Source of the DNA: Bdellovibrio sp. ZAP7
GTDB taxonomy: Bacteria > Bdellovibrionota > UBA1018 > CAIMNF01
Length of the DNA stretch: 64,000 nt
Assembly: GCA_945874535.1 (NCBI GenBank)
Contig: CAMCGZ010000002.1
Location: 73,585 to 137,584 of the forward strand
Direction: 5' to 3'
Shown here: in pieces, positions 1 to 64,000 of the stretch
How positions within the stretch are numbered: position 1 is the stretch's first letter
How the letters are laid out: every line of letters begins with the position of its first letter
Translations under genes and position numbers: made by a program
The notes under the pieces: generated by a model
The model's database searches: none
What the model saw: the letters and a program-made list of their open reading frames with translations, nothing else
Told to the model about the DNA's origin: nothing

Positions 1-572
1 CCGTTCAGAATGGCCAGATCCTCAATTATGCGAAGTTCGCACGAGAGGTTGGAGCCAGTATTGTAACGGTGCAAAGCTACTTTAAGATTCTCGAGGATAC
101 CTTGGTCGGATTCTTGTTGAATCCGTTTCATGAGTCGGTTCGGAAACGTCAGCGGAATGCTCCAAAGTTCTATTTTTTTGATCTCGGGGTGACCCGGGCA
201 CTCTCGCAGTCCCAGGAGTCACGGCTCATGCCGGGTACGGGGGCTTACGGAAAAGCCTTCGAGCATTTTGTCATTTTGGAAATCCATCGCTGGATCCATC
301 TGCATGAAAAGGATTGGTCCCTGAGCTATTTGATGACTCAAGCCGAGGTGGAGATCGACCTCATTATCGAGAAGTCGAAGCGGGACCGCTGGGTGGTGGA
401 AATCAAATCGACCGATCGGGTGGATGAGGTGGAAGTCCGAAAGCTCGAGCGCATCGGGAGTGATGTGCTTCACTCCAAGATCTTTTATGTGTCGAAAGAT
501 CCGATCGAGCGCCGAATGGGTTCCGTGCATTGCCTGCCTTGGGAGAGGTTTTTGAGGGTGCTGGGGGAGTAG
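1..572 (+). CDS. AAA-family ATPase, C-terminal DUF4143-like domain; 5' end truncated by window edge (reading frame is open from nt 1)
   Basis: Frame continues upstream of the annotated Met (…NGQILNYAKFAREVGASIVTVQSYFKILEDT…). Motif FYFFDLGV and overall C-terminal region resemble the DUF4143 domain of COG1373-type ATPases often found on mobile islands. Confidence 0.55.
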   Translation, partial: VQNGQILNYAKFAREVGASIVTVQSYFKILEDTLVGFLLNPFHESVRKRQRNAPKFYFFDLGVTRALSQSQESRLMPGTGAYGKAFEHFVILEIHRWIHLHEKDWSLSYLMTQAEVEIDLIIEKSKRDRWVVEIKSTDRVDEVEVRKLERIGSDVLHSKIFYVSKDPIERRMGSVHCLPWERFLRVLGE

Positions 573-617
573 GCATTCTCCCCCGCTCACCTCCATTCCA
601 ATCACGACTCCGAGGAT

Positions 618-719
618 GCGAGCTCCAGAGCAGTGCAGAGGGGGTTTTTGAGCGAGCCAGGATGGCGATAGCGAAAAGTCCCGGATGGACGGCCCCCCCG
701 GCACTGCTCTGAAGCTCGC
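618..719. repeat. Long inverted repeat: 19-bp arms GCGAGCTCCAGAGCAGTGC / GCACTGCTCTGAAGCTCGC (1 mismatch), 64-nt spacer containing GGGGG…CCCCCCC
   Basis: Arms read directly at 618-636 and 701-719. A nested G5/C7 pairing is possible. Non-coding region between the ATPase gene and tRNA-Cys. Confidence 0.5.
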
Positions 720-741
720 ATGTTCTAGCTGATGATTTTGA

Positions 742-763
742 ATGGAGGTGACGGTCGGAATCG
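742..763. repeat. 22-bp direct repeat (ATGGAGGTGACGGTCGGAATCG) identical to the 3' end of tRNA-Cys plus 1 flanking nt; att-like remnant
   Basis: Identical 22-mer at 742-763 and 970-991. The second copy overlaps tRNA-Cys T-loop through CCA. Confidence 0.65.
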
Positions 764-917
764 GCCAAGCGCTCGGGCTCACTTCACGTTCGCCCTCCGC
801 CTGGCCACCGCGCAGGCCTTTCGCTCGCATCACGCTCGCTCAGCACCCATTCAGGGTGCCGGCCTGCTTGCTTCGATTCCTCCCTTTCACCCTGAAGTTC
901 TTTCCCGTGACTTTCCC

Positions 918-957
918 TTTTGAGAAAGTCGAAGTGAGACGAACTCAAAAGGGAAAG
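918..957 (-). terminator. Perfect 14-bp inverted repeat hairpin (CTTTCCCTTTTGAG / CTCAAAAGGGAAAG) 13 nt downstream of the tRNA-Cys 3' end; possible tRNA terminator
   Basis: Read directly. No strong T-tract follows, so its terminator function is uncertain. Confidence 0.3.
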
Positions 958-970
958 GCACGAGGAAAGA

Positions 971-1046
971 TGGAGGTGACGGTCGGAATCGAACCGACAA
1001 ACAACGGTTTTGCAAACCGTGCCATTAGCCATTCTGGTACGTCACC
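971..1046 (-). tRNA. tRNA-Cys(GCA), 73 nt + encoded CCA
   Basis: Minus-strand sequence GGTGACG-TA-CCAG…; anticodon stem ACGGT/ACCGT with loop TTGCAAA (anticodon GCA). T-stem GTCGG/CCGAC with loop TTCGATT. Acceptor GGTGACG/CGTCACC, discriminator U73 (typical for Cys), then CCA. Confidence 0.9.
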
Positions 1047-1190
1047 CCTAAATTGGCCGGTTTCCTAGTCTTATCAACAAGCTTCGGGGCTTGTCAAACC
1101 GGCGTCCATGACAAGGTGCGCGTCAAAATCATGTCTTCTATCCGGACCTGTTTTTTCAGGTCAGAATAGTGTCTGGAGAGTACTTCACGG

Positions 1191-2561
1191 ATGAAGCGCC
1201 TGACCCTCATGCAAGGATTGCAGATCGGACTCGGTCTCGGACTGAGCTCGCTTGCTTACGCCCTACCGGCGGATCCGCACAAGATCGCAAGCGAGCTCAG
1301 AATGACCCCTCAAACGGTCCGGGTTCGTCTCTCGAATCTGGGTCGAGTCATGACCGTGCGGGGCACGGATTTGGCCCTGTCGCTCGCTAAAAAGCCCGGT
1401 CTCGGCAATGTTCGCGCCGACGAGTGGGTGATCGATTGCAAACGCAGTCTCATTTACCAGCCCGAAACCAACAAAAGTCGCCAGATTCCACGTTCCGGCA
1501 TTTTGATCGAGAGCCTCTCCGGCGTGCTCTCCATCAATGAGAAGCGCTTCCGTGAGCAAGTCGTGGTGTACCCGAAAGAGCTTCAATCTCCCTACGATTC
1601 TTCGATGCGCGGCAATTCGGAGTGCCTCGTAGTGAATCACATCCAGATCGAAAAATACCTCGAATCGGTGGTGAACGGGGAATTCAACTCGCAGTGGGCG
1701 GAGCCCGCGGTCGAGGCACAGATCATCGCCGCACGCACCTACGCACTCTTTCAGATGAAAGAAATGCGAAAGGACAAGGGGCGGGTGTACGATGTCGAGT
1801 CGACCCAAAAAGACCAGGTTTACCTCGGGATGGACCGCGCCGATTCGAAGGCGACCCAGTTGGTTGCGAAAACCCGCGGGATGATCATGATCCCGAAAGG
1901 GAATCGCAACCTCGAGCCCATTAAGGCCTTTTATCATGCGAGCTGTGGTGGAAGGACCGTGGTCCCCGAGCAGGTGTGGGGCGCTCGCTTTGCAGGCTTC
2001 AAAAAGGGCGTTCCGTGCCAGTACTGCAATCCGTCTCCATCCTTCAATTGGGATTACCGGCTCAGCTTCAATGATATTGAAAAGCGCATCTGGAACGGCA
2101 TTCAAAAAGACTCAAACGGCCGGAAGGTCTGGCCCGAGCAGTACACGAGCGATCCGAATCGTTGGTATTTGATGGATGTGAAACCCAAATACGGCGATCG
2201 CGCTCCGAAACAGAAGAGCTCCAGCTTGGCACTGGTTCGTGACGCCGAAGCGGACGCAGAACCGGCTCGCATCACCGATTTTGTGTTCGAATTTGTGAAC
2301 CGAGACAATTTTGACCAGCGCCTGAAAGTCACCATGGACGCCTACGTGGCGCGCAACTGGTTCGATCCCGCCAAGATGAAGAGCACCTGGTTCAGTATGA
2401 CGAGCCTAGGTCGCTCCATCCTGTTCCGGGGCAAGGGATCCGGTCACGGAGTCGGAATGTGCCAGTGGGGCGCTAAAAAAATGGGTGAGATCGGCTTCAC
2501 CCGGGATCAGATCCTCGCTCACTACTATCCGGACACGAAAATCTCTCGAATTTGGAAGTGA
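1191..2561 (+). CDS. SpoIID/LytB-domain protein (secreted; lytic transglycosylase-like SpoIID family)
   Basis: N-terminal signal peptide. C-terminal …GHGVGMCQWGAKKMGEIGFTRDQILAHYYP… is the SpoIID family signature. Confidence 0.75.
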   Translation: MKRLTLMQGLQIGLGLGLSSLAYALPADPHKIASELRMTPQTVRVRLSNLGRVMTVRGTDLALSLAKKPGLGNVRADEWVIDCKRSLIYQPETNKSRQIPRSGILIESLSGVLSINEKRFREQVVVYPKELQSPYDSSMRGNSECLVVNHIQIEKYLESVVNGEFNSQWAEPAVEAQIIAARTYALFQMKEMRKDKGRVYDVESTQKDQVYLGMDRADSKATQLVAKTRGMIMIPKGNRNLEPIKAFYHASCGGRTVVPEQVWGARFAGFKKGVPCQYCNPSPSFNWDYRLSFNDIEKRIWNGIQKDSNGRKVWPEQYTSDPNRWYLMDVKPKYGDRAPKQKSSSLALVRDAEADAEPARITDFVFEFVNRDNFDQRLKVTMDAYVARNWFDPAKMKSTWFSMTSLGRSILFRGKGSGHGVGMCQWGAKKMGEIGFTRDQILAHYYPDTKISRIWK

Positions 2562-2582
2562 AGGGGATTAAGCTCCCGCCTC

Positions 2583-4292
2583 ATGGGCTTCCTGCTTTCT
2601 CTTTTATTTTGCGCTGCGCAAGCTGCCACTCCAGTGGTACCGGACTATGAGTTCCGCGTGAGCCTCGATCCCGCTTCGAAGGTGCCCCGTTGGATCCTCG
2701 AGTTCACCCCTCCGGCGGGGAATCACTTCAACTTAGGTGCCCCGATGAAGGCCACGGCCCATTCTGGATCCCCAGAGGGGACGATTTCCTTTATCCGGAC
2801 CGAATCGAAAAAGCAGCGGGTTCGCTTTGCGAGCTCGGATCTGAAACTGAAAGAGGGCGAAGAGATCGACTCTTCTTTGTTTTTGTGTGACGAGGCCAAA
2901 ACTTACTGCATCAAAAAGGTGCGGAAGTTTCCCCTTCGGGTGACGGTTTCCCGTGTCGAAAAACAGAAGGCGGCTATCTCGAAGTCGGCAAAAGATCGGG
3001 ACGGGTTTTTTGTGAATGCGCCCGAAGCGGCAATCGAGACTGCGGTGAAGACCAAGAAGCCGCTCCTGATCGATTTTTACGGGATCTGGTGCCCGCCCTG
3101 CAACCTGTACAACGAGAATGTGTTTCCTTCGCTTGAATTCCGGAGGGCTTCGAAGGACTTCGTTCTTTTGAAATTGGACGCAGACGATGAACGCTTCTTC
3201 AAGTGGAAGGCTCACTTCCGTGTCGGGGGGTATCCGACCCTGATCGTGACCCAGACCCCCGCATCGACCTCTTTGGCCTCAGTGTCGGAAGTGGACCGCA
3301 TCGTGGGCTACTTCGGCCCGAAGGCTTTTGTGAAGAAATTGAATGAGGCTCAATCGAGGGGGGGACGAAGCCCCGAGGAACGCCTGAAACAAAACGAGCA
3401 AGACCTGATCGCCGAGTACCGGCGCTTGATTCCGGTCCGGCTCGAGCAAAAAGACGAGGCGGGGGCTCTAGGCCTGATCCGGAAGGGACTTGCGCTGGAA
3501 CCCTCCGATCCCGAGCTCCGGCTTCGGGGGCTTGCGCTTCAGAAACCCCCCGCCGAGAGCCCTGTTCGTGAGGCGCTGCTGAACGAGGTCTTTTCGAAAT
3601 CAGCTTCGATACCGGACTCGACCTTGATGGTGGCACTGGATCAGGCGCTCGATCTGCCGGAAGGAAAATCGTCAGAGACCCGGAAAGCAGCTTTGTTCGC
3701 GGTTCAAGTCCTCGAGAAACGCCTCGATCTGGCAACCCTCATGCTCCCTGAGCTCGAGCTGTCTCTTGCCGACCTCATGGATTTCAAGAAGAGCCTGCTC
3801 GAAGGAGCCGGGGATTCCGAAGGCGTAAAAGCAGCACGGGTCGAAGCCATTCAGGCTTACCGGAAACTGCTCCGCCTCGGTCGGGACCCGGACTCGCGGG
3901 GGATCCATCTCGAACTCGCCGCATTGCTCTGGAAGAACGGCGAGATTGCGGAAGCGAAAGCGATTTATGCCAAGTTCATTAAAAAGTTTCCGGAAGAATT
4001 CACCTTTCACCATGCCGCGGCCGGGATGCACTTCGAACTCAAAGAGTTGAAAGAGGCGCGGGGACAGGCCGAGCTTGCGGTTCGCTTCGCATATGGCGAT
4101 AACCTCATCCGTTCGATGGAGCGTCTGACCAAGATCATGGCAGCCGAGGGTGAGCGCGATTTTGCCATCAGTCGGGCGCGTTTATTTTTAGAGAAGTTGA
4201 AAGTGGAGGAGGCTCCCGGAGTCCGTACCGGCCGTTATGTGGCCTCCTTCAAGAAAACCCTCGATGCGATCGAGAAAGGACCGATCAAATGA
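2583..4292 (+). CDS. Secreted thioredoxin-fold protein (WCPPC motif) fused to C-terminal TPR-like repeats
   Basis: Signal peptide. …LIDFYGIWCPPCNLY… CxxC thioredoxin motif; C-terminal half has repetitive helical (TPR-like) sequence. Confidence 0.6.
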   Translation: MGFLLSLLFCAAQAATPVVPDYEFRVSLDPASKVPRWILEFTPPAGNHFNLGAPMKATAHSGSPEGTISFIRTESKKQRVRFASSDLKLKEGEEIDSSLFLCDEAKTYCIKKVRKFPLRVTVSRVEKQKAAISKSAKDRDGFFVNAPEAAIETAVKTKKPLLIDFYGIWCPPCNLYNENVFPSLEFRRASKDFVLLKLDADDERFFKWKAHFRVGGYPTLIVTQTPASTSLASVSEVDRIVGYFGPKAFVKKLNEAQSRGGRSPEERLKQNEQDLIAEYRRLIPVRLEQKDEAGALGLIRKGLALEPSDPELRLRGLALQKPPAESPVREALLNEVFSKSASIPDSTLMVALDQALDLPEGKSSETRKAALFAVQVLEKRLDLATLMLPELELSLADLMDFKKSLLEGAGDSEGVKAARVEAIQAYRKLLRLGRDPDSRGIHLELAALLWKNGEIAEAKAIYAKFIKKFPEEFTFHHAAAGMHFELKELKEARGQAELAVRFAYGDNLIRSMERLTKIMAAEGERDFAISRARLFLEKLKVEEAPGVRTGRYVASFKKTLDAIEKGPIK

Positions 4293-4951
4293 TCCATGAA
4301 CTTCTGACCTGGGTGAAGTCCCTCCACGATCCGGCCACATTCCAGCTCTGGCTTTCGACCGGAGGAATTGTTCTGGTGACCGCGATCGTATTTGCAGAGA
4401 CCGGGCTTCTTGCCGGGTTTTTCTTGCCCGGGGATTCACTCCTGATCACGGTCGGGGTGCTCAACAACCCTGCTAACCCGAACCACATCCCCGGCTCTTC
4501 CATTTTCAATTATGCGATCGCACTCACTCTGGCCGCCATCGTCGGTGACCAGCTCGGCTACTGGCTCGGCCGTAAAACTGGTGAGATCGTATTCTCGCGC
4601 CCGGACTCCTTCTTTTTCAAAAAGAAACACCTGAACCGGGCCAAGGGTTTCTATGATCGCTACGGCATTGCCGCGGTCATCGCATGCCGCTTCATCCCGA
4701 TTTTCAGGACCTTTGTGCCCTTCGTTGCGGGAGTCGCGAAAATGGATTACCCTCGGTTTTTACGTTGGGACATCCTCGGCGGATTTGTGTGGATCAACTC
4801 CCTGCTGACGGTAGGTTACTTTCTCGGTCAGACCGAGCTCGCCAACCGTCTCGATAAAGTGATTGTGATTGTGATTTTCGTATCCGTGCTCCCGATCATC
4901 ATCGGAGCCGCCAAACGTGCCATTCAAGGAGGCCAGCATGAGCATTCATGA
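4289..4951 (+). CDS. DedA/TVP38-family membrane protein
   Basis: …FAETGLLAGFFLPGDSLLITVGVL… and …RFIPIFRTFVPFVAGV… match DedA-family motifs. Start overlaps upstream stop by 4 nt. Confidence 0.8.
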   Translation: MIHELLTWVKSLHDPATFQLWLSTGGIVLVTAIVFAETGLLAGFFLPGDSLLITVGVLNNPANPNHIPGSSIFNYAIALTLAAIVGDQLGYWLGRKTGEIVFSRPDSFFFKKKHLNRAKGFYDRYGIAAVIACRFIPIFRTFVPFVAGVAKMDYPRFLRWDILGGFVWINSLLTVGYFLGQTELANRLDKVIVIVIFVSVLPIIIGAAKRAIQGGQHEHS

Positions 4952-5420
4952 GTTCAAGGTGAAGAAAGCCGACGGTTCGGAGATTTCCCTGTCCGACTTC
5001 AAGGGTAAGGTTCTGTTAGTGGTGAATACCGCGAGTGCGTGTGGGTTCACTCCCCAGTACGAGGGGCTTCAAAAGCTGAAGTCGACTTTCGGTGACCGGG
5101 GTTTCGAGGTGCTCGGGTTTCCGTGCAATCAGTTCGGAGCCCAGGAGCCCGGTTCGGATTCCGAGATCCAGGGGTTTTGTTCGCGGAGTTTCGGGGTGAC
5201 TTTTCCGGTGTTCTCCAAAATCGAAGTGAACGGAGAAGGGGCTCACCCGCTTTATCAGTGGCTTAAAAAAGAGGCTCCCGGCATTCTCGGTACGGAAGCG
5301 ATCAAGTGGAACTTCACGAAGTTCCTGATCTCGAAGGACGGCCTCGTGCTGAAACGCTATGCCCCCCAGGACAAACCCGAGTCGATTGCATCCGAGATCG
5401 AAAAACTGATCTCCCAGTAA
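4917..5420 (+). CDS. gpx: Glutathione peroxidase (thiol peroxidase)
   Basis: …VLLVVNTASACGFTPQYEGL…FPCNQFGAQEPG…KWNFTKFLI… canonical GPx motifs with catalytic Cys. Confidence 0.85.
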   Translation: MPFKEASMSIHEFKVKKADGSEISLSDFKGKVLLVVNTASACGFTPQYEGLQKLKSTFGDRGFEVLGFPCNQFGAQEPGSDSEIQGFCSRSFGVTFPVFSKIEVNGEGAHPLYQWLKKEAPGILGTEAIKWNFTKFLISKDGLVLKRYAPQDKPESIASEIEKLISQ

Positions 5421-5426
5421 TGCGGC

Positions 5427-5903
5427 TTAGAAAGCCCCCTCAGACTTGAACTCCTTCTCCGACAGGCGCTTCAGCTCAGGGAGGAGGGTTTTGCACAGGT
5501 CGGCCCGCTTTTTCAAGCAGGCCAGCCGGTCGGCGGGTGTAGAATCCTTTTGCTGTTTCCGGATCCGGTCGATTTCGTCTTTTTTGATTCCCGGTTGCTG
5601 ATCGAAGACCACGAGCCAGAGTCCACAGGTGCAAGTGGACTGGCAGGACAGCGCTTGTTTTTTTTGCGACGCAAGCGTTGATCGCTTCACCAGGTCCTTC
5701 AGGCTGTTCTCCCAGGCTGGGCGAAGAGGAAGCATGAGCTGACGCGCTTCTTCTGGTTTTAAATCGCACCAGGATCCGCCTTCGATTACGTGGTTCAAGC
5801 CCTGAATTGCGACTTCCAGGTCAGGTGCAGTCCATTTTTTCCCCTCGGCAAAAACTGCCGGGGTGGAGATCACGAGAGAAATCAAAATAGCGATCTGTTG
5901 CAT
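5427..5903 (-). CDS. Hypothetical secreted Cys-rich protein
   Basis: Signal peptide MQQIAILISLVISTPAVFA; several Cys (CQSTCTCG). No family recognised. Confidence 0.4.
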   Translation of the reverse strand: MQQIAILISLVISTPAVFAEGKKWTAPDLEVAIQGLNHVIEGGSWCDLKPEEARQLMLPLRPAWENSLKDLVKRSTLASQKKQALSCQSTCTCGLWLVVFDQQPGIKKDEIDRIRKQQKDSTPADRLACLKKRADLCKTLLPELKRLSEKEFKSEGAF

Positions 5904-5951
5904 GGATTCAGTTTAAGAGAGAACATCAAAGACAGGAAAGGAATTCCTCCC

Positions 5952-7445
5952 ATGTCTTTTCAAGGAAGATACTTCGCTCCCTGGTTTCTACTCGTTCTGA
6001 TCCTTTCTTCATCTTGCAGTACTGTGGAGCATGGGCCCGGCCGCAAACCAGCGAGTGCTTTGCATTTGCAAAAATTCAGAGTGAGCGAACACCTGGTCCG
6101 GACGCAGTGGCAACAATTCCGGAACTGGTCTGGAATCGCCACGAATTCGGGGGATGCGGAGTTGCAGGCCACACTGTTGAAAACACTGGTTCAGACCTAT
6201 GCCAAGGCCGATGAGTTGGTGGTGGAGCTCGATCGGCTGTTCAACTCTGGTGTGACGGTGGAGCAGTTGGTCCGGACACGCCCCGGCGAGCGGAACCTCT
6301 ATGCCGAGTTCCTGTCTTTGCGCGCACTGAAAGAAAGCATCGAAGAAGGGATCAAGAAAAGAGCGGAGATCCAGTTCAATGAAGCCCTCGATGCCGACAC
6401 TCCTAGGATCCCGGCGCTCGATCAGTTGGAGTCACAAGCCAGGAAATTGAGAGATGAGCACCCGGGACAAGAAGGTCTGGTTGACCTCGCACTTCAGGAG
6501 GTCCGTGAGCATGCCGGGGTACTCAATGCCGGATACAGCGAAGGTCGGATGGCGGTCCCAGCCCATTCCGCGGTTGATCTGAGTCTGGTCCGCAAGGTCC
6601 GGAAACAGATTCAGGAGCGCCCGGGTGAATCGCTTCGCGTCTTCGCACCTCAGGATGGTGAGGCCGGCATTCATGTCGATCGGTTCATTAAAAAAATCCA
6701 TTCCAGGACTGCAGAGGAGCTCTCGGCTGTTTTCAATCAGGGTGGCCGTCTTCCTGCCACTGATGGGATCAAGATCGAACCTTCCACCACCACTGCCGGG
6801 AACATCACCGGTGCCGGTTTCCCGAAGGGGGTTTGGGCCCTGACTTACGATGATGGCCCGGCCCGGACTACGGGAGCGGTTCTCGAGAATCTGAAGAAGC
6901 ACGACATCAAGGCGACTTTCTTCATGCTTTCCGGGCAAATCGACACCCCTAAAGAGTACCCCGAATTCGCGGTCAGGGAAGCCAAAGAGGGGCACGACGT
7001 CGCCTCGCACTCCTATTCTCATCCCCAGGTTCCGAAGCTCGCAGCTTCTCAGCGGGAGCGTGAAATCGGGGGCGCGGTGAAGGTGTTCGAGCAGGTGCTC
7101 GGAAAAAGGCCAGACTTTTACCGTCTTCCTTACGGCGCTGGGGTCTCGGTTCCTTCCATCCGGGCGGATATCGCCCATGCCTGCATGGTGCATGCTTTCT
7201 GGAACGTGGACACCCTCGATTGGCACGACAAGGATCCGGAGTTGATTTACCAGCGTAGCGTGAAGCAGGTCGAATCTCTCGGGCGCGGGATCATCCTCTT
7301 TCATGATATCCATTCGCAGTCGGTCACAGCCTCAGAAATGCTGATGCGGTATATGAAAGAAAAGGGAGTCCGGATGGTCACCCTTTCCGAGATCGTGAAA
7401 GAGATCAACGGGGGTCAATCCTGGAGCTGCACTCCGGTCAAATGA
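5952..7445 (+). CDS. Polysaccharide deacetylase (NodB/CE4 domain) with N-terminal signal/lipoprotein-like sequence
   Basis: Start taken at internal Met (MSFQGRYFAPWFLLVLILSSSCS) rather than the long upstream extension. …TYDDGP…HSYSHPQ… NodB-homology motifs. Confidence 0.7.
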   Translation: MSFQGRYFAPWFLLVLILSSSCSTVEHGPGRKPASALHLQKFRVSEHLVRTQWQQFRNWSGIATNSGDAELQATLLKTLVQTYAKADELVVELDRLFNSGVTVEQLVRTRPGERNLYAEFLSLRALKESIEEGIKKRAEIQFNEALDADTPRIPALDQLESQARKLRDEHPGQEGLVDLALQEVREHAGVLNAGYSEGRMAVPAHSAVDLSLVRKVRKQIQERPGESLRVFAPQDGEAGIHVDRFIKKIHSRTAEELSAVFNQGGRLPATDGIKIEPSTTTAGNITGAGFPKGVWALTYDDGPARTTGAVLENLKKHDIKATFFMLSGQIDTPKEYPEFAVREAKEGHDVASHSYSHPQVPKLAASQREREIGGAVKVFEQVLGKRPDFYRLPYGAGVSVPSIRADIAHACMVHAFWNVDTLDWHDKDPELIYQRSVKQVESLGRGIILFHDIHSQSVTASEMLMRYMKEKGVRMVTLSEIVKEINGGQSWSCTPVK

Positions 7446-9042
7446 TCGTGTCGCGTGCTTCGGCGGTCGAAGGTTCGGGGTAGTCCACATTCACATGGAG
7501 CCCGCGGCTTTCTTTTCTCCGGAGAGCGGACTCGACAATGAGTTCTGAAACCGTGAGCAGATTCCTGAGTTCGATCAGGTCCCGGCTCACATTGAATTTC
7601 CAGTAATCCTCGTTCACCTCGTGGCGGATCAGCGCCAGCCGCTCCCGCGCCCGGAGAAGTCTCCGGTCCGAACGGACAATCCCCACGTAATTCCACATGA
7701 GAGTCCTGATTTCGCGCCAGGTGGCGGCGATATCGATCTGCTCCTCCATGTCGACCGCCCGGCCGGATTCCCACGCGGGGAGGGGGCGGAGTGAGCGAGG
7801 AGGGCGATGCGAGACCAGCGTGTCGCGTGCGAGGTCGGCCGCACGTTTTGAAAACACAATGCCTTCCAGGAGCGAGTTCGAAGCGAGACGGTTCGCTCCG
7901 TGCAAGCCGGTACAAGCGCTTTCACCGAGGGCAAGCAGTCCCTCTACCGAAGTCCGTGCGTATTCGTCGACCCAGATTCCCCCACACATGTAATGGGCGG
8001 CGGGAACCACGGGGATCATCTCTTCTGGAGCGCGGATGCCGAATTTTTCGCACATGGAATGGATCTGGGGGAAGTGTTCGACGAAGTACTCGCGTTTCAT
8101 GTGGCGGACATCGAGCCAGACATGAGGATCGCCGGATCTCTTCAATTCCTTGTCGATGGCCTGGGACACGACGTAGCGAGGAGCGAGCGATCCCATCTCG
8201 TGGGTTTCGCGCATGAAGTCCCGACCCTCGAGGTTACGGAGGATCGCTCCTTCGCCCCGGAGCGCTTCGGTGATCAGGAAATTCTTCGCACTCGGGTGGT
8301 AGAGGCAGGTGGGATGGAACTGCATGAATTCCATGTTGGCGATCCGGGCCCCTGCCCGATAGGCCATGGCAATTCCGTCTCCAGTCGCCACGTCCGGATT
8401 CGAGGTGTAGAGGTAAACCTTCCCCGAACCGCCACTGGCCAGAACGGTCAGGTCTGCCGCGATCGGAGAGATGGCCTGAGTCTCGGTATCGAGGGCGTAA
8501 GCTCCGAGGCAGCGGCCGAGTCCTTTTCCGGTGGCGGAAGAGGTGAGCTTTCCTTCCATGATCAGATCGATGGCCATCCGATTAGGCAGGAGGGTGATTC
8601 CAGGCAGGCTTTTGACCTTGCGGACCAGGGCCTCCTCGATGGCCAAGCCGGTGAAGTCGTGTGCATGGAGGATACGGCGCTGGTGATGCCCGCCTTCGAT
8701 GTGGAGATCGTATTCGGCCGGATGGTCGGCGTTCCGGGTGAACTCGACTCCCCATTCGATCAGCTCCCGGACTCGTGCAGGACCCTCTTCGACGCAGACA
8801 TCCACCGCTGACTCGCGACAGAGGCCGGCTCCTGCTTCAAGAGTGTCCTCTTTATGCTTTGCGAAAGAGTCTTCTTTGGCCCAAACGGCAGCGATCCCGC
8901 CTTGGGCGTAACGCGTATTGCCTTCGTCGAGGGAGGTTTTCGTCAATAAAATGACATCACTGAAAGAGGAGAAATGAATGGCCGCAGAAAGGCCGGCAAT
9001 GCCGCTTCCGATGATCAGAACTTTGGGTCGATCAGTTGCCAT
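7438..9042 (-). CDS. nadB: L-aspartate oxidase
   Basis: Real start at MATDRPKVLIIGSGIAGLSAA (FAD dinucleotide-binding fold); the track ORF 7438..9831 extends 263 codons upstream without support. Full-length similarity pattern of NadB/succinate-DH flavoprotein family. Confidence 0.85.
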   Translation of the reverse strand: MATDRPKVLIIGSGIAGLSAAIHFSSFSDVILLTKTSLDEGNTRYAQGGIAAVWAKEDSFAKHKEDTLEAGAGLCRESAVDVCVEEGPARVRELIEWGVEFTRNADHPAEYDLHIEGGHHQRRILHAHDFTGLAIEEALVRKVKSLPGITLLPNRMAIDLIMEGKLTSSATGKGLGRCLGAYALDTETQAISPIAADLTVLASGGSGKVYLYTSNPDVATGDGIAMAYRAGARIANMEFMQFHPTCLYHPSAKNFLITEALRGEGAILRNLEGRDFMRETHEMGSLAPRYVVSQAIDKELKRSGDPHVWLDVRHMKREYFVEHFPQIHSMCEKFGIRAPEEMIPVVPAAHYMCGGIWVDEYARTSVEGLLALGESACTGLHGANRLASNSLLEGIVFSKRAADLARDTLVSHRPPRSLRPLPAWESGRAVDMEEQIDIAATWREIRTLMWNYVGIVRSDRRLLRARERLALIRHEVNEDYWKFNVSRDLIELRNLLTVSELIVESALRRKESRGLHVNVDYPEPSTAEARDTII

Positions 9043-9084
9043 ATTGGTCCTCTGTGTTAAGCTCTTAAGCGGGGAGAGTTTATC

Positions 9085-10821
9085 ATGAAATTTGTTCGCG
9101 TTGCGATCTTTTTGGCCGGAATGACGGGGCTGGTGATCGGTGGCTTGACCGGTGTGTCGAGCTTGAAAAACGATCAGGAGCAAGCCGAGATCCGGGGGCA
9201 TGAGAATTTGAAGTCCCAAGCGGCACTCCTCGTGGATCAGTTTTTCGGAGTGATCGAGCACGGAAAGCTGGTCTCCCAGTCTTCGAACTCGAATGCTGGA
9301 CCGACAGCTCTGCCCTATGTGACCCATCGGGCGGTCTTGAAGTTGAAGCAGGGTTCGCCCGAGGAGTTCGAATCTTTCGCTCCGCTCGCTTCGACCGATG
9401 CGGGAGCCCCTGCACAAACTCCCGATTTGGCTCTCGAACAGCGGGTGCTTCAAGCCCTCAAAAATCAGATGTCGATGGGGGACTTGAGCTTGACCCGTCA
9501 AGCGCTCGGAACCTATGAGATTTCGGAAGGCGGCTCCAAGGAGGGGATTTTTCTCGCAACCCCTGAGATCACGATTCAAACCAACGGAATGGAGGCTCCG
9601 ATCGAGAAAGTGAATCTGGTCCTGATCGATCCGGTCCGGGCATTCACCGGGATCCAGAAGTTCGCACAGGGCGAGCAGACCGCTTATGTGGTTCATAAGA
9701 ACGGTCGGGTGTTGAATCACACGGTGTCGAATTTTGTCGGAGCCGATCTCCGGAAAACCGACGCCTTGAAAGAGATTGTCGAGAATCTGTTCTTGGGCGC
9801 ACAGACCGGGGCAGTGGAATCCTACACCCATCCCGAGGGCAACCGGAACCGGGTGGCCTTCGTTCGGGCCGGTGTCCTGCCTTTCGCCTTTGCAGTCGAA
9901 GAAAAGACTCCGGCCGCTGTTTTCACAGCGCCTTGGATCGAAGAACAGGCCGGTTCAGGTGCTGCCCGCAAGTCTCTCGGATTCGCACTCGTCCTGATCG
10001 CGATCGCACTGATCAGTTTCAGTGTGGTGAGCGCTTGGGCTTCCCGTGAAGTCGAGAAGCAGATCTCTCATGCACGCGAGACCCGTCGCGAGAGTCGGCC
10101 CTTGCCGGTCGTGGCTCCTAGCCTCAATGCGAACAAGATCGCTCCGAGCGTGATGAGTCAGAAAGCCCGCGCTGAACAGGCGACAGAGACCTTTGTGGAG
10201 AACCGCAAGAATCTCGAAAATGAAAAAGCATTGGCCGTCGAGGGCGCACTGAACATCCTGCCCGAGCGCGACTCGGTCAGTGAATTCATCTCGCGGATCC
10301 CGTCTTTTCCGACCCTCGAAGGAATCGAGAAGGAGTTGGTCACCCTGTGCGGTGAGCTCACCGAAAGCCCTGTGCTCTACTTCCGGTATCAGCGTCGCAA
10401 TCAGAATTTGAGCCTGGCCGCAGTCGCGGGTGAGGTCCGGATTCCGAATCATTCCCAGATGCAGGCTTATGTCCGGAAAGACATCGAACTCCAGGTGGAG
10501 CAGCTCTCCGAGAGTGGAAGAATCGCGTCCTTGAACAACTACGGACCGATGAGCAAGCTCATGCTCGGACAGTTGAATGTCGCTCACTTCGAGGCTTGGG
10601 GAGTCACCTCCAGTCCGGATGTGAGTGGCCAGTCGAAAATGACCGGGGTGCTGGTGGTGCTTCAGGCCGGGATGAAGAGCGCGCAAGTCCGTCCTTCTTT
10701 GGCCCGGGTTTTGGCAGAGGCAGGGAATGTCCTGTATGCCCGGTCGAACAAGCTTGAATCCCGTGCGACCCGCAACACCCGGTCTGTGATCGGGATGGAC
10801 CTCGAATCCGGCCTCTCATGA
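9085..10821 (+). CDS. Hypothetical membrane protein: signal peptide, ~280-aa periplasmic sensor-like domain, one TM, ~270-aa cytoplasmic domain without recognisable output module
   Basis: Hydrophobic segments at N-terminus and around residues 300-320 (LGFALVLIAIALISFSVV). No kinase/GGDEF/HD motifs seen. Confidence 0.45.
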   Translation: MKFVRVAIFLAGMTGLVIGGLTGVSSLKNDQEQAEIRGHENLKSQAALLVDQFFGVIEHGKLVSQSSNSNAGPTALPYVTHRAVLKLKQGSPEEFESFAPLASTDAGAPAQTPDLALEQRVLQALKNQMSMGDLSLTRQALGTYEISEGGSKEGIFLATPEITIQTNGMEAPIEKVNLVLIDPVRAFTGIQKFAQGEQTAYVVHKNGRVLNHTVSNFVGADLRKTDALKEIVENLFLGAQTGAVESYTHPEGNRNRVAFVRAGVLPFAFAVEEKTPAAVFTAPWIEEQAGSGAARKSLGFALVLIAIALISFSVVSAWASREVEKQISHARETRRESRPLPVVAPSLNANKIAPSVMSQKARAEQATETFVENRKNLENEKALAVEGALNILPERDSVSEFISRIPSFPTLEGIEKELVTLCGELTESPVLYFRYQRRNQNLSLAAVAGEVRIPNHSQMQAYVRKDIELQVEQLSESGRIASLNNYGPMSKLMLGQLNVAHFEAWGVTSSPDVSGQSKMTGVLVVLQAGMKSAQVRPSLARVLAEAGNVLYARSNKLESRATRNTRSVIGMDLESGLS

Positions 10822-11909
10822 TCGCTCGTGCCGAGGTGACCGTATCCGGCAGTGCTCTTCGGAACAACTTCAGGATCCTGAAAAAAAAGGTCCCGGCACT
10901 CCGCCTGATCCCTATGGTGAAGGCGGATGCTTATGGTCATGGCGCTGCCTTTGCCGCCCGCACTCTGTTGCGGGAAAAGGGGCTGCACGCGTTCGGTGTG
11001 GCGAGTTTCCGTGAAGCGGTAGAATTACGCCTGTCTCTCGGTGACTCCCGTGTGCCGGTGATCGTGTTTTCAGACTCCGCACCCTGGACACCCGAACATT
11101 CGTCTCTTTGCATCCGCTACCATCTCGAACCCGTCTTGAGCGAGATCGAAAGCCTGCTTCATTTTCAGAGCCTGAAAGAGTCCCGGAAGGTGCCCTATCA
11201 TGTAGAGCTGAACACCGGGATGAATCGCCTCGGAATACCGGTCGATTCTCTGGGCTGTGTCCAGTTGCCTCCCGAGTCGGTGTTCACTCATCTGGCCGAT
11301 GCCGACAGTCCCCGTTCTGCTTTGACCCGAACACAGATCAAGCGTTTCGAGTCCGCTTTGCCCGGGATCCGTGCCCGGTTTCCAAGGGCCCTACTTCATT
11401 TTGCCAATAGTGCCACGATCTGGAATCATCGCGAGTTTCCCTTGCTCCGGGAGATGGATCTGGCGCGGCCGGGATTGTCACTTTACGGGATCCGTCCTTT
11501 TCAGAAAGCCCGTGAAGACGGTCTCAAACGGGTGATGCGTTTTTCATCGAGGGTATTGAACCGGATTCACCTGGAGCCCGGTGATCGGGTCGGTTACGGG
11601 GGCACCTATGTGTGCAAGTCCAAGACCGGGGAGTGGGTCGGTGTGATCGGGGCGGGCTATGCAGACGGGGTTTTCCGCTCTTTATCGAACTCCGGATTCG
11701 CCGTACAGGGGCGTAAAAAGCTTCCTTTCATCGGACGAGTGAGTATGGATCTTTCGGCGATACGGATTCCTTCGAGCGTCCGGGTCGGAGATGAGTTGGT
11801 GCTGTGGGGCGACGAGGTGGATCCCTACGAACAGGCCGGGGCTGCCGGTACGATTCCGTATGAGATCACCACCCGGATCGGTTCACGTGTGGAGAGGTCG
11901 GATGGCTGA
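10818..11909 (+). CDS. alr: Alanine racemase
   Basis: PLP-lysine motif …PMVKADAYGHGA…; length 363 aa. Confidence 0.85.
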   Translation: MIARAEVTVSGSALRNNFRILKKKVPALRLIPMVKADAYGHGAAFAARTLLREKGLHAFGVASFREAVELRLSLGDSRVPVIVFSDSAPWTPEHSSLCIRYHLEPVLSEIESLLHFQSLKESRKVPYHVELNTGMNRLGIPVDSLGCVQLPPESVFTHLADADSPRSALTRTQIKRFESALPGIRARFPRALLHFANSATIWNHREFPLLREMDLARPGLSLYGIRPFQKAREDGLKRVMRFSSRVLNRIHLEPGDRVGYGGTYVCKSKTGEWVGVIGAGYADGVFRSLSNSGFAVQGRKKLPFIGRVSMDLSAIRIPSSVRVGDELVLWGDEVDPYEQAGAAGTIPYEITTRIGSRVERSDG

Positions 11910-12693
11910 AGAAATTGCAATCGAATTGACGGGTGTTCACAAGGCTTTTCGCGACGGTCGGGATCAAATCCTCCGCGGAATCGATATTCAGTTCCCAAAA
12001 GGGAAACTCACTTACATTTTGGGTCCCTCGGGGACCGGAAAGTCGGTGACGCTGAAACACATTCTCGGTCTTCTCGATCCGGATCAAGGGGAAGTCCGGG
12101 TACTCGGGAAGAATCTGGCCGGGCTTTCACCAGTCGAGAAGATCCGCTTCCGGGAGAAGTTCGGGATGGTGTTCCAGAACTCCGCACTCTTTGATGACAT
12201 GACTGTATTCGAGAATGTGGCGTTCCCGCTTAGGGAACACACCGATTTCGATGAAGTCCGGATCGAACAGGAAGTGATTTCGGTGCTCCGCTCACTCGGA
12301 ATGAACGGACCCTACGATAAGTATCCGAATGAGATCTCGGGTGGAATGCGGAAACGGGTCGGGATCGCCAGAGCGATCATCCGAAAGCCCGAGATTCTGC
12401 TCTACGATGAGCCCACGACAGGACTCGATCCCTATACGCGGATTACCGTCGATGAACTCATCGAGAAGATCAAAAGTGAATTCCGGCTGACATCCGTGGT
12501 GATTTCTCACGACATACCGTCCGCTCTCAGACTCGCCGATCAGATCATTTTTCTCGATCAGGGGAAGGTGGCCTTCCGTGGACTGCCCCATGAGTTCGTG
12601 AAGTCGGAGCATTCCGCCATCCGGAAGTTTCTGGACGCCGATCTCCTGTCGTTTCAATCCCTCAGCATCGCGCAAAAAGGAGCGTCCTCGTGA
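11902..12693 (+). CDS. ABC transporter ATP-binding protein, MlaF/Ttg2A-like
   Basis: Start at MAEEIAIELTGVHKAF (overlaps alr by 8 nt). Walker A GPSGTGKS, signature ISGGMRKRVGIARA, Walker B LLYDEPTTGLD. Confidence 0.75.
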   Translation: MAEEIAIELTGVHKAFRDGRDQILRGIDIQFPKGKLTYILGPSGTGKSVTLKHILGLLDPDQGEVRVLGKNLAGLSPVEKIRFREKFGMVFQNSALFDDMTVFENVAFPLREHTDFDEVRIEQEVISVLRSLGMNGPYDKYPNEISGGMRKRVGIARAIIRKPEILLYDEPTTGLDPYTRITVDELIEKIKSEFRLTSVVISHDIPSALRLADQIIFLDQGKVAFRGLPHEFVKSEHSAIRKFLDADLLSFQSLSIAQKGASS

Positions 12694-13151
12694 AGAACTG
12701 GTTGATCCGTCATCCTGATCTGAGTTTCGAGCGTCCGGTTTCAGAGCCAGATTTGATCCGTCTGATAGAAACCGGGAAGCTCGGACCCAGGGACGAGATT
12801 TGCAAATCCGGGTCTTATTGGTTCCACCTTCAGGATGCCCAGGAGGTCCGTAAGTTCCTGCAGAATGTGAAGCTCGAAGCCATTCTTCCCAAGATGGCCG
12901 ACCGCACTTCGACGAGTCTGGTGACGGATACCCGGGCCAAAGGGGTCGAACTCAGAGGCGAGGGCCAGCAGCGGAAGGAATCGAATCCTCCGGTTCATGC
13001 CCAACTCGAGTGGCCGGAGGCTGATCCGGACACTCATTTGGATGAGGAACCCCTTGAGGAGTCCTCACTTCAATCGAGGATCCTGTTTGTCGGGGTGATC
13101 TTGGTCATTTTTTTCGGAACGCTTTACCTGCTTTGGTCGGGTTCGCGCTAG
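12690..13151 (+). CDS. Hypothetical protein with DUF4339/GYF-like N-terminal domain and C-terminal TM helix (GTG start)
   Basis: Pattern NWLIRHPD…SEPDLIRLIETGKLGPRDEICKSGSYWFHL resembles GYF-like DUF4339; C-terminal hydrophobic ILFVGVILVIFFGTLYLLW. Confidence 0.4.
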   Translation: MKNWLIRHPDLSFERPVSEPDLIRLIETGKLGPRDEICKSGSYWFHLQDAQEVRKFLQNVKLEAILPKMADRTSTSLVTDTRAKGVELRGEGQQRKESNPPVHAQLEWPEADPDTHLDEEPLEESSLQSRILFVGVILVIFFGTLYLLWSGSR

Positions 13152-13515
13152 GGGCGGAACCCACAAAGAAGATGTCGGAGATCCAGACCCCGCCGGAGGC
13201 CGGATCTCCGAGTTCCTGCTTCAGCCTCTGATTGAATTTTTCGAGTACGAGCTGCTTGTTTCCGAGGAGTTCCTGTCGCCAGACAGACTGGGTCACAGCC
13301 ACCGTCAGGATGGTCCCCCGGATTTGGACAGCGCGCGCATGGCGTGCGATCGGCATGCCGATGGCGGGTTCCCAGAGCTCCAGGATGCGGGCCTCATGCA
13401 TGCCGCTTTTGAGCCCGTTGTTGGACTCGAGAATGCGTTTCAGGATGCGGCTCAACAAATCCATGGGTGCTTCATTCTTGGCAAAAGGCGCGGATTTTGT
13501 CAAAATCTCACTCAT
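13105..13515 (-). CDS. DUF721 (DciA-like) protein
   Basis: …LELWEPAIGMPIARHARAVQIRGTILTVAVTQSVWRQELL…LVLEKFNQRL… matches DUF721 pattern. Start uncertain (alternatives at Met 13515 or 13464; the track start 13611 is unlikely). Confidence 0.5.
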   Translation of the reverse strand: MSEILTKSAPFAKNEAPMDLLSRILKRILESNNGLKSGMHEARILELWEPAIGMPIARHARAVQIRGTILTVAVTQSVWRQELLGNKQLVLEKFNQRLKQELGDPASGGVWISDIFFVGSAPSANPTKAGKAFRKK

Positions 13516-14101
13516 GCGGATGGCGTTTCGGTTCTCCCTGTTTCTGGGTCTGGCAGGCCTCCTCGGGTCTTGCGGGTACACCCTGCGTGGGAACACCCGG
13601 GAGTTCTTCAATCAACAAGGGATCCGGAGCTTGTATGTAGCCCCTGTGAAGAATCTTTCTTACAAGCCCGGCGTCGAGATTGTGATCTACAATGCGCTCC
13701 GGAAGCGGATCGCCCAAGGCGGTTATGTGAGGATTGTCGATCAGCCCGGACAGGCTGATGCCGAAATCGAGGCGAAGGTGCTCGATGCGAGTTACGCACC
13801 GTCCGGGATCACCACAGCAGATCAGATCGCTCCCGTCCAGACGGGGCCATCCAATGTGCAGATCGCTTCTGCTTATGCGGTGAATTTGAAGGTAGCGTTC
13901 GAACTGTTCCAATCGGGCAGTCGGAAGCGGCTTTGGGGCGATACGGTGGCCAGGCAGAAAACCTTCACCGCTTCTACCTACTTGGGATCTCTCGGGTCGA
14001 CTTCCGCCCTGATCAACGAGGGAGATTTTGAGCGATCGGTCGGAGAACTCGCGGTGAGTCTCGTCACCGATGCCGAAGAATCGATGAACTCGGTGTTCTG
14101 A
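13514..14101 (+). CDS. LptE-like LPS-assembly lipoprotein
   Basis: Start at MRMAFRFSLFLGLAGLLGSCGY (lipoprotein signal, lipobox LGSC). Size and context fit LptE/RlpB-like proteins; low-confidence family call. Confidence 0.45.
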   Translation: MRMAFRFSLFLGLAGLLGSCGYTLRGNTREFFNQQGIRSLYVAPVKNLSYKPGVEIVIYNALRKRIAQGGYVRIVDQPGQADAEIEAKVLDASYAPSGITTADQIAPVQTGPSNVQIASAYAVNLKVAFELFQSGSRKRLWGDTVARQKTFTASTYLGSLGSTSALINEGDFERSVGELAVSLVTDAEESMNSVF

Positions 14102-14113
14102 GCGGCCTCTCGC

Positions 14114-15292
14114 TCAGTTGGACATCAGTTCGTCTGCGACTTCGCCCAGCATCTGGCGGGCGATGATCACGCGGAGGATTTCATTGGTGCCCGCTCCGAT
14201 TTCAATGAGCTTTGCATCACGCATCTGACGTTCCACCGGGAACTCACGGGTGTAGCCGTAGCCCCCGAGGATCTGGATCGCATCCAGGCCCACTTGTGTG
14301 GCCATTTGTGCGGACTGGAGCTTGGCCTTGGCGGCCATCATGGATGCCTCTTTTCCGGTCATGAGCCCCATATCCCAGGTCTTTGCCGCCTGATAAGTCA
14401 AAGCCCGACAGGCTTCGTACCATGCTGATGCTTCTGTGAGCCGTTCTTGAACCTGCTGGAAAGCACCGATGTGCTTGTTGAATTGTTTTCGCTCCTTGGC
14501 GTACTGGGTGGCGACTTCGATGCAGTTCCGCGCGATCCCGAGCGAGATGCCCGCGATGGTGATTCGCTCGATGTCGAGGTTACGCATCATCGCTTTCACG
14601 CTCGATCCTTCGGTACCGACACGGTTTCCCTCGGGAACCTTCACATCGGTGAACCAGAGTTCACCGGTCGGAGAAGCGCGCATTCCCATTTTTTTGAATT
14701 TTTTCCCGGTCGAGAAGCCGGGCATGTTTTTGTCGACGATGAAGGTCGACACATCTTTTTTGCCCGGACCGGTCTTGGCATAGATGTAGAAAATGTCGCC
14801 GTTCGGACCATTGGTGATCCAGGTCTTGGAGCCGTTGATTTTATAGGTACCGTCCGACTGCTTTTCGGCTTTGGTGAGCATGCCGAGCGCGTCGGATCCT
14901 GACCCCGGCTCGCTCATGCCCATACCGCCGATGTGTTCACCCGAGATGAGCTTCGGAAGGTACTTGAGCTTTTGTTCTTTGGAAGCGTTGGTGCCGATCT
15001 GGTTCACGCACAAGATGGAATGAGCGAGGTAAGAGAGGGTGGTCGAGGCGTCGACTGCGGCCATTTCTTCCATGGCAACAGTTGCGGCAACAGCACCCAT
15101 TCCGGCCCCGCCGTCTTCTTCAGCGACCGTGATGCCGAGCAGGCCCATTTCACCGAGTTTTTTGAACCCATCGAGATTGAAACTCTCGATCTCGTCGAGG
15201 TGCTCGATTTTGGGAGCGAGTTGCTCGCGCGCAAACGCACGGACGGATTCGGCCAACATTTTCTCTTCTTCAGTGAAAAACCAGATGGACAT
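14114..15292 (-). CDS. Acyl-CoA dehydrogenase (isovaleryl/short-chain type)
   Basis: 392 aa; ACAD N-, middle and C-terminal domain signatures (…GSDALGM…, …YGGYGY…REFPVER…). Confidence 0.85.
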   Translation of the reverse strand: MSIWFFTEEEKMLAESVRAFAREQLAPKIEHLDEIESFNLDGFKKLGEMGLLGITVAEEDGGAGMGAVAATVAMEEMAAVDASTTLSYLAHSILCVNQIGTNASKEQKLKYLPKLISGEHIGGMGMSEPGSGSDALGMLTKAEKQSDGTYKINGSKTWITNGPNGDIFYIYAKTGPGKKDVSTFIVDKNMPGFSTGKKFKKMGMRASPTGELWFTDVKVPEGNRVGTEGSSVKAMMRNLDIERITIAGISLGIARNCIEVATQYAKERKQFNKHIGAFQQVQERLTEASAWYEACRALTYQAAKTWDMGLMTGKEASMMAAKAKLQSAQMATQVGLDAIQILGGYGYTREFPVERQMRDAKLIEIGAGTNEILRVIIARQMLGEVADELMSN

Positions 15293-15326
15293 AGTGGTCC
15301 GAGTATAGGGATTTTCGTGTTCAGGT

Positions 15327-15647
15327 TCAATCCCGATCTGAGGACAAGGCGCCTTCCCGGATCAGAAGCCTGCGCTTTTCGAGATTCTCCTGAGAGTCGG
15401 GGTCGAGGGATCCGAAGTAGCCTTCGATCCGACCGTCCGACCGGATCACCCGGTGACACGGAACTTGATCCGCGGGAAACGGGTTCTGTTTCAGGGCTTG
15501 CCCGACCGCGCGGGAGGCACCGGGTTTGCCGAGTTTGCGCGCGACTTCTCCGTAGGTCAGGGTCTGCCCCGGGGGAATTCCGGCCACAATGGAATAAACC
15601 GCCATCCGGAAGGAACTGATCTGGCGCGTGCTAGACGAATCATCCAT
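15327..15647 (-). CDS. ogt: Methylated-DNA-protein-cysteine methyltransferase, short single-domain form
   Basis: Active-site motif VPCHRVI and HTH …TYGEVARKLGKPGASRAVGQA… Likely true start at internal Met (15605). Confidence 0.7.
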   Translation of the reverse strand: MDDSSSTRQISSFRMAVYSIVAGIPPGQTLTYGEVARKLGKPGASRAVGQALKQNPFPADQVPCHRVIRSDGRIEGYFGSLDPDSQENLEKRRLLIREGALSSDRD

Positions 15648-15724
15648 GGAAAGAGTTTACACCAGATCGGCCGGGACTTAAAGATTGACTTATTTGATCA
15701 GGCACGTTAGGATCCCGCCCACTT

Positions 15725-16987
15725 ATGCTGATTTTCCAGTCCCTCACCAAATCCGAACTGGCCGAAGCCCTCCTGCCGCTGAGCACCGCCAAAGAGGAAC
15801 GTGACCTCCGGAGCCTCACCGACGAGGGTGAGCGCGAGGCTCTGTTGCAAAAGATCGGGAAGAAAAAGCGCAAGCAGGCTGAAATGCGGGCGAAGCAGTT
15901 GTTCCACTGGGTGTATCAGCGCTATGTGACCGATTACGACCAGATGACCGACATCGCGAAAGACATCCGCGTCTGGTTGAAAGAAAACGTGAAGGTATTC
16001 CGCCTCGACGAGAGCTATTCGAAGCAATCCGAGGATGGCACCTACAAGTTCCTCTGGAAGCTGAATGACACCAAGACCATCGAATCGGTGATCATCCCGG
16101 CCGCACTCAAGGAAAAAGTGGGCGACGAGGTGATGGCCACCCTCGAGGATGGCAAGCGCTACTCCGGGATCGAAGTGGAGCGAGCCGGCCTCGACCGTGA
16201 GCTCGATACCGATTCCTGGGCGCGTCTCACCGCCTGCATTTCTTCACAAGTGGGTTGTGCCATGGCCTGCAAGTTCTGCCTGACCGGAGTGCAGGGGTTG
16301 GACCGTTCGCTCGAAGTCCATGAGGTCGTGACCCAGGTGCATGAGCTCCGGATGCGTGCTCCCATTACCAACATTGTTTTCATGGGCATGGGCGAGCCCT
16401 TGCACAATGTGAAGAACATCGCCAAGGCCTGCCAGATCCTGCTCGACGAGGACGGGATGAACTTTTCCAAACGGAAAGTCACCGTTTCGACCTCTGGGCT
16501 GGTTCCCGCCATTGCGGAGTTGTACCAGCAGACCGATGTCTCGCTCGCTATTTCACTCAATGCCTCCACTGACGAGCAGCGTTCGCAGATCATGCCCGTG
16601 AACAAGCGCTGGCCGATCGCCGAGCTTCTGGCCGCATGCCGGAAGGTCCCCCTCGGGGGGCACCGGAGGATCACTTTCGAGTACGTCATGCTCCGTGATT
16701 TCAATGATACGCTCGAGGACGCGAAGCGAGTGGCCCAGATGCTCCGTGGGATCCCGGCCAAGGTGAATCTCATTCCCTTCAATGAGCATTCCGGCGCGGA
16801 TTTCAAACGCCCGAATGACGATACGGTTCTGAAGTTCCAGCGTTACCTGCTGTCGCAGGGCTATACGACCACGGTCCGGATCTCGCGCGGGCGCGATATT
16901 CTCGCAGCCTGCGGCCAGCTCCGCTCGCTTTTCGGAACCGCCCGTGGCACCGAAAAGCACCGGGACTCGCCGGTCGTCAGCAACTGA
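15725..16987 (+). CDS. rlmN: Radical SAM 23S rRNA/tRNA m2A methyltransferase RlmN-family, with Lys/Glu-rich N-terminal extension
   Basis: …CISSQVGCAMACKFCLTG… CxxxCxxC radical-SAM cluster motif in the RlmN/Cfr context, with conserved C-terminal Cys. Confidence 0.8.
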   Translation: MLIFQSLTKSELAEALLPLSTAKEERDLRSLTDEGEREALLQKIGKKKRKQAEMRAKQLFHWVYQRYVTDYDQMTDIAKDIRVWLKENVKVFRLDESYSKQSEDGTYKFLWKLNDTKTIESVIIPAALKEKVGDEVMATLEDGKRYSGIEVERAGLDRELDTDSWARLTACISSQVGCAMACKFCLTGVQGLDRSLEVHEVVTQVHELRMRAPITNIVFMGMGEPLHNVKNIAKACQILLDEDGMNFSKRKVTVSTSGLVPAIAELYQQTDVSLAISLNASTDEQRSQIMPVNKRWPIAELLAACRKVPLGGHRRITFEYVMLRDFNDTLEDAKRVAQMLRGIPAKVNLIPFNEHSGADFKRPNDDTVLKFQRYLLSQGYTTTVRISRGRDILAACGQLRSLFGTARGTEKHRDSPVVSN

Positions 16988-16999
16988 AGGCGAGCTGAA

Positions 17000-17308
17000 T
17001 CAGCGGTAGACTGCTGAACAGGACTGGTAACAGGAGCTGCGCGAAAAGTCGGCTCGCGACAGCTGCTTCAGTCCGATTTTGACTCCGGTCTGATCGGCTT
17101 CGATGTCTTTCCAGTCCGGCTGGTGGGGGTCGACTTCGACTTCACTTTTGAAGGCTTTTCCCACCAGAAGTCCGCAAACGGGAAATGCCGCCCCGGACTC
17201 CACTTCAAAATTTTCTGTAGAATTTCGTGCGGACATCCCGGCCCAGGCCATGGACGGGGCTGAAAGGGTGATGGAAAACAGCAACAGGAGAGTCACAACC
17301 GGTTTCAT
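17000..17308 (-). CDS. Small secreted hypothetical protein
   Basis: Start at MKPVVTLLLLFSITLSAPSMAWA (signal peptide). No family. Confidence 0.35.
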   Translation of the reverse strand: MKPVVTLLLLFSITLSAPSMAWAGMSARNSTENFEVESGAAFPVCGLLVGKAFKSEVEVDPHQPDWKDIEADQTGVKIGLKQLSRADFSRSSCYQSCSAVYR

Positions 17309-17362
17309 CCGGACGGATCCTGTCTGTTTTTTACACCGAGTCAAGATAAAAACCCACCAAGC

Positions 17363-18715
17363 TCACACAGGGGCGAATTTGGCCGTGAAATGTCTGAGAA
17401 ACGGGGGCGCTTCGGTGATGCGGAATCCTTTGAGAGATGCGGATCTCGCCTTCAGTTCCTCAAAGCCCTCGAGAATGTAATCGAAGTGGCTTTGAGTATA
17501 GACCCGTCTCGGAAAGGCAAGGCGGACCAGTTCCATCGGGGCGGCCTCCTTGAACATGACGGATCCGATCTCGCAGCTTCGGATCCCGTCTTGCAAGTAA
17601 AGTTCGACCGCGAGCGCCTGGCCTGGGAACTCCGACTTGGGAATCTGCGGGAGAAACTTGGCCGCATCGATGTAAATGGCATGTCCCCCGACAGGCCGAA
17701 CGATCGGAATCCCGAGCTCGGTGAGTCGACGGCCCATGTAGTGGGAGGTGGCGATCCGGTAGCGGAGGTAGTCTTCCTCAAGCACCTCATCGAGTCCGAC
17801 CGTCAGAGCCTCGAGATCGCGGGCGGCGAGTCCGCCGTAGGTCGGGAAGCCTTCGGTCAAAATGAGTTGATTCCGGAGGTCCTGGACCCAGTTTTCGTGC
17901 TTGAGCGCGATGAAGCCTCCGATGTTCACGAGACCGTCTTTTTTGGCGCTCATCATGCAACCGTCTGCAAGGTCGAAGATCTCGCGGACGATCTTCCGGA
18001 TGGAGTCCTGTTCGCGCCCGGGTTCGCGGGTCTTGATGAACCAGGCGTTCTCGGCGAAGCGGCAGGCATCGAGAATGAAGGGAATGCCGTACTTGTGATA
18101 GATCCGGGCCGCATCGCGGATGTTCTCGAGACTGACCGGCTGACCGCCTCCGGTGTTGTTCGTGATCGTGAGCATTCCGAGCGGGATCTTGTCTTTGAAT
18201 TCTTTACAAAACGAATCGAGGCGCTCGATGTCGATATTCCCCTTGAAGGGGTGCTCGAGCTCCGGAATTTTGCCCTCCGGAATGACCAGATCGACCGCTT
18301 GGGCTCCCATGTACTCGATATTGGCCCGGGTGGTGTCGAAATGGTTGTTTGACGGCACCTTCATGCCGGGTTTCAGGAGGATGCCGAACATGAGTTTTTC
18401 GGCGGCCCGGCCCTGGTGGGTGGGGATCACATGAGGGTAGCCCGTGATCCCGGTGACCTTCTCGCGGAATCGATGGAAGCTCCTCGACCCGGCGTAGCTT
18501 TCATCGGAGACCATCATCGCTGCCCATTGGGCCGCACTCATGGCGGTGGTGCCTGAGTCGGTCAGAAAATCGAAGGTCACATGTTCCGAGCGGACCAGGA
18601 AGAGATTGTAGTGGGCCTCTCTCAGAACGGACTCGCGCTTCGCTCGGTCGAGCTGTACGAGGGGTTCGGTGACCCGGATCTTGAACGGTTCGATGATGGT
18701 TTTTCTCATTTTCAA
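17363..18715 (-). CDS. Tryptophanase / tyrosine phenol-lyase family beta-eliminating lyase (PLP)
   Basis: N-terminus MKMRKTIIEPFKIRVTEP… and full-length ~450 aa match the TnaA/TPL family. Confidence 0.8.
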   Translation of the reverse strand: MKMRKTIIEPFKIRVTEPLVQLDRAKRESVLREAHYNLFLVRSEHVTFDFLTDSGTTAMSAAQWAAMMVSDESYAGSRSFHRFREKVTGITGYPHVIPTHQGRAAEKLMFGILLKPGMKVPSNNHFDTTRANIEYMGAQAVDLVIPEGKIPELEHPFKGNIDIERLDSFCKEFKDKIPLGMLTITNNTGGGQPVSLENIRDAARIYHKYGIPFILDACRFAENAWFIKTREPGREQDSIRKIVREIFDLADGCMMSAKKDGLVNIGGFIALKHENWVQDLRNQLILTEGFPTYGGLAARDLEALTVGLDEVLEEDYLRYRIATSHYMGRRLTELGIPIVRPVGGHAIYIDAAKFLPQIPKSEFPGQALAVELYLQDGIRSCEIGSVMFKEAAPMELVRLAFPRRVYTQSHFDYILEGFEELKARSASLKGFRITEAPPFLRHFTAKFAPV

Positions 18716-18725
18716 ACTCCCGGAA

Positions 18726-19880
18726 TCAGAACATGTACTTCTTGTTCGCTATGTTGACGAGGATGGCCACTCCGCTCATGGCGGTGAGCAAGGCCGAGCC
18801 TCCGTAACTCATGAAGGGAAGCGGAACCCCTACGATCGGAAGCATGCCCATGACCATTCCCATGTTCACAAACACGTGCCAGAAGAAAATCGAGACGATT
18901 CCGAAGGCGAGTAATGAGGCGAATTTATCGTTCGATTGATAGGCGACCGAAAGCCCGCTCATGATGAACAGGCCGTACAGGAGCAGGAGCACGGAACAGC
19001 CGATGAACCCCCATTCCTCACTGAAGACCGAGAAGATGAAGTCGGTGTGGTGCTCGGGCAGGAAGTTCAGGTGGGCCTGGGTTCCTTTTTTGAAACCCTT
19101 GCCCCAAAGCTGGCCCGAGCCTACGGCGATCATCGACTGGATGGAGTTGTACCCCGCACCTTTCGGATCGCTCATCGGATCGATGAAGGTGACGATCCGC
19201 TGGCGCTGGTAGGGCTTGAGGCCGTAATTGTAAACGACTGGAAGCGAGATCGCAGCCACCACAGAGAGCAAAAGCAAGATCTTGGGTTGGATCCTGAGGA
19301 AAAGCAGCATCGATCCGTAGACGAGAAGGATGATCATGGCGGTTCCAAGATCCGGCTGGACGATGATGAACGACACCGGAATGACCACGAACAGACTCGG
19401 GACAATCAAATCGGTCAGCTTCAGTCCCTGGGTGGTGTTCTTGTTCTCGAAATACTTGGCGAGGAAGATCACCATCGAGAGTTTCATGAGCTCGGACGGC
19501 TGGAGGCTGAATCCTCCGAGGTTGATCCAGCGTTTGGCACCGAGGGAGGATTTACCGAACGCGAGCACCGCGATGAGGAGTCCCATGTTGCCGATGTAAA
19601 TCAGGTAGGCAAGGCGGGAAAGGAAGCTGTAGTGGGGGAATTGGAGAATCAGGGTCACCACCGTGCCGAGGCCGATCGATACGGCCTGGTTCTTCCAGAG
19701 GCCCAGTGACTTGTCTTCCACCCCGGTGGCGCTCAGAAGGTTCATCATCCCGACCGAGAGAATGACGATCTCGAGAATCAGAGGGATCCACTTCAGCCAC
19801 TTGAACTCTTCTTCATAAGATGAAGTCCGGTTCGGGTCGAAGGTCTGGTCGAGATTGGTCTCCATCGAGGTATAGGTCAT
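18726..19880 (-). CDS. rodA: SEDS-family peptidoglycan glycosyltransferase RodA
   Basis: FtsW/RodA family polytopic membrane protein; directly downstream of PBP2 in an mreC-mreD-mrdA-rodA arrangement. Confidence 0.8.
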
Positions 19881-19883
19881 CGC

Positions 19884-21848
19884 TCATTCCCCTTGATTCA
19901 TCTTGGCCCGTTTGGCTTTTTCGCGTTCCAGTTGCTTACGATCCTGGATGGCCCGGTCGCTGTACAGGTCGGGATAGTATTTCTGGAGATAAGTCTTGAC
20001 CACTTCTCGTGCGATCGGTGCCGCGCCGTGCGAACCGGAGCAGGCGTGTTCCGCCACCACCGCTACGACAATGGATGGATTCTGAATTGGAGCATAACCG
20101 ACAAACACGCCGTGATGCCGTTGGGCGTACCGGAGGTTCTCGCACTTCTGGTAGATCTTGTCGGCCTTCTGGGTGACTACCTGGACGGTTCCGGTTTTTC
20201 CGGCGAACTCCATTCCCGGAATGTGTTGGGAATAGGCCGTACCCCCGGGCATGTTCACCACTCCCCAGAGTCCGTCTGTGACCAGTTTCAGAGTCTCCGG
20301 CTTCAGCTTGGTTTTATCCAGCACCTGGGTGGTGAACTCTTTCAGGGTTTTGCCTTCCTCGCTCTGGATGCTCCGGACCACATGGGGCTTAAAGAGTGTG
20401 CCTCCGTTCACCAGCGCGGCGTAGGCGTTGGCCAGCTGGATGGTTGTGGTGAGCACGAAGCTCTGGCCGATGGCGACGTAGAGAGTCTCACCCGGAGACC
20501 AGGGAACATTGAAACGCTTCTGCTTCCATGCCTCTGTCGGAATCAGGCCCGGGACTTCGCGTCCGAGTTCGATCCCGGTCTTTCTTCCGAGACCGAGGTG
20601 CATGGCGTACTTGGCGATGTCGTCAACGGACTTCAGTTTCTGCGCGACACGGTAGAAAAATACGTCGCAAGAGTGGGTGAGCGCAGAGACGACGTTCACG
20701 CTACCGTGCCCCTCTTTTTTCCAGCAGTGAACCTTGCGGCTCCCGAGACTGATGGATCCGCCGCAATTGAATGTCGTGTCTTGGTCGATCACGCCTTCTT
20801 CGAGGGCTGCGATTGCTGTAATGGTCTTGAAAGTTGACCCCGGTGAATAGTGGTCCTGGATGGTTTTGTCACGAAGAGGATGATTGTCATCCGCGATGAG
20901 CTTCGCCCAGAGGTCTTGCTCGATTCCGCGTGAAAAATCAGCAGGGTCGAAAGATGGACGCGATACCATTGCCAGCACTTCGCCGTTCCGGGGATCGAGA
21001 GCGATCAAGCCTCCGTTTTTCTCTCCGAAGCCTCGAACTGCAGCCATTTGAAGGTCCTGATCGACGGAAAGCACTAGGTTCTTCCCTGGAACGAAAGGCT
21101 CTTCACGGGCCTGGGCCAGGACGCGATCCTTGCGTTTCGAGGGTTCGATACTCCTCCCGAGAGCGTCCACCTCGACCAATTCGGAACCGTCGACTCCGCG
21201 GAGTTGATCCTCGAATTCTTTTTCGAGACCGCTCTTTCCGACATAATCGTCGAGTTGATACTTGCGGTTGGCGACTTTGTTCAGAACCGGGAGTTCGGGT
21301 TGGCTGACCTTGCCGATGTAACCGTAAAGATTCGAGCCGACATCCTGTGCCAGGTTCGAGCGTGAAATCGCCATCTCGACTTCCACGCCAGGCATGTCGA
21401 TTTTCCAGGTCTCGAGTTCGGCCACCTCGTCACGGGTGAGGTTGTCCTTGATCACCACAGGCATGAAGGTCGCCTGGGACTTGGCCTTCTGTAGACGTTT
21501 TTCGATCTCGAACACGGGGAGGTGGATCAGGGATGACAGTTTCGAGAGGACCTCTTTCTGCCTTCCGGATTCGTTCAGGTATTGCGGAGTGATCAACACG
21601 TTGAATGCAGGCCGGTTGTCGACCAGAAGTTTTCCGTGCCGGTCGAAGACCATGCCGCGCGGTGCGGGGATCTTCACACGTTTGATCCGGTTTTCTTCCG
21701 CGTACTGGCGCATTTGTTCGCCGTTGAACACCTGGAGATAGACCATCCGGGAGAGGAGGACGCCGAGGCCGATGAAAAGGATGCCGTAAACAAAACGGAA
21801 CCTTTCCTGGAGATACCGGATCTGTTCTTCGTTTCCGATGAATGCCAT
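19884..21848 (-). CDS. mrdA: Penicillin-binding protein 2 (elongasome transpeptidase)
   Basis: 654 aa; N-terminal TM, dimerisation domain, transpeptidase motifs STFK, SCD(V), KTGT. Confidence 0.85.
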   Translation of the reverse strand: MAFIGNEEQIRYLQERFRFVYGILFIGLGVLLSRMVYLQVFNGEQMRQYAEENRIKRVKIPAPRGMVFDRHGKLLVDNRPAFNVLITPQYLNESGRQKEVLSKLSSLIHLPVFEIEKRLQKAKSQATFMPVVIKDNLTRDEVAELETWKIDMPGVEVEMAISRSNLAQDVGSNLYGYIGKVSQPELPVLNKVANRKYQLDDYVGKSGLEKEFEDQLRGVDGSELVEVDALGRSIEPSKRKDRVLAQAREEPFVPGKNLVLSVDQDLQMAAVRGFGEKNGGLIALDPRNGEVLAMVSRPSFDPADFSRGIEQDLWAKLIADDNHPLRDKTIQDHYSPGSTFKTITAIAALEEGVIDQDTTFNCGGSISLGSRKVHCWKKEGHGSVNVVSALTHSCDVFFYRVAQKLKSVDDIAKYAMHLGLGRKTGIELGREVPGLIPTEAWKQKRFNVPWSPGETLYVAIGQSFVLTTTIQLANAYAALVNGGTLFKPHVVRSIQSEEGKTLKEFTTQVLDKTKLKPETLKLVTDGLWGVVNMPGGTAYSQHIPGMEFAGKTGTVQVVTQKADKIYQKCENLRYAQRHHGVFVGYAPIQNPSIVVAVVAEHACSGSHGAAPIAREVVKTYLQKYYPDLYSDRAIQDRKQLEREKAKRAKMNQGE

Positions 21849-21849
21849 G

Positions 21850-22416
21850 TCAGATCGGCTCCTCGTCGAGGTGGAAGTCGCGTTCGTAGCGGTATTCGGC
21901 GTCCGGACTCTTCAGGGTGCGGTAATCGAAATAGTGCAGGAACCGGAACACGAAGGGAATGAGCAGGCCGTGAGCGATCGAGGTGGGTGCCAGCAGCTGA
22001 AGGGTGTGGAACCACTGATTGTCGGCCTTATCGAGCAGGAACAGCACCAGCAGGATCATGAGCTGGGTCATCAAGGCGGCGCCGATGCCCACCACGACCA
22101 GGGACCTTTTATTGAGGACTTGGAAGTTCCGGTAAAGGAAACGCGCGGTGAGAAACAAGGACATGTAGGTGCAGAGGAAGAGGCCGGCAGGTGCCGCCGA
22201 TTTGATTTCGACCAGGTGACCGAAGGCCAGAGTGAGGAGGCCGCCCTCGAGGAATTCCCGTTTCATCGCCGCCCAAAGCACCAGGAATAAAATGACATCG
22301 GGCTGGAAAAATGCGAGCGAAGGGTTGTTGAACAGGGTTCCTTGAAGCGCGAGGGCGACCAGTGCGAACAGGATCATTCCCGGCAGGTTCAGGAGCTTCA
22401 GCATCCTGGACTTCAT
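21850..22416 (-). CDS. mreD: Rod shape-determining protein MreD
   Basis: 188-aa polytopic membrane protein between mreC and mrdA. Confidence 0.6.
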   Translation of the reverse strand: MKSRMLKLLNLPGMILFALVALALQGTLFNNPSLAFFQPDVILFLVLWAAMKREFLEGGLLTLAFGHLVEIKSAAPAGLFLCTYMSLFLTARFLYRNFQVLNKRSLVVVGIGAALMTQLMILLVLFLLDKADNQWFHTLQLLAPTSIAHGLLIPFVFRFLHYFDYRTLKSPDAEYRYERDFHLDEEPI

Positions 22417-23357
22417 GGACGGGGCTTCCCTTTGGGTGCAGGAGTGGCCTTCGGAGCTGTTTCGATCTTGGAGCCGTCGATCAATTCGACATGGGCGGGT
22501 GCCGCATCGGTCTTCGTGACCACGAGGACTTCTTCGAGTTTCGAAAAGTCCACTGAGGGTTTCACTTCGACCTTTTGGGTGATCCCGAAGGATTTCCGCG
22601 TCACCTTGATGATGGTTCCGACCGGTACGCCTTTCGGGAAGTTTCCGCCGAGACCGCTCGAAAGGAGCAGATCCCCGGGTTGGATGTCATCCACTCGGAG
22701 TGCGAACTTGAGCTGACAGAGTGAATCGGTGAGTCCTTCCACGATGCCTCTGGCTCTCGAGCGCATGATGTAAGCATCGATCGCAGAGAGAGGGTCGAGC
22801 AGGGTCACCACATCCGAGGTGTTCTCGTCCACCCGCAGGATGCGACCGACCACACCTTCGGCGTTCATCACCGCCATGTTCGGCTGAATGCCGCTGTCTT
22901 TACCACGGTTGATGCGGATGGCGCGAAACTCGGTTGAAACGTCTTTGGCGATCATGCGAGCCATCACGGTTTCGATTTTAAAGCTTTCTTTGAATTGGAA
23001 GAGCGAACGCAAACGGATGTTTTCCTGCTCGAGCTCCCTCAGGTTCAGGATGGTGTTGACGAGTTTGCGGTTTTCTTGGATCAGGGAATCGTTCTCGTTA
23101 CGCGTTTTCCAGAGGGCGATGTAATTTTCGTAGAAGGTGACCATCGAGTCGAGAGTCCAGTGGATCGCAATCTCGAACGGTGTGGTGATCGCAAGAGCGA
23201 TCCGGTCGTAGGGACGGTACTCACGCGGCGTCCGGTTGGTGCTGTCGATCGAGAGGACCGGAATCAGCAAAAACAGGAGTAATATCAAGTAAAATCGATA
23301 TTGCTTAATGAGCTTTAGCATTGCAAATATCCTATCTTGTGTTTCAATGGGGTGCAA
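22413..23357 (-). CDS. mreC: Rod shape-determining protein MreC
   Basis: N-terminal TM, coiled coil (…ILNLRELEQENIRLRSL…), C-terminal beta domains …GDLLLSSGLGGNFPKGVPVG…. Confidence 0.8.
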   Translation of the reverse strand: MHPIETQDRIFAMLKLIKQYRFYLILLLFLLIPVLSIDSTNRTPREYRPYDRIALAITTPFEIAIHWTLDSMVTFYENYIALWKTRNENDSLIQENRKLVNTILNLRELEQENIRLRSLFQFKESFKIETVMARMIAKDVSTEFRAIRINRGKDSGIQPNMAVMNAEGVVGRILRVDENTSDVVTLLDPLSAIDAYIMRSRARGIVEGLTDSLCQLKFALRVDDIQPGDLLLSSGLGGNFPKGVPVGTIIKVTRKSFGITQKVEVKPSVDFSKLEEVLVVTKTDAAPAHVELIDGSKIETAPKATPAPKGKPRP

Positions 23358-23369
23358 AAGGATAAATTC

Positions 23370-24479
23370 ATGATCAGTGCGATGCGAAGCAAGTTCGGAC
23401 CTGCCATCATTTTCGGTGTGATGGGCGTGATTGTGGTGGTTTTTGTGTTCTCCGGGATTTTCACCCGGAGCTCACTTTCAGGCGGACCGGGTGTGGCAGG
23501 TGAAGTGAACGGCGAGACCATTCCTTATTCCGAGTTTTCGCGAGCCTTGAATCAGCGGGTGGAGATGTTGAAGGGCATGCTCGGGGGAAAGATCACCGAG
23601 GAGCAAATCGCCCAGTTCCGGATCGCTGAAGCGGTGTTTCAGGACTTGGCCCAGCGCAAGGTCATGATCCAGATGGCTAAAAAAGAGGGGTTCATGCCCT
23701 CTCCGGAGCAGATCCGTGAACAGATCGTCAAGATGGACTCCTTCAAGAAAGACGGTCGTTTTGACAAAATGCAATACAAAGCGGTGTTGGCTGCGAACCA
23801 GTACACCGATGTCCGCTTCGAAGAACTTGTGGCCCAGGACATCATGGAGCAGAACTTCCGTGAGTTTCTCGGACAGCTCGCCCATGTTTCGGATCGTGAA
23901 GTGGAGAGCGAGCTCGCTCGGATGAAGACTCGGGCCAAGTTGAAGTACGTTTACCTCGACAACGAGTCGGTCAGAAAGCTGCTTCCCAAAGAGCTGAAGT
24001 CCGAGGAGCAGGGGAAAGCCTTGAATGCGAAGGTGGCCGAGCTCACCAAAGAGATCGTTCCTGCACTGGGTAAGGGAGCTGATGCCCGGATCAAAGATCT
24101 TCTGAAGGAAGTGAAGATCCAGGCCAAGACCTCCGAATGGCTGAGCCGTGAAACCAATATTATTCCGGGCGTGGGTTCGGTGCGTTCCATCGAAGACCAG
24201 CTTCTGACTTTGAAGAAAGAGGACGGAGTCCGTGAGTTCTCACTCCCTGCCGGGACTTTCATCGCCCAGGCTGTTGCCTCGGAATCGTTCGATCGTTCTA
24301 AATTGACCGAGAAAGATCGCACTGAGACTTTGAAGAAGCTCCAGGGTCAGCGCCAGCAGGCGGTGATGAGCGAGTTTCTCCGCTCTTTCATGAAGAACGC
24401 CAAGGTGAGCCGGAATGATTCCGTGGTCGTCGAAGGCAAGGGTTCTTCTGTTCCGCTCACAGCCGATCTCGGTCAGTGA
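23370..24479 (+). CDS. Periplasmic chaperone, PpiD/SurA N-terminal-domain family (no obvious PPIase catalytic domain)
   Basis: Start at MISAMRSKFGPAIIFGVMGVIVVVF (TM anchor) followed by a SurA_N-like helical domain. Confidence 0.55.
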   Translation: MISAMRSKFGPAIIFGVMGVIVVVFVFSGIFTRSSLSGGPGVAGEVNGETIPYSEFSRALNQRVEMLKGMLGGKITEEQIAQFRIAEAVFQDLAQRKVMIQMAKKEGFMPSPEQIREQIVKMDSFKKDGRFDKMQYKAVLAANQYTDVRFEELVAQDIMEQNFREFLGQLAHVSDREVESELARMKTRAKLKYVYLDNESVRKLLPKELKSEEQGKALNAKVAELTKEIVPALGKGADARIKDLLKEVKIQAKTSEWLSRETNIIPGVGSVRSIEDQLLTLKKEDGVREFSLPAGTFIAQAVASESFDRSKLTEKDRTETLKKLQGQRQQAVMSEFLRSFMKNAKVSRNDSVVVEGKGSSVPLTADLGQ

Positions 24480-25368
24480 TTTCTTTTAGGGTTCCGGTGA
24501 ACCTGAGCCTTTGCTCGAAGGGGATTCCGTGCCCGCAATCCTCCCATTCCTCGAATCGGAGGAGGGGGTGGGCGTATTGTGATTTTTGGGTCTCGTAGTC
24601 CGGCTTGAGCCAGACTTTCGAGCGCTCTCCCCTTAAAAACAGGCAGGGGATTCCATTCTGGAGGGTGCTGCGCAGCCATTCACCGATCGGTGCTTCGTGA
24701 GCCTGATGGATCGTTTGGATCAGGGCTTCATGGTCGAAGGGGAATTCCCACTGTTCGGGTGGCCCGGCCTTCAGTTGAGCCACGGCGGAGAGGTACTGGG
24801 CGATGGCCGGGTCCGGACACTGGCTGAACAGATGCTCCTTCAGGGAGGCTCGGTCCGGGAAACCTCGGGGAAGGCGGGAGATGAATGAGGCCAAGGGTTC
24901 TCCGATGCCTCCACCCCAGGCTGAGCTGATTCCGATGTCGACCGCGAGGAGGCTTTTGATCCGAGAGGGGGCCAGAGAACAAAGCGCGAGGGCCGAGCGG
25001 ACCCCCATCGAGTGGCCGACCAGATGGACCCGGGGCAGGGATTCACGATCGAGGAACTCTAGCAAATCCCGAGCATAATCGAGAGCATGGAAGTGTTTCT
25101 GCTGGTCCTCCGGTACCGGTCGGCTCTGCCCGTGGCCCCGCTGATCGGGGGCGTAGCAGGGGACCCCATCTTCAAGGGAGGCAGCAATGGGTCTCCAGAT
25201 GCGTCCGGTGCCCCCGAGTCCGTGAAGGAACAGGAAAGGAGTCCTCGGAGTGGGGCTTGGACCCCGGTACCACTTAAAAAAGTTCAGGAGCATATTGACC
25301 CATGGTTCTATTCCGTCTAGTGTCGCCCTGCAACTTAAACTGGGGATGCCGGAGCGCGACTTGGACAA
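24457..25368 (-). CDS. Alpha/beta-fold hydrolase
   Basis: …FLFLHGLGGTG… and nucleophile elbow …LVGHSMGV…. Confidence 0.65.
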   Translation of the reverse strand: MSKSRSGIPSLSCRATLDGIEPWVNMLLNFFKWYRGPSPTPRTPFLFLHGLGGTGRIWRPIAASLEDGVPCYAPDQRGHGQSRPVPEDQQKHFHALDYARDLLEFLDRESLPRVHLVGHSMGVRSALALCSLAPSRIKSLLAVDIGISSAWGGGIGEPLASFISRLPRGFPDRASLKEHLFSQCPDPAIAQYLSAVAQLKAGPPEQWEFPFDHEALIQTIHQAHEAPIGEWLRSTLQNGIPCLFLRGERSKVWLKPDYETQKSQYAHPLLRFEEWEDCGHGIPFEQRLRFTGTLKEITDRDRL

Positions 25369-26596
25369 TCTGTTTCAAAATCTCAACCCTGAAACGCAGC
25401 CTAAGGCGGAGTCATTATTCTCCACAGCCGGGCTCGAAGGGCTTTCCACCAAGGAACTCATCCGTCGTGGGAATCTCCGTGTCGAGAAATGTGAACTGCG
25501 GGATGCAGGATCTTATTTTGCGCTGGCTCTCGAGCGCGCCAAGGCCGACCGCGACTACCGGGGCATCAGCGATTCGCTCGCCCAGTTGCTCCGTCATTCC
25601 AGTGAGATCGGAGACGAGGCCGGCATCCAGAAGTGGGTGAGCGAGCTTGAGACCTTCGTGGCCCAGCATTCCGGCAATCTGAGTCCTCAGGCTTGGTACT
25701 GCAAGGGAATCGTCGCCTTCCGGAACGCCCGCTACAAAAAAGCCCAGATCCTGTTTCACCGGTTCTGGAGAGAAGTGGAAGCCGAGGAAAATTCCGTGAA
25801 GAACATGACCCCCGACCTCTATCGGGAGTTCATGCGTTCGAAAGCCCAGGCACTCCTTTCTTTGTCCGTGGTGGCGCAGGCCCAGGGCAAGCTCGGGCGC
25901 GCCCGCTATCTCGGTGAGGTCATCCTCGCTTATGCGGAGAGGGAGCGGCCCCGTGGAATTCTCGCTTCCACCTATCTGATGCTTTGCCGATTGGCCGAAC
26001 GCAGTGGAGATCTGGCGCTCGCCAAGAAGTGGCTCCAGCGGGCGTTTGCCGAATCGGTTTCGGATCACAATTGGTACCATTACCTTTATGTCCTGTACGG
26101 GTTCGCAGTCATCGCCCGTCAGGAGCAGGATTTCGTTCAGGCCCGGTTCTACCTCGATTTGCTCGAGAAGGCTGTGGTCCAGGAGGAATTGAAGAACTTG
26201 AGGCTCGGGATCGCGGAAGAGCGGATGAAGCTCAACCTGAACCGGGTGGATCTCGAGATCGATCTGAACCGGATTCTGGTGAGGACCCGGGAAGGAGAGA
26301 TCAATTTACGACGCCAGCACGTGCTGGTGGAGATCCTCCGTCAGCTGGCATTGGCGCACGGGCGCGACCAGGGTGACGGAAGGCAAGGTTTGTCGAAGGA
26401 GGAGATCGTCGAAAAGGTCTGGAAAGTGAAATACAATCCGGACGCGGACGATGGTCGTTTGTATTACAACATCAACAGGATCAGGAAACTTCTCGAGCCG
26501 GATCCAAGGAAGCCCCAGTATCTCCTCAATTGGAGACAAGGCTACCGTCTGGCACCGGAACTCAAGATCCGTATGATCGAAGGGGAAAACACATGA
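25346..26596 (+). CDS. Transcriptional regulator: N-terminal TPR-like helical domain + C-terminal OmpR/PhoB-type winged-helix DNA-binding domain
   Basis: C-terminus …LSKEEIVEKVWKVKYNPDADDGRLYYNINRIRKLLEPD…LLNWRQGYRL… matches trans_reg_C; no receiver domain. Confidence 0.55.
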   Translation: MPERDLDNLFQNLNPETQPKAESLFSTAGLEGLSTKELIRRGNLRVEKCELRDAGSYFALALERAKADRDYRGISDSLAQLLRHSSEIGDEAGIQKWVSELETFVAQHSGNLSPQAWYCKGIVAFRNARYKKAQILFHRFWREVEAEENSVKNMTPDLYREFMRSKAQALLSLSVVAQAQGKLGRARYLGEVILAYAERERPRGILASTYLMLCRLAERSGDLALAKKWLQRAFAESVSDHNWYHYLYVLYGFAVIARQEQDFVQARFYLDLLEKAVVQEELKNLRLGIAEERMKLNLNRVDLEIDLNRILVRTREGEINLRRQHVLVEILRQLALAHGRDQGDGRQGLSKEEIVEKVWKVKYNPDADDGRLYYNINRIRKLLEPDPRKPQYLLNWRQGYRLAPELKIRMIEGENT

Positions 26597-27036
26597 AACA
26601 CATCATCATGAGCGTCATCGGGCTGATGCTGCTGGCCGGGATTCCGGGAGCAGAGGCACTGGCGAACAATCCGGGCAACGGATGCGTCATTCCTAAAGTG
26701 GATGGAGAACGGATTCCGTTTCCGCTCCGCAAGGCCAACACCAAGTTTGAACTCGCTGAGAACGAGACTTACCTCCTGAACGGGACCATCGTTTCGCGTG
26801 GCGGACGGAGTTTCTTCAAGGTGGATTTCAACAGCCAGCCTTGGCTGGCCACCGAGCGCATGCTCCAGAATCCGTACTTCCCGGTCGACGATTCGACGAT
26901 CTCGGTAGGGCAGCACAACGGTCGCCTGGTCCAATTGGCGGTCGTGGCTCACATGAACGATCAGAGCAATCAGATCGAGGGAAGCACGCCGCTCAAGCTC
27001 GTGCCGATCCTCCCTGCGACTCCGATCCGGTATTGA
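26594..27036 (+). CDS. Small secreted hypothetical protein
   Basis: Start MKHIIMSVIGLMLLAGIPGAEALA (signal peptide); overlaps the upstream stop. Confidence 0.4.
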
Positions 27037-27147
27037 TTCGGGGGACGATCCGTCCCGCATGATTTCAGAATGGCCCTGCCGGCGATGCCGGCGGGGCTTT
27101 TTATTTGTGAGGAATCCGGCACGGACCTTGTACAGATCTGCTGTGCC

Positions 27148-27921
27148 ATGATTGAACACCATCACAGTCTCTCGAACCAGGAAGTCATTCTGATCACAGG
27201 TGCCGGATCCGGCATCGGAAGGGCCACGGCCCTGTTATTTGCGCGGGAGGGGTATCGGGTGGTCGTCGCTGATCGTTCCGAGGCCAGCGGAGTCGCCACC
27301 GCACGCGAGGTCGAGGCCTCTGGGGGCACAGCCCTTTTCATCCGGTGTGATGTGACCCGTGAGACCGATGTCCAGCTTCTGGTCGGGAGGACTCTCGAGT
27401 CCTTCGGTCGGATCGATTGCGCATTCAATAATGCGGGAGTCGAAGGGCGGAGCACCGGCCTGCCCCACACGACTGACTCGGACTGGGATGATGTGATCGG
27501 GACCAATTTGAAGGGAGTCTGGCTCTGCATGAAGTACCAGATTCCGGCCATGCAAAAACAGGGGAAGGGGGCCATCGTCAACTGCTCCTCCGTTGCGGGG
27601 TTGGTGGGTGTGAGCGAGAGCGCTCTTTATTCGGCAAGTAAACACGGGGTCATCGGTCTTACCGAAAGTGCCGCCCTGGAGTTCGCGCGGGCCGGAATCC
27701 GGATCAATGCGGTTTGTCCCGGCCCAGTCCAGACACCGATGATCGACCGTTACACCCGTGGAGATGAGGGCAAGAGGCAGAGTCTGGTCACCGCCGAGCC
27801 GATGGGCCGGATCGCCGTAGCGGGTGAGGTGGCCGATGCGGTTTTCTGGCTGTGTTCTGACCGATCGAGCTTCATCACCGGTGTTTCATTGCCGGTGGAT
27901 GGGGGCTGGCTGATCGGATGA
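27148..27921 (+). CDS. Short-chain dehydrogenase/reductase (SDR)
   Basis: TGAGSGIGRA NAD(P)-binding motif, NNAG, and catalytic YSASK. Confidence 0.8.
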   Translation: MIEHHHSLSNQEVILITGAGSGIGRATALLFAREGYRVVVADRSEASGVATAREVEASGGTALFIRCDVTRETDVQLLVGRTLESFGRIDCAFNNAGVEGRSTGLPHTTDSDWDDVIGTNLKGVWLCMKYQIPAMQKQGKGAIVNCSSVAGLVGVSESALYSASKHGVIGLTESAALEFARAGIRINAVCPGPVQTPMIDRYTRGDEGKRQSLVTAEPMGRIAVAGEVADAVFWLCSDRSSFITGVSLPVDGGWLIG

Positions 27922-30774
27922 GGCTGTGGAAAGCCCCGCCTCGCGGAGCGCCAATCCCGTCTTCGATTGCAGATGGCGGGAGAGAAGTTCAGGCGGCCCC
28001 TCACCGATGAGCAGGCCTCCGGCCTCGCCTCCCTCGGGACCGAGATCGATCACATGGTCCGAATTGGCGATCACATCGAGATGATGCTCGATCAGGATCA
28101 CGCTCTTTCCACGCTCGACCAGATGGTGGAGTACTTCGAGCAAGTGTTGAACGTCATCTTGATGGAGCCCGGTGGTGGGTTCGTCGAGGATGAAAAGATC
28201 CCGAGACGGGCGTCCCCCTTCTTCACACAAGGTCAGAGCGATCTTGAGCCGTTGGGCTTCGCCCCCTGATAGGGTCGGTCCCGGCTGACCGAGTTCGAGG
28301 TAGCCGAGCCCCACATCCTTGAGTGCTTGAAGCTTTTTACGGAGGTCGGGGTATTCGAAGAAGAGTTCATGGGCCTCTTCGATGGTCGTCGCCAGCAGAT
28401 CGGCGACCGAACGCCCTTTGAACTTCACGTCCATCAGGGGCTTGATGAAGCGTTTTCCTCCGCAGTCTTCACAGGGCAGCTTCACTTCGGCCATGAAGTG
28501 CATGTCGATCGCTATCTCGCCTTCACCCTTGCAGGTGGGGCAACGACCTCCGTCGACGTTGAACGAAAAGTGTCCCGGAGTGTAGCCGCGACTGAGCGCG
28601 ATCGATTGGGAAGCGAGGATCTTCCGGATCTCATCCCAGGCCTTCAGGTAGGTGGCCGGATTCGAACGGGAGTTCTTACCGATGGGTTTCTGATCGAGCA
28701 AGATCACATGATCGAGATGCTCCACACCGGTGAGCTGATCGAAGGCTCCGGATCCGGAGAGTGCGGCGTCTTCAGAATCGTCTCCTGCCTCGGAGTCGGC
28801 TCCGGATTCCAGACGTTGGACCAAAGCCGGTGCGAGGGTCTGGTGGATCAGGGTGGTCTTACCGGAACCACTCACGCCAGTGACAACCACGAGTCGCTGA
28901 AGCGGAATGGTCACATCGAGATTTTTAAGATTGTGCTCACGGCAACCGGTGATCCGGAGCTCGGGAACCGGACCGGTACGAAGGGGGTGGCGGCGTACCG
29001 GGCGGGTGCCGCCGGGAGCGAGAAAACGGGCGGTGCGTGCCCGATTCGAGCGTACCACTGTGTCCGGGGTCCCCATGGCCACCAGCTCGCCGCCCTTCCG
29101 CCCGGCTTCTGGGCCGAGTTCGATGATCCAATCCGCATCTTCGAGGATGCGCGTTTCGTGCTCGACCACGACCAGGGTGTTTCCCTGATCCCGGAGCTCA
29201 CGCAAAATTTCGAGGAGTTTCTCGGTATCGACAGGATGGAGCCCGATAGTCGGCTCGTCGAGAACGTACAGAGTTCCGCAAAGTCCGTTTCCAAGGTGGG
29301 TGGCCAGATTGATCCTCTGGAACTCACCTCCGGACAAGGTCCGCGTCAGCCGGTTCAGAGTGAGGTAGGGGACACCGATCCTGCAAAGGAAGCCGAGACG
29401 GCGGATGATCTGCGGGTGCAAATCCTTCATGAGCTCCCGCTCCGCCGGGGAGTATTCGAGGCTCTCGAACCAAACGAGCAGGTCCTTCAAAGAAAGTTTC
29501 AACAAATCGGCCAGGTTTTTTCCACGCACCCGGATATCGAGGGCCTCGGGCTTGAGTCTCGAGCCATGACAGGTGGTGCACTCCACGGGCGTCTGGTACC
29601 TCCTGATGAAAATCCTCACATGGAACTTGTAGCGGTAGTTTTCGAGGTCTTTGAAGAATTCGAGGACGCGTGCCCACACCCATTTCTTTTGATTGGCGGT
29701 CAGTCCCGACCAATTTTGACCGGTCCGGATGCCTTCTTTCTGGCAACGCCTGAGAAACGTTTTGAATTCCGATTCCGAAGAGGGCTTGGCCAGCGGGTCG
29801 ATCGCGCCCTCGTCGAGCGGGAGTCTGGTGTCGGGAACGACTTTTTTCTCGTCGACTTCGAGTGTGAACCCGAAACCGTTGCAATTCTGGCAAGCTCCGA
29901 GCGGGCTATTGAAAGAAAAGAGATTGGGTGAAGGGCGGGTGTACCGGGTGCCGCATTCAAAACACGCGAAACCGGTCTGGTGGACCCGGGCCTCCAGGGT
30001 CTCGAGGTCGATGACGCTCAGTCTTTGAGACCCGAATTTGAGAGCTTGTTCGAAAGAATCCTCGAAGCGGGTTTGAATGTCGGGATCGATCTGGGTTCCG
30101 CTCAGATCGAAGCGGTCCATGAGCAGGTGGATCTCGCCCGCGATCAGAGAATCACGGGAGAGTCCTTCGGGAATCGGATCCTCAAGCAGGTGCCACCTCC
30201 GGGTCCGGGTCCAGAAGACGCGCCTGAATCCCTGTTCGGCCAGAATGGCAAAATAGTTCTCGACGAAACTGCGGGCTTTGTCCTTGCCGTCGGATGAAAG
30301 CTCCAAAGGAGAACAGAGGGCGAATTTTTTGCCCTGGCCCCGCTGCCAAAGAGCCTGGGACAACTGGGTGGGCGTGATGTCGATCACCTTGGCCTGACAG
30401 ACCTTGCAGATCAAAGAACCGGCTTTGGTGAAGAACAGTCTGAGAAAGTCGAGCATCTCGGTCTGAGTGCCCACGGTGCTTCTCGAGTTGAGAACCGTGT
30501 TCCGCTGCTCGAGTGCGATGGCCGGGGGGATGTTCTCGATCGAATCGAGTTCGGGCTTCGGCATCTTCTCGAGGAATTGACGGGTATAGGTCGAGAGACT
30601 CTCGACATACCGTCGCTGGCCTTCGGCATAGAGGGTTTCGAAGGCGAGGGTGGATTTTCCGCTACCGGAGAGTCCCGTGATGACCGTCAGGCGACGTCTC
30701 GGGATTTCGAGGTCGAGGTTCCTTAAATTGTTTTGCTTGACCCCACGCAGGCGGATCGGTGAATCGGATTTCAT
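27886..30774 (-). CDS. uvrA: Excinuclease ABC subunit A
   Basis: 962 aa; two ABC ATPase modules ([20 protein letters not shown]) and zinc-finger CxxC clusters; UvrA-specific N-terminus …[45 protein letters not shown]…. Confidence 0.85.
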
Positions 30775-30920
30775 AGGTTTTGGCCAACTGTCTGGAATTT
30801 ATACACCCCCGCGGGGGAAGGGGCCAAGGAATAGAGTTCGGGAACGGTTGATTTGGATTTGGCGCAATGCGGGAGTTGGTACGGACATTGCTTCATGCGT
30901 GCACGGAAGGAAGGGTCACT

Positions 30921-31223
30921 ATGGACTCCTCAAAGAAGAATTGGACTCACTATGCCTGGTTTTTGGGAGGCTTTATTATCGGGCTGACCTTGATCAGTCT
31001 CGGCCATGCCGCCAAGACCAACGGGAAACGCCCCCTTCCGACCGGTCCGTTGAATGAGATCCGGAGCAAAAAGCTCTCGGTGCCGGAGATGGATGCCGAG
31101 TTCGGCCGGTTGAAGGCCCTCGAGTCCCGCTATGCGGAGAGTCCGGCTCAACAGAAGCGGCTCCAAGCTTCGACGGTGCGGACCGCCCGTGGATCGGCCT
31201 TGCCGCTCCGTCGCAGGAATTGA
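30921..31223 (+). CDS. Small membrane protein, hypothetical
   Basis: Start MDSSKKNWTHYAWFLGGFIIGLTLISLG (single TM). Confidence 0.3.
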   Translation: MDSSKKNWTHYAWFLGGFIIGLTLISLGHAAKTNGKRPLPTGPLNEIRSKKLSVPEMDAEFGRLKALESRYAESPAQQKRLQASTVRTARGSALPLRRRN

Positions 31224-32108
31224 TCAGACCGAGTCGCCGTTTTTGAAGAGTTCGGGGTGTTCTGTGAAGCGGCGCATGTCCCGGGCGATCCTTGAGGCGT
31301 GCATGCCGTCGATGTAGCGATGGTCGAAAGCTCCGCACAGGCGCACGAATCGTTCGAGACGGGTCCGGGTCACGGTTCCGGCATCATCGGTCTCATACAC
31401 CGGAGCGCGGTAGATGGCGCCGACTGCGATAATCGATGGAACCCCCGAGGGCGGAAACAAGGCCGGGAGGGCGAAGTCGAGCCCGAGTGATCCTACATTG
31501 GTGATCAGCAAGGACCCGAAGGCGTTTTTTGGAATGCCGAGAAGCGGACTCCAGAGGTTGAGAGTCCGGATGATCCATTGCAGAATGCCCACTGCGGTGG
31601 TTTGGAGCATGCCCGGCACGATCCCGCTCAGTTTTTTGATCCCGGAGAAGGCGGGATCACTCTGTCCCCGGATCTGGCGCGCGGAGGCGTTCAGTTCCCG
31701 TGCGATCTGGATCACCGATTTCAAATGCGCATCCCGCACAATTCCTGAAGACAGGTCATGCCGGTGCTTCAGACCGAAGTCGGCTTCCTCGTCCTCAATC
31801 GCAACCTGGAAAGAAAGGTCCACGGACTTGCGCGGATAGAATTTTCCGAATCGCAATTCGCAGTTCAACTCGGGATGGAGTGCCATGACTTCAGCGAGCA
31901 TTTTCCCGATGAAATGGGTGATGGTGAGTTTCTCTTCTGTCTTGCTCCGGAGCTGATCGAGGTAGGAGAGGGCTTTCTCGACATTGAGTTCCAAAACCCC
32001 GTAAATGGTAGGATTGTCCGGGGTGCTCCAGCTACCGACCGCCAGACGACGGAATTTGGTCGGTTTTTGAGGTGGACCGAAGGGCTTGTTCGTCTGGATG
32101 AGGGCCAT
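31224..32108 (-). CDS. Stand-alone 2-oxoacid dehydrogenase acyltransferase (E2) catalytic-domain protein; no lipoyl or E3-binding domains
   Basis: Catalytic motif …FDHRYIDG… (DHRxxDG) near the C-terminus; 294 aa. Confidence 0.6.
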   Translation of the reverse strand: MALIQTNKPFGPPQKPTKFRRLAVGSWSTPDNPTIYGVLELNVEKALSYLDQLRSKTEEKLTITHFIGKMLAEVMALHPELNCELRFGKFYPRKSVDLSFQVAIEDEEADFGLKHRHDLSSGIVRDAHLKSVIQIARELNASARQIRGQSDPAFSGIKKLSGIVPGMLQTTAVGILQWIIRTLNLWSPLLGIPKNAFGSLLITNVGSLGLDFALPALFPPSGVPSIIAVGAIYRAPVYETDDAGTVTRTRLERFVRLCGAFDHRYIDGMHASRIARDMRRFTEHPELFKNGDSV

Positions 32109-32170
32109 ATGGCAAGATTCTGCACGAAAGCGGACTCTCCGGCGAGGGGTTTTTGTGTTAGGGTCGGCCC

Positions 32171-32767
32171 ATGGCTCTTGAATATTCGACTGCTTCGGTA
32201 CCGGGTTCGGAGGCGCCTCCCTTTTCCTTGCGGGGTGTCGACGGTAAGACTTACAGTACGGATTCCTTTCTCGGACAGAAGGGTCTCCTGGTGGTGTTCA
32301 TGTGCAATCACTGTCCGTATGTGATTGCGATTCACGAAAGACTCTCGATACTGGCGCGGGATTATGCCGCCCGTGGAATCGCCGTGATCGGGATCAATTC
32401 GAACGATCCGCTCTACAAAGACGCCGACAGTTTCGAAAACATGGTGGTCACGGCAAAAGAGTGGAATCTCCCGTTTCCCTATGTTTTTGACGAGACTCAG
32501 GCGGTTGCCAAAGCTTACGATGCGGTTTGCACTCCGGATCCATACCTTTACGAAAACGTGAACGGGAAGTTCCTGCTCCGCTACCGCGGAAGGATCGACG
32601 ATTCCTGGCAGGACGAATCGAAGGTGAAGCGCCAGGAGTTGCGTGAAGCGATGGAGACCCTGGCTTCGGGCCGGAGCGACTTCGATGAGAAGGCGATTCC
32701 GTCCATGGGCTGCAGTATCAAATGGAAAGAACTCACGGCTGCCGCGCTCGAGAGGAAAAAGAAATGA
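32171..32767 (+). CDS. Thioredoxin-fold redoxin (AhpC/TSA-like) protein
   Basis: …GLLVVFMCNHCPYV… CxxC in a thioredoxin-like context. Confidence 0.6.
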   Translation: MALEYSTASVPGSEAPPFSLRGVDGKTYSTDSFLGQKGLLVVFMCNHCPYVIAIHERLSILARDYAARGIAVIGINSNDPLYKDADSFENMVVTAKEWNLPFPYVFDETQAVAKAYDAVCTPDPYLYENVNGKFLLRYRGRIDDSWQDESKVKRQELREAMETLASGRSDFDEKAIPSMGCSIKWKELTAAALERKKK

Positions 32768-33690
32768 CCGGAGCCGCGGTCTCGAGGAAAGCGTTCTTCC
32801 GGTTCCAGATCTTCAGTCTGGTGTATTGCCTGGCGGTGATTGTTTGGGGCGCGTATGTCCGGGCGACCGGGTCCGGCGCAGGGTGCGGCGATCATTGGCC
32901 GCTTTGCAACGGGCAGGTGATTCCGACCGCTCCGAGGATCCAGACCGTGATCGAATTCGCCCATCGGCTTTCGAGCGGACTCTCGCTCGTCTGGGTGGTG
33001 ATTTCATTTTTCTGGGCGAGAAAGATTGCCGACCGGCACTCGCTGGTCAGAACGGCTGCGAGGTGGTCTTTGATCGCCATCATCCTCGAGGCCTTGCTGG
33101 GTGCGGGTCTGGTACTGTTGAAGCTGGTTGAGTTCGATCAATCGGTGGCGCGTGCGGTTTCCATCTCCCTCCATCTGGTAAACACGATGTTTCTTCTGGC
33201 CTGTCTCACTTCGACCCTCTGGCTCGCGCGGGACGAGGGTGATTTTGAATCACCCCCCCGACGTTTTTTGCCTCGGGATCCGTCGTTTTGGTTCAGTGCC
33301 GGGTTGTTTCTTTTACTCGGGATGAGCGGAGCTGTGACCGCTCTCGGCGATACCTTGTTCCCGTCGAAGAGCCTTGCTGACGGTCTAGCGGCGGATTTCG
33401 ACCGGAGTTCGCATTTCACCGTGCGACTGCGATTCCTTCATCCCATTCTGGCGACTCTGTGGATCGGTTCGGTATTTTACTGGAGCCGTAAGCTCGAGGC
33501 CCTGGAGTTCAGCCGGGTCAGGAATTTCCTCCTGGGCGGTGTGGTCCTCCAGTTTTTGCTCGGAATTTTGAATTGGATCCTGATGGCACCGAACTGGATG
33601 CAGCTCGTGCATCTGCTCTGCGCCGACTTGGTCTTCATCGCGCTTTGGACTTCCGGGGTGACCCATGAAACTCGAAAAAGTCGTTTCTAG
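32764..33690 (+). CDS. ctaA: Heme A synthase (CtaA/COX15 family)
   Basis: Start at MTGAAVSRKAFFRF…; polytopic membrane protein with CGDHWPLCNG motif and conserved His in TM helices. Confidence 0.7.
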   Translation: MTGAAVSRKAFFRFQIFSLVYCLAVIVWGAYVRATGSGAGCGDHWPLCNGQVIPTAPRIQTVIEFAHRLSSGLSLVWVVISFFWARKIADRHSLVRTAARWSLIAIILEALLGAGLVLLKLVEFDQSVARAVSISLHLVNTMFLLACLTSTLWLARDEGDFESPPRRFLPRDPSFWFSAGLFLLLGMSGAVTALGDTLFPSKSLADGLAADFDRSSHFTVRLRFLHPILATLWIGSVFYWSRKLEALEFSRVRNFLLGGVVLQFLLGILNWILMAPNWMQLVHLLCADLVFIALWTSGVTHETRKSRF

Positions 33691-34618
33691 ACCCAGGGTC
33701 GGTCTTTGGGTCTTCATTCTGGTTCTCGGGCTGATTTTCGCCGGATACATGGCGACCATTTATAACGTGGAGTTGGTCCAGAACATCTCGTGGGAAGAGA
33801 CGCCCTGGGGAAAGATCATCGTCGGTGCCATCGGGTTCATCGGGATCATCGGATCGCTGATCCTGTTTTTCGCCCGCTTGCTCCGGGAGATGAGAGTCAG
33901 CCAGGTCCAGGCCGATTTCTTGGACCGGATCTCGCATGAGCTCAGGACTCCGCTCGCCTCGCTGACGCTGGTCTCTGATTTGCTGAAGCATCCGGACCAT
34001 CCTCTCAGTGAAGACGAACGTTCCCGGCTCTGGTCATCGCACGGTGCGGAGCTTGAACGCCTCCGGTCCGATGTCGAATTGTTGCTTCAGGCGGCCCGTC
34101 TCCGGGAGTCGCGCCTGAAGGTGAATCTCGTGCGGGTCGATTTGAATGACTGGATGAAGGGGCGCTGGAAGAGTTTCGAAGAGCTGCTCGGCCCGGAGGC
34201 CGAGATCCGTCTCACGGGAGATGCCTTTCCCCGATCTGTTCTGATCGATCCGGTGTTGTTCGAACTCATTTTCCGCAATTTACTCGACAATGCCCGGAAG
34301 TTCGCACTCGGCAAGCCCCGGGTCGAGGTCCGGTGCAGGACCGTGCATTCGCAATTTTTTTTCTGGAAAACCCGCTGGCAGATCTCCGTCGAGGATCAGG
34401 GGCTCGGCTTTGCACCCGGTCGTGAAAAAGCTCTTTTCAGAAGGTTTTCCAGGCTCGAAGGAGATTCAGGAGGACAGAAGACCCACTCCATTCCGGGCAC
34501 CGGGCTTGGTCTTTATCTTTCTGCGAGCGCATCGAAAGCGATGGGGATCGCTTTGAGCGGTCGGAGCCTCGGTGAGGGCCGTGGCGCGCAGTTTGTGATC
34601 GAAGGGTATTTCGCATGA
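33665..34618 (+). CDS. Sensor histidine kinase (2 TM, HisKA + HATPase_c)
   Basis: H-box …ISHELRTPLASL…; G-boxes …GTGLGLYL…. Confidence 0.75.
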   Translation: MKLEKVVSRPRVGLWVFILVLGLIFAGYMATIYNVELVQNISWEETPWGKIIVGAIGFIGIIGSLILFFARLLREMRVSQVQADFLDRISHELRTPLASLTLVSDLLKHPDHPLSEDERSRLWSSHGAELERLRSDVELLLQAARLRESRLKVNLVRVDLNDWMKGRWKSFEELLGPEAEIRLTGDAFPRSVLIDPVLFELIFRNLLDNARKFALGKPRVEVRCRTVHSQFFFWKTRWQISVEDQGLGFAPGREKALFRRFSRLEGDSGGQKTHSIPGTGLGLYLSASASKAMGIALSGRSLGEGRGAQFVIEGYFA

Positions 34619-35280
34619 TGCGGGTCCTGCTGGTTGAGGATGAGCTGGTTCTCGGGGACACCATCGTTCTTTCGCTCAAAAAAATGGGCCTCGAATGCGA
34701 TTGGGCCAAAACCTTGAGAGAGGCGGGGCGCTTCCTAGCCTCGGGGACTTACGGGATCTGGATTCTGGATCGGAATCTTCCGGACGGTGAAGGGACGGTG
34801 TTGCTCTCGCATCCCCGGCGTTCGAATTCTCTGGTGCTGATTCTGAGTTCCAAGTCCGGAGTGGACGAGCGGATCCAGGGGCTCCGCCTCGGGGCGGACG
34901 ATTACCTCCCGAAACCGTTTTCTTTCCGGGAACTCGAGGCCCGGGTTGAGGCGCTCGGGAGAAGGGTCCCGGCACCCGGGAATGAAGAGAAACGGAGCGG
35001 TTGGTGGCTCGATCCCGGAACTCTGACCTTGCATACCGACCGGAATCCGGTGCAATTGACCCCTCTGGAGTTCAAATTTGTCTCGTACCTCCTGGAACGC
35101 GAGGGTGACATTGTCAGCAAGGACCGTTTGCTGAAGGATGTCTGGGGTTTCACCTTTCTTCCGAAGACCCGTACGGTCGATTATCTGATGACCCAGCTCA
35201 GAAAAAGGATCGAGCCCGATCCCGAGCATCCGAAACACTTGCTCACCGTGCGGGGGGCAGGGGTGAAGCTCCTCACCTGA
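34615..35280 (+). CDS. Response regulator, OmpR/PhoB family
   Basis: Receiver domain (…ILDRNLPDG…) + winged helix (…LTPLEFKFVSYLLEREGDIVSKDRLLKDVWG…). Confidence 0.85.
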   Translation: MMRVLLVEDELVLGDTIVLSLKKMGLECDWAKTLREAGRFLASGTYGIWILDRNLPDGEGTVLLSHPRRSNSLVLILSSKSGVDERIQGLRLGADDYLPKPFSFRELEARVEALGRRVPAPGNEEKRSGWWLDPGTLTLHTDRNPVQLTPLEFKFVSYLLEREGDIVSKDRLLKDVWGFTFLPKTRTVDYLMTQLRKRIEPDPEHPKHLLTVRGAGVKLLT

Positions 35281-35335
35281 AGGCTTTACTTTTGCCTGTT
35301 TCCGGAGTAAAATCCGCTCCGCATGGGGGGCGGGC

Positions 35336-36010
35336 ATGATGCGTCATAAATGTTCATGGGTTTTTCTCCTGCTCGGTTTGGGAGCGTGTGGTCCCCAGAG
35401 GGCTCCGACACGGTTACTCCAGGCCAACGGGTACGCCGCCTCTTCTCTCAATCAATTGAAGCCTCCGGTTCCTCATGGAGTGCCGGTAGATGCGACCACG
35501 ACCTTTGCCATGCAGGAGTGGGAGGGCGGGGCGCTTCGGCTGGAATTGCAGGGTGCCGATGCCGATCTGGTTTACCGCAGTCTCGGACTCGCCGAAGAGC
35601 AGGCTCAAGGCCGGACTGGAATGGCCTCAAAAACCGGAGTCCACCTGCAGTGTCTCAAGCGGACACGGGGCACACGCTGCATTTTGGCATTGAACCTTCC
35701 TGAGGGGGCTCCGGTACCGATCCGGGCTCCGGGAGATTTGATTCCGGCGAATCCCGATCCACGAAAGCCCGACGAAAATGGCGAACTGATCGAGGTGCAT
35801 CCCGAGGCCGCGGGGGGGCATCTGACCCTGAGAATCCCGCTGCTCTATTCGGCCGTTCTTTATACGAAGCTGCCCGAAAGTGGAGTGAGCACGCGGATGG
35901 GGAGCCACCTGACCTGCACCCGGGATCAAACCCGGGATGAGCAGTTTTCCTGTTGGTTGGATATCGATCCGAATCGGGCCGCCTTGTTCCCCATGAAGGG
36001 CAGGAACTGA
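35336..36010 (+). CDS. Hypothetical lipoprotein
   Basis: Signal + lipobox LLLGLGACG. No family. Confidence 0.4.
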   Translation: MMRHKCSWVFLLLGLGACGPQRAPTRLLQANGYAASSLNQLKPPVPHGVPVDATTTFAMQEWEGGALRLELQGADADLVYRSLGLAEEQAQGRTGMASKTGVHLQCLKRTRGTRCILALNLPEGAPVPIRAPGDLIPANPDPRKPDENGELIEVHPEAAGGHLTLRIPLLYSAVLYTKLPESGVSTRMGSHLTCTRDQTRDEQFSCWLDIDPNRAALFPMKGRN

Positions 36011-36964
36011 GTGCCTTCCCCTTCCAACACGATTTATCCCTCACCCGGTCGGGTAGGGGGTGCCCTGATCCGTCAGGTGATCCGGACTTTCAAAGAGGAG
36101 CAAGTGAGCCTGCCTCTCGAGGGTCGCGTTCTGATCGCGGTTTCGGGAGGAGTGGATTCGATGGTCCTGGCGCACCTGTTGGGGCGATACGGCCGGAAGG
36201 TCGTCGCATCCGGGCAGATCACCCTACTGCATCTCGATCACGGCTGGAGACCGGAGTCGGCCCGAGAAGAGCCTGATTCGGTGCGGCATCTGGCGGAGGC
36301 GCTGGGCCTTCAGTTTATGAGCCAGCGATTGCCGGCACCTCGGGGGCGGCAACTCGAGAGCCGGAACCTCGAGGAGGATGCCCGGTTGAAGCGCCAGAAG
36401 ATTTTCCGGACCCTGACCGGCAGTGGCAAGGCCTATTCAACGGTTTTGACCGCACACCATCTGGATGATCAGGCCGAGACGGTGCTCTTCCGTTTTTTGC
36501 GCGGAGAGTTGCTCGAGCTCGGGGGCGGAATTTTGTTCCGTGATGACCAAACCTTGAGACCCTTCCTTCAAGTGAGCAAAGCGCAGATCCGCGCTTACGC
36601 CGCAGAGGAAGGTCTTGAGTTCCACGAAGATCCGACCAACTCCGACCCCAAACGTTTCCGGGCCTGGGCCAGAGGACGGGTCTTTCCGCTGTTGGAAGAG
36701 CACTTCCCGGCAGTGCGGGATGTGCTGGCGGCTTACCCCGGGCGCCTGAACCAGCCTTCTTCAGGCAAGCTGCTGCATGGCGTGAAGGCGGCAATCGAGT
36801 TGGCGATCGGTCGGCCGCTCGGAAGAGCCCAAGTGGAAGAGCTTCGAAACCAACTGTCTGCAGGCGGACGACGCCGTGCGCTCAGTCTACCCGGAGGGGT
36901 CCGTCTCCGACCCGTGAAACAGGGCTTCCTCATCGAGAATCTCGATCTGCCTGATCAAGGCTAA
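36011..36964 (+). CDS. tilS: tRNA(Ile)-lysidine synthetase
   Basis: PP-loop …LIAVSGGVDSMVL… and TilS-like body; GTG start. Confidence 0.75.
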   Translation: MPSPSNTIYPSPGRVGGALIRQVIRTFKEEQVSLPLEGRVLIAVSGGVDSMVLAHLLGRYGRKVVASGQITLLHLDHGWRPESAREEPDSVRHLAEALGLQFMSQRLPAPRGRQLESRNLEEDARLKRQKIFRTLTGSGKAYSTVLTAHHLDDQAETVLFRFLRGELLELGGGILFRDDQTLRPFLQVSKAQIRAYAAEEGLEFHEDPTNSDPKRFRAWARGRVFPLLEEHFPAVRDVLAAYPGRLNQPSSGKLLHGVKAAIELAIGRPLGRAQVEELRNQLSAGGRRRALSLPGGVRLRPVKQGFLIENLDLPDQG

Positions 36965-37033
36965 AGATTTGTTTTTTCAAGGGCTCTGTGGTGAAATCTC
37001 CATTGGACTCGGTTCAATGAGAAAGGACCCCTT

Positions 37034-38919
<1,886 letters not shown>

Positions 38920-38920
<1 letters not shown>

Positions 38921-39762
38921 TGCGGGAATTGCTCGCGAACCTGCATTCGAGTTTCAGACAGGAGGACTTGCTCGATATCGCCATTGTGGCGTTTATCGTG
39001 TACCGGCTGCTGAACTTGATCCGGGGAACGCGGGCGGTCCAGATGCTGATCGGTCTCGGGGTCCTGACTGCGGGCTTTGTCCTTTCGAGTCAGTTCGAGT
39101 TCTACGCGACCCATTGGTTGCTCAGCAATTTCTTCGACTATTTCGTCTTCATCATCATCGTCCTGTTTCAAGATGATTTGCGGCGCGCGCTCACCCGGAT
39201 GGGCAGGAATCCCTTCCTGTATTCGGCCGAGAGCGAGAGTCAGCTCGAGATGGTGGATGAGATCGCACGTTCGGCCACCCAATTGGCCCGCGATCATATC
39301 GGAGCTCTGATTGTGATAGAGCGCGAAAACGGCCTCAAGAACTTCATGGATACCGGTTCCAAGGTCGATGCCAGAGTCCGTGCCGAATTGTTGTATTCGG
39401 TTTTCCTACCGGAGTCTCCGATTCATGACGGTGCCGTGATCATCACCGGAGACCGGCTTGCAGCCGCCGGATGTTTCCTTCCGCTCTCCAAAAACACCGA
39501 GATCGACCGCGGTCTCGGGACCCGCCACCGTGCGGCCTTCGGTCTGACGGAAGAAACCGACGCCATCGTGGTGTTGGTGAGCGAGGAAGCCGGTCAAGCC
39601 CATCTGGTCCAGAGCGGTGAAATGATCCGTAACCTGACCGAGGGTCAGATTCGCGACACTCTCGCCCAGTTGTTGAATTTGAATTCTCCCGAACAGCCGC
39701 TTCCGAACCGGATCCGGAGCTTTATCCAGACGGTACGAGGGAAAGGGGATGGAGAGCGATGA
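38920..39762 (+). CDS. cdaA: Diadenylate cyclase CdaA (c-di-AMP synthase)
   Basis: 3 N-terminal TM segments + DAC domain motifs …HDGAVII…, …TRHRAA…; followed by cdaR and glmM. Confidence 0.85.
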
Positions 39763-40697
39763 AACGTTGGGTGCTCGGTCCTTTCCACTTAATTTGGAGC
39801 ATGATCCGCTACCAGTGGCTCATGAAACTCGCGTCCATCATGATCGCACTCACCGTGTGGGTCTTGGTGTTCGGATCCCAGACCATCGAAATCACCAAAG
39901 AGATTCCCTTCGAGGCCATCATGCCGGAAGACCAGATTCTCGTCGATCCGGTTCCCGAAAAGATCACTTTCAAACTCTCCGGACCGAAAGCTTTTTTGCG
40001 ATCCATCCAGAACCGGATGGAAGAACCGATCCGGGCGGTGGTCAAAGGCGCCAAGGCAGGGGTGCAGACTCATCGGATATTCAGTGATGCGATCAAGCTC
40101 CCGCTCGGTGTGAAGGTGTTGACCATCACCCCCAACGCAGTCCAGTTGCGTTATGAGGAGCTGAGGCGGAAGCAAATCCCCGTGCGTGTGACATTCACAG
40201 GTGAGTTGCCCGAGGGTTTGAAATCGAGCCGCACCGAAGTCAGTCCTTCTGTGGTCAAAGTGAAGGGACCGAAGAGTCGCATGGGCGATCTGGAAGAGGT
40301 TTTGACTGTCCCGGTGGATCTCTCCGCGCTTCATGAGACTTCCGTGATTCCGCTCGCCTTCGACTTCAAGTCCCTCGGCGTGGATGTGGACGGGATCCTG
40401 CCGGAGTTGTACGTGGAAGTTCAAGGACGGGGACAGGCCTTCCGAGTGAGGCATGTTCCGGTCAAAGTAAAGCCTTCCGGAAAAGCGAAGGTCACGGATG
40501 AGGAAGTCACGGTGATCATCCGCACCGAGCCGGGTGACAACATCAAGATCGAGGGAGATCAGATTTCAGCCCTGGTGGATGTGCGGGATGTGCCCGAGGG
40601 GGATTATCTGAAATGGATCCGTGTTCAACTTCCTGAAAAAGTGCATCTGGTCCGGGTGATCCCACCCCTGACTCGTGTGGTGGTGAAGAAGCCATGA
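39759..40697 (+). CDS. cdaR: CdaA regulatory protein CdaR (YbbR-like repeats)
   Basis: N-terminal TM + repeated YbbR-like beta domains; conserved cdaA-cdaR-glmM order. Confidence 0.7.
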   Translation: MKRWVLGPFHLIWSMIRYQWLMKLASIMIALTVWVLVFGSQTIEITKEIPFEAIMPEDQILVDPVPEKITFKLSGPKAFLRSIQNRMEEPIRAVVKGAKAGVQTHRIFSDAIKLPLGVKVLTITPNAVQLRYEELRRKQIPVRVTFTGELPEGLKSSRTEVSPSVVKVKGPKSRMGDLEEVLTVPVDLSALHETSVIPLAFDFKSLGVDVDGILPELYVEVQGRGQAFRVRHVPVKVKPSGKAKVTDEEVTVIIRTEPGDNIKIEGDQISALVDVRDVPEGDYLKWIRVQLPEKVHLVRVIPPLTRVVVKKP

Positions 40698-42103
40698 TGA
40701 AACGAAAATTGTTCGGTACTGATGGAATCCGGGCGGAAGCCAATGTTTATCCGATGACCGGCGAAGTCGCCATGCGTGTGGGGCGGGCTCTGGTTTACTC
40801 CCTGCTCCGCGAACGAGACGCTTGGAAGTCGGGGTTCGGCGACCCTTTCCGGAAAAAGAGTGACTCCTCGAAGATCCGTATTGTGATCGGCAAAGACACC
40901 CGTCGCTCGGGTTACATGATCGAGCAGGCGCTCGCCTCGGGTGTTTGCGCCATGGGAGGCGAGGCGATTCTTCTGGGGCCGCTTCCCACCCCCGGTGTCG
41001 CTTTCGTAGCCCAGAGCATGCGGGCCGATGCGGGAGTGATGATTTCAGCCTCCCACAACCCGTTTCATGACAACGGGATCAAGATTTTCGGTCCGGATGG
41101 GTTCAAGGCACCGGATGCTGTCGAGTCGGTGATTGAGGATTGGGTGGCTGACCCGACCCGAATGGATGCCGAGCTGCCTCGCGGGGCCGATATTGGTCGG
41201 GCCTACCGGATCGAGGAAGCTCACGGCCGTTACATCGTTTTTTTGAAGTCGAAATTCCCTGACCATGCCGACCTTTCTGGAATCCGGATCGCGCTCGATT
41301 GTGCGAACGGGGCTGCTTATAAGGCCGCACCGATGGCATTCGAGGAACTCGGCGCCGTTTTGACAACGATCGGGGTCGCACCGAACGGCACCAACATCAA
41401 TCATGAGATCGGTGCCTTGCATCCCGAAAAAATGGCTGAGCTGACCCGGAGATCCAGATCGCAGATCGGGATCGCACTCGACGGTGATGCGGATCGGGTC
41501 ATTCTTTCTGACGAGAACGGTGAGATCCTCGATGGTGACGTCGTGATCGGTCTCTGTGCCCTTGCTATGAAGGAGCGGGGAGAACTGAAACAGGATGCGA
41601 TCGTGACCACCCCCATGTCCAATATCGGACTGGAACTCGCACTCCGGGAAAAAGGGATCACCATGCACCGGGCGAATGTTGGAGACCGGTTCGTGGTCGA
41701 AAAAATGCGATCTGAAGGCCTCAGCCTCGGGGGCGAGCAGTCCGGTCACATCATTTTTTTGGACTCATCGACCACGGGTGACGGCGCGTTAGCCGCATTG
41801 AAGGTGCTCGAGATCATGCAAAAGACCGGGAAGCCCCTCTCCGAGCTCAAGCAGGCGATCCGCCTGTTTCCCCAAACGCTCCTGAACCTCAAGGTCCGAG
41901 AGCGGAAAGACCTTGAAGAATTGGACTCCTATCAGAAGACGCTCAAGAGGTGCCGAGATGGTCTCAAAAAAGGCCGGATCTTTGTTCGTTACTCTGGCAC
42001 CGAGCCCAAACTCCGGATTCTGGTGGAGAGCGAAAGTGCCGCAACCAATGAACGAATTGCCAATCAACTGAAAGATTCACTCATCGAGGACCTCGGACAA
42101 TGA
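40694..42103 (+). CDS. glmM: Phosphoglucosamine mutase
   Basis: …LFGTDGIRA…; active-site …SASHNPFHDNGIK…. Confidence 0.9.
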   Translation: MMKRKLFGTDGIRAEANVYPMTGEVAMRVGRALVYSLLRERDAWKSGFGDPFRKKSDSSKIRIVIGKDTRRSGYMIEQALASGVCAMGGEAILLGPLPTPGVAFVAQSMRADAGVMISASHNPFHDNGIKIFGPDGFKAPDAVESVIEDWVADPTRMDAELPRGADIGRAYRIEEAHGRYIVFLKSKFPDHADLSGIRIALDCANGAAYKAAPMAFEELGAVLTTIGVAPNGTNINHEIGALHPEKMAELTRRSRSQIGIALDGDADRVILSDENGEILDGDVVIGLCALAMKERGELKQDAIVTTPMSNIGLELALREKGITMHRANVGDRFVVEKMRSEGLSLGGEQSGHIIFLDSSTTGDGALAALKVLEIMQKTGKPLSELKQAIRLFPQTLLNLKVRERKDLEELDSYQKTLKRCRDGLKKGRIFVRYSGTEPKLRILVESESAATNERIANQLKDSLIEDLGQ

Positions 42104-42861
42104 ATACCACCCCCTGGCTCATCCCAAGACTGGGAGTCAATATCGATCACATCGCCACACTCAGACAACTCCGCGGAACTCCGTATCCGGACTTGCTCGA
42201 GGCGGCGGCACTGGTGAAGAAAGCCGGTGCCCACCAGCTCACCATTCATTTGCGAGAGGATCGCCGCCACATTCAGGATGCAGACGTCTTCGCCCTCCGG
42301 AAGAAGGGTGGGCTGCCACTCAACCTCGAGTGTGCCTTGGCCCCTTCGATGCTGAAGATCGCTTTGAAAGTGAAGCCCGACTGGGTTTGTCTCGTTCCCG
42401 AGCGTCGGCAAGAGGTGACTACCGAGGGCGGACTCGATGTGAAGAAGTACCGTTCGCGGATCAGGAAGGCGATTGCCGATTTCAAAAAGAAAGGCATCCG
42501 GGTTTCCTTGTTCATCGAGCCGGATGCTTCAGTCGTTAAACTATCGAAAGAGCTTGGTGCCGATGCCGTCGAGATCCATACGGGGAAGTACTGCAATGCG
42601 ACCCAGAAGTTCTACGGTAAGAACAGTTCGAAAATCGAGAAGGTCGAGTTCCGGAGGCTTCAAGACGCGATCCGTGCCGGTCGTGAGGTGGGAATCCATC
42701 TCCATGCCGGGCACGGGTTTGATTTCAAGAATGTCCGGAAGATCGCCGCACTGGACGTGATCGAAGAATTCAATATCGGGCATGCGATTGTTTGCAGGGC
42801 CGCACTGGTCGGTCTCGAGCAGGCAGTCCGCGAGATGCTTTCCGCCATTCACGCTCCGTAA
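42100..42861 (+). CDS. pdxJ: Pyridoxine 5'-phosphate synthase
   Basis: …LGVNIDHIATLRQ…; 253 aa. Confidence 0.85.
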   Translation: MNTTPWLIPRLGVNIDHIATLRQLRGTPYPDLLEAAALVKKAGAHQLTIHLREDRRHIQDADVFALRKKGGLPLNLECALAPSMLKIALKVKPDWVCLVPERRQEVTTEGGLDVKKYRSRIRKAIADFKKKGIRVSLFIEPDASVVKLSKELGADAVEIHTGKYCNATQKFYGKNSSKIEKVEFRRLQDAIRAGREVGIHLHAGHGFDFKNVRKIAALDVIEEFNIGHAIVCRAALVGLEQAVREMLSAIHAP

Positions 42862-42873
42862 GAGAGGGAGTCC

Positions 42874-44463
42874 ATGTATCAACTGAGAATCTGCACCAAT
42901 GAGGAAATGAGGACACTCGATCGCACCGCCGAGACCGAAATGGGAATCGGTCCGGTTTTGCTCATGGAGAATGCCGGGCGCGCGGCGAGCGAGATCATCG
43001 TTCGTGAGTATCCGCGGGCAGGGTTGGATCAGGAGATTCTCGTGTTCGCCGGCAAGGGGAATAACGCGGGTGATGCTTTTGTGGTGGCCCGCCAGTTGCT
43101 CGGTCTCGGCCGTAAGGTCAGGATTTTCCACCTTGTGAAGGGTTCCGAGTACAAGGGCGCCACTTCCGAGAATTTCAAGATCCTGCAACGGATGAAGGCC
43201 AAGCTCACCCACATTGTGGAGGCCCAGGAAATCGAGGCGTTCCTGGCGCAGACGGCGGGCTTCGATCTTGCCATCGACGGGATCATCGGTACCGGCCTCA
43301 AGGGCGATCTTGAGGGCCATTTTTACGATGTGGTCGAAATCATGAACCGGCATTTCAGAGAAATCGTCAGTCTCGACATTCCCACAGGAGTCAGCGGCGA
43401 TTCCGGGCAGGTGAAGGGGATCGCCATCGAGGCCTCTCTCACGATTTCTTTCGGCTTCCCCCGGCTCGGGCATTTTCTCCCTCCCGGGGCCAACACCCGG
43501 GGCAAGCTGGTGAATGTGGATATCTCGCTCCCGCACCGCTTTTCGGTCGAGGGTGACAAGTTTTTACTCCAGGCCAAGACCGTCGCGAGAAAGATCCTGC
43601 GCAGGGATCGTTACGCACATAAGAACACCTTCGGTCACGTGCTGCTGATCGGCGGGTCTCCCGGAAGAACCGGAGCGATCGCCATGGCAACGCACGCGGC
43701 CCTCCGGACCGGAGCAGGTCTCGCCACAGCCGCAACCTGGGGGGATTCCATGCGCGATCTGGTTTCCCAGGTCCCAGCAGAGTCCATGACCTGGTCGATT
43801 CCCGAGAGTGAGCGCGGATATGAGAAATATTCCGAACAGCTTTCCCAGTTTTCGGCCTTGGTGATGGGCCCCGGAATGGGGAATCGCCCGGAGGCACGTC
43901 GCCTGTTGGAGAATGTGCTCGGTTATTTTCCGGGACCGGTGGTTCTCGATGCCGACGCTTTGAACCTGATTTCCGAACATGGGATGCATTCGCTTTGCCA
44001 GCGTCGTAAGGCACCCACGGTTCTGACCCCCCATCCCGGTGAAATGGCCCGTTTGGTCGGTTGGAAGAAAGACCAGGTGGTGAATGATCCGATCGGGGCG
44101 CTGAAGCGTGCGGTGGATCTCACTCACTCTGTGGTCCTACTGAAGGGGGCAGCGACCTTGATGCTCTCTCCTGATGAGACCATGTATTTGAATCATTTTC
44201 CGAATTCCGGCATGGCGACGGCCGGATCCGGAGACGTTTTGGCCGGCATGATCGGTGGCTTGCTTGCACAGGGAATTCCCGGATTCGATGCGACCCAAGT
44301 GGGAGTGTACCTTCATTCTCTTGCAGGTGCCCGGGCCGCACGTAAGGTGAGTCCGAGGGGCATGATGGCGGGTGACATCATCCGTTCGATTCCCGGCGCT
44401 TACCTGGAGCTCCAGAAAAGATATGGCGAAGAAGAAGAACCTCGAATGGCCCGATTGCTCTGA
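42874..44463 (+). CDS. nnr: Bifunctional NAD(P)H-hydrate repair enzyme Nnr (YjeF_N epimerase + carbohydrate-kinase-like dehydratase)
   Basis: Two-domain 529-aa protein; C-terminal …AGSGDVLAGMIGGLLAQG…. Confidence 0.8.
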   Translation: MYQLRICTNEEMRTLDRTAETEMGIGPVLLMENAGRAASEIIVREYPRAGLDQEILVFAGKGNNAGDAFVVARQLLGLGRKVRIFHLVKGSEYKGATSENFKILQRMKAKLTHIVEAQEIEAFLAQTAGFDLAIDGIIGTGLKGDLEGHFYDVVEIMNRHFREIVSLDIPTGVSGDSGQVKGIAIEASLTISFGFPRLGHFLPPGANTRGKLVNVDISLPHRFSVEGDKFLLQAKTVARKILRRDRYAHKNTFGHVLLIGGSPGRTGAIAMATHAALRTGAGLATAATWGDSMRDLVSQVPAESMTWSIPESERGYEKYSEQLSQFSALVMGPGMGNRPEARRLLENVLGYFPGPVVLDADALNLISEHGMHSLCQRRKAPTVLTPHPGEMARLVGWKKDQVVNDPIGALKRAVDLTHSVVLLKGAATLMLSPDETMYLNHFPNSGMATAGSGDVLAGMIGGLLAQGIPGFDATQVGVYLHSLAGARAARKVSPRGMMAGDIIRSIPGAYLELQKRYGEEEEPRMARLL

Positions 44464-44896
44464 GGAGGGGCTCCGGGATCGACTGCAGGAGATCCTCGGG
44501 GATAGCTTCGGTCCCGACACTTTGGTGTTTCTCGAAGGAGAAATGGGTGCCGGTAAATCGACCCTTGCACGGATCGTGATCGAGGCGCTTTGTCCGGGTG
44601 CGATGTCGCACGGAAGCCCCACTTTTCCTTTGGTTCAAACTTACAGGACCCCGGCCGGCATGCCGGTTTATCACATCGATTTGTATCGGCTCCGGAATCC
44701 TTCTGAGTTAGAGGATTCTGGCATTCTCGAGCAATTCGAGGAGAAGGGTTGTCTGGTGTTGGTCGAATGGGGTTCCCTTTTCCGGGATGACCTGCAAGTT
44801 TATCGTGAGACCCCTGAAAGAATCGGAAAACGGACCGTGCAGATCCGGATCGATTCGGAGGGTGGAGACCTCAGGACCTACCGGATCAGCGTTTAA
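44423..44896 (+). CDS. tsaE: tRNA t6A37 biosynthesis ATPase TsaE (YjeE)
   Basis: Start at MAKKKNLEW…; P-loop …GEMGAGKST…. Confidence 0.75.
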   Translation: MAKKKNLEWPDCSEEGLRDRLQEILGDSFGPDTLVFLEGEMGAGKSTLARIVIEALCPGAMSHGSPTFPLVQTYRTPAGMPVYHIDLYRLRNPSELEDSGILEQFEEKGCLVLVEWGSLFRDDLQVYRETPERIGKRTVQIRIDSEGGDLRTYRISV

Positions 44897-45543
44897 GAGG
44901 CGAAGTCGATCTCGATTCCACCGCCGTCATCGCTGTCATCACCCGATTCTTTCTCTCCTGTGCCCTCCAGCAGAGAGTAGACCTTTTCTTTTTCGAGAAG
45001 CAGGGAACGCTGGGTGATCAACACGTACATCCGGCTGGTGTGATCTCTCGACCGAACCGTCTGGATCCAGGAATCGTCCGGAGCGCAAAATGCATCGGCT
45101 TCGAAGAAGTCTTTTTTTGCCGAGAACTCCTGGAATGAAATGGCGATCCCCAACGCTTCGAGTTCGAGTTTCATTCCGCGGTAAGCTTCTTCGCGCCACT
45201 CTTCGATTTTTCCGATGGAGTGGGGGACCGCCTTCATGAATCTGAAACCCGATCCATCGTCCTCAAAATGCAATTCGACGATCACTCCGAGATGGGCCAA
45301 GGGGGTGTCTGCCGCAGGCGAAGCTTCCTCAGTCAGAGAAATGCCCTCACGGTCCGGGCTGAAAGTTTCTGCGAGGGGAGCTTCCGGGGTGATGGATCCT
45401 GACTGTTCCAGTTTGAGTCGGGAGGCCTCACGCTCCAGGATCACCTGCGGATTCAACAGCATGGTGACTCCGGGCACGGCCGAATTGAATTCATCCACTA
45501 CGATCGAGCTGGTGGTTTCCTGCTTCTTTTTCGGATCGCCCAT
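44893..45543 (-). CDS. Hypothetical acidic protein
   Basis: 216 aa, Asp/Glu-rich C-terminus; no family. Confidence 0.35.
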   Translation of the reverse strand: MGDPKKKQETTSSIVVDEFNSAVPGVTMLLNPQVILEREASRLKLEQSGSITPEAPLAETFSPDREGISLTEEASPAADTPLAHLGVIVELHFEDDGSGFRFMKAVPHSIGKIEEWREEAYRGMKLELEALGIAISFQEFSAKKDFFEADAFCAPDDSWIQTVRSRDHTSRMYVLITQRSLLLEKEKVYSLLEGTGEKESGDDSDDGGGIEIDFAS

Positions 45544-45783
45544 GTCAAAAATCCCTCGAGATCTGATCGGATGAATCAGGAATTTCTGAAGAACAAAGCG
45601 ACACGAAGTTGACGAATGCGGTTTTATTAGTTTTAAGTAGCTGAAATAACGAACTATTTTTTATTAATTCAATAGAGACAATATAGTTGACTTGAGTGAG
45701 CAAATAATGGTAAAACCCCTTTGCGCTCGGGTGTGTCATTCGAGCGGAAGTATCATGCCCTAAAACGCGCAGGAGGTAGTCAG

Positions 45784-46302
45784 ATGCGTTTAACATCCAA
45801 AGGCCGTTATGCAGTCCGTGCCATTCTCGATCTTTCGTTCCATTCGAACGGAAAGCCCGTCCGCTTGCAGGAGATCTCCGAGCGGCAAAACATTTCGCTC
45901 CATTATTTGGAACAATTGTTCCGCAGACTCCGTAAGGGCTCCGTCGTGAAGTCGGTGCGTGGACCGGGGGGCGGCTACGTGCTGGCCCGGACCATGGACG
46001 AAATTTCAGTTCGTGAGGTCCTGACGTCTGTCGGCGAAAACATCAATCCTGCCAAAGATTTGATCGGAAGCGGTGATCTGAAGAGCGATACGGTGGAGTT
46101 CGTTCTCACCAAATCCTACTTCGAGAACCTGGGAACCATCATGCAGGATTATCTGACCACCACCAGCGTGGGAGATTTGATCCGTAAGGCTCGCGGGCAA
46201 CAGGAACTTCCCAAGTCGGGGACCCAGTTGCTGAACCGGAACAGCTCTTCCGGAGCGGGAAGCGTGACGCCGGATGTGGCAAAAGAACGTCCACTATCTT
46301 GA
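45784..46302 (+). CDS. Rrf2-family transcriptional regulator (no Cys ligands, so not an Fe-S-binding IscR type)
   Basis: MRLTSKGRYAVRAILDL… HTH typical of Rrf2; zero cysteines in the protein. Confidence 0.75.
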   Translation: MRLTSKGRYAVRAILDLSFHSNGKPVRLQEISERQNISLHYLEQLFRRLRKGSVVKSVRGPGGGYVLARTMDEISVREVLTSVGENINPAKDLIGSGDLKSDTVEFVLTKSYFENLGTIMQDYLTTTSVGDLIRKARGQQELPKSGTQLLNRNSSSGAGSVTPDVAKERPLS

Positions 46303-47443
46303 TTACAACGCTTCTGCGGGCGTCAGCCATTCGGTCAGGGATCGTCTGATCTCGTTCCTCGAGAACGGGGAGTTGTTCCTGGCGAATCCATCCAGCCGGC
46401 ATCGGCCGGGTCAGAAAATGCAACACCTCATGTACGAGGCCTCCCTGGTGGTGGCCCGTACGCTCGGGGGTGCGGTTTCACCCGACGAATTGGTCTGGGT
46501 TTCCTCCGGAACGGAGGCGAGTCAGACCGTGATCCGGAGCTTGGAGCGGAGCGTGGAGGGTGTGATCATCGGTGCCGGTGAGCATTCTGCCAGCCACGAT
46601 CTGCTCGAGGACCTGGGTGTTCCGTTCAAGGCGGAGCTGCCCCTCCTTCCGGAGGGCTCTTACGATCTGGTTCGACTCGCAGAATTGTTGAAGGACGCCC
46701 GTGACCGGGGACTCCGGTCGATCGGACTCAGTTTGTTCTGGGCGAACAATGAAACCGGCGTACTGACTCCGCTGGCGGAATTGTCCCGGATCATCCGAGA
46801 TGCCGGTGTGGAGGTGCGTCTGCACCTCGATGGAGCCCAAGTCTGGGGAAAAATCCCGCTCGATGTCCACGCCACTCCGGCGGATTACATTTCATTTTCA
46901 GCTCACAAGATCGGTGCTCCGGCAGGAACCGGAATCATCTGGAAACGACCGGGATCCAAACTCCTTCCTCTGCTGCCCGGGACACAGAGCTCCGGACTTC
47001 GTGGCGGAACTGAGAATTTGCTGGGTATGATGGCAACTCGCTTTGCCTGTGAAGGTCTCGATCCTTTCGGGTTTCATCAAAAAACCATGGTGCTGCAGCG
47101 TCGACTCGAGGAGGGGCTCGTTCGGATCGATCCTTCCATCCAGATCTGGGGTTGGCAGGAGCGCAGGATATCGAATACGACCCGTTTCAGCTTCAAACAG
47201 TTCCAGTCTTACGAGAATTGGATCGAGTTACTCGACCTGAGGGGATTCGCTGTGAGTCACGGCAGTGCCTGCAAGGCGAGAGTGATCGAACCCTCGAGAG
47301 TGCTCATCGCCATGGGGGCGAGTCGTGAATCGGCACTGAACTCGATTCGCGTCTCTTTCGGCCCGGAAAACACCCCCGATGAGGTCGATGGTTTCTTGCG
47401 TGCCCTGGCGGAGATTCTCGACCAGAAGGGGCGTGCCTCATGA
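46274..47443 (+). CDS. Cysteine desulfurase (class V aminotransferase, IscS/NifS-like)
   Basis: PLP-Lys …FSAHKIGAPAG…; active Cys …SHGSACKA…. Confidence 0.8.
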   Translation: MWQKNVHYLDYNASAGVSHSVRDRLISFLENGELFLANPSSRHRPGQKMQHLMYEASLVVARTLGGAVSPDELVWVSSGTEASQTVIRSLERSVEGVIIGAGEHSASHDLLEDLGVPFKAELPLLPEGSYDLVRLAELLKDARDRGLRSIGLSLFWANNETGVLTPLAELSRIIRDAGVEVRLHLDGAQVWGKIPLDVHATPADYISFSAHKIGAPAGTGIIWKRPGSKLLPLLPGTQSSGLRGGTENLLGMMATRFACEGLDPFGFHQKTMVLQRRLEEGLVRIDPSIQIWGWQERRISNTTRFSFKQFQSYENWIELLDLRGFAVSHGSACKARVIEPSRVLIAMGASRESALNSIRVSFGPENTPDEVDGFLRALAEILDQKGRAS

Positions 47444-48477
47444 AGATCCTCGTGGCGATCAGTGGCGGGCCCAAAAGCATCGTGACTGCCTGGCTCCTGA
47501 AGAAACAGGGGTTCCAGGTACGCGGCATTCATTTCGATTTGAGTGGTTCTGAAAAACAGGCCGACAAACTCCAGGAACTCGAGCGCAAGCTGGGACTCCA
47601 GATTCAGCGCGTCCCCGCCAGGGCGGAGTGGCTCAGGGTCGTCAAGCTCGAGCTCGAATCTGCAGATTCCAATGGAGCCCGCTTCAATCCCAAGCATGTG
47701 TTTCACACCCGCGTGTTGTTTCCCCATCTCCTCGAGGCCGCTCGCCAGTTCAAGAGCGACCGCATCGCGGGAGGCTATGCGGTGACTTTGCAGGAGGATC
47801 CTTCCGCGGGATTGACCCGTGTGGTTCAGGGTGCCGGGTCCGAGTTGGATGCGATTCTGCTTCTGGCCGGATGCGGACAGAACGAGCTCTCCAAGATGAT
47901 GTTGCCGGTCGGATCGATTCCGGGAAGCATGCTCGAAAAGCTCACCGAGGAAGTCGCGCCCGAGGAGATCATCCGCGATTTCGAAGTCGACTGGAACCAA
48001 CTGTCCAACGATCCTGAATTGGCTTCCGCCAACCGCAGTCGTGGAACTTATAAAGTGATGACCGATACCCGTGAGCTGCTCGGAGAATCTCCCGTTCACC
48101 TGTTGGAGACTGGCAGTGTTTGGAAGCATCCTGCCCATTCAGAGAGGACTTACCGGGTGAAGGCGCTGTTTCGTGCCGAGTCGGTGGTCGAGGTGGTGGA
48201 GGATTTCGATGCAGTCTATCAGGAACTGCACCTGGATGAGGCCTATTGGTTTGTGAGACCGGACCCGGGCATGCGGGAGATCCGGACCGGGCTCCTTTTT
48301 CAGGGGGCGGAGCGTCCACTGACGGTGAGATTGGTTCAATTTGAAGGCAACCGCCAGAAGGTCGTGTTCGAAGAACCGGTAAAAGTATCAGCCATTTCTC
48401 TCGAAAAGGGCCAAGGGGTGCTCTGGATGGAGAATCAGGAAATCCTCGGCGGGGCAAGGATTCTGGTGATGAAATGA
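47440..48477 (+). CDS. MnmA-like PP-loop tRNA-thiolase homologue (degenerate PP-loop SGGPKS; catalytic Cys positions apparently not conserved)
   Basis: MKILVAISGGPKSIVTAWLLKKQGFQV… N-terminal PP-loop-like fold, ~345 aa, located after a cysteine desulfurase gene. Confidence 0.45.
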   Translation: MKILVAISGGPKSIVTAWLLKKQGFQVRGIHFDLSGSEKQADKLQELERKLGLQIQRVPARAEWLRVVKLELESADSNGARFNPKHVFHTRVLFPHLLEAARQFKSDRIAGGYAVTLQEDPSAGLTRVVQGAGSELDAILLLAGCGQNELSKMMLPVGSIPGSMLEKLTEEVAPEEIIRDFEVDWNQLSNDPELASANRSRGTYKVMTDTRELLGESPVHLLETGSVWKHPAHSERTYRVKALFRAESVVEVVEDFDAVYQELHLDEAYWFVRPDPGMREIRTGLLFQGAERPLTVRLVQFEGNRQKVVFEEPVKVSAISLEKGQGVLWMENQEILGGARILVMK

Positions 48478-49898
48478 AGCAGAGATTCCTGGTCAAGACA
48501 CTCGGATGCAAGGCCAACTCGTCGGATGGCCAGCAAATTGAAGCGGGCTTACTCAAGCACGGTTGGAGTCCTGCGACCGGCGATACCGATGCCGATGTCA
48601 TCGTGGTCAACTCTTGCACGGTGACCGATGAGGCCGATCGTCAGTCCAGAAAACTCGTCCGGGATCTGGCCCGTAAGAATCCCTCAGTCCGCGTGATCTA
48701 CACCGGATGTGGTGCGGAGGTCGACCCCGAGGCGGCATTGAAAATTCCGGGTGTCAGCGCAGTAATCGGAAATCAGGATAAGGATCGTGCCGCCGACCGG
48801 ATCGTGGAACATCTGGAGGCGGCCCCCTCAGAACCGGAAATTCTTGGGACCGTTCGGGGCTATCAGGAGTTCCGTTCCCGTCATCCCATGGATCGTGAAT
48901 GGGCCATGCCATCGACCGGGGCCGAAGAGCTCTTGAGTCTTGATCCATCCGCTTCCACCTTCAGGACTCGTGCGTTCATCAAGGTTCAAGAAGGGTGCGA
49001 TGCATTCTGCACGTATTGTGTGATTCCCTACGGAAGGGGGCCGGCACGGAGTCTCAGAATCGAAGAGATCGTCGATCAGGTGAAACGCCTGAGAGACGAG
49101 GGGATCCGTGAAGTGATCCTGACCGGAACGAACATCGGTGATTACGGAATCGATTGGTCCGGTCAGCCCCGGGTCGACGATCTGATCGAGTCCATCCTGC
49201 TCCATTCCGGAATCGAACGTCTGAGAGTGGGGTCTCTCGATCCGACAGAAATTTCAGAACGGATGATTTCCATGATGGAGGACATCGAGTCTTTTTGCCC
49301 TCACTTTCACGTATCCCTCCAGCATACCGAGTCACGGATTCTGAAGCTCATGAAGCGGAAGTACACAGGCGTTGATGTGGAGGCTAGTCTGGATCGTCTC
49401 GGTTCGATGAAAAGGCGTCCTTTCATCGGAATGGATCTCATCACCGGATTTCCGGGTGAATCTGAAGAAGAGTTTCAAGCCATGGAAGAGCGCCTGAGCC
49501 GATGGCATTGGTCGCGGCTTCATGTGTTCCCATACAGTGAACGTTCCGGTACTCCCGCCACCCGTCTTCCGGATTCGGTGGAGTTCTCCGCCAGGAAGGA
49601 GCGGGCCCGTCGCCTGCTTGCGATCAGTCTGGAGCGAATGACCCGCCGTTTTTCGGATATCCGTGCCGGGGGCCTGGATCGAATCGATGGCGTACTGGTG
49701 GAAGGGCGTGTGAAGGGGCCGGATGGAACGAGGGCCTGGCTCTCGGGCTATTCCCCGGACTATCAAAGGGTGCTGTTCCCGGAGGTTGCCGCATCTCCGG
49801 GCCTCACGCGGAACCGGATCGTACCCGTTAAGATCGGTCGTTGGTTTGTCGATCGGGCATCGGGAGAGGTTTCTTGGATCGGAGAGTGTCATGCCTGA
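48474..49898 (+). CDS. Radical-SAM methylthiotransferase, MiaB/MtaB family
   Basis: N-terminal MTTase Cys (LGCKAN…NSCTVT…), radical SAM CDAFCTYC, C-terminal TRAM-like region. Confidence 0.8.
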   Translation: MKQRFLVKTLGCKANSSDGQQIEAGLLKHGWSPATGDTDADVIVVNSCTVTDEADRQSRKLVRDLARKNPSVRVIYTGCGAEVDPEAALKIPGVSAVIGNQDKDRAADRIVEHLEAAPSEPEILGTVRGYQEFRSRHPMDREWAMPSTGAEELLSLDPSASTFRTRAFIKVQEGCDAFCTYCVIPYGRGPARSLRIEEIVDQVKRLRDEGIREVILTGTNIGDYGIDWSGQPRVDDLIESILLHSGIERLRVGSLDPTEISERMISMMEDIESFCPHFHVSLQHTESRILKLMKRKYTGVDVEASLDRLGSMKRRPFIGMDLITGFPGESEEEFQAMEERLSRWHWSRLHVFPYSERSGTPATRLPDSVEFSARKERARRLLAISLERMTRRFSDIRAGGLDRIDGVLVEGRVKGPDGTRAWLSGYSPDYQRVLFPEVAASPGLTRNRIVPVKIGRWFVDRASGEVSWIGECHA

Positions 49899-50625
49899 TC
49901 AGAAGCCACAGACCCTGCATGGGCTCCAGGACCAGATCCGTTATCCGTTCGGAGATCCGAGGCTATTGATTCTCGCATTGACCCACGTCTCATACGGGCA
50001 GGAGAATCACCAGGAGCGTCTTCCGGTTCAGCGGAACAACGAACGTCTCGAGTTTCTGGGTGACTCAGTTCTGGGCTTGGTGATTTCGGATCTGTTGTTG
50101 GAAGCCTTTCCTGAAGCGAGTGAAGGGCAGTTGTCCAAGATGCGGGCGGCGGTGGTGAATGAGAAGACTCTGAGTGAGATCTCGAAAAGCCTGAGGCTGA
50201 GTGGTTTGATGCTTCTCGGGAAGGGGGAGATGCGCACCGGCGGAAACGAGAAGGCATCGATCCTTTCGAGTGCCTTCGAGGCATTGATTGCCGCCATCTA
50301 CATCGATGGGGGATTCAATGCGGTTTACCCTGTGGTCCGGTATCTCTTCGCACCACTTTTCAGGTCGGAAAACTGCTCGATTTCCTTTCAAGATCACAAA
50401 ACCAGACTTCAAGAGTTGATCCAGAGCCGGTACCGGCTCACTCCGACTTACCACCTGATCGCTTCGAGCGGTCCGGACCATGCCAAGGTCTTCACGGTGG
50501 AGGTCCGGGTCAAGGACCGGGTGCTCGCATCGAGCGAAGGTTCTTCAAAAAAGAATGCCGAGCAAAACGCGGCCTGTGAGGCCCTCCGGATTCTTCCGGA
50601 AATGGACGGAGGATTCGAGAAATGA
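49891..50625 (+). CDS. rnc: Ribonuclease III
   Basis: Start at MPDQKPQTL…; signature …ERLEFLGDSVL…; C-terminal dsRBD. Confidence 0.85.
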   Translation: MPDQKPQTLHGLQDQIRYPFGDPRLLILALTHVSYGQENHQERLPVQRNNERLEFLGDSVLGLVISDLLLEAFPEASEGQLSKMRAAVVNEKTLSEISKSLRLSGLMLLGKGEMRTGGNEKASILSSAFEALIAAIYIDGGFNAVYPVVRYLFAPLFRSENCSISFQDHKTRLQELIQSRYRLTPTYHLIASSGPDHAKVFTVEVRVKDRVLASSEGSSKKNAEQNAACEALRILPEMDGGFEK

Positions 50626-51569
50626 AATCGGGTGTGATCGCTTTGGTCGGAAGACCCAATACAGGGAAGAGCACATTTTTGAATGCCGTTCTGGGAGAGT
50701 CGATCTCGATTGTCACCCCCAAGGCGCAAACCACACGGGATCAGATCCGCGGCATCCTCTCGGATGAGCGGGGTCAGATCGTATTCGTGGACACGCCCGG
50801 AATCCACCGGGCCCGTGAGGGCGGTATCAACGCATTCATGATGCAGGAGGTTCGACGGGCGCTCGAGGGGCCGGATCTGGTGCTGTATCTGGTTGATCCT
50901 TGGAGTAAACCGGAAGCGGAAAGGCTGGTACTGGAGGTTTTGCGCCTGTCTGAGGCTCCAGTGCTCCCGATTCTGAATAAGTGTGATTTGAAGAAAAGAG
51001 AGCCTGAGAAGTTCGAATGGGTCGCTGCCTATTTTGAAGAGTGTCGGACAGTCCTGACCGGTGCGGGGGTGGAGGTCCTTCCTCCGATCGAGATTTCGGC
51101 CGAGAAGAAGACCGGTGTCCCCGAACTCGTGAAGGATTTGTTCGATCGTCTTCCGGACGGTCCTCCGCTCTATGAGGACCCGGAGGCCTTGACCGACCGG
51201 AGTTCGAGATTTGTCGTCGCCGAGATGATCCGGAAACAACTCTTCATGAAGCTCGGCGACGAATTGCCCTACAGTTGTGCCGTCGAGATCGAGAGTTATC
51301 GCGAGGATTTCAAGCCCGTTGCCATTTCGGCCCTGATTTATGTGGAGCGTGAAAGCCAGAAGGGCATGGTCATCGGTGCGGGGGGTAAAAAGATCAAAGA
51401 GATCGGTACTGCCTCACGTAAAGAGATCGAAGAACTCATCGGCGAGCGCGTGTTTCTCGAGTTGAGGGTGAAGGTTCTTGAAGGATGGACTTCAGAGTCC
51501 AGGAAGATGAAACAGTTGGGCTACGTGTTTGACGCCAAGGGCGCCCGGGCCGGTAAGGAAAAAAGATGA
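50622..51569 (+). CDS. era: GTPase Era
   Basis: G1 GRPNTGKST, G3 DTPG, G4 NKCD, C-terminal KH domain. Confidence 0.9.
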   Translation: MKSGVIALVGRPNTGKSTFLNAVLGESISIVTPKAQTTRDQIRGILSDERGQIVFVDTPGIHRAREGGINAFMMQEVRRALEGPDLVLYLVDPWSKPEAERLVLEVLRLSEAPVLPILNKCDLKKREPEKFEWVAAYFEECRTVLTGAGVEVLPPIEISAEKKTGVPELVKDLFDRLPDGPPLYEDPEALTDRSSRFVVAEMIRKQLFMKLGDELPYSCAVEIESYREDFKPVAISALIYVERESQKGMVIGAGGKKIKEIGTASRKEIEELIGERVFLELRVKVLEGWTSESRKMKQLGYVFDAKGARAGKEKR

Positions 51570-52924
51570 AGTCCATGAACTTGGTGATCGCAGGGCGCCC
51601 CAATGTCGGAAAAAGCAGTCTATTCAACAGGCTACTCGGCAGGAAGCGGGCTTTGGTGCTCGACACTCCGGGTGTGACCCGTGACCGGATCGTGGAGTCG
51701 GCCAGTTTCTGGGTGCGAGCCAAGGAATATTCAGTGAATTTGATCGACACCGGAGGGCTGGGGGAGGGGCAGTTCAAGGAGGAAATCCGTCGTCAGGTCG
51801 ACACCGCCCTCAAGGAGGCTTCGGTCGTATTATTCGTGGTCGACATCAAAGCAGGTCTCACCCATGCGGACGAGGAGGTTTTCTCGGAACTCCGGCGTTC
51901 GGGTGTCAGCGAAAAAATTCCCGTGATTCTGGTTCTGAATAAGGCCGATTCGGATCTGGCCGAAGAGCGCTTCGCCGAATTCTACGCTCTCGGTGTCGAG
52001 AATTTGATCCCGGTTTCTGCAGAGCATGCCCTTCAGATCGATGAGTTGAAAGAGATGGTGGTCGATCTTTTGAATCCGGAGCCGCTTCCCGTCATTTCTG
52101 ATGAAATACCCGACCCAGAGAAGGAGGAGGTTTATGTCCCCCGGACCCCACGAATCGCCATCGTCGGCCAGCCCAATGTTGGGAAAAGCACCTTATTGAA
52201 CGCAATTTGCGGCGAAAAGCGGACCATCGTGAGTCCCATCGCCGGTACCACGGTCGATGCGATCGACCTCGACATCAATTGGAACGGTAAGGACTTTACC
52301 GTCATCGATACCGCCGGCATCCGTCGGAAGAATAAAACGGAGCAAGGAATCGAAGTGCTTTCCGTGGTTCAAACCCGCAAAACTCTGGAGCGCGCCGATC
52401 TTGCTTTCCTGGTGATGGACGGAGAGCAAGGAGTTTACGAGCAGGACGAGAAGATTGCAGGCCTGATCGAGGAGATGGGTTGCAGTGTGATTCTGGTTCT
52501 CAATAAGTGGGATACCCAGGTCGGTAACAAAGAATTTTCCCAGAAGCTCGCCGAAGAAGAGATCCGAAAGAAAATCAGGTTTCTAGGATATGCACCGCTG
52601 GTTTTCACCACGGCCAAGGATTCGATCGGTCTGGACCGCCTGTTTCGGGTCGCCCAAGCCGTGATCGAGCAGCGATCCCTCAAAATTCAGACCAAGGAAC
52701 TGACGGAGTTCCTCCGGAATGCGGCCGAGGTTCACAACCCCAACAATGCCAAGTTTTATTTTGTGCACCAATCGGGACGGAATCCACCGACCTTCGTGGC
52801 CCATGTGAGTGATCCGAAGAAGATCCACTTCAGCCTGAGCCGGCATCTGGTCAAGGCGATCCGCGGACACTACGGTTATCTCGGAACTCCGGTTCGGCTG
52901 CACTTTTTGAAGACTAAGGGATAA
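51566..52924 (+). CDS. der: GTPase Der (EngA), two tandem GTPase domains + KH-like
   Basis: GRPNVGKSS … GQPNVGKST, NKAD/NKWD. Confidence 0.9.
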   Translation: MKSMNLVIAGRPNVGKSSLFNRLLGRKRALVLDTPGVTRDRIVESASFWVRAKEYSVNLIDTGGLGEGQFKEEIRRQVDTALKEASVVLFVVDIKAGLTHADEEVFSELRRSGVSEKIPVILVLNKADSDLAEERFAEFYALGVENLIPVSAEHALQIDELKEMVVDLLNPEPLPVISDEIPDPEKEEVYVPRTPRIAIVGQPNVGKSTLLNAICGEKRTIVSPIAGTTVDAIDLDINWNGKDFTVIDTAGIRRKNKTEQGIEVLSVVQTRKTLERADLAFLVMDGEQGVYEQDEKIAGLIEEMGCSVILVLNKWDTQVGNKEFSQKLAEEEIRKKIRFLGYAPLVFTTAKDSIGLDRLFRVAQAVIEQRSLKIQTKELTEFLRNAAEVHNPNNAKFYFVHQSGRNPPTFVAHVSDPKKIHFSLSRHLVKAIRGHYGYLGTPVRLHFLKTKG

Positions 52925-52987
52925 GGGGTCTTGCAAACGCTCCGGGGCATGGGCAGACTGGGGTTAATCGTTCCTCAGTTTCTCAGT

Positions 52988-53026
52988 GCCGGGGTGGCGA
53001 AATTGGTAGACGCACAGGACTTAAAA
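52988..53026 (+). tRNA. Disrupted host tRNA-Leu(UAA), 5' part (nt 1-39: acceptor 5' strand through anticodon loop CTTAAAA)
   Basis: GCCGGGGTGGCGAAATTGGTAGACGCACAGGACTTAAAA then diverges (CTTTTGGCG…) instead of TCCTG. Completes perfectly with 57411-57460. Confidence 0.8.
53000..53026. repeat. Left copy of 27-bp direct repeat (AAATTGGTAGACGCACAGGACTTAAAA) = att core, tRNA-Leu nt 13-39
   Basis: Perfect identity with 57384-57410; flanking bases differ (G vs A upstream, C vs T downstream). Confidence 0.85.
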
Positions 53027-53077
53027 CTTTTGGCGAGTTTTGGCTAAGTAATTGATATTTTTAAGGATAAATCTCTA

Positions 53078-53296
53078 ATGGTAGAGCAGAAAACCCTCAA
53101 AAAGGTAGAGCAATCTACCGATAAGATCGTAGATATGGCGAGCTTCCGCGAAGCAAAGATGCTTTACGAAATCTCCCAGCGTATAAACCCTCAACACACA
53201 CGAGAGGAAATCTACGAAGCGGTAGAGTTTTTTAAAGCAAATGAAAAGAGAACGAAAGATTCCAGAAAATGCGGAGGTGTTCTTCACACTCATTAA
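53078..53296 (+). CDS. Small ORF (72 aa) upstream of and overlapping the integrase start; doubtful
   Basis: Only ORF evidence; contains the two GGTAGAGCA repeats. Confidence 0.2.
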   Translation: MVEQKTLKKVEQSTDKIVDMASFREAKMLYEISQRINPQHTREEIYEAVEFFKANEKRTKDSRKCGGVLHTH

Positions 53297-54419
53297 GCCG
53301 ACTCCAAACAAGGAGGGGCCGAATGCTCGTCGCTCATTTGCTTTCATCATGGACATTCAATACGCTGATGGCCGCCGCGATCAACCTCGCTACCAGTTTC
53401 CCGAAGGCGACGACCGACTAAAGGTCATCAATAAATCCTACAAGATCGCCGACGATAAAAACGAAGCCTTCGAGAAGTGCCTCAAGCTCGCTTTAGACCT
53501 TCAAAAGAAACTTTACGTTGAGCACGGTCTTGAGAAAAAGACGGTCTTCAATCAGGAAAACTACGGAGTGCTGGATCAGTTTTTCGACTGGAAATACAGC
53601 GCGAAGAAAACGAAAGATAAAACTGCCGCGTACAACGATTTCCGCCGCGCAGTCGATGCCGTTGGTTCAATTCCGCTGCAAACTGCAACTAAGGCGGAAA
53701 TCCAGAAAGCGATCTCCGCCGCCGAAAATAAACAGCAACGGAGAATTGCGAGCCGCTTGAACATGATTTTTAAGTATCTCAAGCGAGATATTGTTTTGGA
53801 TAAGGACAAGAAAAAAAGAGTTTCTGTCCGCTACCTGAACGAAAAAGAATTCGCCTCGGTGATGAAGCTCATTAAGGACGAAAATCTGCGCTTAGTTTTC
53901 GAGATGGCCTTTCATTCCGGCTGTCGCATGGGCGAACTTTTCGCTTTAAATGAAGCTGATTTGCGTGCAGGGTTGCTGACCGTCGATAAGCAAATGCTCC
54001 GAACCGAAGAGGCTGTCCGTCGTCGGAAGCAAGAATACAAAGCCAAGGGCAAAACTTGGACGAATTGGATTCCGAAACCTACTGACCTGACCACCCCGAC
54101 AAAAAACGAACAAAGTCGGCGGGTCGTCGTTTTCGAAGAGTTCGCTCCCGCCTTTAGAAAATGGTGCGAGCTGGATTACGAAACAAAATTTAAGCTGCGG
54201 CATTCGCGGTTAGCGGAGATTTTAAAGACCGCTTGCGAGCAGAAGTTTCCGCAAAATGCTCAGAAACAATGCGTAGCTCATTGGACCGCGCCCCTCAACT
54301 TGGAAACCGCATCGAGGTTTGCCAGGAATTTTACACAGGCTACGAACTCCACAACGAGAACATCACCGTCCTCAAGTCGCTTATGCTGGCAAAAAAATAA
54401 TCGTTACGGGCGCCCGTAA
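53241..54419 (+). CDS. int: Tyrosine-type site-specific integrase (catalytic Tyr position possibly substituted: …ETASRFARNF…)
   Basis: Core motifs …AFHSGCRMGELFAL… (Arg I) and …KLRHSRLAEIL… (H-x-x-R). C-terminal region aligns by eye to the T-x-R-Y-A-H nucleophile motif but reads R-F-A-R. Start could alternatively be Met at 53349. Confidence 0.75.
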   Translation: MKRERKIPENAEVFFTLIKPTPNKEGPNARRSFAFIMDIQYADGRRDQPRYQFPEGDDRLKVINKSYKIADDKNEAFEKCLKLALDLQKKLYVEHGLEKKTVFNQENYGVLDQFFDWKYSAKKTKDKTAAYNDFRRAVDAVGSIPLQTATKAEIQKAISAAENKQQRRIASRLNMIFKYLKRDIVLDKDKKKRVSVRYLNEKEFASVMKLIKDENLRLVFEMAFHSGCRMGELFALNEADLRAGLLTVDKQMLRTEEAVRRRKQEYKAKGKTWTNWIPKPTDLTTPTKNEQSRRVVVFEEFAPAFRKWCELDYETKFKLRHSRLAEILKTACEQKFPQNAQKQCVAHWTAPLNLETASRFARNFTQATNSTTRTSPSSSRLCWQKNNRYGRP

Positions 54420-54490
54420 CGCAACCTTAATTCTTGAATTGTCAAGACTCTTCAGGTAAGGTTTTTTCAAGTTTGAAAAAATGAGTGTAT

Positions 54491-54814
54491 GCCCCCATGG
54501 TGAAATCGGTAGACACAAAGGACTTCAATTGGAGCCTCGTCTGGGAAACCTTATGAGTGGACACAGGGATAACGGTGAACGCTTACTGCTTCGCAGTAGT
54601 TGCCAACACCGTGGGAACATCGAGCAAGAAATTGGGAGATGAGCGCCGTAGAGACTAGATACCTGTGCACCTAAAATTCGCAAGAATCACGGTGAAGATA
54701 TAGTCCAGACCACAAACAAGACCGATTTATTTCGGAGTTGGCGGCGAAAGTCGAAGTGGTAAGAAAATCCTTGCCCGTAAGGGAGTGCCAGTTCGATTCT
54801 GGCTGGGGGCACCA
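54491..54814 (+). tRNA. tRNA-Leu(UAA) interrupted by a group I intron in the anticodon loop (exons 54491-54525 and 54764-54814; mature 86 nt incl. CCA)
   Basis: Exon 1 GCCCCCATGGTGAAATCGGTAGACACAAAGGACTT. Exon 2 AAAATCCTTG-CCCGTAAGGG-AGT-GCCAGTTCGATTCTGGC-TGGGGGC-A-CCA. Acceptor GCCCCCA/TGGGGGC, anticodon stem AAGGA/TCCTT, loop CTT|AAAA, long variable arm (type II), discriminator A. Confidence 0.8.
54526..54763 (+). ncRNA. Group I intron (tRNA-Leu(UAA) anticodon-loop type, ~238 nt, no ORF)
   Basis: Inserted after U34, ends in G. R-like element CGTAGAGACTAGATACC (54648-54664) and a perfect S consensus AAGATATAGTCC (54695-54706) form P7. GAAA tetraloop (GCGAAAG) near the 3' end. P1 region CAATTGGAGCC resembles cyanobacterial tRNA-Leu introns (UUGAGCC). 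Confidence 0.75.
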
Positions 54815-54815
54815 A

Positions 54816-55259
54816 CTATTTTTTCTGAATCTTTTTTTGATTCTTACTCGATTTTTTTGAGATCGAGTTTGGATATCGATCAAGTGAACAAGCTTTCCGC
54901 ACCTCAGATAAAAGACTGTACTGCTTAACATCAGTGTACGGATTGAGAAACGTCTCCACATTTTTTAGCTCAGCTTCCCCGTACAGCGAAAAAGTCTCGG
55001 CGGGAATGTCGATGGTTGCTTCAACGTACTGACCTTTTTCATTAATCGTATTCGCTGGCACAAAAGACCGAAGCTTGAATCGGGTTTCGGAATTAGTTTT
55101 TGGATTAACGATAAAATACCAGCTCGGTTCATTCATCGCTTTAACAAGAAGTCCCTCAAGAGTGCAGGTGCCTTTTGGAAATCTCGTAAGGGCAAAGCTG
55201 GCCGAAGGAAATGCCAAGACCAAAATTAAAGATAAAAGAATTTTATTTTTAGTAAGCAT
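54816..55259 (-). CDS. Secreted hypothetical protein (147 aa), overlapping and co-directional with the C13 peptidase gene
   Basis: Signal peptide MLTKNKILLSLILVLAFPSASFA; Lys-rich C-terminus. 11-nt overlap with the upstream gene. Confidence 0.5.
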   Translation of the reverse strand: MLTKNKILLSLILVLAFPSASFALTRFPKGTCTLEGLLVKAMNEPSWYFIVNPKTNSETRFKLRSFVPANTINEKGQYVEATIDIPAETFSLYGEAELKNVETFLNPYTDVKQYSLLSEVRKACSLDRYPNSISKKSSKNQKKIQKK

Positions 55260-56754
55260 ATTCCAAGCATCTCCTAATCGACGAATACTCCTTGATCATA
55301 TTGTCGTCGCCATATTTCAATAAATCCAATTCAAGATTCAAAATTTCGTATTTACGACGGTCTTTTTCAACTTCAGCTAACTTAATTTTTATTTGCTGTG
55401 CATCCAACTGGCCTTGCTGGCGTTTCGCGGCTTGCTCTTGGGGGGACAGGCGATCCCAGTTCTTTGCGGACTCAGCAATACTCGCCTTGAGGTCCTGAAT
55501 CCTCAAATCAAGGTCATCAAGAATAGCAGCGGAATCTTTGCCTTTAAGATTTTGGATAGTCTTTTCCAAACTCCCTTTAAGATATTGATGGCGACTTCCT
55601 GGAATACCATCAGTTGAAATTCCCATCTTCCCTTTCATTCGCTCAAAATCTTCGAGCAAACTTGCGATCTGTTTGAAAGCATCGTCGGGATGCGTGGAGC
55701 AACCGCTGACAGATTGAATGGGACTGATTTTTTTAGATCTTCCTTCGAGGATTTTGTTTTTATTCTTCGTAAGAAACCACTCAAGACTTGTCGTCGGAAT
55801 ATTCTGCGGATTATCTAAGTTCGTCGCATACAAGTGGGCATCCCAGTAGGTCGCTTTGCTGTCTTTGTCGGTATCCAATTTCTTTTTCAAAGCATAAGGA
55901 AAGTTCTGTCCATATAGGTCCAGATCAATGGATTCAGATAAACTCGTTTTGTTTCCTTGTTGATTGGCGAACACACAAACATTCGAGGAGGTCAGCTCGG
56001 TTAAACCACCGCCATAGCAAATATTCGTCACAACTCGAATCTGATTCGTTAACGGGAACTCACGAAGTAAATCACCCAATTGATTTACTGTCATGCTTTC
56101 GCCCCAAAGTGTCACAGTAGAACCACCTTCGGGATCTTGTTCACCGTGATCGGTTATGTAGAGGGTTAAATTGTCGCCCGGTTTTAATTTTCCGCGAAGC
56201 TCTCGGAACTTGTCTTTTATATTTTGCGAAGTCGCCCCGCCGTCGAGTTCGCGTTTTTCGCCGCTAAAAAGATAATCGAGGGTAATTGTGCTCGGAGCTG
56301 CAGGTTTGTCTGACTTATCCGATTTAACACCCGTTCCATCCCCTGATGGGATTGTTCCCATTCGAGTGGGTTCCATTTTGGTCTCACTCGGCATCACTTG
56401 GGCCGAGGGAGGAGAACCATATGAACCGCCGCCGCCATACCGGCCCGGCTGTCCCATCTCTGGAAATATCGGCTGAGTACTTGGCGAGTTAGTGTCTTCG
56501 ACCTTGCCGCTACCGTAAAGCACCATGATGTGATCCGATGCAATTCTGTTGCTACGAAAAGCATCATACATCGTGCGAACATTTTCGAAGTACCGTTGAT
56601 GATTGCTGGCTCGGTTTGCCCCACCGTTGATAATGACCGCATAATTTTTGCCGTCTCCGTCGCCTGCATTTGCGACCGAGATTGCGAGAATTAAAATTAA
56701 AGAAAAATAAAGTTTAACCATTCCAGTTATCTTATCGACACAGATTAAGTTCAA
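55249..56754 (-). CDS. Secreted legumain-like cysteine peptidase (peptidase family C13, clan CD caspase-like fold) with C-terminal coiled-coil region
   Basis: Signal peptide (…ILILAISVANA). N-terminal …KNYAVIINGGANRASNHQRYF…IMVLYGSG…; catalytic His in …LTLYITDHGEQ… and Cys in …RVVTNICYGGG… ~43 residues apart, as in legumain (…YFTDHG… / …IEACESGS…). Confidence 0.7.
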   Translation of the reverse strand: MNLICVDKITGMVKLYFSLILILAISVANAGDGDGKNYAVIINGGANRASNHQRYFENVRTMYDAFRSNRIASDHIMVLYGSGKVEDTNSPSTQPIFPEMGQPGRYGGGGSYGSPPSAQVMPSETKMEPTRMGTIPSGDGTGVKSDKSDKPAAPSTITLDYLFSGEKRELDGGATSQNIKDKFRELRGKLKPGDNLTLYITDHGEQDPEGGSTVTLWGESMTVNQLGDLLREFPLTNQIRVVTNICYGGGLTELTSSNVCVFANQQGNKTSLSESIDLDLYGQNFPYALKKKLDTDKDSKATYWDAHLYATNLDNPQNIPTTSLEWFLTKNKNKILEGRSKKISPIQSVSGCSTHPDDAFKQIASLLEDFERMKGKMGISTDGIPGSRHQYLKGSLEKTIQNLKGKDSAAILDDLDLRIQDLKASIAESAKNWDRLSPQEQAAKRQQGQLDAQQIKIKLAEVEKDRRKYEILNLELDLLKYGDDNMIKEYSSIRRCLEYAY

Positions 56755-56839
56755 TTTAAAGAAATCGTTAAAGATTTCGACTTTTTGATCGCTCTAAATC
56801 GATTTCTTCCATTCTGGTTGATCTTCGTCCCGACTTTCG

Positions 56840-57154
56840 TCAGCACTTTGACGCCCAGGCCTTTAATCCAATACCGTTCAGACGATCCAAAGCACCTATT
56901 TTATCCATCCCATAAGCTTCGAGCACCTTTATAAAATCAAGCGGATGAATTTTTCCGGCGGACTCGTATTCTCGTAAAAGTTCGGTATCAATTCCTATTT
57001 TTTCTGCGGCTTCGTCGATTGTAACGGGATTACCCCGAATCCAATCCGCATTCATTTCGTAGTGTTCAGCTAATTCCTTCGCCCAGGCGCGAAGCACAAC
57101 CTCTTCCGCATCCGTGGGCTTACGGTCGCCGTAAAGCCATCTCTTTTTTCCCAT
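56840..57154 (-). CDS. Xis/AlpA-like HTH DNA-binding protein (putative excisionase/regulator)
   Basis: …PVTIDEAAEKIGIDTELLREYESAGKIHP… fits the HTH_17/excisionase pattern (xTxxEAAExLGxxxxTLxRxxxxGxxP). Gene sits at the attR-proximal end. Confidence 0.5.
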   Translation of the reverse strand: MGKKRWLYGDRKPTDAEEVVLRAWAKELAEHYEMNADWIRGNPVTIDEAAEKIGIDTELLREYESAGKIHPLDFIKVLEAYGMDKIGALDRLNGIGLKAWASKC

Positions 57155-57383
57155 TCAATTTAAGTCTAACGGACTTTTCTAAATCGGGCAAAGACCTCTA
57201 ACCACTAAGGTTTTTCGTCCAGTTCCTTGCAGCATCGGTGCAGCACGAGCCGCACCTTCAAGCTTCATATTCTAACCCCATAACAGCCGCCGGACTCCGG
57301 CGGTCCCGCCAAAACCGTGAACCCAAAACCAAGCCTCCGCGACCGGCGTTTTTCGCCGCAGCGCCCCCTTTTTGCCCAAATCA

Positions 57384-57410
57384 AAATTGGTAGACGCACA
57401 GGACTTAAAA
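57384..57410. repeat. Right copy of 27-bp direct repeat (att core)
   Basis: Identical to 53000-53026. Confidence 0.85.
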
Positions 57411-57460
57411 TCCTGGGTTTGGCAACAGACGTACCGGTTCGATTCCGGTCCTCGGCACCA
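57384..57460 (+). tRNA. Disrupted host tRNA-Leu(UAA), 3' part (nt 13-86 + CCA); lacks the 5' acceptor strand and D-stem
   Basis: AAATTGGTAGACGCACAGGACTTAAAATCCTG-GGTTTGGCAACAGACGT-ACCGGTTCGATTCCGGT-CCTCGGC-A-CCA; upstream sequence (…TTTGCCCAAATC) cannot pair with CCTCGGC. Confidence 0.8.
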
Positions 57461-57506
57461 CTTTTTCGAACTACCGCAAAGGGTACTGTGGAGGTAGATT
57501 CGGGGC

Positions 57507-58568
57507 ATGCTGAAGCATGTTTTTTCTGTAGTGGGTTTCTTGATCCTCTTGGCGGCTTGTTCCTCACCGCCACCTCCGCCTCCAGCCCTTCCCGACGGGG
57601 CGTTTTTGCGGATCCGCTCATTCATGAAGCAGGAGGAGTCCAAGTCTTTCCTCGAAGATGGATCGGGTTCCCGTGAGGTCGAAGTCTGGTACGCGACCAA
57701 TCGTGAGCAAGAGGGGGTTTTTCCGGCAGCATCGGTCAGTTTCGGTAAAGCCCTGGTCGAGGTTTCGGATGAGCGGAGTGTGGGGATACTGCCGTCCCGT
57801 ATCGGAGTGAGAGTCCCGACTCCACTCGAGGAATGGAAGAAGCAATTGGGAGGTTCGATCGAGTGGGGTGTTCTGGTCTTCACTCACGGTTTCAATGTGC
57901 GCTTCGAGGAGGCGATTCAACGAGCGGCTCAGTTGGCCGTTGACCTGAAGTTCCAGGGTCGCGTCGTCCTGCTATCGTGGCCCGCCGGTGGTAATGGCGG
58001 CTTGCTGGCGCAAACTCTGATCAACCGGACCTATGATCTGAATCGCAGACATGCGCTTTCCAGTGTCGAGCCTGCCACGCAGGTGCTTCGTGAATTATCG
58101 TCGCTTTGGATTCCGATGCAGGTGGTGGTGCATTCGATGGGACACGAGGTGATTTTACCTGCACTTTCCAGGCTTCCGACCGAGGCGGGGCGGGTCGTGG
58201 TTCAAGAACTCCTTCTGAACGCTCCGGATTTCGATCCCGACGAGTTCCGAAAAATCCTCCCGGCCCTGAAGGCCGTCACCGGACGTATCACGCTCTATTG
58301 CTCGGACAAGGATCATGCGATGACGGCTTCAAAAAAAGTGAATCACCAGGAACGTTTGGGCTCTTGCATCCGGCAGGAGGGCGTCGATGTGGTGAACGTC
58401 TCGGAGGTCGATGATCCCGGTCTCACCGGTCTGGGGCACGGTTATTATGCATCGCGTCCTGTGTTGACTGATGTCCGCCAAGTATTGTTTGGAGTCGGTG
58501 CGAAACAGCGCCTGTTCATCCGTAGAGCACCCGACGGGGCTCGCTCGGATTATATTTTGCGCAAGTAG
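57507..58568 (+). CDS. Alpha/beta hydrolase lipoprotein, DUF900-like
   Basis: Lipoprotein signal …FLILLAACSSPPPPPP; …VFTHGFN… and nucleophile elbow …VHSMGHEV…. Confidence 0.6.
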   Translation: MLKHVFSVVGFLILLAACSSPPPPPPALPDGAFLRIRSFMKQEESKSFLEDGSGSREVEVWYATNREQEGVFPAASVSFGKALVEVSDERSVGILPSRIGVRVPTPLEEWKKQLGGSIEWGVLVFTHGFNVRFEEAIQRAAQLAVDLKFQGRVVLLSWPAGGNGGLLAQTLINRTYDLNRRHALSSVEPATQVLRELSSLWIPMQVVVHSMGHEVILPALSRLPTEAGRVVVQELLLNAPDFDPDEFRKILPALKAVTGRITLYCSDKDHAMTASKKVNHQERLGSCIRQEGVDVVNVSEVDDPGLTGLGHGYYASRPVLTDVRQVLFGVGAKQRLFIRRAPDGARSDYILRK

Positions 58569-58599
58569 GCGTTTGGATTAAGCTCTCGCCAAGACATTT

Positions 58600-59553
58600 A
58601 TGGAAATTTTGATGGAGAATCCGACCATGTTGATTTTGGGTATCGTTCTTTTCGTAATCCTCGCGACGGGCATCACCACTGTGCAGCAGGGCACCGTGAC
58701 GGTGCTCACCTTGTTCGGCAAGTATTCGCGTACCCTCCGTGCCGGTTTGAATATCAAGATCCCTTTATTCGAACAGGTTTTCAGCAGAATTTCGCTGCAG
58801 AACCAGTCGATTGAACTTCAATTCCAGGCGGTGACCCAGGATCAGGCCAATGTGAACTTCAAGGCGATGCTCTTGTATTCAGTCAAGGACTCGGAAGAGC
58901 AGACGATCAAGAACGTTGCGTTCAAGTTCATGGACTACCGCAGCTTCATGCAAACCCTCTCCCGTTCGGTAGAGGGAAGCATTCGCTCTTTCGTGGCCAC
59001 CAAGCGCCAATCCGAGATCCTTTCACTCCGGACCGAAATCACCCATGCGGTGAAAGAAAACATGGATCAGCACCTCGAGGAGTGGGGTTACCACCTGATC
59101 GACCTCCAGGTGAACGACGTCACCTTCGACGAAGAAGTCATGCGTTCGATGAGCAAGGTCGTTGCAGCGAACAACATGAAGGCCGCGGCAGAGAACGAAG
59201 GTCAGGCGCTTTTGATCACCAAGACCAAGGCCGCCGAGGCTGAAGGTAACGCCATCCGTATTCAGGCCGAGGCCGAGATGAATGCTGCCATGCTTCGTGG
59301 TCAGGCTGTGGCCCGTTTCCGTGAGGAAGTGGCCCGCGGGATGAGTGCGGCCGCTGGCGAGATGCAAAAGAGCAATCTCGATGCGTCCTTCATTCTTTTC
59401 TCCATGTGGACAGAAGCGCTGAAAAACATCAGCGAGAACTCCACAGGAAACATACTGTTTTTCGACGGTTCAGTAGACGGGATGAGTAAGAACCTCAGGG
59501 ACTTGATGGCTCTCAATGCCAAGTCGCTCTTCGATGCACCGAAGAATTCATGA
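58600..59553 (+). CDS. SPFH/Band-7 (stomatin/prohibitin-like) membrane protein
   Basis: N-terminal TM then SPFH core, followed by an Ala/Glu-rich coiled coil (…AAENEGQALLITKTKAAEAEGNAIRIQAEAEMNA…). Confidence 0.8.
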   Translation: MEILMENPTMLILGIVLFVILATGITTVQQGTVTVLTLFGKYSRTLRAGLNIKIPLFEQVFSRISLQNQSIELQFQAVTQDQANVNFKAMLLYSVKDSEEQTIKNVAFKFMDYRSFMQTLSRSVEGSIRSFVATKRQSEILSLRTEITHAVKENMDQHLEEWGYHLIDLQVNDVTFDEEVMRSMSKVVAANNMKAAAENEGQALLITKTKAAEAEGNAIRIQAEAEMNAAMLRGQAVARFREEVARGMSAAAGEMQKSNLDASFILFSMWTEALKNISENSTGNILFFDGSVDGMSKNLRDLMALNAKSLFDAPKNS

Positions 59554-60662
59554 GTCAGCAAAAGCAGACATCTCCCTTTGATCCGAATGAGTTCGCGGAG
59601 TGGATGCTCGAAGGACTGAGAGAGACCCTGAAATACCGGGTCAGGCAGACCTTGAGTCGCGACCGCTGGGTCGAGGCAGTGAAAGCCAGGATTCCGAATC
59701 AGAACCAGGTTCTGCATTTCGCTCTCCGGCAGGCTTTTGAGCGGGCCGGGACCAGGTTCGAGGAGCTCAAGCAAGGCGATGCGGTATTTTATGTGATTCG
59801 AAAGGCCCTCAGGGAGGTTCCCCCGGGCGAGAAAATCAGGCGATTGGTTTTCGTTCCTGGGCTCGGGGATTCCCCCGGATCCTGGCTTCCGTTTTTCACC
59901 CTCAGTAAGGGTGAATTGACCCGGAAGTTTGACGAAGTCCTGGTGATCGACTTTCCGGGATACATGGGGTTCCTGTCTCATCACGAGATGGTGTCGTCGA
60001 TGGAAATCCTCCTCGGAGTCGTCAGGATGGTTTGCCAACTTTATCCACCGTCGGTGTTGATGGGGCATTCACTCGGGGCTTGGTTGGCTGGAAAGACCGC
60101 TCAGCAATTCCCGCAGGTGATTGACCAATTCATTGCCATCGCACCTTCCGGTTTGATCACCCCGGAGGAACGCAAAATTTTCGGGGATTTCATCGTCAGG
60201 AATCAGGGCCTCACTCTGGAAGAGCTCCTCGAGTTGATTGTTTACGATCCCAAGAAGTTCGGGCCTCTTTTGAATCGTGATTTCAAGGATTTTTACGAAA
60301 GACCCTCGATTAAAAATTTTGTGGATTCGGTTCGGGACGAACACTTTATCGACGGCAGTCAGCCGTTCATGGCCCGCAAGATCACCGTGATCTGGGGGGA
60401 TGCTGACCGGTTCGTGCCCACACACTGGGTGAGGAACTGGATCGAATCCTACGGGGAGTACCTCGATGCTTATTTGCTCAAAAAGACCGGGCACATTCCC
60501 CAGATGGAACGGCCGATGGTGACCTCGAAAGTTCTGGCCCACGCCTTGAACGGAGATCGATCCAATGAGGGATTCGGTTGGACGCGGATCCAGACGAGAC
60601 GGAATGAGTTCGATGGTGCCCGTCAGCCTGAATCTTCTGGCAGTCCGCGTTTGCTTAAATGA
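59550..60662 (+). CDS. Alpha/beta-fold hydrolase
   Basis: …VFVPGLGDSPGSW…; nucleophile …LMGHSLGAWLA…. Confidence 0.6.
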   Translation: MSQQKQTSPFDPNEFAEWMLEGLRETLKYRVRQTLSRDRWVEAVKARIPNQNQVLHFALRQAFERAGTRFEELKQGDAVFYVIRKALREVPPGEKIRRLVFVPGLGDSPGSWLPFFTLSKGELTRKFDEVLVIDFPGYMGFLSHHEMVSSMEILLGVVRMVCQLYPPSVLMGHSLGAWLAGKTAQQFPQVIDQFIAIAPSGLITPEERKIFGDFIVRNQGLTLEELLELIVYDPKKFGPLLNRDFKDFYERPSIKNFVDSVRDEHFIDGSQPFMARKITVIWGDADRFVPTHWVRNWIESYGEYLDAYLLKKTGHIPQMERPMVTSKVLAHALNGDRSNEGFGWTRIQTRRNEFDGARQPESSGSPRLLK

Positions 60663-61968
60663 ATTTGACGAGGTGGTAGTTCTTTTTTCCCTTGCGGAGG
60701 ACCAGAGCCGATCCGCCGATGAGGTGTGTGGTTTGAACGCTCAGGCTCGCATCCGTGATCCTCTCGTTGTTCAGGTAGACGCCCCCTGCGGGGATCTCCT
60801 TCCGGGCCGCTCCTTTGGATTGAAACAGGCCCGACTCAGCGAGCAAATCGACCAGGGGAAGGCCTGAGCCGAGACGGTCCCGTGGAAGCTCGGTGGACGG
60901 AGCATCGGCGAAGAGCTCACCCAGTGTGACGAGATCGAGATCCTTCAGTTCGGCACCGAAAAGGGCCCGTGTAGCGGCTTCCGCCCTTTGCAGGGCTTCT
61001 TCGCCATGCACCAAACGGGTCAATTCGCGTGCCAATGCGGTTTGGGCGGCTTTTTTCTCGGGCTCCCGTTCCAACTCGATCTTCAAGTCCTCTATCAGGT
61101 CCGCAGGCAGAAAGGTGAGGTAATTGAGCCAGGTGATCACCACACTGTCGGGAGATTGGATGAAGAACTGGTAGAACTGGTACGGAGACGTTTTTTCAGG
61201 CGACAGCCAGACAGCGCCCTTCTCGGTCTTTCCGAATTTCACACCGTCGGGGCGGGTGATGAGGGGATGGGTGAGACCGAAGGCCGGGAGAGGGGCATCC
61301 GCTGACGAGCCGTCGCCATGAGCCAGTTTCTTTCGGATGAGTTCGGTACCGGCTGTGATGTTGCCCCACTGGTCCGAAGCCCCGATTTGAAGGCTGCAGC
61401 CCGTTTGCTCGTGCAAGCAGTAAAAATCGTAGGCCTGAAGCAGCATGTACGAGAACTCAGTGTAAGAGATTCCATGGTCACGGTCTTCCATCCTCGAGCG
61501 AACCGAATCCTTCTGGGTCATGTGGTTCACCGTGAAGTATTTACCGACCTCACGGAGGAAGGTGAGCACATTCATGTGCCGGTAAAAGTCGCTATTGTCG
61601 ACGATGAGTGCCGCGTTCGGTGCATCCTTGGAAAAGTCGAGAAACTTTTCAGCCACCGTGCGGATACCGGCGAGATTCCTGGCGACTTGCTCGGGGGTCT
61701 GGAGATTCCGCTCCTGGGACTTTCCGCTCGGATCGCCCACCATGCCGGTCGCTCCGCCGAGCACAATGATGGGGCGGTGGCCCGCCATTTGGAAGCGGCG
61801 GAGAGTCAGAAGGGGGAACAGGCTGCCGACATGGAGGGAGTCACTGGTCGGATCGAAGCCGCAATACAGGGTCACTGGACCTTTTTCGAGGTGGTCTTTC
61901 AGGGACTCATCGGTGACCTGGTACAGGATTCCACGGGACTCAAGCTCGGAATAGATCGGGGTGCGCAT
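60655..61968 (-). CDS. tyrS: Tyrosine-tRNA ligase
   Basis: HIGH-type motif …DPTSDSLHVGSL…, KMSKS-type …KFGKT…, C-terminal S4 domain. Confidence 0.9.
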   Translation of the reverse strand: MRTPIYSELESRGILYQVTDESLKDHLEKGPVTLYCGFDPTSDSLHVGSLFPLLTLRRFQMAGHRPIIVLGGATGMVGDPSGKSQERNLQTPEQVARNLAGIRTVAEKFLDFSKDAPNAALIVDNSDFYRHMNVLTFLREVGKYFTVNHMTQKDSVRSRMEDRDHGISYTEFSYMLLQAYDFYCLHEQTGCSLQIGASDQWGNITAGTELIRKKLAHGDGSSADAPLPAFGLTHPLITRPDGVKFGKTEKGAVWLSPEKTSPYQFYQFFIQSPDSVVITWLNYLTFLPADLIEDLKIELEREPEKKAAQTALARELTRLVHGEEALQRAEAATRALFGAELKDLDLVTLGELFADAPSTELPRDRLGSGLPLVDLLAESGLFQSKGAARKEIPAGGVYLNNERITDASLSVQTTHLIGGSALVLRKGKKNYHLVKFI

Positions 61969-62002
61969 GGCCTGATCTTAATCCAAGTTCCGCGCTTCTG
62001 CA

Positions 62003-63109
62003 TTGACAAAAAGCCCTCTGAAATCGCAAGCTCAGGCCATGCCATTGCGTGGAATCCTTCTGGGGTTTTTGCTGTTCCAGAGCTTGCTCGGAGCCGGTGA
62101 AGTCCGGGCTGGTTGGCTCGAACGGAAGCTCATGGTGAACGGGGCCGGTGCGACCTTCCCGTACCCGCTTTATTCCCGTTGGTTTGCCGCTTATGAGAAA
62201 GTACACCCCGGGCTGGCCTTCAATTACCAGTCCATCGGGAGCGGGGGCGGAATCCGGCAACTTCTGGATCAAACAGTCGACTTCGGCGCCTCGGATGCCC
62301 CGATGTCGGATGAACAATTAAAAAAAGCAAAGTCACCGATTTTACATGTTCCAGCCACGATGGGTGCCGTTGTGCTGAGCTATCAGAAACCGGGTTTACA
62401 GAGTCCCCTCAAGCTTTCTGGCGATGTGATTGCGGATATTTTTCTAGGAAAGATCAATCGCTGGGCGGATCCTCGAATCGTCGATTTGAATCCGGCAGAA
62501 AAAGCGGTTCTCGAATCACCGGATCATCCGGATATTCTTGTGGTTCATCGGGCGGATGGAAGCGGAACCACCTCCATTTTTTCGGAGTATCTGTCGAAGT
62601 CGTCAGAAGAGTGGAAGAAGAGGGTCGGAAAAGGCTCGGCACTCCGTTGGCCGGTGGGCATCGGTGGCAAGGGGAATGAGGGAGTTACGAGTTTCATCAA
62701 GCAGATTCCCGGATCCATCGGTTATGTGGAATTGGTCTTTGCAAAAACTTTGAAACTGTCCGTTGCGTCTGTCAAAAATGCCAAGGGCGAATTCATCGAG
62801 CCTTCTCCGGCAAGTGTGACCCTTGCAGCGGAGGGGGCCCTTTCCGTCATTCCGGAGGATTTCCGTGCCTCCATCACCCTGGTAGCGGCCAAAGGTGCTT
62901 ATCCGATCAGTTCTTTCACTTACATCCTGGTTTATGACCGAACGCCGAAGGGGCCGGGAAGGGCCGCCCTGTTCGGCTTTCTCGATTGGGCATTGAGGCA
63001 GGGGCAAGAAATGAGTCCGGCCTTGAACTACGCGCCGTTGCCGGCGCCATTGGTCAAACGGGTGCTCGATCGTCTTGCCCGGAGTGAGCAGGAGATTTTG
63101 CGGCCATGA
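62003..63109 (+). CDS. pstS: Phosphate ABC transporter substrate-binding protein PstS
   Basis: Signal peptide; PBP type-2 fold motifs (…NGAGATFPYPLY…SIGSGGG…); followed by pstC. Confidence 0.85.
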   Translation: MTKSPLKSQAQAMPLRGILLGFLLFQSLLGAGEVRAGWLERKLMVNGAGATFPYPLYSRWFAAYEKVHPGLAFNYQSIGSGGGIRQLLDQTVDFGASDAPMSDEQLKKAKSPILHVPATMGAVVLSYQKPGLQSPLKLSGDVIADIFLGKINRWADPRIVDLNPAEKAVLESPDHPDILVVHRADGSGTTSIFSEYLSKSSEEWKKRVGKGSALRWPVGIGGKGNEGVTSFIKQIPGSIGYVELVFAKTLKLSVASVKNAKGEFIEPSPASVTLAAEGALSVIPEDFRASITLVAAKGAYPISSFTYILVYDRTPKGPGRAALFGFLDWALRQGQEMSPALNYAPLPAPLVKRVLDRLARSEQEILRP

Positions 63110-64000
63110 AAGACATCCCGGTCGAAAAGAATCTGGTCGACTTGTACTTCAGGCGGACTCTTTATGGATTCGCCGTTCTGGCTTTCCTGCTCCTCGGCGG
63201 GATGTTCGCGTTTCTCATCGACCTCGGGCTTCCCGCGTTCCGTGAAGTCGGTCCCGCCAATCTTCTTTCTTTGGAGTGGAATCCTCCGTTGAAGTCTTTT
63301 GGGATTCTCCCTTTTATTTATGGAACCCTGGTGAGCTCCCTGCTGGCGCTGTTGTTCTCTACGCCGGTGAGTATTGCGGCCGCGCTGTTTTTGACTGAAA
63401 TCGCACCCCGTCGGATCGGGGCGTTGTTCGGTTTTCTGGTCGAGATGCTCGCGGCGATTCCCAGCGTCGTTTACGGTCTGTGGGGTTTGTTTGTCGTGAT
63501 TCCCTGGCTCCGAACCTCCGTCGAACCCTTTCTCCGGGACAGGTTCGGATTCATTCCTCTTTTTTCAGGTCCGATTTACGGTGTTGGAATGCTGGCCGCG
63601 GGGTTGATTCTGGCGATCATGATCACGCCCACCATGACGGCGATTTGCAAAGAAGTGTTCCATGCCGTGCCCAGATCTTTGAAAGAGGGCGTCCTCGCCC
63701 TCGGTTCGACCCGGGCCGAGATGCTCTGGATCGGAGTCGTGTCGAGCTCCCGTTCGGGGATTCTGGGTGGGATGATTCTCGGATTGTCCCGGGCGCTCGG
63801 TGAGACCATGGCGGTGACCATGGTGATCGGGAACACCGCTGAGATTTCGATGTCCCTCTTCGCACCCCATCAGACCATGGCGAGTGCGGTCGCCTCGGAA
63901 GTGGCCGAAGCGACGGGAGTTCACCTTTCGGCACTCGGAGTGGTCGGTCTGGTCCTGCTGCTGATTTCCGGATTTTTGTTCTTGTTTCTGCGGCTTGCTT
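63106..64000 (+). CDS. pstC: Phosphate ABC transporter permease PstC (3' end beyond window)
   Basis: ATG at 63106 overlapping the pstS stop; open to window end; permease EAA-like region …LGSTRAEMLWIGVV…GGMILGLSRALGETMAV…. Confidence 0.8.
   Translation, partial: MKDIPVEKNLVDLYFRRTLYGFAVLAFLLLGGMFAFLIDLGLPAFREVGPANLLSLEWNPPLKSFGILPFIYGTLVSSLLALLFSTPVSIAAALFLTEIAPRRIGALFGFLVEMLAAIPSVVYGLWGLFVVIPWLRTSVEPFLRDRFGFIPLFSGPIYGVGMLAAGLILAIMITPTMTAICKEVFHAVPRSLKEGVLALGSTRAEMLWIGVVSSSRSGILGGMILGLSRALGETMAVTMVIGNTAEISMSLFAPHQTMASAVASEVAEATGVHLSALGVVGLVLLLISGFLFLFLRLA

Follow-up and report, generated by a model that had tools for sequence, protein, structure and literature searches.

The tRNA-Cys(GCA) gene of the 64-kb window (the whole stretch of DNA that was analysed) is followed by a second, exact copy of its own 3′ end. 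The two copies enclose 206 bp of non-coding DNA that is shared with other related lineages and cleanly missing, together with one copy of the repeat, from the closest of them. We favour, with moderate confidence, an origin as an old tyrosine-integrase-type scar at tRNA-Cys, either a miniaturised remnant or a small non-autonomous element, which would later have been kept through a functional core.

ARAGORN identifies a single tRNA in the window, tRNA-Cys(GCA), at 971–1046 on the minus strand. The gene is intact, its CCA is encoded, and it scores 62.3 bits against Rfam RF00005, where the threshold is 29 bits. Our comparison set consisted of six related Bdellovibrionales-type metagenome lineages; L001 denotes the lineage of the window itself. 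The tRNA-Cys sequence is identical in L003, L004, L006, L007, L110 and L113, and the readable 3′ part in L094 is likewise identical.

The 22-bp sequence ATGGAGGTGACGGTCGGAATCG occurs without a mismatch (22/22) at 742–763 and 970–991. It has no other match at ≤3 mismatches in the 64-kb window, and its chance expectation is 0 (100 shuffles), so the duplication of the tRNA-Cys 3′ end reported at these positions by the first-pass annotation is exact and not attributable to chance. Each copy consists of the last 21 nt of tRNA-Cys plus one further nucleotide. Read on the tRNA strand, it comprises the last 5 nt of the T-loop, the 3′ strand of the T-stem, the 3′ strand of the acceptor stem, the discriminator U, CCA and 1 nt of trailer. 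The proximal copy (970–991), which is attL-like, forms the functional 3′ end of the tRNA-Cys gene plus 1 nt, while the distal copy (742–763), an exactly matching, attR-like fragment of that 3′ end, marks the inner edge of a variable region. The canonical crossover sublocations are the anticodon loop, the T-loop or the 3′ end, and the repeat starts at the third nucleotide of the 7-nt T-loop. Integrases that target tRNA genes are known to use the T-loop, among other canonical sublocations, for crossover, and att duplications of the T-loop sublocation have been described for P4-like and Ms6-type integrases (10.1101/2020.11.02.365908; PMC1762012).

Exactly 228 bp, corresponding to the 206-bp insert and one copy of the repeat, are missing from the closest relative, L007. 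L007 3682–3860 aligns with L001 9393–9573 and L007 3839–5010 with L001 9780–10951, and a single 22-mer is common to both aligned segments. A protein-based scan of metagenome loci recovered L007 as the one close relative, the other 79 loci being distant SpoIID genes. An NJ tree of SpoIID DNA places L007 as the sister of the window's lineage and inside the group of lineages with the insert (L113, L003 and L004), so that the insert and one repeat copy constitute a unit with precise presence or absence, delimited by the repeat. The insert-bearing lineages are ~14% diverged in SpoIID DNA. Homology between L001 and L004 begins 1 nt left of the distal repeat copy, that is, it stops 1 nt outside it, and in L003 a 31-bp deletion truncates the distal copy, with loss of the acceptor part. 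The repeat starts in the T-loop, goes with an intact tRNA and delimits a 228-bp unit that L007 lacks exactly; it thus behaves like an att-type duplication, as the first-pass annotation had proposed from its integrase-like appearance. An integrase was presumably involved in the origin of the repeat, and the polymorphism most plausibly reflects a loss in L007. Against this reading as a scar, replication slippage could also remove a 22-bp repeat with a spacing of 228 bp and might conceivably create one.

A duplication of the same kind is found in L094, whose SpoIID is 75% identical at the protein level. A 19/20 direct copy, TGGAGGTGACGGTCAGAAT, lies 143 nt from its tRNA, and the identity ends in the T-loop, within 2 nt of the boundary of the window's repeat. 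The L094 insert is unrelated to that of the window and begins with a canonical terminator, and the L094 repeat is independent of the window's repeat.

The insert (764–969) contains no credible ORF, in line with the ~200 bp of non-coding DNA that had been described between the copies. A small-ORF reading was rejected: the only ORFs run through the tRNA, and a reading frame is probably not kept, since the length of a 53–54-nt indel is not clearly divisible by three. The insert is 258–260 bp long in L003, L004 and L113; relative to this long form, the L001 insert lacks 53–54 nt inside the hairpin that adjoins the tRNA (H1), and the gap is flanked by the direct repeats AGTCGA..GAGACGA. An nhmmer profile of the spacer matched the insert at the tRNA-Cys locus only, in 1.34 Mb of sequence.

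The end of the insert that borders the distal copy forms hairpin H3 (764–805), which has an 8-bp basal stem (764–771/798–805) and a variable apex. RNAalifold shows the stem to be conserved and places two compensatory pairs in the apex. A conserved core of 91 nt (794–884, tentatively on the minus strand) is predicted to adopt a small Y-shaped fold, which includes the hairpin GGCACCC-UGAAU-GGGUGCU. Across L001, L003, L004 and L113, 89 of the 91 core columns (98%) are invariant, as compared with 7/18 and 7/15 in the flanks of the core, 111/144 in the tRNA–SpoIID spacer and 763/951 in SpoIID. The background invariance thus amounts to ~77–80% (flanking genes ~80%). The predicted core fold is slightly better on the minus strand (−84.5 vs −79.1 kcal/mol) and contains three invariant G·U pairs. 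A degenerate inverted copy of the T-loop-to-3′-end segment of the tRNA, TTCGATTCCTCCCTTTCACCCTGA, lies at 872–895 and forms, with 970–993, the outer arms of a 122-nt palindrome (872–993; L001 9682–9803, with a self-complementarity of 72% over 127 nt). In L003 and L004, the equivalent of this inverted copy was detected at 6 mismatches.

Hairpin H1 (900–969), which adjoins the tRNA, has 24-nt arms (901–924/944–967) that are 88% complementary. The perfect 14-bp hairpin previously placed at 918–957 exists within it, but its arms are 911–924/944–957, and it does not start at 918. The basal stem of H1 measures ~26 bp and carries three compensatory double changes between sub-clades. Taken together, H1 and H3 have five or six compensatory pairs, all of which fall on one phylogenetic split and would fit a DNA-level palindrome equally well. 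Hairpins with compensatory changes and an invariant core suggest that the insert is probably functional; this function may be exerted at the RNA level, perhaps as a trailer RNA of tRNA-Cys. The suggestion of a decayed remnant, made in the first-pass annotation, therefore needs qualification: the att-type scar stands, but the insert is not simply decayed, because its 91-nt core is 98% invariant across lineages.

Hairpin A (578–763), an imperfect palindrome of ~165–185 nt with a fold z-score of −10.5, has outer arms at 587–601/737–751 and inner arms at 616–644/693–721. Its outer arms oppose a partial copy of the tRNA 3′ end and trailer in inverted orientation (587–601) to the distal repeat (737–751). 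The alignment of hairpin A from L001, L007 and L113 predicts 58 pairs. In L007 hairpin A abuts the tRNA directly, with perfect 22-nt outer arms at 3638–3659/3831–3852, whereas in L001 and L113 it adjoins the distal repeat copy and not the tRNA. Such a change of neighbour would follow from retention of the native downstream DNA at attR. L004 has, to the left of the distal copy, a sequence with no relation to hairpin A. The inverted partial tRNA-end copy at 587–601 and the degenerate inverted copy at 872–895 had been missed by the first-pass annotation. Inverted partial copies of this type, which also include units X and A in relatives, are not accounted for by a simple integration model. We also observed that the near-identical population contigs L113 and L114 differ in module copy number, and that assemblies often break in the region downstream of tRNA-Cys.

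A scan of positions 1–1300 for Rho-independent terminators called none in 573–970, and no U-tract follows H1; by contrast, canonical terminators follow tRNA-Cys in L094 and L123. H1 and hairpin A were accordingly rejected as terminators, given that they have no U-tract, and no promoter was detected at the insert locus. Searches of the insert and hairpin A against Rfam returned nothing at the gathering threshold and only generic long-hairpin (miRNA-precursor) matches far below it, and the core (794–884) had no Rfam match even in permissive searches. ARAGORN at a 70% threshold, with which unit X and the insert were examined for a pseudo-tRNA or a tmRNA, called as many in coding genes as in the modules; it is thus uninformative, and this reading was discarded. 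An attC reading was rejected on the absence of RYYYAAC/GTTRRRY cores from both strands of hairpin A, unit X, the H1 region and palindrome B, and a MITE/REP reading on the absence of dispersed copies from the 64-kb window and the 1.34 Mb of loci examined. Reading of the sequence likewise revealed no MITE-type flanking duplication around the insert.

At the left end of the window, positions 1–572 (plus strand) encode the 3′ part (the last 190 codons and the stop) of an ATPase with AAA_14 (Pfam, 9.7e-22) and DUF4143 (1.8e-33) domains; the full gene product has 383 aa (L001 8231–9382). PADLOC assigns the protein to the defence candidate PDC-S01 (PDLC04790, 1.5e-58), and DUF4143 is among the listed PD-(D/E)XK families (PMC3424549). 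The gene is present in L001 and L113 (94% aa identity) and is replaced at this position in L007, L003 and L004. The truncated, island-type DUF4143 ATPase gene of the first-pass annotation is thus the 3′ end of an accessory gene, for which these three lineages have other genes. Gene content left of the distal repeat differs in every lineage: the occupants are a PDC-S01-like ATPase, a split GmrSD, a DUF4258 protein with an HTH protein and a PLD nuclease, as well as the non-defence TetR–RND efflux, RCC1 and LamG proteins. The lineage-specific variable segment is only ~1.25 kb, a single gene, between a 98-aa ORF and hairpin A. The GC content of the ATPase gene is 0.53, vs 0.55–0.56 in its neighbours, and shows no shift. 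The DNA beyond the displaced tRNA fragment is a small flexible slot with mostly defence-type genes that differ by lineage, and the ATPase is accessory cargo of this slot, with a putative role in defence.

In the explanation we favour, the two 22-bp copies would be attL- and attR-type junctions of an insertion into the T-loop-to-3′-end segment of tRNA-Cys, and the DNA between them would be a miniaturised remnant or a small non-autonomous element, not an island. As a result of the insertion, the native tRNA 3′ fragment would have come to lie 228 bp away, together with the native trailer palindrome, hairpin A, and the tRNA would have received a new 3′ end and a new hairpin, H1. This event would predate the split of at least four lineages. 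In L007 the unit would then have been removed precisely, through excision or through slippage from one 22-bp repeat to the other. Elsewhere the insert may have been kept because the 91-nt core has some role, the likeliest being that of a structured 3′ trailer RNA within the primary transcript of tRNA-Cys. Neither the 22-mer nor the insert occurs on any phage, plasmid or viral contig, so the parent element is unobserved: IMG/VR has 0 exact matches to the 22-mer or to the insert core, and a BLAST search of 573–969 against phage and plasmid collections gave no match.

The first-pass annotation had also considered the 228-bp unit to be the proximal member of a tandem array, in which a larger island with the DUF4143 ATPase would reach a third att site and an integrase further left. 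We find this barely credible, even though the DNA left of the distal copy varies by lineage and carries defence-type genes, and the unrelated sequence in that position in L004 is consistent with re-use of the distal site there. In L001 1–11000, which takes in the 8.8 kb upstream of the window, no third direct copy of the 22-mer is found at ≤6 mismatches; at ≤3–6 mismatches the relatives contain no further direct copy either, and the extra matches are all inverted partial copies. A Pfam check of the genes in the 8.8 kb left of the window, on the downstream side of the tRNA, revealed no recombinase, and no integrase is found in the variable segments of L003, L004, L007, L094 and L113 or at other tRNA-Cys–SpoIID loci. 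The far part of these 8.8 kb (a SpoIIE-type phosphatase, a 369-aa protein and EamA) is core sequence syntenic with L094, so that a large island or a tandem array is absent on this side. The DEAD helicase is shared with L003 and L004, the GC content is flat, and the lineage-specific segment is confined to the single gene described above. The array is thus largely refuted for the first 8.8 kb upstream, where neither a third 22-mer nor an integrase nor a compositional shift occurs; comparison across genomes yields the empty site in L007 and a variable slot, but no island-sized segment. It is also highly improbable, in our view, that tRNA-Cys anchors an integrase-less cassette platform. In such a platform of this Bdellovibrionales clade, a conserved, structured 200–260-nt element would be accompanied by serial tRNA-end palindromes (47–185 nt, in alternating orientation), which would serve a recombinase from another locus as folded recombination sites; single defence genes (DUF4143 ATPase or GmrSD) would move in and out, and the 98%-invariant core would be a fixed recombination or regulatory site, not a relic. 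Integron attC arrays and CALINs, as well as the pdif modules of Acinetobacter, are organised in this way, with cassettes flanked by palindromic or alternately inverted sites and the recombinase located elsewhere. The locus resembles them in its single-gene accessory cassettes between imperfect palindromes (47–185 nt), its alternating inverted tRNA-Cys 3′ ends and the lack of a local recombinase. It differs from them in that the RYYYAAC/GTTRRRY cores are missing, no Xer-type site was identified and the modules occur at one locus only. Cassette-like exchange would be equally well explained by flanking homologous recombination.

Possible, if unlikely, is that the insert is primarily a functional ncRNA gene of the tRNA-Cys 3′ external-transcribed-spacer type, transcribed together with the tRNA; the second tRNA-end copy would then belong to the gene itself, serving for instance as a signal for processing or stability, and would not be a recombination scar. 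The invariance of the core (89/91) next to variable flanks, the conserved hairpins with compensatory changes, the slightly better minus-strand fold with its three invariant G·U pairs, the fold z-score of −10.5 and the absence of a called terminator between tRNA and insert all agree with this proposal. However, L007 is without the whole unit and has a normal tRNA, so the unit is dispensable; the 31-bp deletion in L003 removed the acceptor part of the distal copy, which is therefore not strongly constrained; in L094 a repeat of this kind surrounds an insert unrelated to that of the window; and no Rfam family is matched. An ncRNA gene would be compatible with an integrase origin and competes with it only as the reason for the repeat. 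The 3′ETS-leuZ of E. coli is a tRNA 3′ external transcribed spacer RNA. It has in common with the insert a structured, conserved sequence directly 3′ of a tRNA, on the same strand and with no terminator between; unlike it, the insert has a second tRNA-end copy at its border and is missing from a close relative. We consider it improbable that no recombinase was ever involved, and that palindrome-driven template switching and slippage made the inverted and direct tRNA-end copies, the 228-bp polymorphism being a repeat-mediated deletion or duplication. Such replication errors would agree with the nested palindromes, in which copies of the tRNA end and trailer form the arms, with the variation in module copy number between the near-identical L113 and L114, with the direct repeats around the 53–54-nt gap of L001 and with the many assemblies broken here. 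They do not explain the source of 206–260 bp of unrelated, well-conserved sequence, the exact stop of homology at the outer edge of the tRNA-derived block, or the position of the direct-repeat ends, which lie inside the T-loop in two independent cases whose inserts are unrelated to each other.

The preferred integrase-type scar shares with known attL/attR pairs at tRNA genes a direct repeat that runs from the T-loop through CCA, a tRNA regenerated intact, an empty-site allele that differs by the insert and one repeat, and native downstream DNA that stays with the distal fragment. It differs from them in having no integrase, mobility or cargo genes, with only 206–260 bp of non-coding DNA between the repeats, and in the conservation of the unit across ~14%-diverged lineages with a core that is 98% invariant. 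Signatures of tRNA fragments are used by island finders such as Islander. Like degraded island remnants and tandem arrays, the locus combines a tRNA 3′ fragment downstream of an intact gene with variable accessory genes beyond; unlike these, it has no third fragment and no island-sized segment, and the remnant appears to be under purifying selection, not decaying. As in tRNA-adjacent defence hotspots, a position between conserved flanks holds different defence-type genes, but the slot accommodates only one or two genes and some of its occupants are non-defence.

Most tRNA-fragment repeats are read as island boundaries, whereas the repeat described here bounds only ~200 bp of non-coding DNA that is kept nearly unchanged across species. 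This suggests the co-option of an integration scar or of a tiny att-flanked element, possibly as a tRNA trailer RNA. In uncultured relatives of predatory bacteria, the locus provides a clean natural pair of att sites, one occupied and one empty. It further defines a very small flexible slot, with a displaced tRNA fragment as its edge, in which defence-type genes are exchanged without a local recombinase. If the serial tRNA-end palindromes are not recombination sites, the locus would be an ordinary, old remnant of an att site that contains one conserved core without an explanation; if they are, they would constitute a new mechanism of cassette exchange.

The only tRNA of the window is a tRNA-Cys(GCA) gene at 971–1046 on the minus strand, identified by ARAGORN and scoring 62.3 bits against the Rfam tRNA family. 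Exact copies of the 22-mer ATGGAGGTGACGGTCGGAATCG lie at 742–763 and 970–991, confirming the direct repeat of the tRNA 3′ end described in the first-pass annotation. No other match with up to three mismatches was found in the 64 kb, and none is expected from shuffled sequence. Along the tRNA strand, the repeat runs from the last five T-loop bases through the 3′ strands of the T-stem and acceptor stem to the discriminator, the CCA encoded in the gene, and a single trailer base. Its inner edge falls within the T-loop, one of the canonical crossover sublocations of tRNA-targeting integrases (10.1101/2020.11.02.365908; PMC1762012). We also identified two inverted copies of the tRNA end missed by the first reading. 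A degenerate one at 872–895 closes a 122-nt palindrome with the real tRNA end, while a partial one at 587–601 pairs with 737–751 around a hairpin with 29-bp arms (616–644/693–721), the entire palindrome being referred to as hairpin A (578–763). The region 573–1046 folds much better than shuffled sequences (z = −10.5). A further perfect 14-bp inverted repeat, CTGAGCTCGCTTGC/GCAAGCGAGCTCAG, with a spacing of 31 nt, is located at 1242–1300 within the 5′ end of the SpoIID ORF.

With the neighboring SpoIID gene as anchor, syntenic loci of relatives were retrieved from MAGs and metagenomes of Bdellovibrionales type. In a neighbor-joining tree of SpoIID (951 nt), the window's locus (L001, the window extended leftward) pairs with L007, its closest relative at 91% nucleotide identity; L113 comes next, with the pair L003 and L004, and then L110, L094, and L006. 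In L007, hairpin A directly abuts the tRNA. L007 3682–3860 aligns with L001 9393–9573, and L007 3839–5010 with L001 9780–10951, with a single 22-mer common to both alignments, so that the window differs from L007 by exactly 228 bp, the 206-bp insert plus one repeat copy. Since L007 is nested among insert-bearing lineages, a single precise loss of the insert in L007 would be the most parsimonious history. L113, L003, and L004 carry a longer insert of 258–260 bp; that of the window lacks 53–54 nt inside H1, the hairpin beside the tRNA (900–969), and the gap is bordered by direct repeats AGTCGA..GAGACGA. The distal copy of L003 is degenerate in appearance only, as a 31-bp deletion removed its trailer and acceptor portions. 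In a lineage with 68% SpoIID identity, two contigs (L120 1–292 and L121 1–299) end beside the tRNA-Cys 3′ end, and the DNA there, translated and judged by eye, resembles the part of an ISL3-type transposase gene that encodes the C terminus.

The 206 bp between the repeat copies (764–969) contain no credible ORF. The perfect 14-bp hairpin previously placed at 918–957 is real, with its arms relocated to 911–924 and 944–957, nested in longer 24-nt arms (901–924/944–967). At 794–884, 89 of 91 positions are invariant across L001, L003, L004, and L113, while the segments on either side reach 7/18 and 7/15, the tRNA–SpoIID intergenic region 111/144, and SpoIID 763/951; the insert is not decaying, unlike the decayed remnant that the first-pass annotation offered as one option. 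RNAalifold predicts a Y-shaped core and two hairpins: the long, tRNA-proximal H1, whose basal stem measures ~26 bp and which shows three compensatory double changes between sub-clades, and the distal H3 (764–805), which shows two compensatory changes. The predicted fold is slightly better on the minus (tRNA) strand than on the other (−84.5 vs −79.1 kcal/mol), and three invariant G·U pairs of the minus-strand fold are A·C on the opposite strand. No terminator-like site was found between the tRNA and the insert. The invariant core and compensatory pattern indicate purifying selection on the insert, and the pattern weakly favors an RNA that would belong to the tRNA-Cys transcript. The compensatory changes are all confined to one phylogenetic split, however, and a DNA-level palindrome would fit them equally well. 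The insert matches no Rfam family, and its profile, searched against 1.34 Mb of sequence, was found at this locus only.

To the left of the distal copy, the genes depend on the lineage. The ORF ending at 572, annotated earlier as a window-truncated DUF4143 ATPase gene, is indeed the 3′ end of one encoding a 383-aa AAA_14 and DUF4143 protein, present in L001 and L113 (PADLOC PDC-S01, 1.5e-58); DUF4143 is counted among the PD-(D/E)XK families (PMC3424549). The slot occupant in this genome is thus a candidate defence ATPase by its PADLOC match. L007 instead carries a GmrSD type IV restriction enzyme (820–2918) split into two ORFs, GmrSD_N (204 aa) and GmrSD_C with DUF5655 (495 aa), which overlap by 4 nt and represent a pseudogene broken by a frameshift or else a true system of two parts. 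L003 and L004 carry TetR together with an RND-OEP fusion, L003 additionally RCC1-repeat and LamG proteins. In L094 the slot holds DUF4258 with an HTH protein, as well as a protein with an SLT domain and a PLD nuclease.

The window matches identically part of a 153-kb ENA metagenome contig (ERZ27280281 k141_1252531), from which L001 gains 8.8 kb to the left, window position x being L001 x + 8810. Toward the tRNA, this extension encodes a HAMP-SpoIIE phosphatase (−), a 369-aa protein, a 958-aa Big_1/trypsin protein (−), EamA, a 138-aa protein, a DEAD-box helicase, a 98-aa protein, and the DUF4143 ATPase. None of the three island signs that the first-pass annotation proposed to look for upstream is present in these 8.8 kb: there is no integrase or other recombinase, no further 22-mer copy with up to six mismatches, and no compositional shift (GC 0.53 in the ATPase vs 0.55–0.56 in its neighbors). 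The phosphatase, 369-aa protein, and EamA genes keep their order and orientation upstream in L094 (42–47% amino acid identity), and the helicase is common to L001, L003, and L004 (82%). The difference between L001 and L007 is confined to the stretch between the 98-aa ORF and hairpin A, ~1.25 kb with the ATPase gene in the window lineage vs 3.5 kb in L007. This short segment and the upstream synteny leave the proposed tandem array, or large island extending leftward, unsupported. The 958-aa He_PIG/Big_1/trypsin-domain gene (L001 1849–4725, between the 369-aa gene and EamA) has no counterpart at that place in L094, which marks a second, independent indel in an otherwise syntenic region. Immediately beyond the left edge of the window, the 98-aa ORF and following spacer (L001 7843–8230) are low in GC (0.43–0.44) and present in L001 and L007 but not in L113, where the ATPase upstream region comes almost directly after the helicase end; a 47-nt AT-rich palindrome (L001 8193–8239) overlaps the ATPase start. 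Elsewhere in the window, 53000–57200, directly after the der/engA GTPase gene, is a low-GC patch (0.42–0.47 vs ~0.56) with ORFs of 392, 147, and 501 aa without Pfam match and one of 104 aa with a weak MerR/excisionase-like HTH; a DUF900 hydrolase follows. The patch has the look of a separate segment acquired horizontally, and none of its tested ORFs was an integrase.

The trailer region in all these genomes consists of modules ending in copies of the tRNA 3′ end and trailer, in alternating orientation. These include hairpin A, whose arms are perfect over 22 nt in L007 and L113; the 150-nt unit X (GGTGACG...CGCACCGTCACCTCCATT; L007 3497–3659, 90% identical at L004 9154–9316); a short unit of 47 nt, located where the L007 cargo has its left edge; and palindrome B in L004. 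In the predicted tRNA-strand RNA of L007, the basal duplex of hairpin A (~20 bp) would sequester the tRNA 3′ end, and in that of L001 and L113 the distal copy. The modules lack attC cores and are not dispersed repeats in the sequence searched. They may be scars of further integrations, some with identity reaching no further than the acceptor/CCA end; they may have arisen when template switching extended palindromes; or they may be recombination sites at which a recombinase acts in trans. One extra palindromic module separates L113 from L114, and several long metagenome contigs terminate in or beside the tRNA-Cys trailer; both observations suggest that the site is heterogeneous at the population level. 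The extra L113/L114 unit, of the X/hairpin-A type, lies between the ATPase gene and the distal repeat. It distinguishes contigs from different samples (L113 1350–1800 vs L114 1350–2040) that share 99.9% identity over 1.7 kb. For the L004-type strain, five independent Logan contigs all stop at L004 9337, inside a duplicated module. Either module copy number varies within populations or the modules break assemblies.

The exact occupied/empty polymorphism and the T-loop boundary support the earlier suggestion of an att remnant. Hairpin A, the native trailer in L007, remains with the distal fragment in L001 and L113, exactly as an attR junction would behave, and homology between L001 and L004 starts one base outside the distal copy, as expected if the distal fragment itself was re-used in that lineage. 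L094 (75% SpoIID identity) has its own direct copy, TGGAGGTGACGGTCAGAAT (19/20), 143 nt from its tRNA; here too the identity ends at that T-loop position. The L094 insert, unrelated to that of the window, starts with a canonical bidirectional terminator, and the repeat is independent of ours. Against an integrase origin, no integrase was seen in any lineage examined, neither 22-mer nor insert was found on phage, plasmid, or IMG/VR contigs, and the other tRNA-Cys–SpoIID lineages (L106, L122, L123, L120) lack the repeat.

We regard the locus as a variant of a well-known phenomenon in which one feature stands unexplained, a core that is 98% invariant combined with serial palindromes of the tRNA end. 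On balance, we lean towards an old integrase-type insertion at tRNA-Cys that would have left the repeat flanking the insert, with its ~200-bp non-coding product then kept, probably as a functional element, beside a flexible slot of one or two genes.

Follow-up and report, generated by a model that had tools for sequence, protein, structure and literature searches.

A probable decayed integrative element within a bacterial tRNA-Leu(UAA) gene carries its own intron-containing tRNA-Leu(UAA)

The locus

The window, the 64-kb stretch of DNA analysed here, comes from a metagenome-assembled contig. Within it, the tRNA-Leu(UAA) gene of the host is divided in two, 52988-53026 carrying nt 1-39 and 57384-57460 carrying nt 13-89. 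An insert of about 4.36 kb lies between the two copies of a perfect 27-bp direct repeat (53000-53026 and 57384-57410). Its GC content is 45.5%, compared to roughly 55% in the flanks, and the shift in composition falls exactly at the repeats. The repeated 27-mer, AAATTGGTAGACGCACAGGACTTAAAA, occurs only twice in the 64-kb window, at 53000 and 57384; by our estimate, about 1e-7 chance pairs of perfect 27-mers would be expected in a sequence of this length. The features of the insert and its borders are collected in Table 1.

Table 1. Features of the insert and the flanking tRNA fragments, in window coordinates
Feature	Position	Strand	Basis or remark
attL, 5' fragment (nt 1-39) of the host tRNA-Leu(UAA)	52988..53026	+	equals nt 1-39 of the intact tRNA in L157
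Left copy of the 27-bp repeat (common core)	53000..53026	+	
Likely crossover segment, TGGTAGACGCAC	53004-53015		intersection of the identity blocks of three insertions
orf72, conserved 72-aa ORF overlapping the start of int	53078..53296	+	tblastn, 83-88% identity in L001-L006
Tyrosine integrase (int) pseudogene	53241..54419	+	comparison with homologues
GC-rich hairpin CGTTACGGGCGCCCGTAACG between int and the element tRNA gene	54402..54421	.	invariant block, kept in relatives
Element tRNA, 5' exon (nt 1-34, last base U34)	54491..54525	+	ARAGORN with introns
Group I intron, 238 nt, between U34 and A35	54526..54763	+	ARAGORN, Rfam, alignment, covariation
Element tRNA, 3' exon including encoded CCA	54764..54814	+	spliced sequence called tRNA-Leu(taa)
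Cargo ORF, 147 aa	54816..55259	-	signal/lipoprotein-like N-terminus by eye; no family match
Cargo ORF, 501 aa, hydrophobic N-terminus	55249..56754	-	weak Peptidase_C13 similarity
Chimeric ORF, 104 aa (formerly 'Xis-like')	56840..57154	-	weak MerR/HTH signal, sub-threshold
Right arm (P arm), conserved, ends ...GCGCCCCCTTTTTGCCCAAATCA beside the core	57038..57383	+	blastn
attR, right 27-bp repeat (57384-57410) and host tRNA-Leu(UAA) nt 13-89 with CCA	57384..57460	+	

A tRNA gene in two pieces

Neither piece of the host gene is recognized as a tRNA where it stands. ARAGORN called no tRNA at the attL and attR junctions, and the one Rfam result at the junctions was a partial match at attR to tRNA-Sec that scored 24.7 bits where 47 are required. 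Removing the insert and one copy of the repeat in silico yields a canonical 89-nt tRNA-Leu(taa), which is identical at 89 of 89 positions to the intact, intron-less tRNA-Leu(taa) that lies after der in a relative, L157 (NCBI GCA_027488515.1). That locus is syntenic, with the order rnc-era-der followed by the intact tRNA gene, and represents the empty site. The pairing that marks classical islands which regenerate their target, a tRNA 3' segment in attP and one intact junction, was not found in the window. At attL, the tRNA fragment abuts element DNA (CTTTTGG...) directly.

The matching halves and the empty site support the view that the insert arose by site-specific integration into tRNA-Leu(UAA). 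An earlier sequence-only reading of the locus had proposed such an event, and it had the coordinates of the split gene and the 27-bp repeat exactly right. Its picture of an AT-richer insert, with a common core insufficient to rebuild the tRNA and a host gene left as two dead pieces, is borne out by the GC values and by ARAGORN and Rfam; the tRNA searches of the junctions and of the excised sequence, like the comparison of the locus downstream of der, came out in its favour. Its placement of the crossover in the D-loop/anticodon region was too broad. Three independent insertions have identity blocks of 27, 26 and 12 bp that overlap in the 12-mer TGGTAGACGCAC, and, to judge from these blocks, strand exchange likely took place within this segment of the D-loop and D-stem.

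Two other origins of the arrangement were considered and rejected. A transposon target-site duplication is ruled out, with free attP forms carrying the same core and independent insertions repeating it. Nor can the 4.36-kb insert be an intron in its own right, given the duplicated 27-mer at its ends and the recombinase that it encodes.

The left end and the integrase

A tyrosine integrase gene does lie at the insert's left end, as had been claimed, but it is a pseudogene and not a working gene. A net 49-bp deletion around 54282-54295 has removed box II (DLRHSFAIRLLQFVNLTYVS, with the catalytic HxxR) and shifted the frame, so that the catalytic Tyr, in the LGNRIEVCQEFYTGY segment, is no longer read in frame. 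Intact homologues of this integrase are 397-403 aa long and match Pfam PF00589. Because its integrase is a pseudogene, the element is incapable of self-driven excision, and the tRNA swap looks 'locked in' unless another integrase acts; a related element could supply one in trans.

Within the orf72 region, the motif GGTAGAS occurs three times in direct orientation (53080, 53104 and 53221) and once inverted (TCTACC, 53114). These motifs match the GGTAGAC of the core and are also present in L001, L004 and L013; judged from their sequence, they are probably arm-type integrase sites. We also weighed whether orf72 and int might be fused by a programmed frameshift; the frame of int is +1, and no convincing slippery site came to light. 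At the hairpin CGTTACGGGCGCCCGTAACG, the T-run that scores as a terminator sits on the minus strand. A scan of promoters and terminators did no better than it did on shuffled sequences.

The element's own tRNA-Leu(UAA) and its intron

The sequence-only reading implied a cell without this tRNA. When introns are allowed, however, ARAGORN finds a complete tRNA-Leu(UAA) gene inside the element, at 54491-54814 and just downstream of int. A default tRNA search misses this gene because a 238-nt group I intron separates U34 and A35. The ARAGORN intron call reads 'gactt-Intron-aaaat', and insertion between U34 and A35 was confirmed. The spliced product is called by ARAGORN as an 86-nt type-II tRNA with A73 and CCA.

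The recognizable parts of the intron comprise P1 (3 bp, with a U.G at the splice site), P2, the P3/P7 pseudoknot, P4-P6, P8, P9 and the terminal G, together with the R and S core sequences GUAGAGACUAGA and AAGAUAUAGUCC. The Rfam model Intron_gpI (RF00028) matches with E=0.0017 and 25.9 bits, below its gathering threshold of 50. At that threshold Rfam reported no group I intron in five relatives either, none of the relatives' introns reaching it, and so the intron call rests on our own structure and covariation analysis.

For the covariation test, a hand-drawn P1-P9 structure was applied to 33 sequences, with slid pairing partners and 500 shuffles as controls. Paired cells amounted to 93.6%, as opposed to 32-40% with the partners slid, and 33 pairs are changed on both sides; none of the 500 shuffles matched the observed covariation score. 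Compensatory changes are found in P2, P3, the inner part of P8 and P9b, and P7 displays a switch from A-U to U-A, while P6 aligns poorly (52% paired). Of the 33 sequences, 32 have the U.G at the 5' splice site. At its 3' end the intron reads ...GGTAAG, followed by AAAATCC, and the terminal G is nearly invariant. The covariation thus supports a P3-P8 core with a P3/P7 pseudoknot as a group I fold. The intron presumably self-splices, and the tRNA encoded at 54491-54814 would be expressed and charged.

Cargo and right arm

The similarity of the 501-aa ORF to legumain-type Peptidase_C13 (E=0.0025, 17.8 bits) lies below the cut-off of 22.8, and PADLOC and NCBIfam gave no match for either cargo ORF. 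The gene at the right end, previously taken for Xis-like, turns out to be a chimeric 104-aa remnant whose MerR/HTH matches are all sub-threshold. Its first 38 aa correspond to the N-terminus of a 709/726-aa protein in larger relatives, the remainder is unrelated, and tblastn of this ORF against L001-L020, including the HTH genes of the larger relatives, returned nothing at E<1e-5. The right arm is 94% identical to L154 and 83% identical to L152 (blastn). The 4.4-kb element in the window contains no virion, replication or repressor genes and no credible RDF.

Relatives of the element

Two related elements are integrated in other hosts. One, L152, spans 15.5 kb and has a 26-bp repeat in a different split tRNA-Leu(UAA) gene; the other, L004/L154, from a Pseudobdellovibrionaceae MAG, has the same order of attL, int and intron-bearing tRNA. 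In both cases the attL and attR halves match, acceptor-stem strands included, and ARAGORN and Rfam found no tRNA at the att junctions. The host tRNA-Leu(UAA) of L004/L154 already held a 237-nt intron before the insertion, and the shared identity is limited to TGGTAGACGCAC.

Free forms have also been found. The phage-like contig L013 contains int, a tRNA-Leu(UAA) gene of its own and an attP whose 25-bp core is bordered by element DNA on either side, along with VapE, DNA pol A and RuvC; L016 and L017 each combine int with an Xis-like HTH gene, an intron-bearing tRNA and a site resembling attP. An element-borne tRNA-Leu(taa) is also present in L001, L004, L013, L015 and L017, and the tRNA-Leu(UAA) gene adjoins int in every close relative. 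The apparent disrupt-and-replace design recurs, in integrated as well as free relatives of the element, among Bdellovibrionales and Pseudobdellovibrionaceae MAGs. More distant integrases, in L014 and L020, are associated with a classical attP that covers the tRNA from D-loop through 3' end, and there no tRNA gene adjoins int; L007, also distant, sits beside an intact tRNA-Leu(UAA).

We had entertained the idea that the intron, by splitting the att core, shields the element's tRNA from its own integrase. This idea was ruled out because the L004/L154 insertion hit an intron-containing host tRNA, with shared identity only in TGGTAGACGCAC, which lies 5' of the intron site.

The genome scan yielded 7 loci, 4 of them informative, and when JGI metagenomes were scanned with the integrase profile, nothing came back beyond the contig already known and weak partial matches. 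In IMG/VR, more than 120 contigs have the same intron core, which lies within an intron-containing tRNA call in 100 of the 120 that were fetched. The intron-bearing tRNA genes at these loci occur with or without an integrase nearby.

How the arrangement may have arisen

We strongly favor the explanation that the insert is a decayed integrative element of about 4.4 kb, which disrupted and replaced its target as in 'tRNA-dependent lysogeny' and whose replacement tRNA bears an intron. The explanation is built on several findings: how the att sites are structured, the replacement tRNA and the fold of its intron, the lesion in the integrase gene, the architecture found across the family and the empty site in a relative.

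In the proposed mechanism, the tyrosine integrase of the family would recombine attP with the host tRNA-Leu(UAA), crossing over in the D-loop/D-stem segment TGGTAGACGCAC. The attP would hold only tRNA positions ~13-39, and since it would be without the tRNA's 3' half, integration would leave a dead fragment at either end, nt 1-39 at attL and nt 13-89 at attR. The element's complete tRNA-Leu(UAA), directly downstream of int, would keep UUA decoded. The tRNA gene of this subfamily carries its group I intron at 34/35, the classic tRNA-Leu intron site, and the intron would have to self-splice to yield the 86-nt tRNA. In the window copy, the net 49-bp deletion has cost the integrase box II and its catalytic tyrosine, and most of the cargo of the ancestor has been lost. 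In effect, the intron-less tRNA gene of the host would have been swapped for a foreign, intron-containing one. The host presumably has no second tRNA-Leu(UAA) gene, the present view covering 64 kb of its genome.

Could the insertion simply be an uncompensated and reversible knock-out of tRNA-Leu(UAA), perhaps a regulatory switch of the skin/comK type? Such a switch would account for the lack of a functional tRNA at either junction, and precise excision would indeed restore one. It is nonetheless very improbable, considering that a complete tRNA-Leu(UAA) lies inside the element and is kept beside int in every close relative, that the integrase pseudogene makes self-driven excision impossible, and that TTA codons are present in the neighboring host genes (6 in 2113 codons in the genes beside the element). 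Nor does the locus have the makings of regulated gene integrity or an active lysogeny switch: the element's tRNA supplies the function, the integrase is dead and no credible RDF is present. TTA codons are also relevant to another proposal, namely that the element's tRNA is codon-usage cargo for its own TTA-rich genes, with a second host gene rendering the disruption incidental and neutral. TTA does occur at 19.7 per 1000 codons in the element ORFs versus 2.8 per 1000 in the host flanks, and intron-bearing tRNAs are common in viral contigs, as seen at the IMG/VR loci that bear the motif, whether or not an integrase is nearby. We still judge the proposal unlikely, because the anticodon is always that of the disrupted target and because all members with a non-regenerating attP have the tRNA gene in close linkage with int, while L014 and L020, with their regenerating attP, show no such gene adjoining int. 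Moreover, the same logic has been shown experimentally in the published system (PMC10865867).

An artefact of assembly, either a chimeric join or a collapsed repeat at the tRNA gene, deserves mention, given that the window derives from a metagenome-assembled contig and that tRNA genes are common points of misassembly. We give it almost no credence: the junction is identical, with 0 mismatches, in a 153-kb ENA megahit contig and in a Logan contig, the two elements in other hosts have matching att halves down to the acceptor-stem strands, and the composition changes exactly at the repeats. The Logan contig, ERR3719164_63130, is 4417 bp long; it begins 3 nt beyond the left repeat and, going by its length, would stop 3 nt beyond the right one, as expected at k=31 if reads of an empty attB were present too.

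Comparison with known systems

In classical tRNA-targeting elements, attP carries the 3' part of the tRNA. The element in the window resembles these in having int beside att, a tRNA gene as target and direct repeats at the island ends, but its identity block lies 5' of the anticodon loop rather than 3'. A sublocation scheme for tRNA-targeting integrative elements and prophages was reportedly drawn up by Williams in 2002.

The sequence-only reading had treated the non-regenerating design as unprecedented, whereas it has been published as 'tRNA-dependent lysogeny' for the actinobacteriophages Fionnbharth/K4 and Cluster L (Guerrero-Bustamante & Hatfull, mBio 2024; PMC10865867), with its prevalence beyond actinobacteriophages stated as unknown. 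Both systems involve a tyrosine integrase and an attB within a host tRNA gene, a core insufficient to rebuild the tRNA, and an element tRNA that has the same anticodon and can complement; in both, relatives with a long regenerating attP coexist (Boilgate there; L014 and L020 here). The differences are that the host here apparently belongs to the Bdellovibrionota and not the Actinobacteria, that the core is 12-27 bp and runs from the D-arm to the anticodon instead of ~10 bp at the anticodon loop, and that the complementing tRNA has a group I intron; in addition, the copy in the window is a remnant of 4.4 kb, not a phage, and its integrase is dead. The presumed exchange at an attB in a tRNA gene, the core that is too short and the tRNA-Leu(taa) at 54491-54814 all place the element with this system. 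The window element is not a temperate phage; its relative L013 is phage-like. Because the window element is without phage genes and its integrase is dead, it would work like the published system or be a relic of it, and would not be a lysogenic phage.

The intron invites comparison with the cyanobacterial and plastid tRNA-Leu(UAA) group I intron and with the wider bacterial tRNA set (PMC13011429). It shares with them the 34/35 site, the lack of a homing-endonuclease ORF, a length of ~240 nt, the 3-bp P1 with U.G beside a retained anticodon stem, and the R and S core sequences. In contrast to those introns, it resides in an element-borne rather than a resident chromosomal tRNA and falls below the Rfam threshold. 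Another parallel is the tRNA-Thr locus of Caldiarchaeum (Sugahara et al. 2012, PMC3293823), where a leftover 5' tRNA fragment and a recombinase-bearing insert are likewise accompanied by a new copy of the tRNA, of the same isoacceptor type and with an intron. That case is archaeal, however, with protein-spliced BHB introns and a different recombinase, and the new tRNA there lies at the junction, not inside the element.

Implications

If the explanation favored here is correct, tRNA-dependent lysogeny would extend past the Actinobacteria to apparent Bdellovibrionota and their phages, a question left open in the published study (PMC10865867). The complementing tRNA would need a ribozyme step, such that translation of UUA in the host would hang on the self-splicing of a foreign intron, and a ribozyme-made tRNA would add a further layer of host dependence on the element. 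Default tRNA finders and Rfam thresholds miss genes of this kind, and such a genome would be scored as being without tRNA-Leu(UAA).

The dead integrase would capture the end point of the process, in which the host tRNA gene is replaced by a xenologous, intron-containing copy, and this would provide a concrete route of transfer. Perhaps disrupt-and-replace elements and phages are a vehicle that moves group I introns lacking homing endonucleases between bacterial tRNA genes. We offer this suggestion tentatively and with some doubt; it fits because so many of the IMG/VR contigs hold the intron core within intron-containing tRNA calls, and because the resident tRNA-Leu(UAA) of one Pseudobdellovibrionaceae host contains a related intron. 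If it is true, an intron-less tRNA-Leu(UAA) of the chromosome would, once the integrase decays, have given way permanently to a foreign one with an intron, and this would help to account for the patchiness of tRNA group I introns among phyla.

The split host gene and its empty counterpart

The description that fits the window element best is that of a decayed member of a family in Bdellovibrionota whose mode of integration at tRNA-Leu(UAA) is disrupt-and-replace. The sequence-only reading had described the two gene halves and their perfect 27-bp repeat, and this observation is confirmed in coordinates and sequence (see table); its interpretation was right only in part. The 27-mer occurs in exactly two copies in the whole window, and the insert is AT-richer as reported, with 45.5% GC against about 55% in the flanks. 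Default ARAGORN finds no tRNA at the attL or attR junction, the tRNA-Cys at 971-1046 being its sole call in the whole window, and attR gives only a partial, sub-threshold Rfam match. In-silico excision of one repeat together with the intervening 4,357 bp yields a canonical 89-nt tRNA-Leu(taa). In a syntenic relative (GCA_027488515.1; loci L157/L158), an intact tRNA-Leu(taa) without an intron comes immediately after rnc-era-der and is identical to the reconstructed window tRNA at 89/89 nt. The L157 locus is the empty site for comparison with the window insertion. Between this tRNA and the DUF900 gene, L157 has about 2 kb with no counterpart in the window, which may be a further small insertion on the 3' side of the tRNA.

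Assemblies also break at this site. The 4,417-bp Logan contig ERR3719164_63130 starts 3 nt outside the left repeat, at window position 52997, and its length puts the end 3 nt beyond the right repeat, at 57413. Logan was presumably assembled with k=31, and since a 27-bp repeat is too short to break such a graph, the breaks would not be due to the repeat alone. The contig breaks at k-1 = 30 nt (GCG plus repeat, repeat plus TCC), and breaks at exactly this length would fit the coexistence of intact attB reads in the ERR3719164 sample. Other samples also have assembly breaks inside the tRNA-Leu D-arm, where two Logan contigs of close relatives (L155:1 and L156:1; DUF900 protein 99% and 78% identical, respectively) start, at GACGCAC... 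and GTAGACGCAC...

Features of the window element and of related loci
Feature	Position	Content
attL, host tRNA 5' fragment	52988-53026	GCCGGGGTGGCG then 27-mer AAATTGGTAGACGCACAGGACTTAAAA; read directly
attR, host tRNA 3' part	57384-57460	27-mer AAATTGGTAGACGCACAGGACTTAAAA then TCCTGGG...CCTCGGCACCA; read directly
Left module	52979-54822	attL, orf72, int, tRNA; conserved with relatives
orf72	53078-53296	Conserved 72-aa ORF
int	53241-54419	392-aa tyrosine integrase ORF
Element tRNA-Leu(taa)	54491-54814	ARAGORN, introns allowed
Right arm	57038-57410	Conserved with relatives
L152 gene order		Host tRNA 5' half / orf72 / int / intron-bearing tRNA-Leu(taa) ... P arm / host tRNA 3' part
L152 defence-type cargo	L152:4983-8009 and 13846-15156	ThsB-like TIR protein, caspase-like Peptidase_C14, HNH nuclease, C5 DNA methylase, N6/N4 methylase
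L152 second tyrosine integrase	L152:18746-19621 (-)	291 aa, Phage_int_SAM_3 + Phage_integrase
L004/L154 resident tRNA-Leu(UAA)	L154:17285-17597 with L004:9640-9678	237-nt intron at 34/35
L004 element intron hairpin	L004:11222-11260	38 nt, AT-rich, in P1 loop
L157 segment 3' of tRNA	L157:8068-9699	Two minus-strand ORFs, 360 and 164 aa, function unassigned

The replacement tRNA and its intron

The host gene had been pictured as simply left disrupted, a view that overlooked a complete tRNA-Leu(UAA) inside the element. The first clue was the peptide WCPQPESNWH in the list of minus-strand ORFs; such peptides typically arise from the translated reverse complement of a tRNA 3' end. tRNA-Leu-like exons are visible on reading 54400-54900. 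In the ARAGORN call a 238-nt intron separates U34 from A35; once the exons are joined, the 86-nt product folds as a type-II tRNA that has A73 and an encoded CCA. The element therefore both disrupts the host gene and supplies its own copy, and this replacement contains a group I intron.

Rfam in E-value mode reports a group I intron at 54516-54720 with E=0.0017, its 25.9 bits falling short of the gathering score of 50. The introns of the element-family relatives L001, L004, L013, L015 and L017 were likewise missed at the gathering threshold, in a run limited to those five loci. Because the curated model falls short in window and relatives, the fold was tested directly. The P7/J8-7 region supplied a motif, GGTGAAGRYAWAGTCCAGACCMCRAAC, that matches at least 120 IMG/VR contigs; among the 120 loci fetched, 100 have an intron-containing ARAGORN tRNA spanning the motif, and 40 of these are called tRNA-Leu(taa). 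The alignment comprised 33 distinct sequences, 27 of them viral and 6 from this family of elements and their hosts, and was scored on a hand-drawn structure (anticodon stem, P1, P2, P3/P7 pseudoknot, P4, P5, P6, P8, P9.0 and P9b). Standard pairs fill 93.6% of cells, as against 32-40% with the 3' partners slid by 1-3 columns; changes on both sides are seen in 33/54 pairs, and the observed covariation score was reached by 0/500 shuffles. A U.G pair marks the 5' splice site in 32/33 sequences, and a nearly invariant terminal G closes the intron. P6 gives the fold no support because it is poorly aligned (52% paired). P1 has only 3 bp and adjoins the retained anticodon stem, the arrangement reported for the Anabaena pre-tRNA-Leu intron. 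The intron would be expected to remove itself by self-splicing. Position 34/35 is the standard site of bacterial tRNA-Leu group I introns (PMC13011429).

The same intron core is present at the IMG/VR loci (L021-L140, e.g. L022:4934-5231 and L044:163-445), where default ARAGORN missed all of the intron-bearing tRNAs. Besides Leu(taa), the viral calls include Tyr, Arg, Lys, Thr, SeC and more, and some of these non-Leu calls are probably wrong; several viral 'taa' tRNAs have no long variable arm. The element introns measure 272 nt in L004, 238 in the window and 225 in L001, that of L004 carrying an inserted hairpin relative to the other two.

Decay of the window element

An integrase had been placed at the left end, and its ORF is indeed present but broken. 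Nine homologues were found, and all of the others read on as ...CVAH-DLRHSFAIRLLQFVNLTYVS-LQLGNRIEVCQEFYTGYELH..., whereas the window integrase switches frame after CVAH. By DNA alignment, a net loss of 49 bp (gaps of 18, 22 and 9 bp) deletes box II, with its catalytic Arg and His, and leaves the Tyr-bearing segment out of frame. The identical sequence, lesion included, is found in an ENA and in a Logan assembly, and so the lesion is not one assembler's quirk. The supposed Xis-like gene at the right end is instead a chimeric ORF, its first 38 residues being the N-terminus of a 709/726-aa protein of larger relatives and the remainder unrelated. Conservation with relatives is confined to the left module and the right arm; the remaining cargo consists of a 147-aa ORF, whose N-terminus resembles that of a lipoprotein by eye, and a 501-aa protein weakly similar to C13 peptidases. 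The broken integrase, the chimeric ORF and the restriction of conservation to two blocks mark the window element as an immobilised derivative, reduced from an element of 15-17 kb.

The 72-aa ORF always overlaps the start of int, which lies in the +1 frame. GGTAGAS, matching GGTAGAC of the core, occurs inside it in three direct copies and one inverted copy, plausibly as arm-type sites. The ORF could encode a separate small protein (perhaps an RDF), or arm sites could be embedded by chance in coding sequence.

The element family and the probable crossover site

A 226-kb ENA contig, L152, holds a 15.5-kb element with a 26-bp repeat and the gene order of the window element. Defence-type cargo is also present there, and a second, unrelated integrase immediately adjoins the split tRNA-Leu(UAA) on its 3' side, so that this gene may be occupied in tandem, with a classical 3'-end element as second occupant. 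For a 137-aa wHTH protein of the larger elements there are 62 further homologues at E<=1e-5; the few with names come from Bdellovibrionales or Pseudobdellovibrio MAGs.

In a Pseudobdellovibrionaceae MAG (L004/L154), the left end is as in L152 and the window, and the right end runs from the P arm through TGGTAGACGCAC-GGGACTT and a 237-nt group I intron to AAAATCCTGGG...CTCGAGCACCA. Joining attL and attR gives an intron-containing host tRNA-Leu(taa) with matching acceptor strands GCTCGAG/CTCGAGC. This element integrated despite the intron already in the resident gene, to which a blastn segment of the window element's intron and 3' exon (54601-54815) is about 72% identical. The identity blocks at the window, L152 and L004/L154 insertions (27, 26 and 12 bp) intersect on TGGTAGACGCAC, which would place strand exchange within the D-loop/D-stem, 5' of the intron site. 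The crossover had been assigned to the D-loop/anticodon region; the D-loop stands, and the interval narrows to this segment.

Free forms are represented by L013, a 46-kb phage-like contig whose attP is a 25-bp core flanked on both sides by element DNA and whose int is followed immediately by an intron-less tRNA-Leu(taa), and by L016 and L017, with an Xis-like HTH gene, an attP-like site, int, a 150-aa ORF and an intron-bearing tRNA-Leu(taa). Integrases more distant than these, at about 30% identity, use the classical design: in L014 and L020, attP includes the 3' portion of tRNA-Leu beginning at the D-loop, and the L007 integrase adjoins an intact tRNA-Leu(UAA). This distribution of designs suggests an ancestor whose attP regenerated the tRNA; a full tRNA gene would then have been acquired and the 3' part of attP lost. 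Such a scenario is one of several discussed in PMC10865867.

Relation to known systems

[quoted passage not shown] Outside Actinobacteria there was a single hint, the Lactobacillus prophage Lj965, and the authors urge a wider survey (PMC10865867). [quoted passage not shown] Novel here are the lineage of the host, a complementing tRNA that carries an intron, and an integrated state that has become fixed. In archaea, a comparable locus has a recombinase element lying between a fragment of tRNA-Thr and a tRNA-Thr that gained an intron (PMC3293823). A study of bacterial tRNA group I introns inferred limited horizontal transfer, without discussion of integrative elements (PMC13011429). The window element provides a testable connection to how tRNA introns without a homing endonuclease spread.

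What the first reader, a model, noticed from the sequence alone, without database searches (positions are those of the whole stretch)
52988..57460. Apparent 'destroy-and-replace' arrangement: the element inactivates the host tRNA-Leu(UAA) and supplies its own
This is inference from the two observations above. Integration severs the chromosomal tRNA-Leu(UAA). No other tRNA-Leu(UAA) is visible in this window, although the rest of the genome is unknown. The element's only RNA cargo is a tRNA with the same anticodon. If the host copy is unique, decoding of UUA (and part of UUG) would depend on the element's intron-containing gene and on successful self-splicing. That makes the element hard to lose unless excision is precise, and it couples translation of rare Leu codons to intron splicing. 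The att core also covers the anticodon loop, the same place where the element's tRNA carries its intron. This resembles tRNA-gene replacement cassettes in some phages and ICEs, but with a disrupted target and an intron.
Basis: inference. Interest (0 to 1): 0.7.

Follow-up and report, generated by a model that had tools for sequence, protein, structure and literature searches.

The report
Island that replaces host tRNA-Leu
A small, decayed mobile element has cut the host's tRNA-Leu(UAA) gene in two and carries its own copy of that tRNA, interrupted by a self-splicing intron; this break-and-replace strategy is already known from some phages, but the intron and the bacterial group (Bdellovibrio relatives) are new.

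Summary
An exact 27-nt direct repeat (53000-53026, 57384-57410) bounds a 4.4-kb insert. Joining the two flanks gives a perfect 89-nt tRNA-Leu(UAA). Neither junction alone gives a tRNA. The insert carries a tRNA-Leu(UAA) gene (54491-54814) with a 238-nt group I intron between U34 and A35.

First, the integrase (53241-54419) is a pseudogene: a 49-nt deletion removes the HxxR catalytic motif and frameshifts the catalytic tyrosine. Second, the layout recurs in the family. Five further related elements in three integrase clades carry their own tRNA-Leu(UAA) next to the integrase. Hosts, where known, are Pseudobdellovibrionaceae. In three of the five the tRNA-like att segment demonstrably stops at the anticodon loop. 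More distant relatives carry the tRNA 3' part (two loci) or sit next to an intact tRNA (one), and none of these has a second tRNA of its own.

The intron is far better conserved than integrase third codon positions and shows compensatory changes, so it is under selection.

The strategy is already described and tested as "tRNA-dependent lysogeny" (Guerrero-Bustamante and Hatfull 2024) and in Rhizobium phages. This is therefore a new variant, not a new kind. Whether the host lacks a second tRNA-Leu(UAA) could not be tested.

The parts
52988..53026 (+). attL: 5' fragment of the host tRNA-Leu(UAA), from position 1 to the end of the anticodon loop. It is followed by non-tRNA element sequence (CTTTTGGCG...).
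   Evidence: Sequence read. ARAGORN finds no tRNA at attL alone, but finds one after joining to the attR flank.
53000..53026 (+). Left copy of the 27-nt common core (D-loop to anticodon loop).
   Evidence: Exact direct repeat D1.
53078..53296 (+). Small ORF (72 aa) that overlaps the integrase start. A small ORF is called at the same position in related elements. Function unknown.
   Evidence: ORF list. Equivalent small ORFs are called in L004, L007, L028-L031 and L033. No Pfam or PHROG hit.
53241..54419 (+). Tyrosine integrase pseudogene. A net 49-nt deletion just after 54281 removes the D-L-R-H...V-S segment, which includes the catalytic HxxR motif. It puts LGNRIEVCQEFYTGY (catalytic Tyr) out of frame.
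   Evidence: PHROG phrog_1 integrase, E=4.5e-18, matching only residues 71-308. No Pfam hit. Protein alignment with intact homologs. DNA alignment. Frame translations. Intact homologs hit PF00589.
54491..54525 (+). Exon 1 of the element's tRNA-Leu(UAA), up to U34.
   Evidence: ARAGORN intron mode.
54526..54763 (+). Group I intron, 238 nt. Same insertion site (34/35), U-1 and terminal G as the classical 'Leu.3Ug' tRNA-Leu intron type.
   Evidence: RF00028 hits in all family members. (P1-P9 helices, 16 compensatory pairs). (the minimum-energy fold recovers P2, P3, P4, P5, P6, P8 and the two P9-region hairpins). (89-92% identity against 59-71% at integrase third codon positions).
54764..54814 (+). 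Exon 2 of the element's tRNA-Leu(UAA), from A35 to the encoded CCA.
54816..55259 (-). Cargo ORF, 147 aa, unknown function.
55249..56754 (-). Cargo ORF of about 490-500 aa with a weak match to Peptidase_C13 (legumain-like).
   Evidence: Pfam PF01650, E=0.0025, below the cut-off.
56840..57154 (-). 104-aa helix-turn-helix protein (weak MerR/HTH_3 match) next to attR. Possibly an excisionase or regulator (inferred).
   Evidence: Small MerR or HTH_17 ORFs lie upstream of the attP-like site in L029 and L030.
57384..57410 (+). Right copy of the 27-nt common core.
57384..57460 (+). attR: 3' part of the host tRNA-Leu(UAA), from D-loop to CCA. It is preceded by element sequence (GCCCAAATCAAA) that cannot form the acceptor or D stems.
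   Evidence: Only a weak tRNA-Sec-like partial hit, 24.7 bits, E=0.25.

Best explanation
Positions 52988-57460 hold the remnant of a site-specific integrative element. It belongs to a small family found in Bdellovibrio relatives, some of whose relatives are phage-like.

How it works:
1. The family's tyrosine integrase recombines an attP site with the host tRNA-Leu(UAA) gene.
2. The attP site retains only the D-loop-to-anticodon-loop part of the tRNA (25-27 bp).
3. Because attP lacks the tRNA 3' half, neither junction is a functional tRNA after integration. The host gene is left as a 5' piece at attL and a 3' piece at attR.
4. The element makes up for this with its own complete tRNA-Leu(UAA) gene just downstream of the integrase. 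Here that gene is interrupted by a group I intron between U34 and A35, so mature tRNA requires self-splicing.

This is the 'tRNA-dependent lysogeny' logic.

In this copy the integrase has been killed by a 49-nt deletion, and the backbone genes seen in relatives are gone. The element is therefore locked in. The intron-bearing tRNA is most likely the cell's working tRNA-Leu(UAA).

Shown: the split gene, the replacement gene, the dead integrase, recurrence of the layout in the family, and selection on the intron. Inferred: that the host has no second copy, that the tRNA is expressed and spliced, and where exactly the crossover lies.
For: - Split gene and exact 27-nt repeat.
- Replacement tRNA with intron.
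- Integrase homologs P0002-P0009 keep HDLRH and LGNRIEVCQEFYTGY, whereas the window copy has a 49-nt deletion and frameshift.
- The same attL is seen in other hosts. L005: GCCGGGGTGGCGGAATTGG...CTTAAAA|CTTTTTTCG. L008/L010, a Pseudobdellovibrionaceae MAG: GCTCGAG...CTTAAAA|CTTTTTTCGGG. Each is followed by the integrase and then an intron-containing tRNA-Leu(taa).
- L032 has attP CGCATTGGTAGACGCACAGGACTTAAAA|CTTTGG lying between genes that are not host-like: a VapE-like gene and many small ORFs on one side, SLT, RuvC and DNA polymerase A genes on the other. Its own intron-less tRNA-Leu(taa) starts one base after the integrase stop codon.
- L028-L031 have integrase plus intron-tRNA-Leu(taa), and an attP-like site that ends at CTTAAAA.
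- Conventional relatives: the L035 and L033 attP sites carry the tRNA 3' part to the acceptor end, L011 has an intact tRNA-Leu next to the integrase, and none has a further tRNA in the locus.
- Intron under selection: 89-92% identity against 59-71% at integrase third codon positions; 16 of 45 helix pairs are compensatory, including changes within the close clade in P3 and P8a; RF00028 hits in all copies searched.
- UUA is used by hosts: 27 of 49 window ORFs have at least one TTA, including der; the L008 host flank has 17.1 TTA per 1000 codons.
- B. bacteriovorus has only 35-36 tRNA genes, and its tRNA table mentions Leu 10 times across the two genomes, which fits five tRNA-Leu genes each (PMC3539863).
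- The mechanism was demonstrated experimentally in mycobacteriophages (PMC10865867).
Against: - The rest of the genome is not available, so a second tRNA-Leu(UAA) cannot be excluded.
- In the Logan assembly of ERR3719164 the contigs break exactly at the core on all three sides. This implies that attB-type 31-mers are present in that sample. They could come from empty-site cells, a second gene copy, or another species with the same tRNA segment; the tRNA in L011 contains the full 27-nt core and its immediate flanks.
- Element genes are rich in UUA (19.3 against 2.1 per 1000 codons). The tRNA could therefore also, or instead, serve the element's own codon usage.
- No promoter was recognised upstream of the tRNA by the simple scan.
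- The Rfam intron scores are below the gathering threshold.
- A complete attL plus attR pair was seen only in the window.
Confidence: 0.75

Rival explanations
1. The host has a second intact tRNA-Leu(UAA). Disruption of this copy is harmless, and the element's tRNA is an accessory gene that supports translation of the element's own UUA-rich genes. This would be the ordinary codon-compensation role of phage tRNAs.
For: - Element ORFs use TTA at 19.3 per 1000 codons, against 2.1 in host ORFs. Element G+C is 45.7%, against 55.8% for the window.
- The same contrast is seen in L005.
- attB-type k-mers exist in the same sample.
- Only 64 kb of the genome can be seen.
Against: - Across the family, elements whose att segment is truncated carry their own tRNA-Leu(UAA), while the conventional relatives have none in the locus. 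L034 is ambiguous.
- In the L008 host, TTA is as common as in the element (17.1 against 14.2 per 1000), so codon compensation cannot explain the tRNA there.
- Bdellovibrio genomes have minimal tRNA sets (PMC3539863).
- The tRNA and intron stay intact while the integrase and backbone genes have decayed.
Confidence: 0.15
2. The element's tRNA or its intron is non-functional in this decayed copy. UUA decoding would then be provided in some other way, or the lineage would be heading for loss.
For: - The integrase is dead and the element has shrunk.
- The Rfam score is only 25.9 bits.
- No promoter was called.
Against: - All helices P1-P9 are intact, and the differences from the close relatives L005 and L010 in P3 and P8a keep the pairing.
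- The U-1·G wobble pair and the terminal G are present.
- The exons fold into a canonical tRNA-Leu.
- Intron identity to relatives (89-92%) far exceeds that of integrase third codon positions.
Confidence: 0.06
3. The arrangement is an assembly artefact or chimera in a metagenome contig.
For: The source is a metagenome assembly.
Against: - The same sequence is held under three sources (ENA, Logan, NCBI). The ENA contig spans both junctions, and the Logan contigs agree base for base with it.
- The same attL architecture occurs in unrelated samples and hosts.
Confidence: 0.02

Closest known systems
tRNA-dependent lysogeny of actinobacteriophages (Fionnbharth and Cluster L with tRNA-Lys-TTT; Gaia with tRNA-Leu-CAA). 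Guerrero-Bustamante and Hatfull, mBio 2024, PMC10865867.
   Same: - A tyrosine integrase is used.
- attB lies inside a host tRNA gene.
- attP lacks the tRNA 3' half, so no functional tRNA forms at attL or attR.
[quoted passage not shown] In Gaia it lies downstream of the integrase, as here.
- Close relatives of the integrase use the conventional rebuilding mode (Boilgate against Fionnbharth; Omega against Gaia).
   Different: - The host is a Bdellovibrio relative, not an actinobacterium.
- The common core is 25-27 bp (D-loop to anticodon loop), not 8-12 bp.
- The complementing tRNA carries a group I intron.
- The window copy is a 4.4-kb island remnant with a dead integrase and no phage genes, so 'lysogeny' does not strictly apply.
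- Essentiality is shown there by experiment and is only inferred here.
Rhizobium leguminosarum vTRX32-1-like temperate phages (Front Microbiol 2021, PMC8631192), and prophage Lj965 of Lactobacillus johnsonii as cited in PMC10865867.
   Same: [quoted passage not shown] The phage copy lacks the att motif, which the authors suggest prevents super-integration.
   Different: - The core is 12 bp.
- There is no intron.
- The phages are of a different type (Autographiviridae-like, 42-45 kb) and the host phylum differs.
Classical bacterial tRNA-Leu(UAA) group I intron: cyanobacteria and plastids, subgroup IC3, type 'Leu.3Ug' in Williams 2020 (bioRxiv 10.1101/2020.01.27.920355).
   Same: - Same insertion site, between U34 and A35 (CUU/...g/AAAA).
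- U-1·G wobble pair in P1 and a terminal G.
- Conserved GUAGAGACUAGA and GAAGAUAUAGUCC core segments.
- No homing endonuclease ORF.
   Different: The intron is carried on a mobile integrative element next to an integrase and replaces an intron-less chromosomal gene. Its Rfam score is below threshold. Splicing has not been tested.
Conventional tRNA-targeting integrative elements and prophages that rebuild the tRNA from an attP-borne 3' half (own knowledge: Reiter 1989; Williams 2002).
   Same: A tyrosine integrase lies adjacent to attL. The target is a tRNA gene. Direct repeats bound the island.
   Different: The identity block stops at the anticodon loop instead of running to the tRNA 3' end, so the gene is not rebuilt.

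Membership tests
tRNA-dependent lysogeny (PMC10865867) | A tyrosine-family integrase mediates attP x attB recombination, with attB overlapping a host tRNA gene. | tested here: met
   Integrase homology: phrog_1, E=4.5e-18; PF00589 in the intact homologs. The integrase lies next to attL inside tRNA-Leu(UAA). The window copy is itself a pseudogene, so the activity is past, not present.
tRNA-dependent lysogeny (PMC10865867) | The common core is too short or misplaced, so no functional tRNA is reconstructed at attL or attR. | tested here: met
   ARAGORN finds nothing at attL, attR or attP, but finds tRNA-Leu(taa) in the reconstructed attB. The core is 27 bp and ends at the anticodon loop.
tRNA-dependent lysogeny (PMC10865867) | [quoted passage not shown] | tested here: met
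   tRNA-Leu(taa) at 54491-54814. The same holds in L005, L010, L028-L031 and L032.
tRNA-dependent lysogeny (PMC10865867) | The disrupted host tRNA is single-copy and essential, and the element's tRNA is needed for survival. | not testable with these tools
   Only a 64-kb window of a metagenome contig is available. Indirect support comes from host use of UUA and the 35-36 tRNA genes of B. bacteriovorus.
tRNA-dependent lysogeny (PMC10865867) | The element is a temperate phage. | tested here: not met
   The window insert has no phage structural or replication genes. L005 and L010 look like islands carrying defence or efflux cargo. Only the more distant L032 and L033 carry phage-type genes.
Group I intron of the tRNA-Leu(UAA) 34/35 type ('Leu.3Ug', IC3) | Insertion between U34 and A35, with U-1 in a wobble pair in P1 and a terminal G. 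| tested here: met
   ARAGORN places the intron as gactt|...g|aaaat. P1 is ACUUC/GGAGC with a U·G pair at the splice site in all five sequences.
Group I intron of the tRNA-Leu(UAA) 34/35 type ('Leu.3Ug', IC3) | Conserved catalytic core (P3-P8, with P7 as a pseudoknot) supported by covariation, and a match to the family model. | tested here: inconclusive
   RF00028 matches all copies searched, but at 25-36.6 bits, below the gathering score of 50. In hand-drawn helices, 45 pairs include 16 compensatory ones, and the minimum-energy fold recovers most helices. Subgroup IC3 was assigned by resemblance, not by a subgroup model.
Group I intron of the tRNA-Leu(UAA) 34/35 type ('Leu.3Ug', IC3) | Self-splicing activity. 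| not testable with these tools
   This needs an in vitro transcription and splicing assay.
Conventional tRNA-rebuilding integrative element | attP carries the tRNA 3' part, so an intact tRNA is present at one junction. | tested here: not met
   No tRNA at either junction. After CTTAAAA the attL sequence is CTTTTGGCG, not TCCTG. For contrast, see the relatives L011, L033 and L035.

The most novel reading that the evidence does not exclude
These integrase-plus-tRNA modules act as vehicles that install an intron-bearing tRNA-Leu(UAA) as a cell's only copy. Integration destroys the intron-less host gene. Later decay of the integrase, as caught in this window, fixes the intron-containing gene in the chromosome.

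This would give a route for horizontal spread of tRNA group I introns that needs no homing endonuclease. It could help explain their patchy distribution across bacterial phyla.

A corollary concerns the intron's position. It splits the 15-bp stretch AGGACTT|AAAATCCT, which the replacement gene would otherwise share with attB. The element's own tRNA gene is then not a substrate for its integrase or for a superinfecting relative.
Probability: 0.25. Interest if true: 0.75.

Novelty: new variant of a known kind. Interest (0 to 1): 0.5.

Why it matters
- It extends tRNA-dependent lysogeny beyond Actinobacteria, Rhizobium and Lactobacillus to Bdellovibrio relatives, and to non-phage islands.
- It is, as far as I could find, the first case in which the complementing tRNA needs group I self-splicing. 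Decoding of UUA would then depend on a ribozyme brought in by a mobile element.
- The dead integrase shows what follows such an integration: the element decays, but its tRNA is retained.
- Recent surveys consider horizontal transfer of tRNA introns infrequent because few carry homing endonucleases (PMC13011429). An integrative element that swaps the whole gene is a concrete alternative route.
- In practice, tRNA finders run without intron mode would score such genomes as lacking tRNA-Leu(UAA).

Tried and rejected
- The JGI metagenome scan with the integrase profile returned only the contig already known, plus spurious short matches.
- The GTDB genome scan gave one close member (the same MAG as L008) and a few distant ones.
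- tblastn of the integrase against 50,697 GenBank phage records found no match.
- An IMG/VR search for the attP junction GGTAGACGCACAGGACTTAAAACTTT found no match.
- I tried to reach the attR of a second element through homologs of the 104-aa HTH protein. That gave only the protein itself and an unrelated 2-kb contig with a transposase.
- The promoter and terminator scan gave counts no higher than in shuffled sequence and nothing upstream of the tRNA.
- MAFFT misaligned the two intron clades in P1-P5, so helices were assigned by hand. That table is therefore not an unbiased covariation test.
- A local profile of the integrase family found it next to only 1 of the 120 IMG/VR intron loci, so those phage tRNAs are not part of this family.
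- The idea that the attR junction or the attP left arm supplies a working 5' half was rejected. GCCCAAATCAAA cannot pair with the acceptor or D-stem partners.
- The 'intron as att-site breaker' idea is weakened by L032. Its intron-less tRNA still shares 13 bp (GGACTTAAAATCC) with the target.
Full report
**1. The observation**

The finding's coordinates are exact. Position 52988 is G1 of a tRNA 5' fragment, GCCGGGGTGGCGAAATTGGTAGACGCACAGGACTTAAAA. It runs through the anticodon loop and then continues as CTTTTGGCG, which cannot form the 3' strand of the anticodon stem.

At 57384-57460 lies the matching 3' part, from the D-loop to CCA. It is preceded by GCCCAAATCAAA, which cannot form the acceptor or D stems.

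The two pieces share an exact 27-nt direct repeat at 53000-53026 and 57384-57410. ARAGORN finds no tRNA at either junction or in the reconstructed attP. It finds a fully paired 89-nt tRNA-Leu(taa) when the two flanks are joined across one copy of the core.

With intron mode on, ARAGORN calls tRNA-Leu(taa) at 54491-54814 with a 238-nt intron at 54526-54763, between U34 and A35. Standard tRNA and Rfam searches missed both features.

**2. The integrase is a pseudogene**

The ORF at 53241-54419 matches the PHROG integrase family only over residues 71-308 and has no Pfam hit. A search of the large protein collection found eight homologs besides the protein itself.

The intact homologs keep CVAH-DLRHSFAIRLLQFVNLTYVSLQ-LGNRIEVCQEFYTGY. 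In the window the sequence leaves this frame after CVAH, and the LGNRIEVCQEFYTGY segment reappears in another frame.

At the DNA level there is a net 49-nt deletion just after 54281. The rest of the gene is close to its relatives, and the stop codon of the shifted frame lies at the same aligned position as theirs. The catalytic HxxR motif is deleted and the catalytic tyrosine is out of frame. This appears to be a single lesion in an otherwise intact gene.

This copy cannot integrate or excise by itself.

**3. Source and host**

The window comes from a metagenome contig, ENA ERZ27280281 k141_1252531, 153 kb. The one close relative with a taxon name lies in a Pseudobdellovibrionaceae MAG. More distant relatives lie in Bdellovibrionales and Oligoflexia MAGs.

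**4. The arrangement recurs in the family**

Close relatives, integrated:
- L005, L006 and L007 (integrase 85% identical) show the same attL in another host: ...GGCGGAATTGGTAGACGCACAGGACTTAAAA|CTTTTTTCG.
- L008, L009 and L010 (90% identical) show it in a host with a different acceptor stem (GCTCGAG).
- In both groups the integrase follows, and then a tRNA-Leu(taa) with a 225-nt or 272-nt intron.
- Their cargo differs. One carries TIR, caspase-like, HNH and methylase genes; the other carries efflux genes. They share a run of like-sized backbone ORFs that the window insert lacks.

A second clade (L028-L031, integrase about 53% identical):
- Integrase, a 150-aa ORF, then tRNA-Leu(taa) with a 214-216-nt intron.
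- An attP-like site ends at CTTAAAA, with HTH genes upstream. This looks like an unintegrated form. The assignment is tentative because the host is unknown.

A third clade (L032, 37% identical):
- A 46-kb scaffold with VapE-like, DNA polymerase A, RuvC and SLT genes.
- It carries attP CGCATTGGTAGACGCACAGGACTTAAAA|CTTTGG between element genes.
- Its intron-less tRNA-Leu(taa) starts one base after the integrase stop codon.

More distant relatives (29-34% identical) are conventional:
- The L035 attP holds the anticodon arm through the 3' acceptor strand of tRNA-Leu(UAA).
- The L033 attP holds the D-loop through the 3' end of a tRNA-Leu(CAG).
- L011 has an intact tRNA-Leu(UAA) just upstream of the integrase.
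- None of the three has another tRNA in the locus.

L034 (integrase followed by an intron-less tRNA-Leu(UAA), with no att fragment found) is ambiguous.

The pattern is therefore a truncated attP together with an own tRNA, against a full 3' half with no own tRNA. This is the same contrast that Hatfull's group describes for Boilgate/Fionnbharth and Omega/Gaia.

The simplest history is this. The ancestral common core ran from the D-loop to the tRNA 3' end. It lost everything beyond the anticodon loop once a same-anticodon tRNA gene was on board. The 27-bp core is what remains, and the crossover must lie within it.

**5. The intron**

- RF00028 matches all four intron-bearing loci searched, at 25-36.6 bits (E from 3.6e-6 to 0.011). 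All are below the gathering score of 50.
- I assigned helices P1-P9 by hand on five distinct sequences. Of 45 pairs, 16 show compensatory changes, 4 one-sided changes and 24 are invariant. Only P1 pair 1 and one P2 pair in L010 are non-standard.
- Within the close clade, where positional homology is not in doubt, the window differs from L005 and L010 by A-U to G-C in P3 and by U-A to C-G in P8a.
- P7 is GACUA/UAGUC in one clade and GACUU/AAGUC in the other.
- The splice-site U·G pair and the terminal G are present in all five.
- The unconstrained minimum-energy fold recovers P2, P3, P4, P5, P6, P8, P8a and both P9-region hairpins, with a z-score of -1.75.
- Intron identity between the window and L005 or L010 is 89% and 92%. 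Third codon positions of the adjacent integrase gene are 59% and 71% identical.

The intron is therefore under purifying selection, even in the lineage where the integrase has died. Its site and ends are those of the classical 'Leu.3Ug' type.

**6. Is the host dependent on it?**

This could not be tested directly.

For dependence:
- Hosts use UUA. In the window it is rare but widespread: 2.1 per 1000 codons, present in 27 of 49 ORFs, with two in der.
- In the L008 host flank UUA is common, at 17.1 per 1000 codons.
- B. bacteriovorus has only 35-36 tRNA genes. Its two-genome tRNA table mentions Leu 10 times, which fits five tRNA-Leu genes each.
- The tRNA is retained intact while the integrase and backbone genes decay.

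Against, or neutral:
- Element genes are rich in UUA, at 14-22 per 1000 codons. The tRNA also suits the element's own translation.
- In the Logan assembly of ERR3719164 (I take k to be 31), the left flank ends at the core, the element contig overlaps the core by 30 nt at each end, and the right flank starts at the core. A 27-nt repeat cannot by itself break a k=31 graph. attB-type 31-mers must therefore be present in that sample.
- Their source is open. It could be cells without the element, a second gene copy, or another species with the same tRNA segment. The tRNA in L011 contains the full 27-nt core and its immediate flanks.

Precise loss is still possible in principle. Recombination between the two 27-bp repeats, or a relative's integrase acting in trans, would restore the host gene. 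Only imprecise deletions would be lethal.

**7. Comparison with what is known**

The strategy is already named and tested. 'tRNA-dependent lysogeny' (PMC10865867) has these features: a tyrosine integrase, a short core, no rebuilt tRNA, and a phage tRNA of the same isotype that lysogens need to survive. Gaia even carries tRNA-Leu-CAA downstream of its integrase.

The Rhizobium vTRX32-1-like phages interrupt a tRNA-Leu at a 12-bp core and carry a replacement that lacks the core (PMC8631192). Lj965 of Lactobacillus johnsonii is cited as a further case.

No tRNA intron is mentioned in the mycobacteriophage paper or in the passages of the Rhizobium paper that I read.

New here:
- the host group;
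- a longer core lying 5' of the anticodon loop;
- the group I intron in the complementing tRNA;
- use of the module by non-phage islands;
- a fossil copy with a dead integrase.

I therefore class it as a new variant of a known kind.

**8. Seen on the way**

In 105 of them the motif lies inside an ARAGORN split-tRNA call. Forty of these are typed Leu(taa), often within phage tRNA arrays.

A 2014 review stated that all phage introns then known were in protein-coding genes (PMC3984707). I did not establish whether this abundance has been reported since.

Noticed in passing
In 105 of 120 it lies inside an ARAGORN intron-containing tRNA call. Forty are typed Leu(taa) and 25 'Tyr(ata)', the latter probably with a mis-set splice site. 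Many sit in phage tRNA arrays of up to 21 tRNAs. A 2014 review said no phage tRNA introns were known (PMC3984707).
   Followed up: partly
window 53078-53296 (+); equivalents in L004, L007, L028-L031 and L033: A small ORF of about 70-90 aa overlaps the 5' end of the integrase gene by about 50 nt and is called at the same position in related elements. It has no family match. It could be a directionality factor or an arm-binding module.
   Followed up: no
Logan contigs L002, L004 and L157 (window 52997-57413 and both flanks): The ERR3719164 assembly breaks exactly at the 27-nt core on all three sides. A 27-nt repeat cannot cause this if the assembly used k=31, as I assumed. The sample must therefore also contain the uninterrupted tRNA junction.
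   Followed up: partly
L010 11330-11375: The intron of the Pseudobdellovibrionaceae MAG copy has an extra AT-rich hairpin of about 45 nt, inserted in the P1 loop between the 5' splice site and the internal guide sequence.
   Followed up: no
L005 11637-14663: In the close relative, the cargo directly after the tRNA is a ThsB-like TIR protein, a Peptidase_C14 (caspase-like) protein, an HNH nuclease and a DNA methylase. This is a probable anti-phage defence cluster. In L008/L010 the same position holds an OEP/MacB-type efflux system.
   Followed up: no
window 49807-50034: In intron mode ARAGORN calls a 'tRNA-Ala(ggc)' with a 131-nt intron. The region lies under long ORFs that the ENA gene calls annotate as a radical-SAM protein and RNase III. 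This is almost certainly a false positive.
   Followed up: no
window 54402-54421: A perfect 8-bp G+C-rich hairpin, CGTTACGGGCGCCCGTAACG, overlaps the end of the frameshifted integrase ORF. It is read as a terminator only on the minus strand (T-run), so it may insulate the integrase from antisense transcription.
   Followed up: no
window 52988-57460 compared with the rest: The insert has 45.7% G+C against 55.8% for the window, and uses TTA about nine times more often than host ORFs do.
   Followed up: yes
L064 5038-5318 and L146 3868-4148: Two small IMG/VR contigs carry an intron-containing tRNA-Leu(UAA) whose exons are about 90% identical to the window element's tRNA. The intron is shorter (195 nt) and no integrase lies in the available sequence. 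This may be the nearest phage-borne relative of the captured gene.
   Followed up: partly
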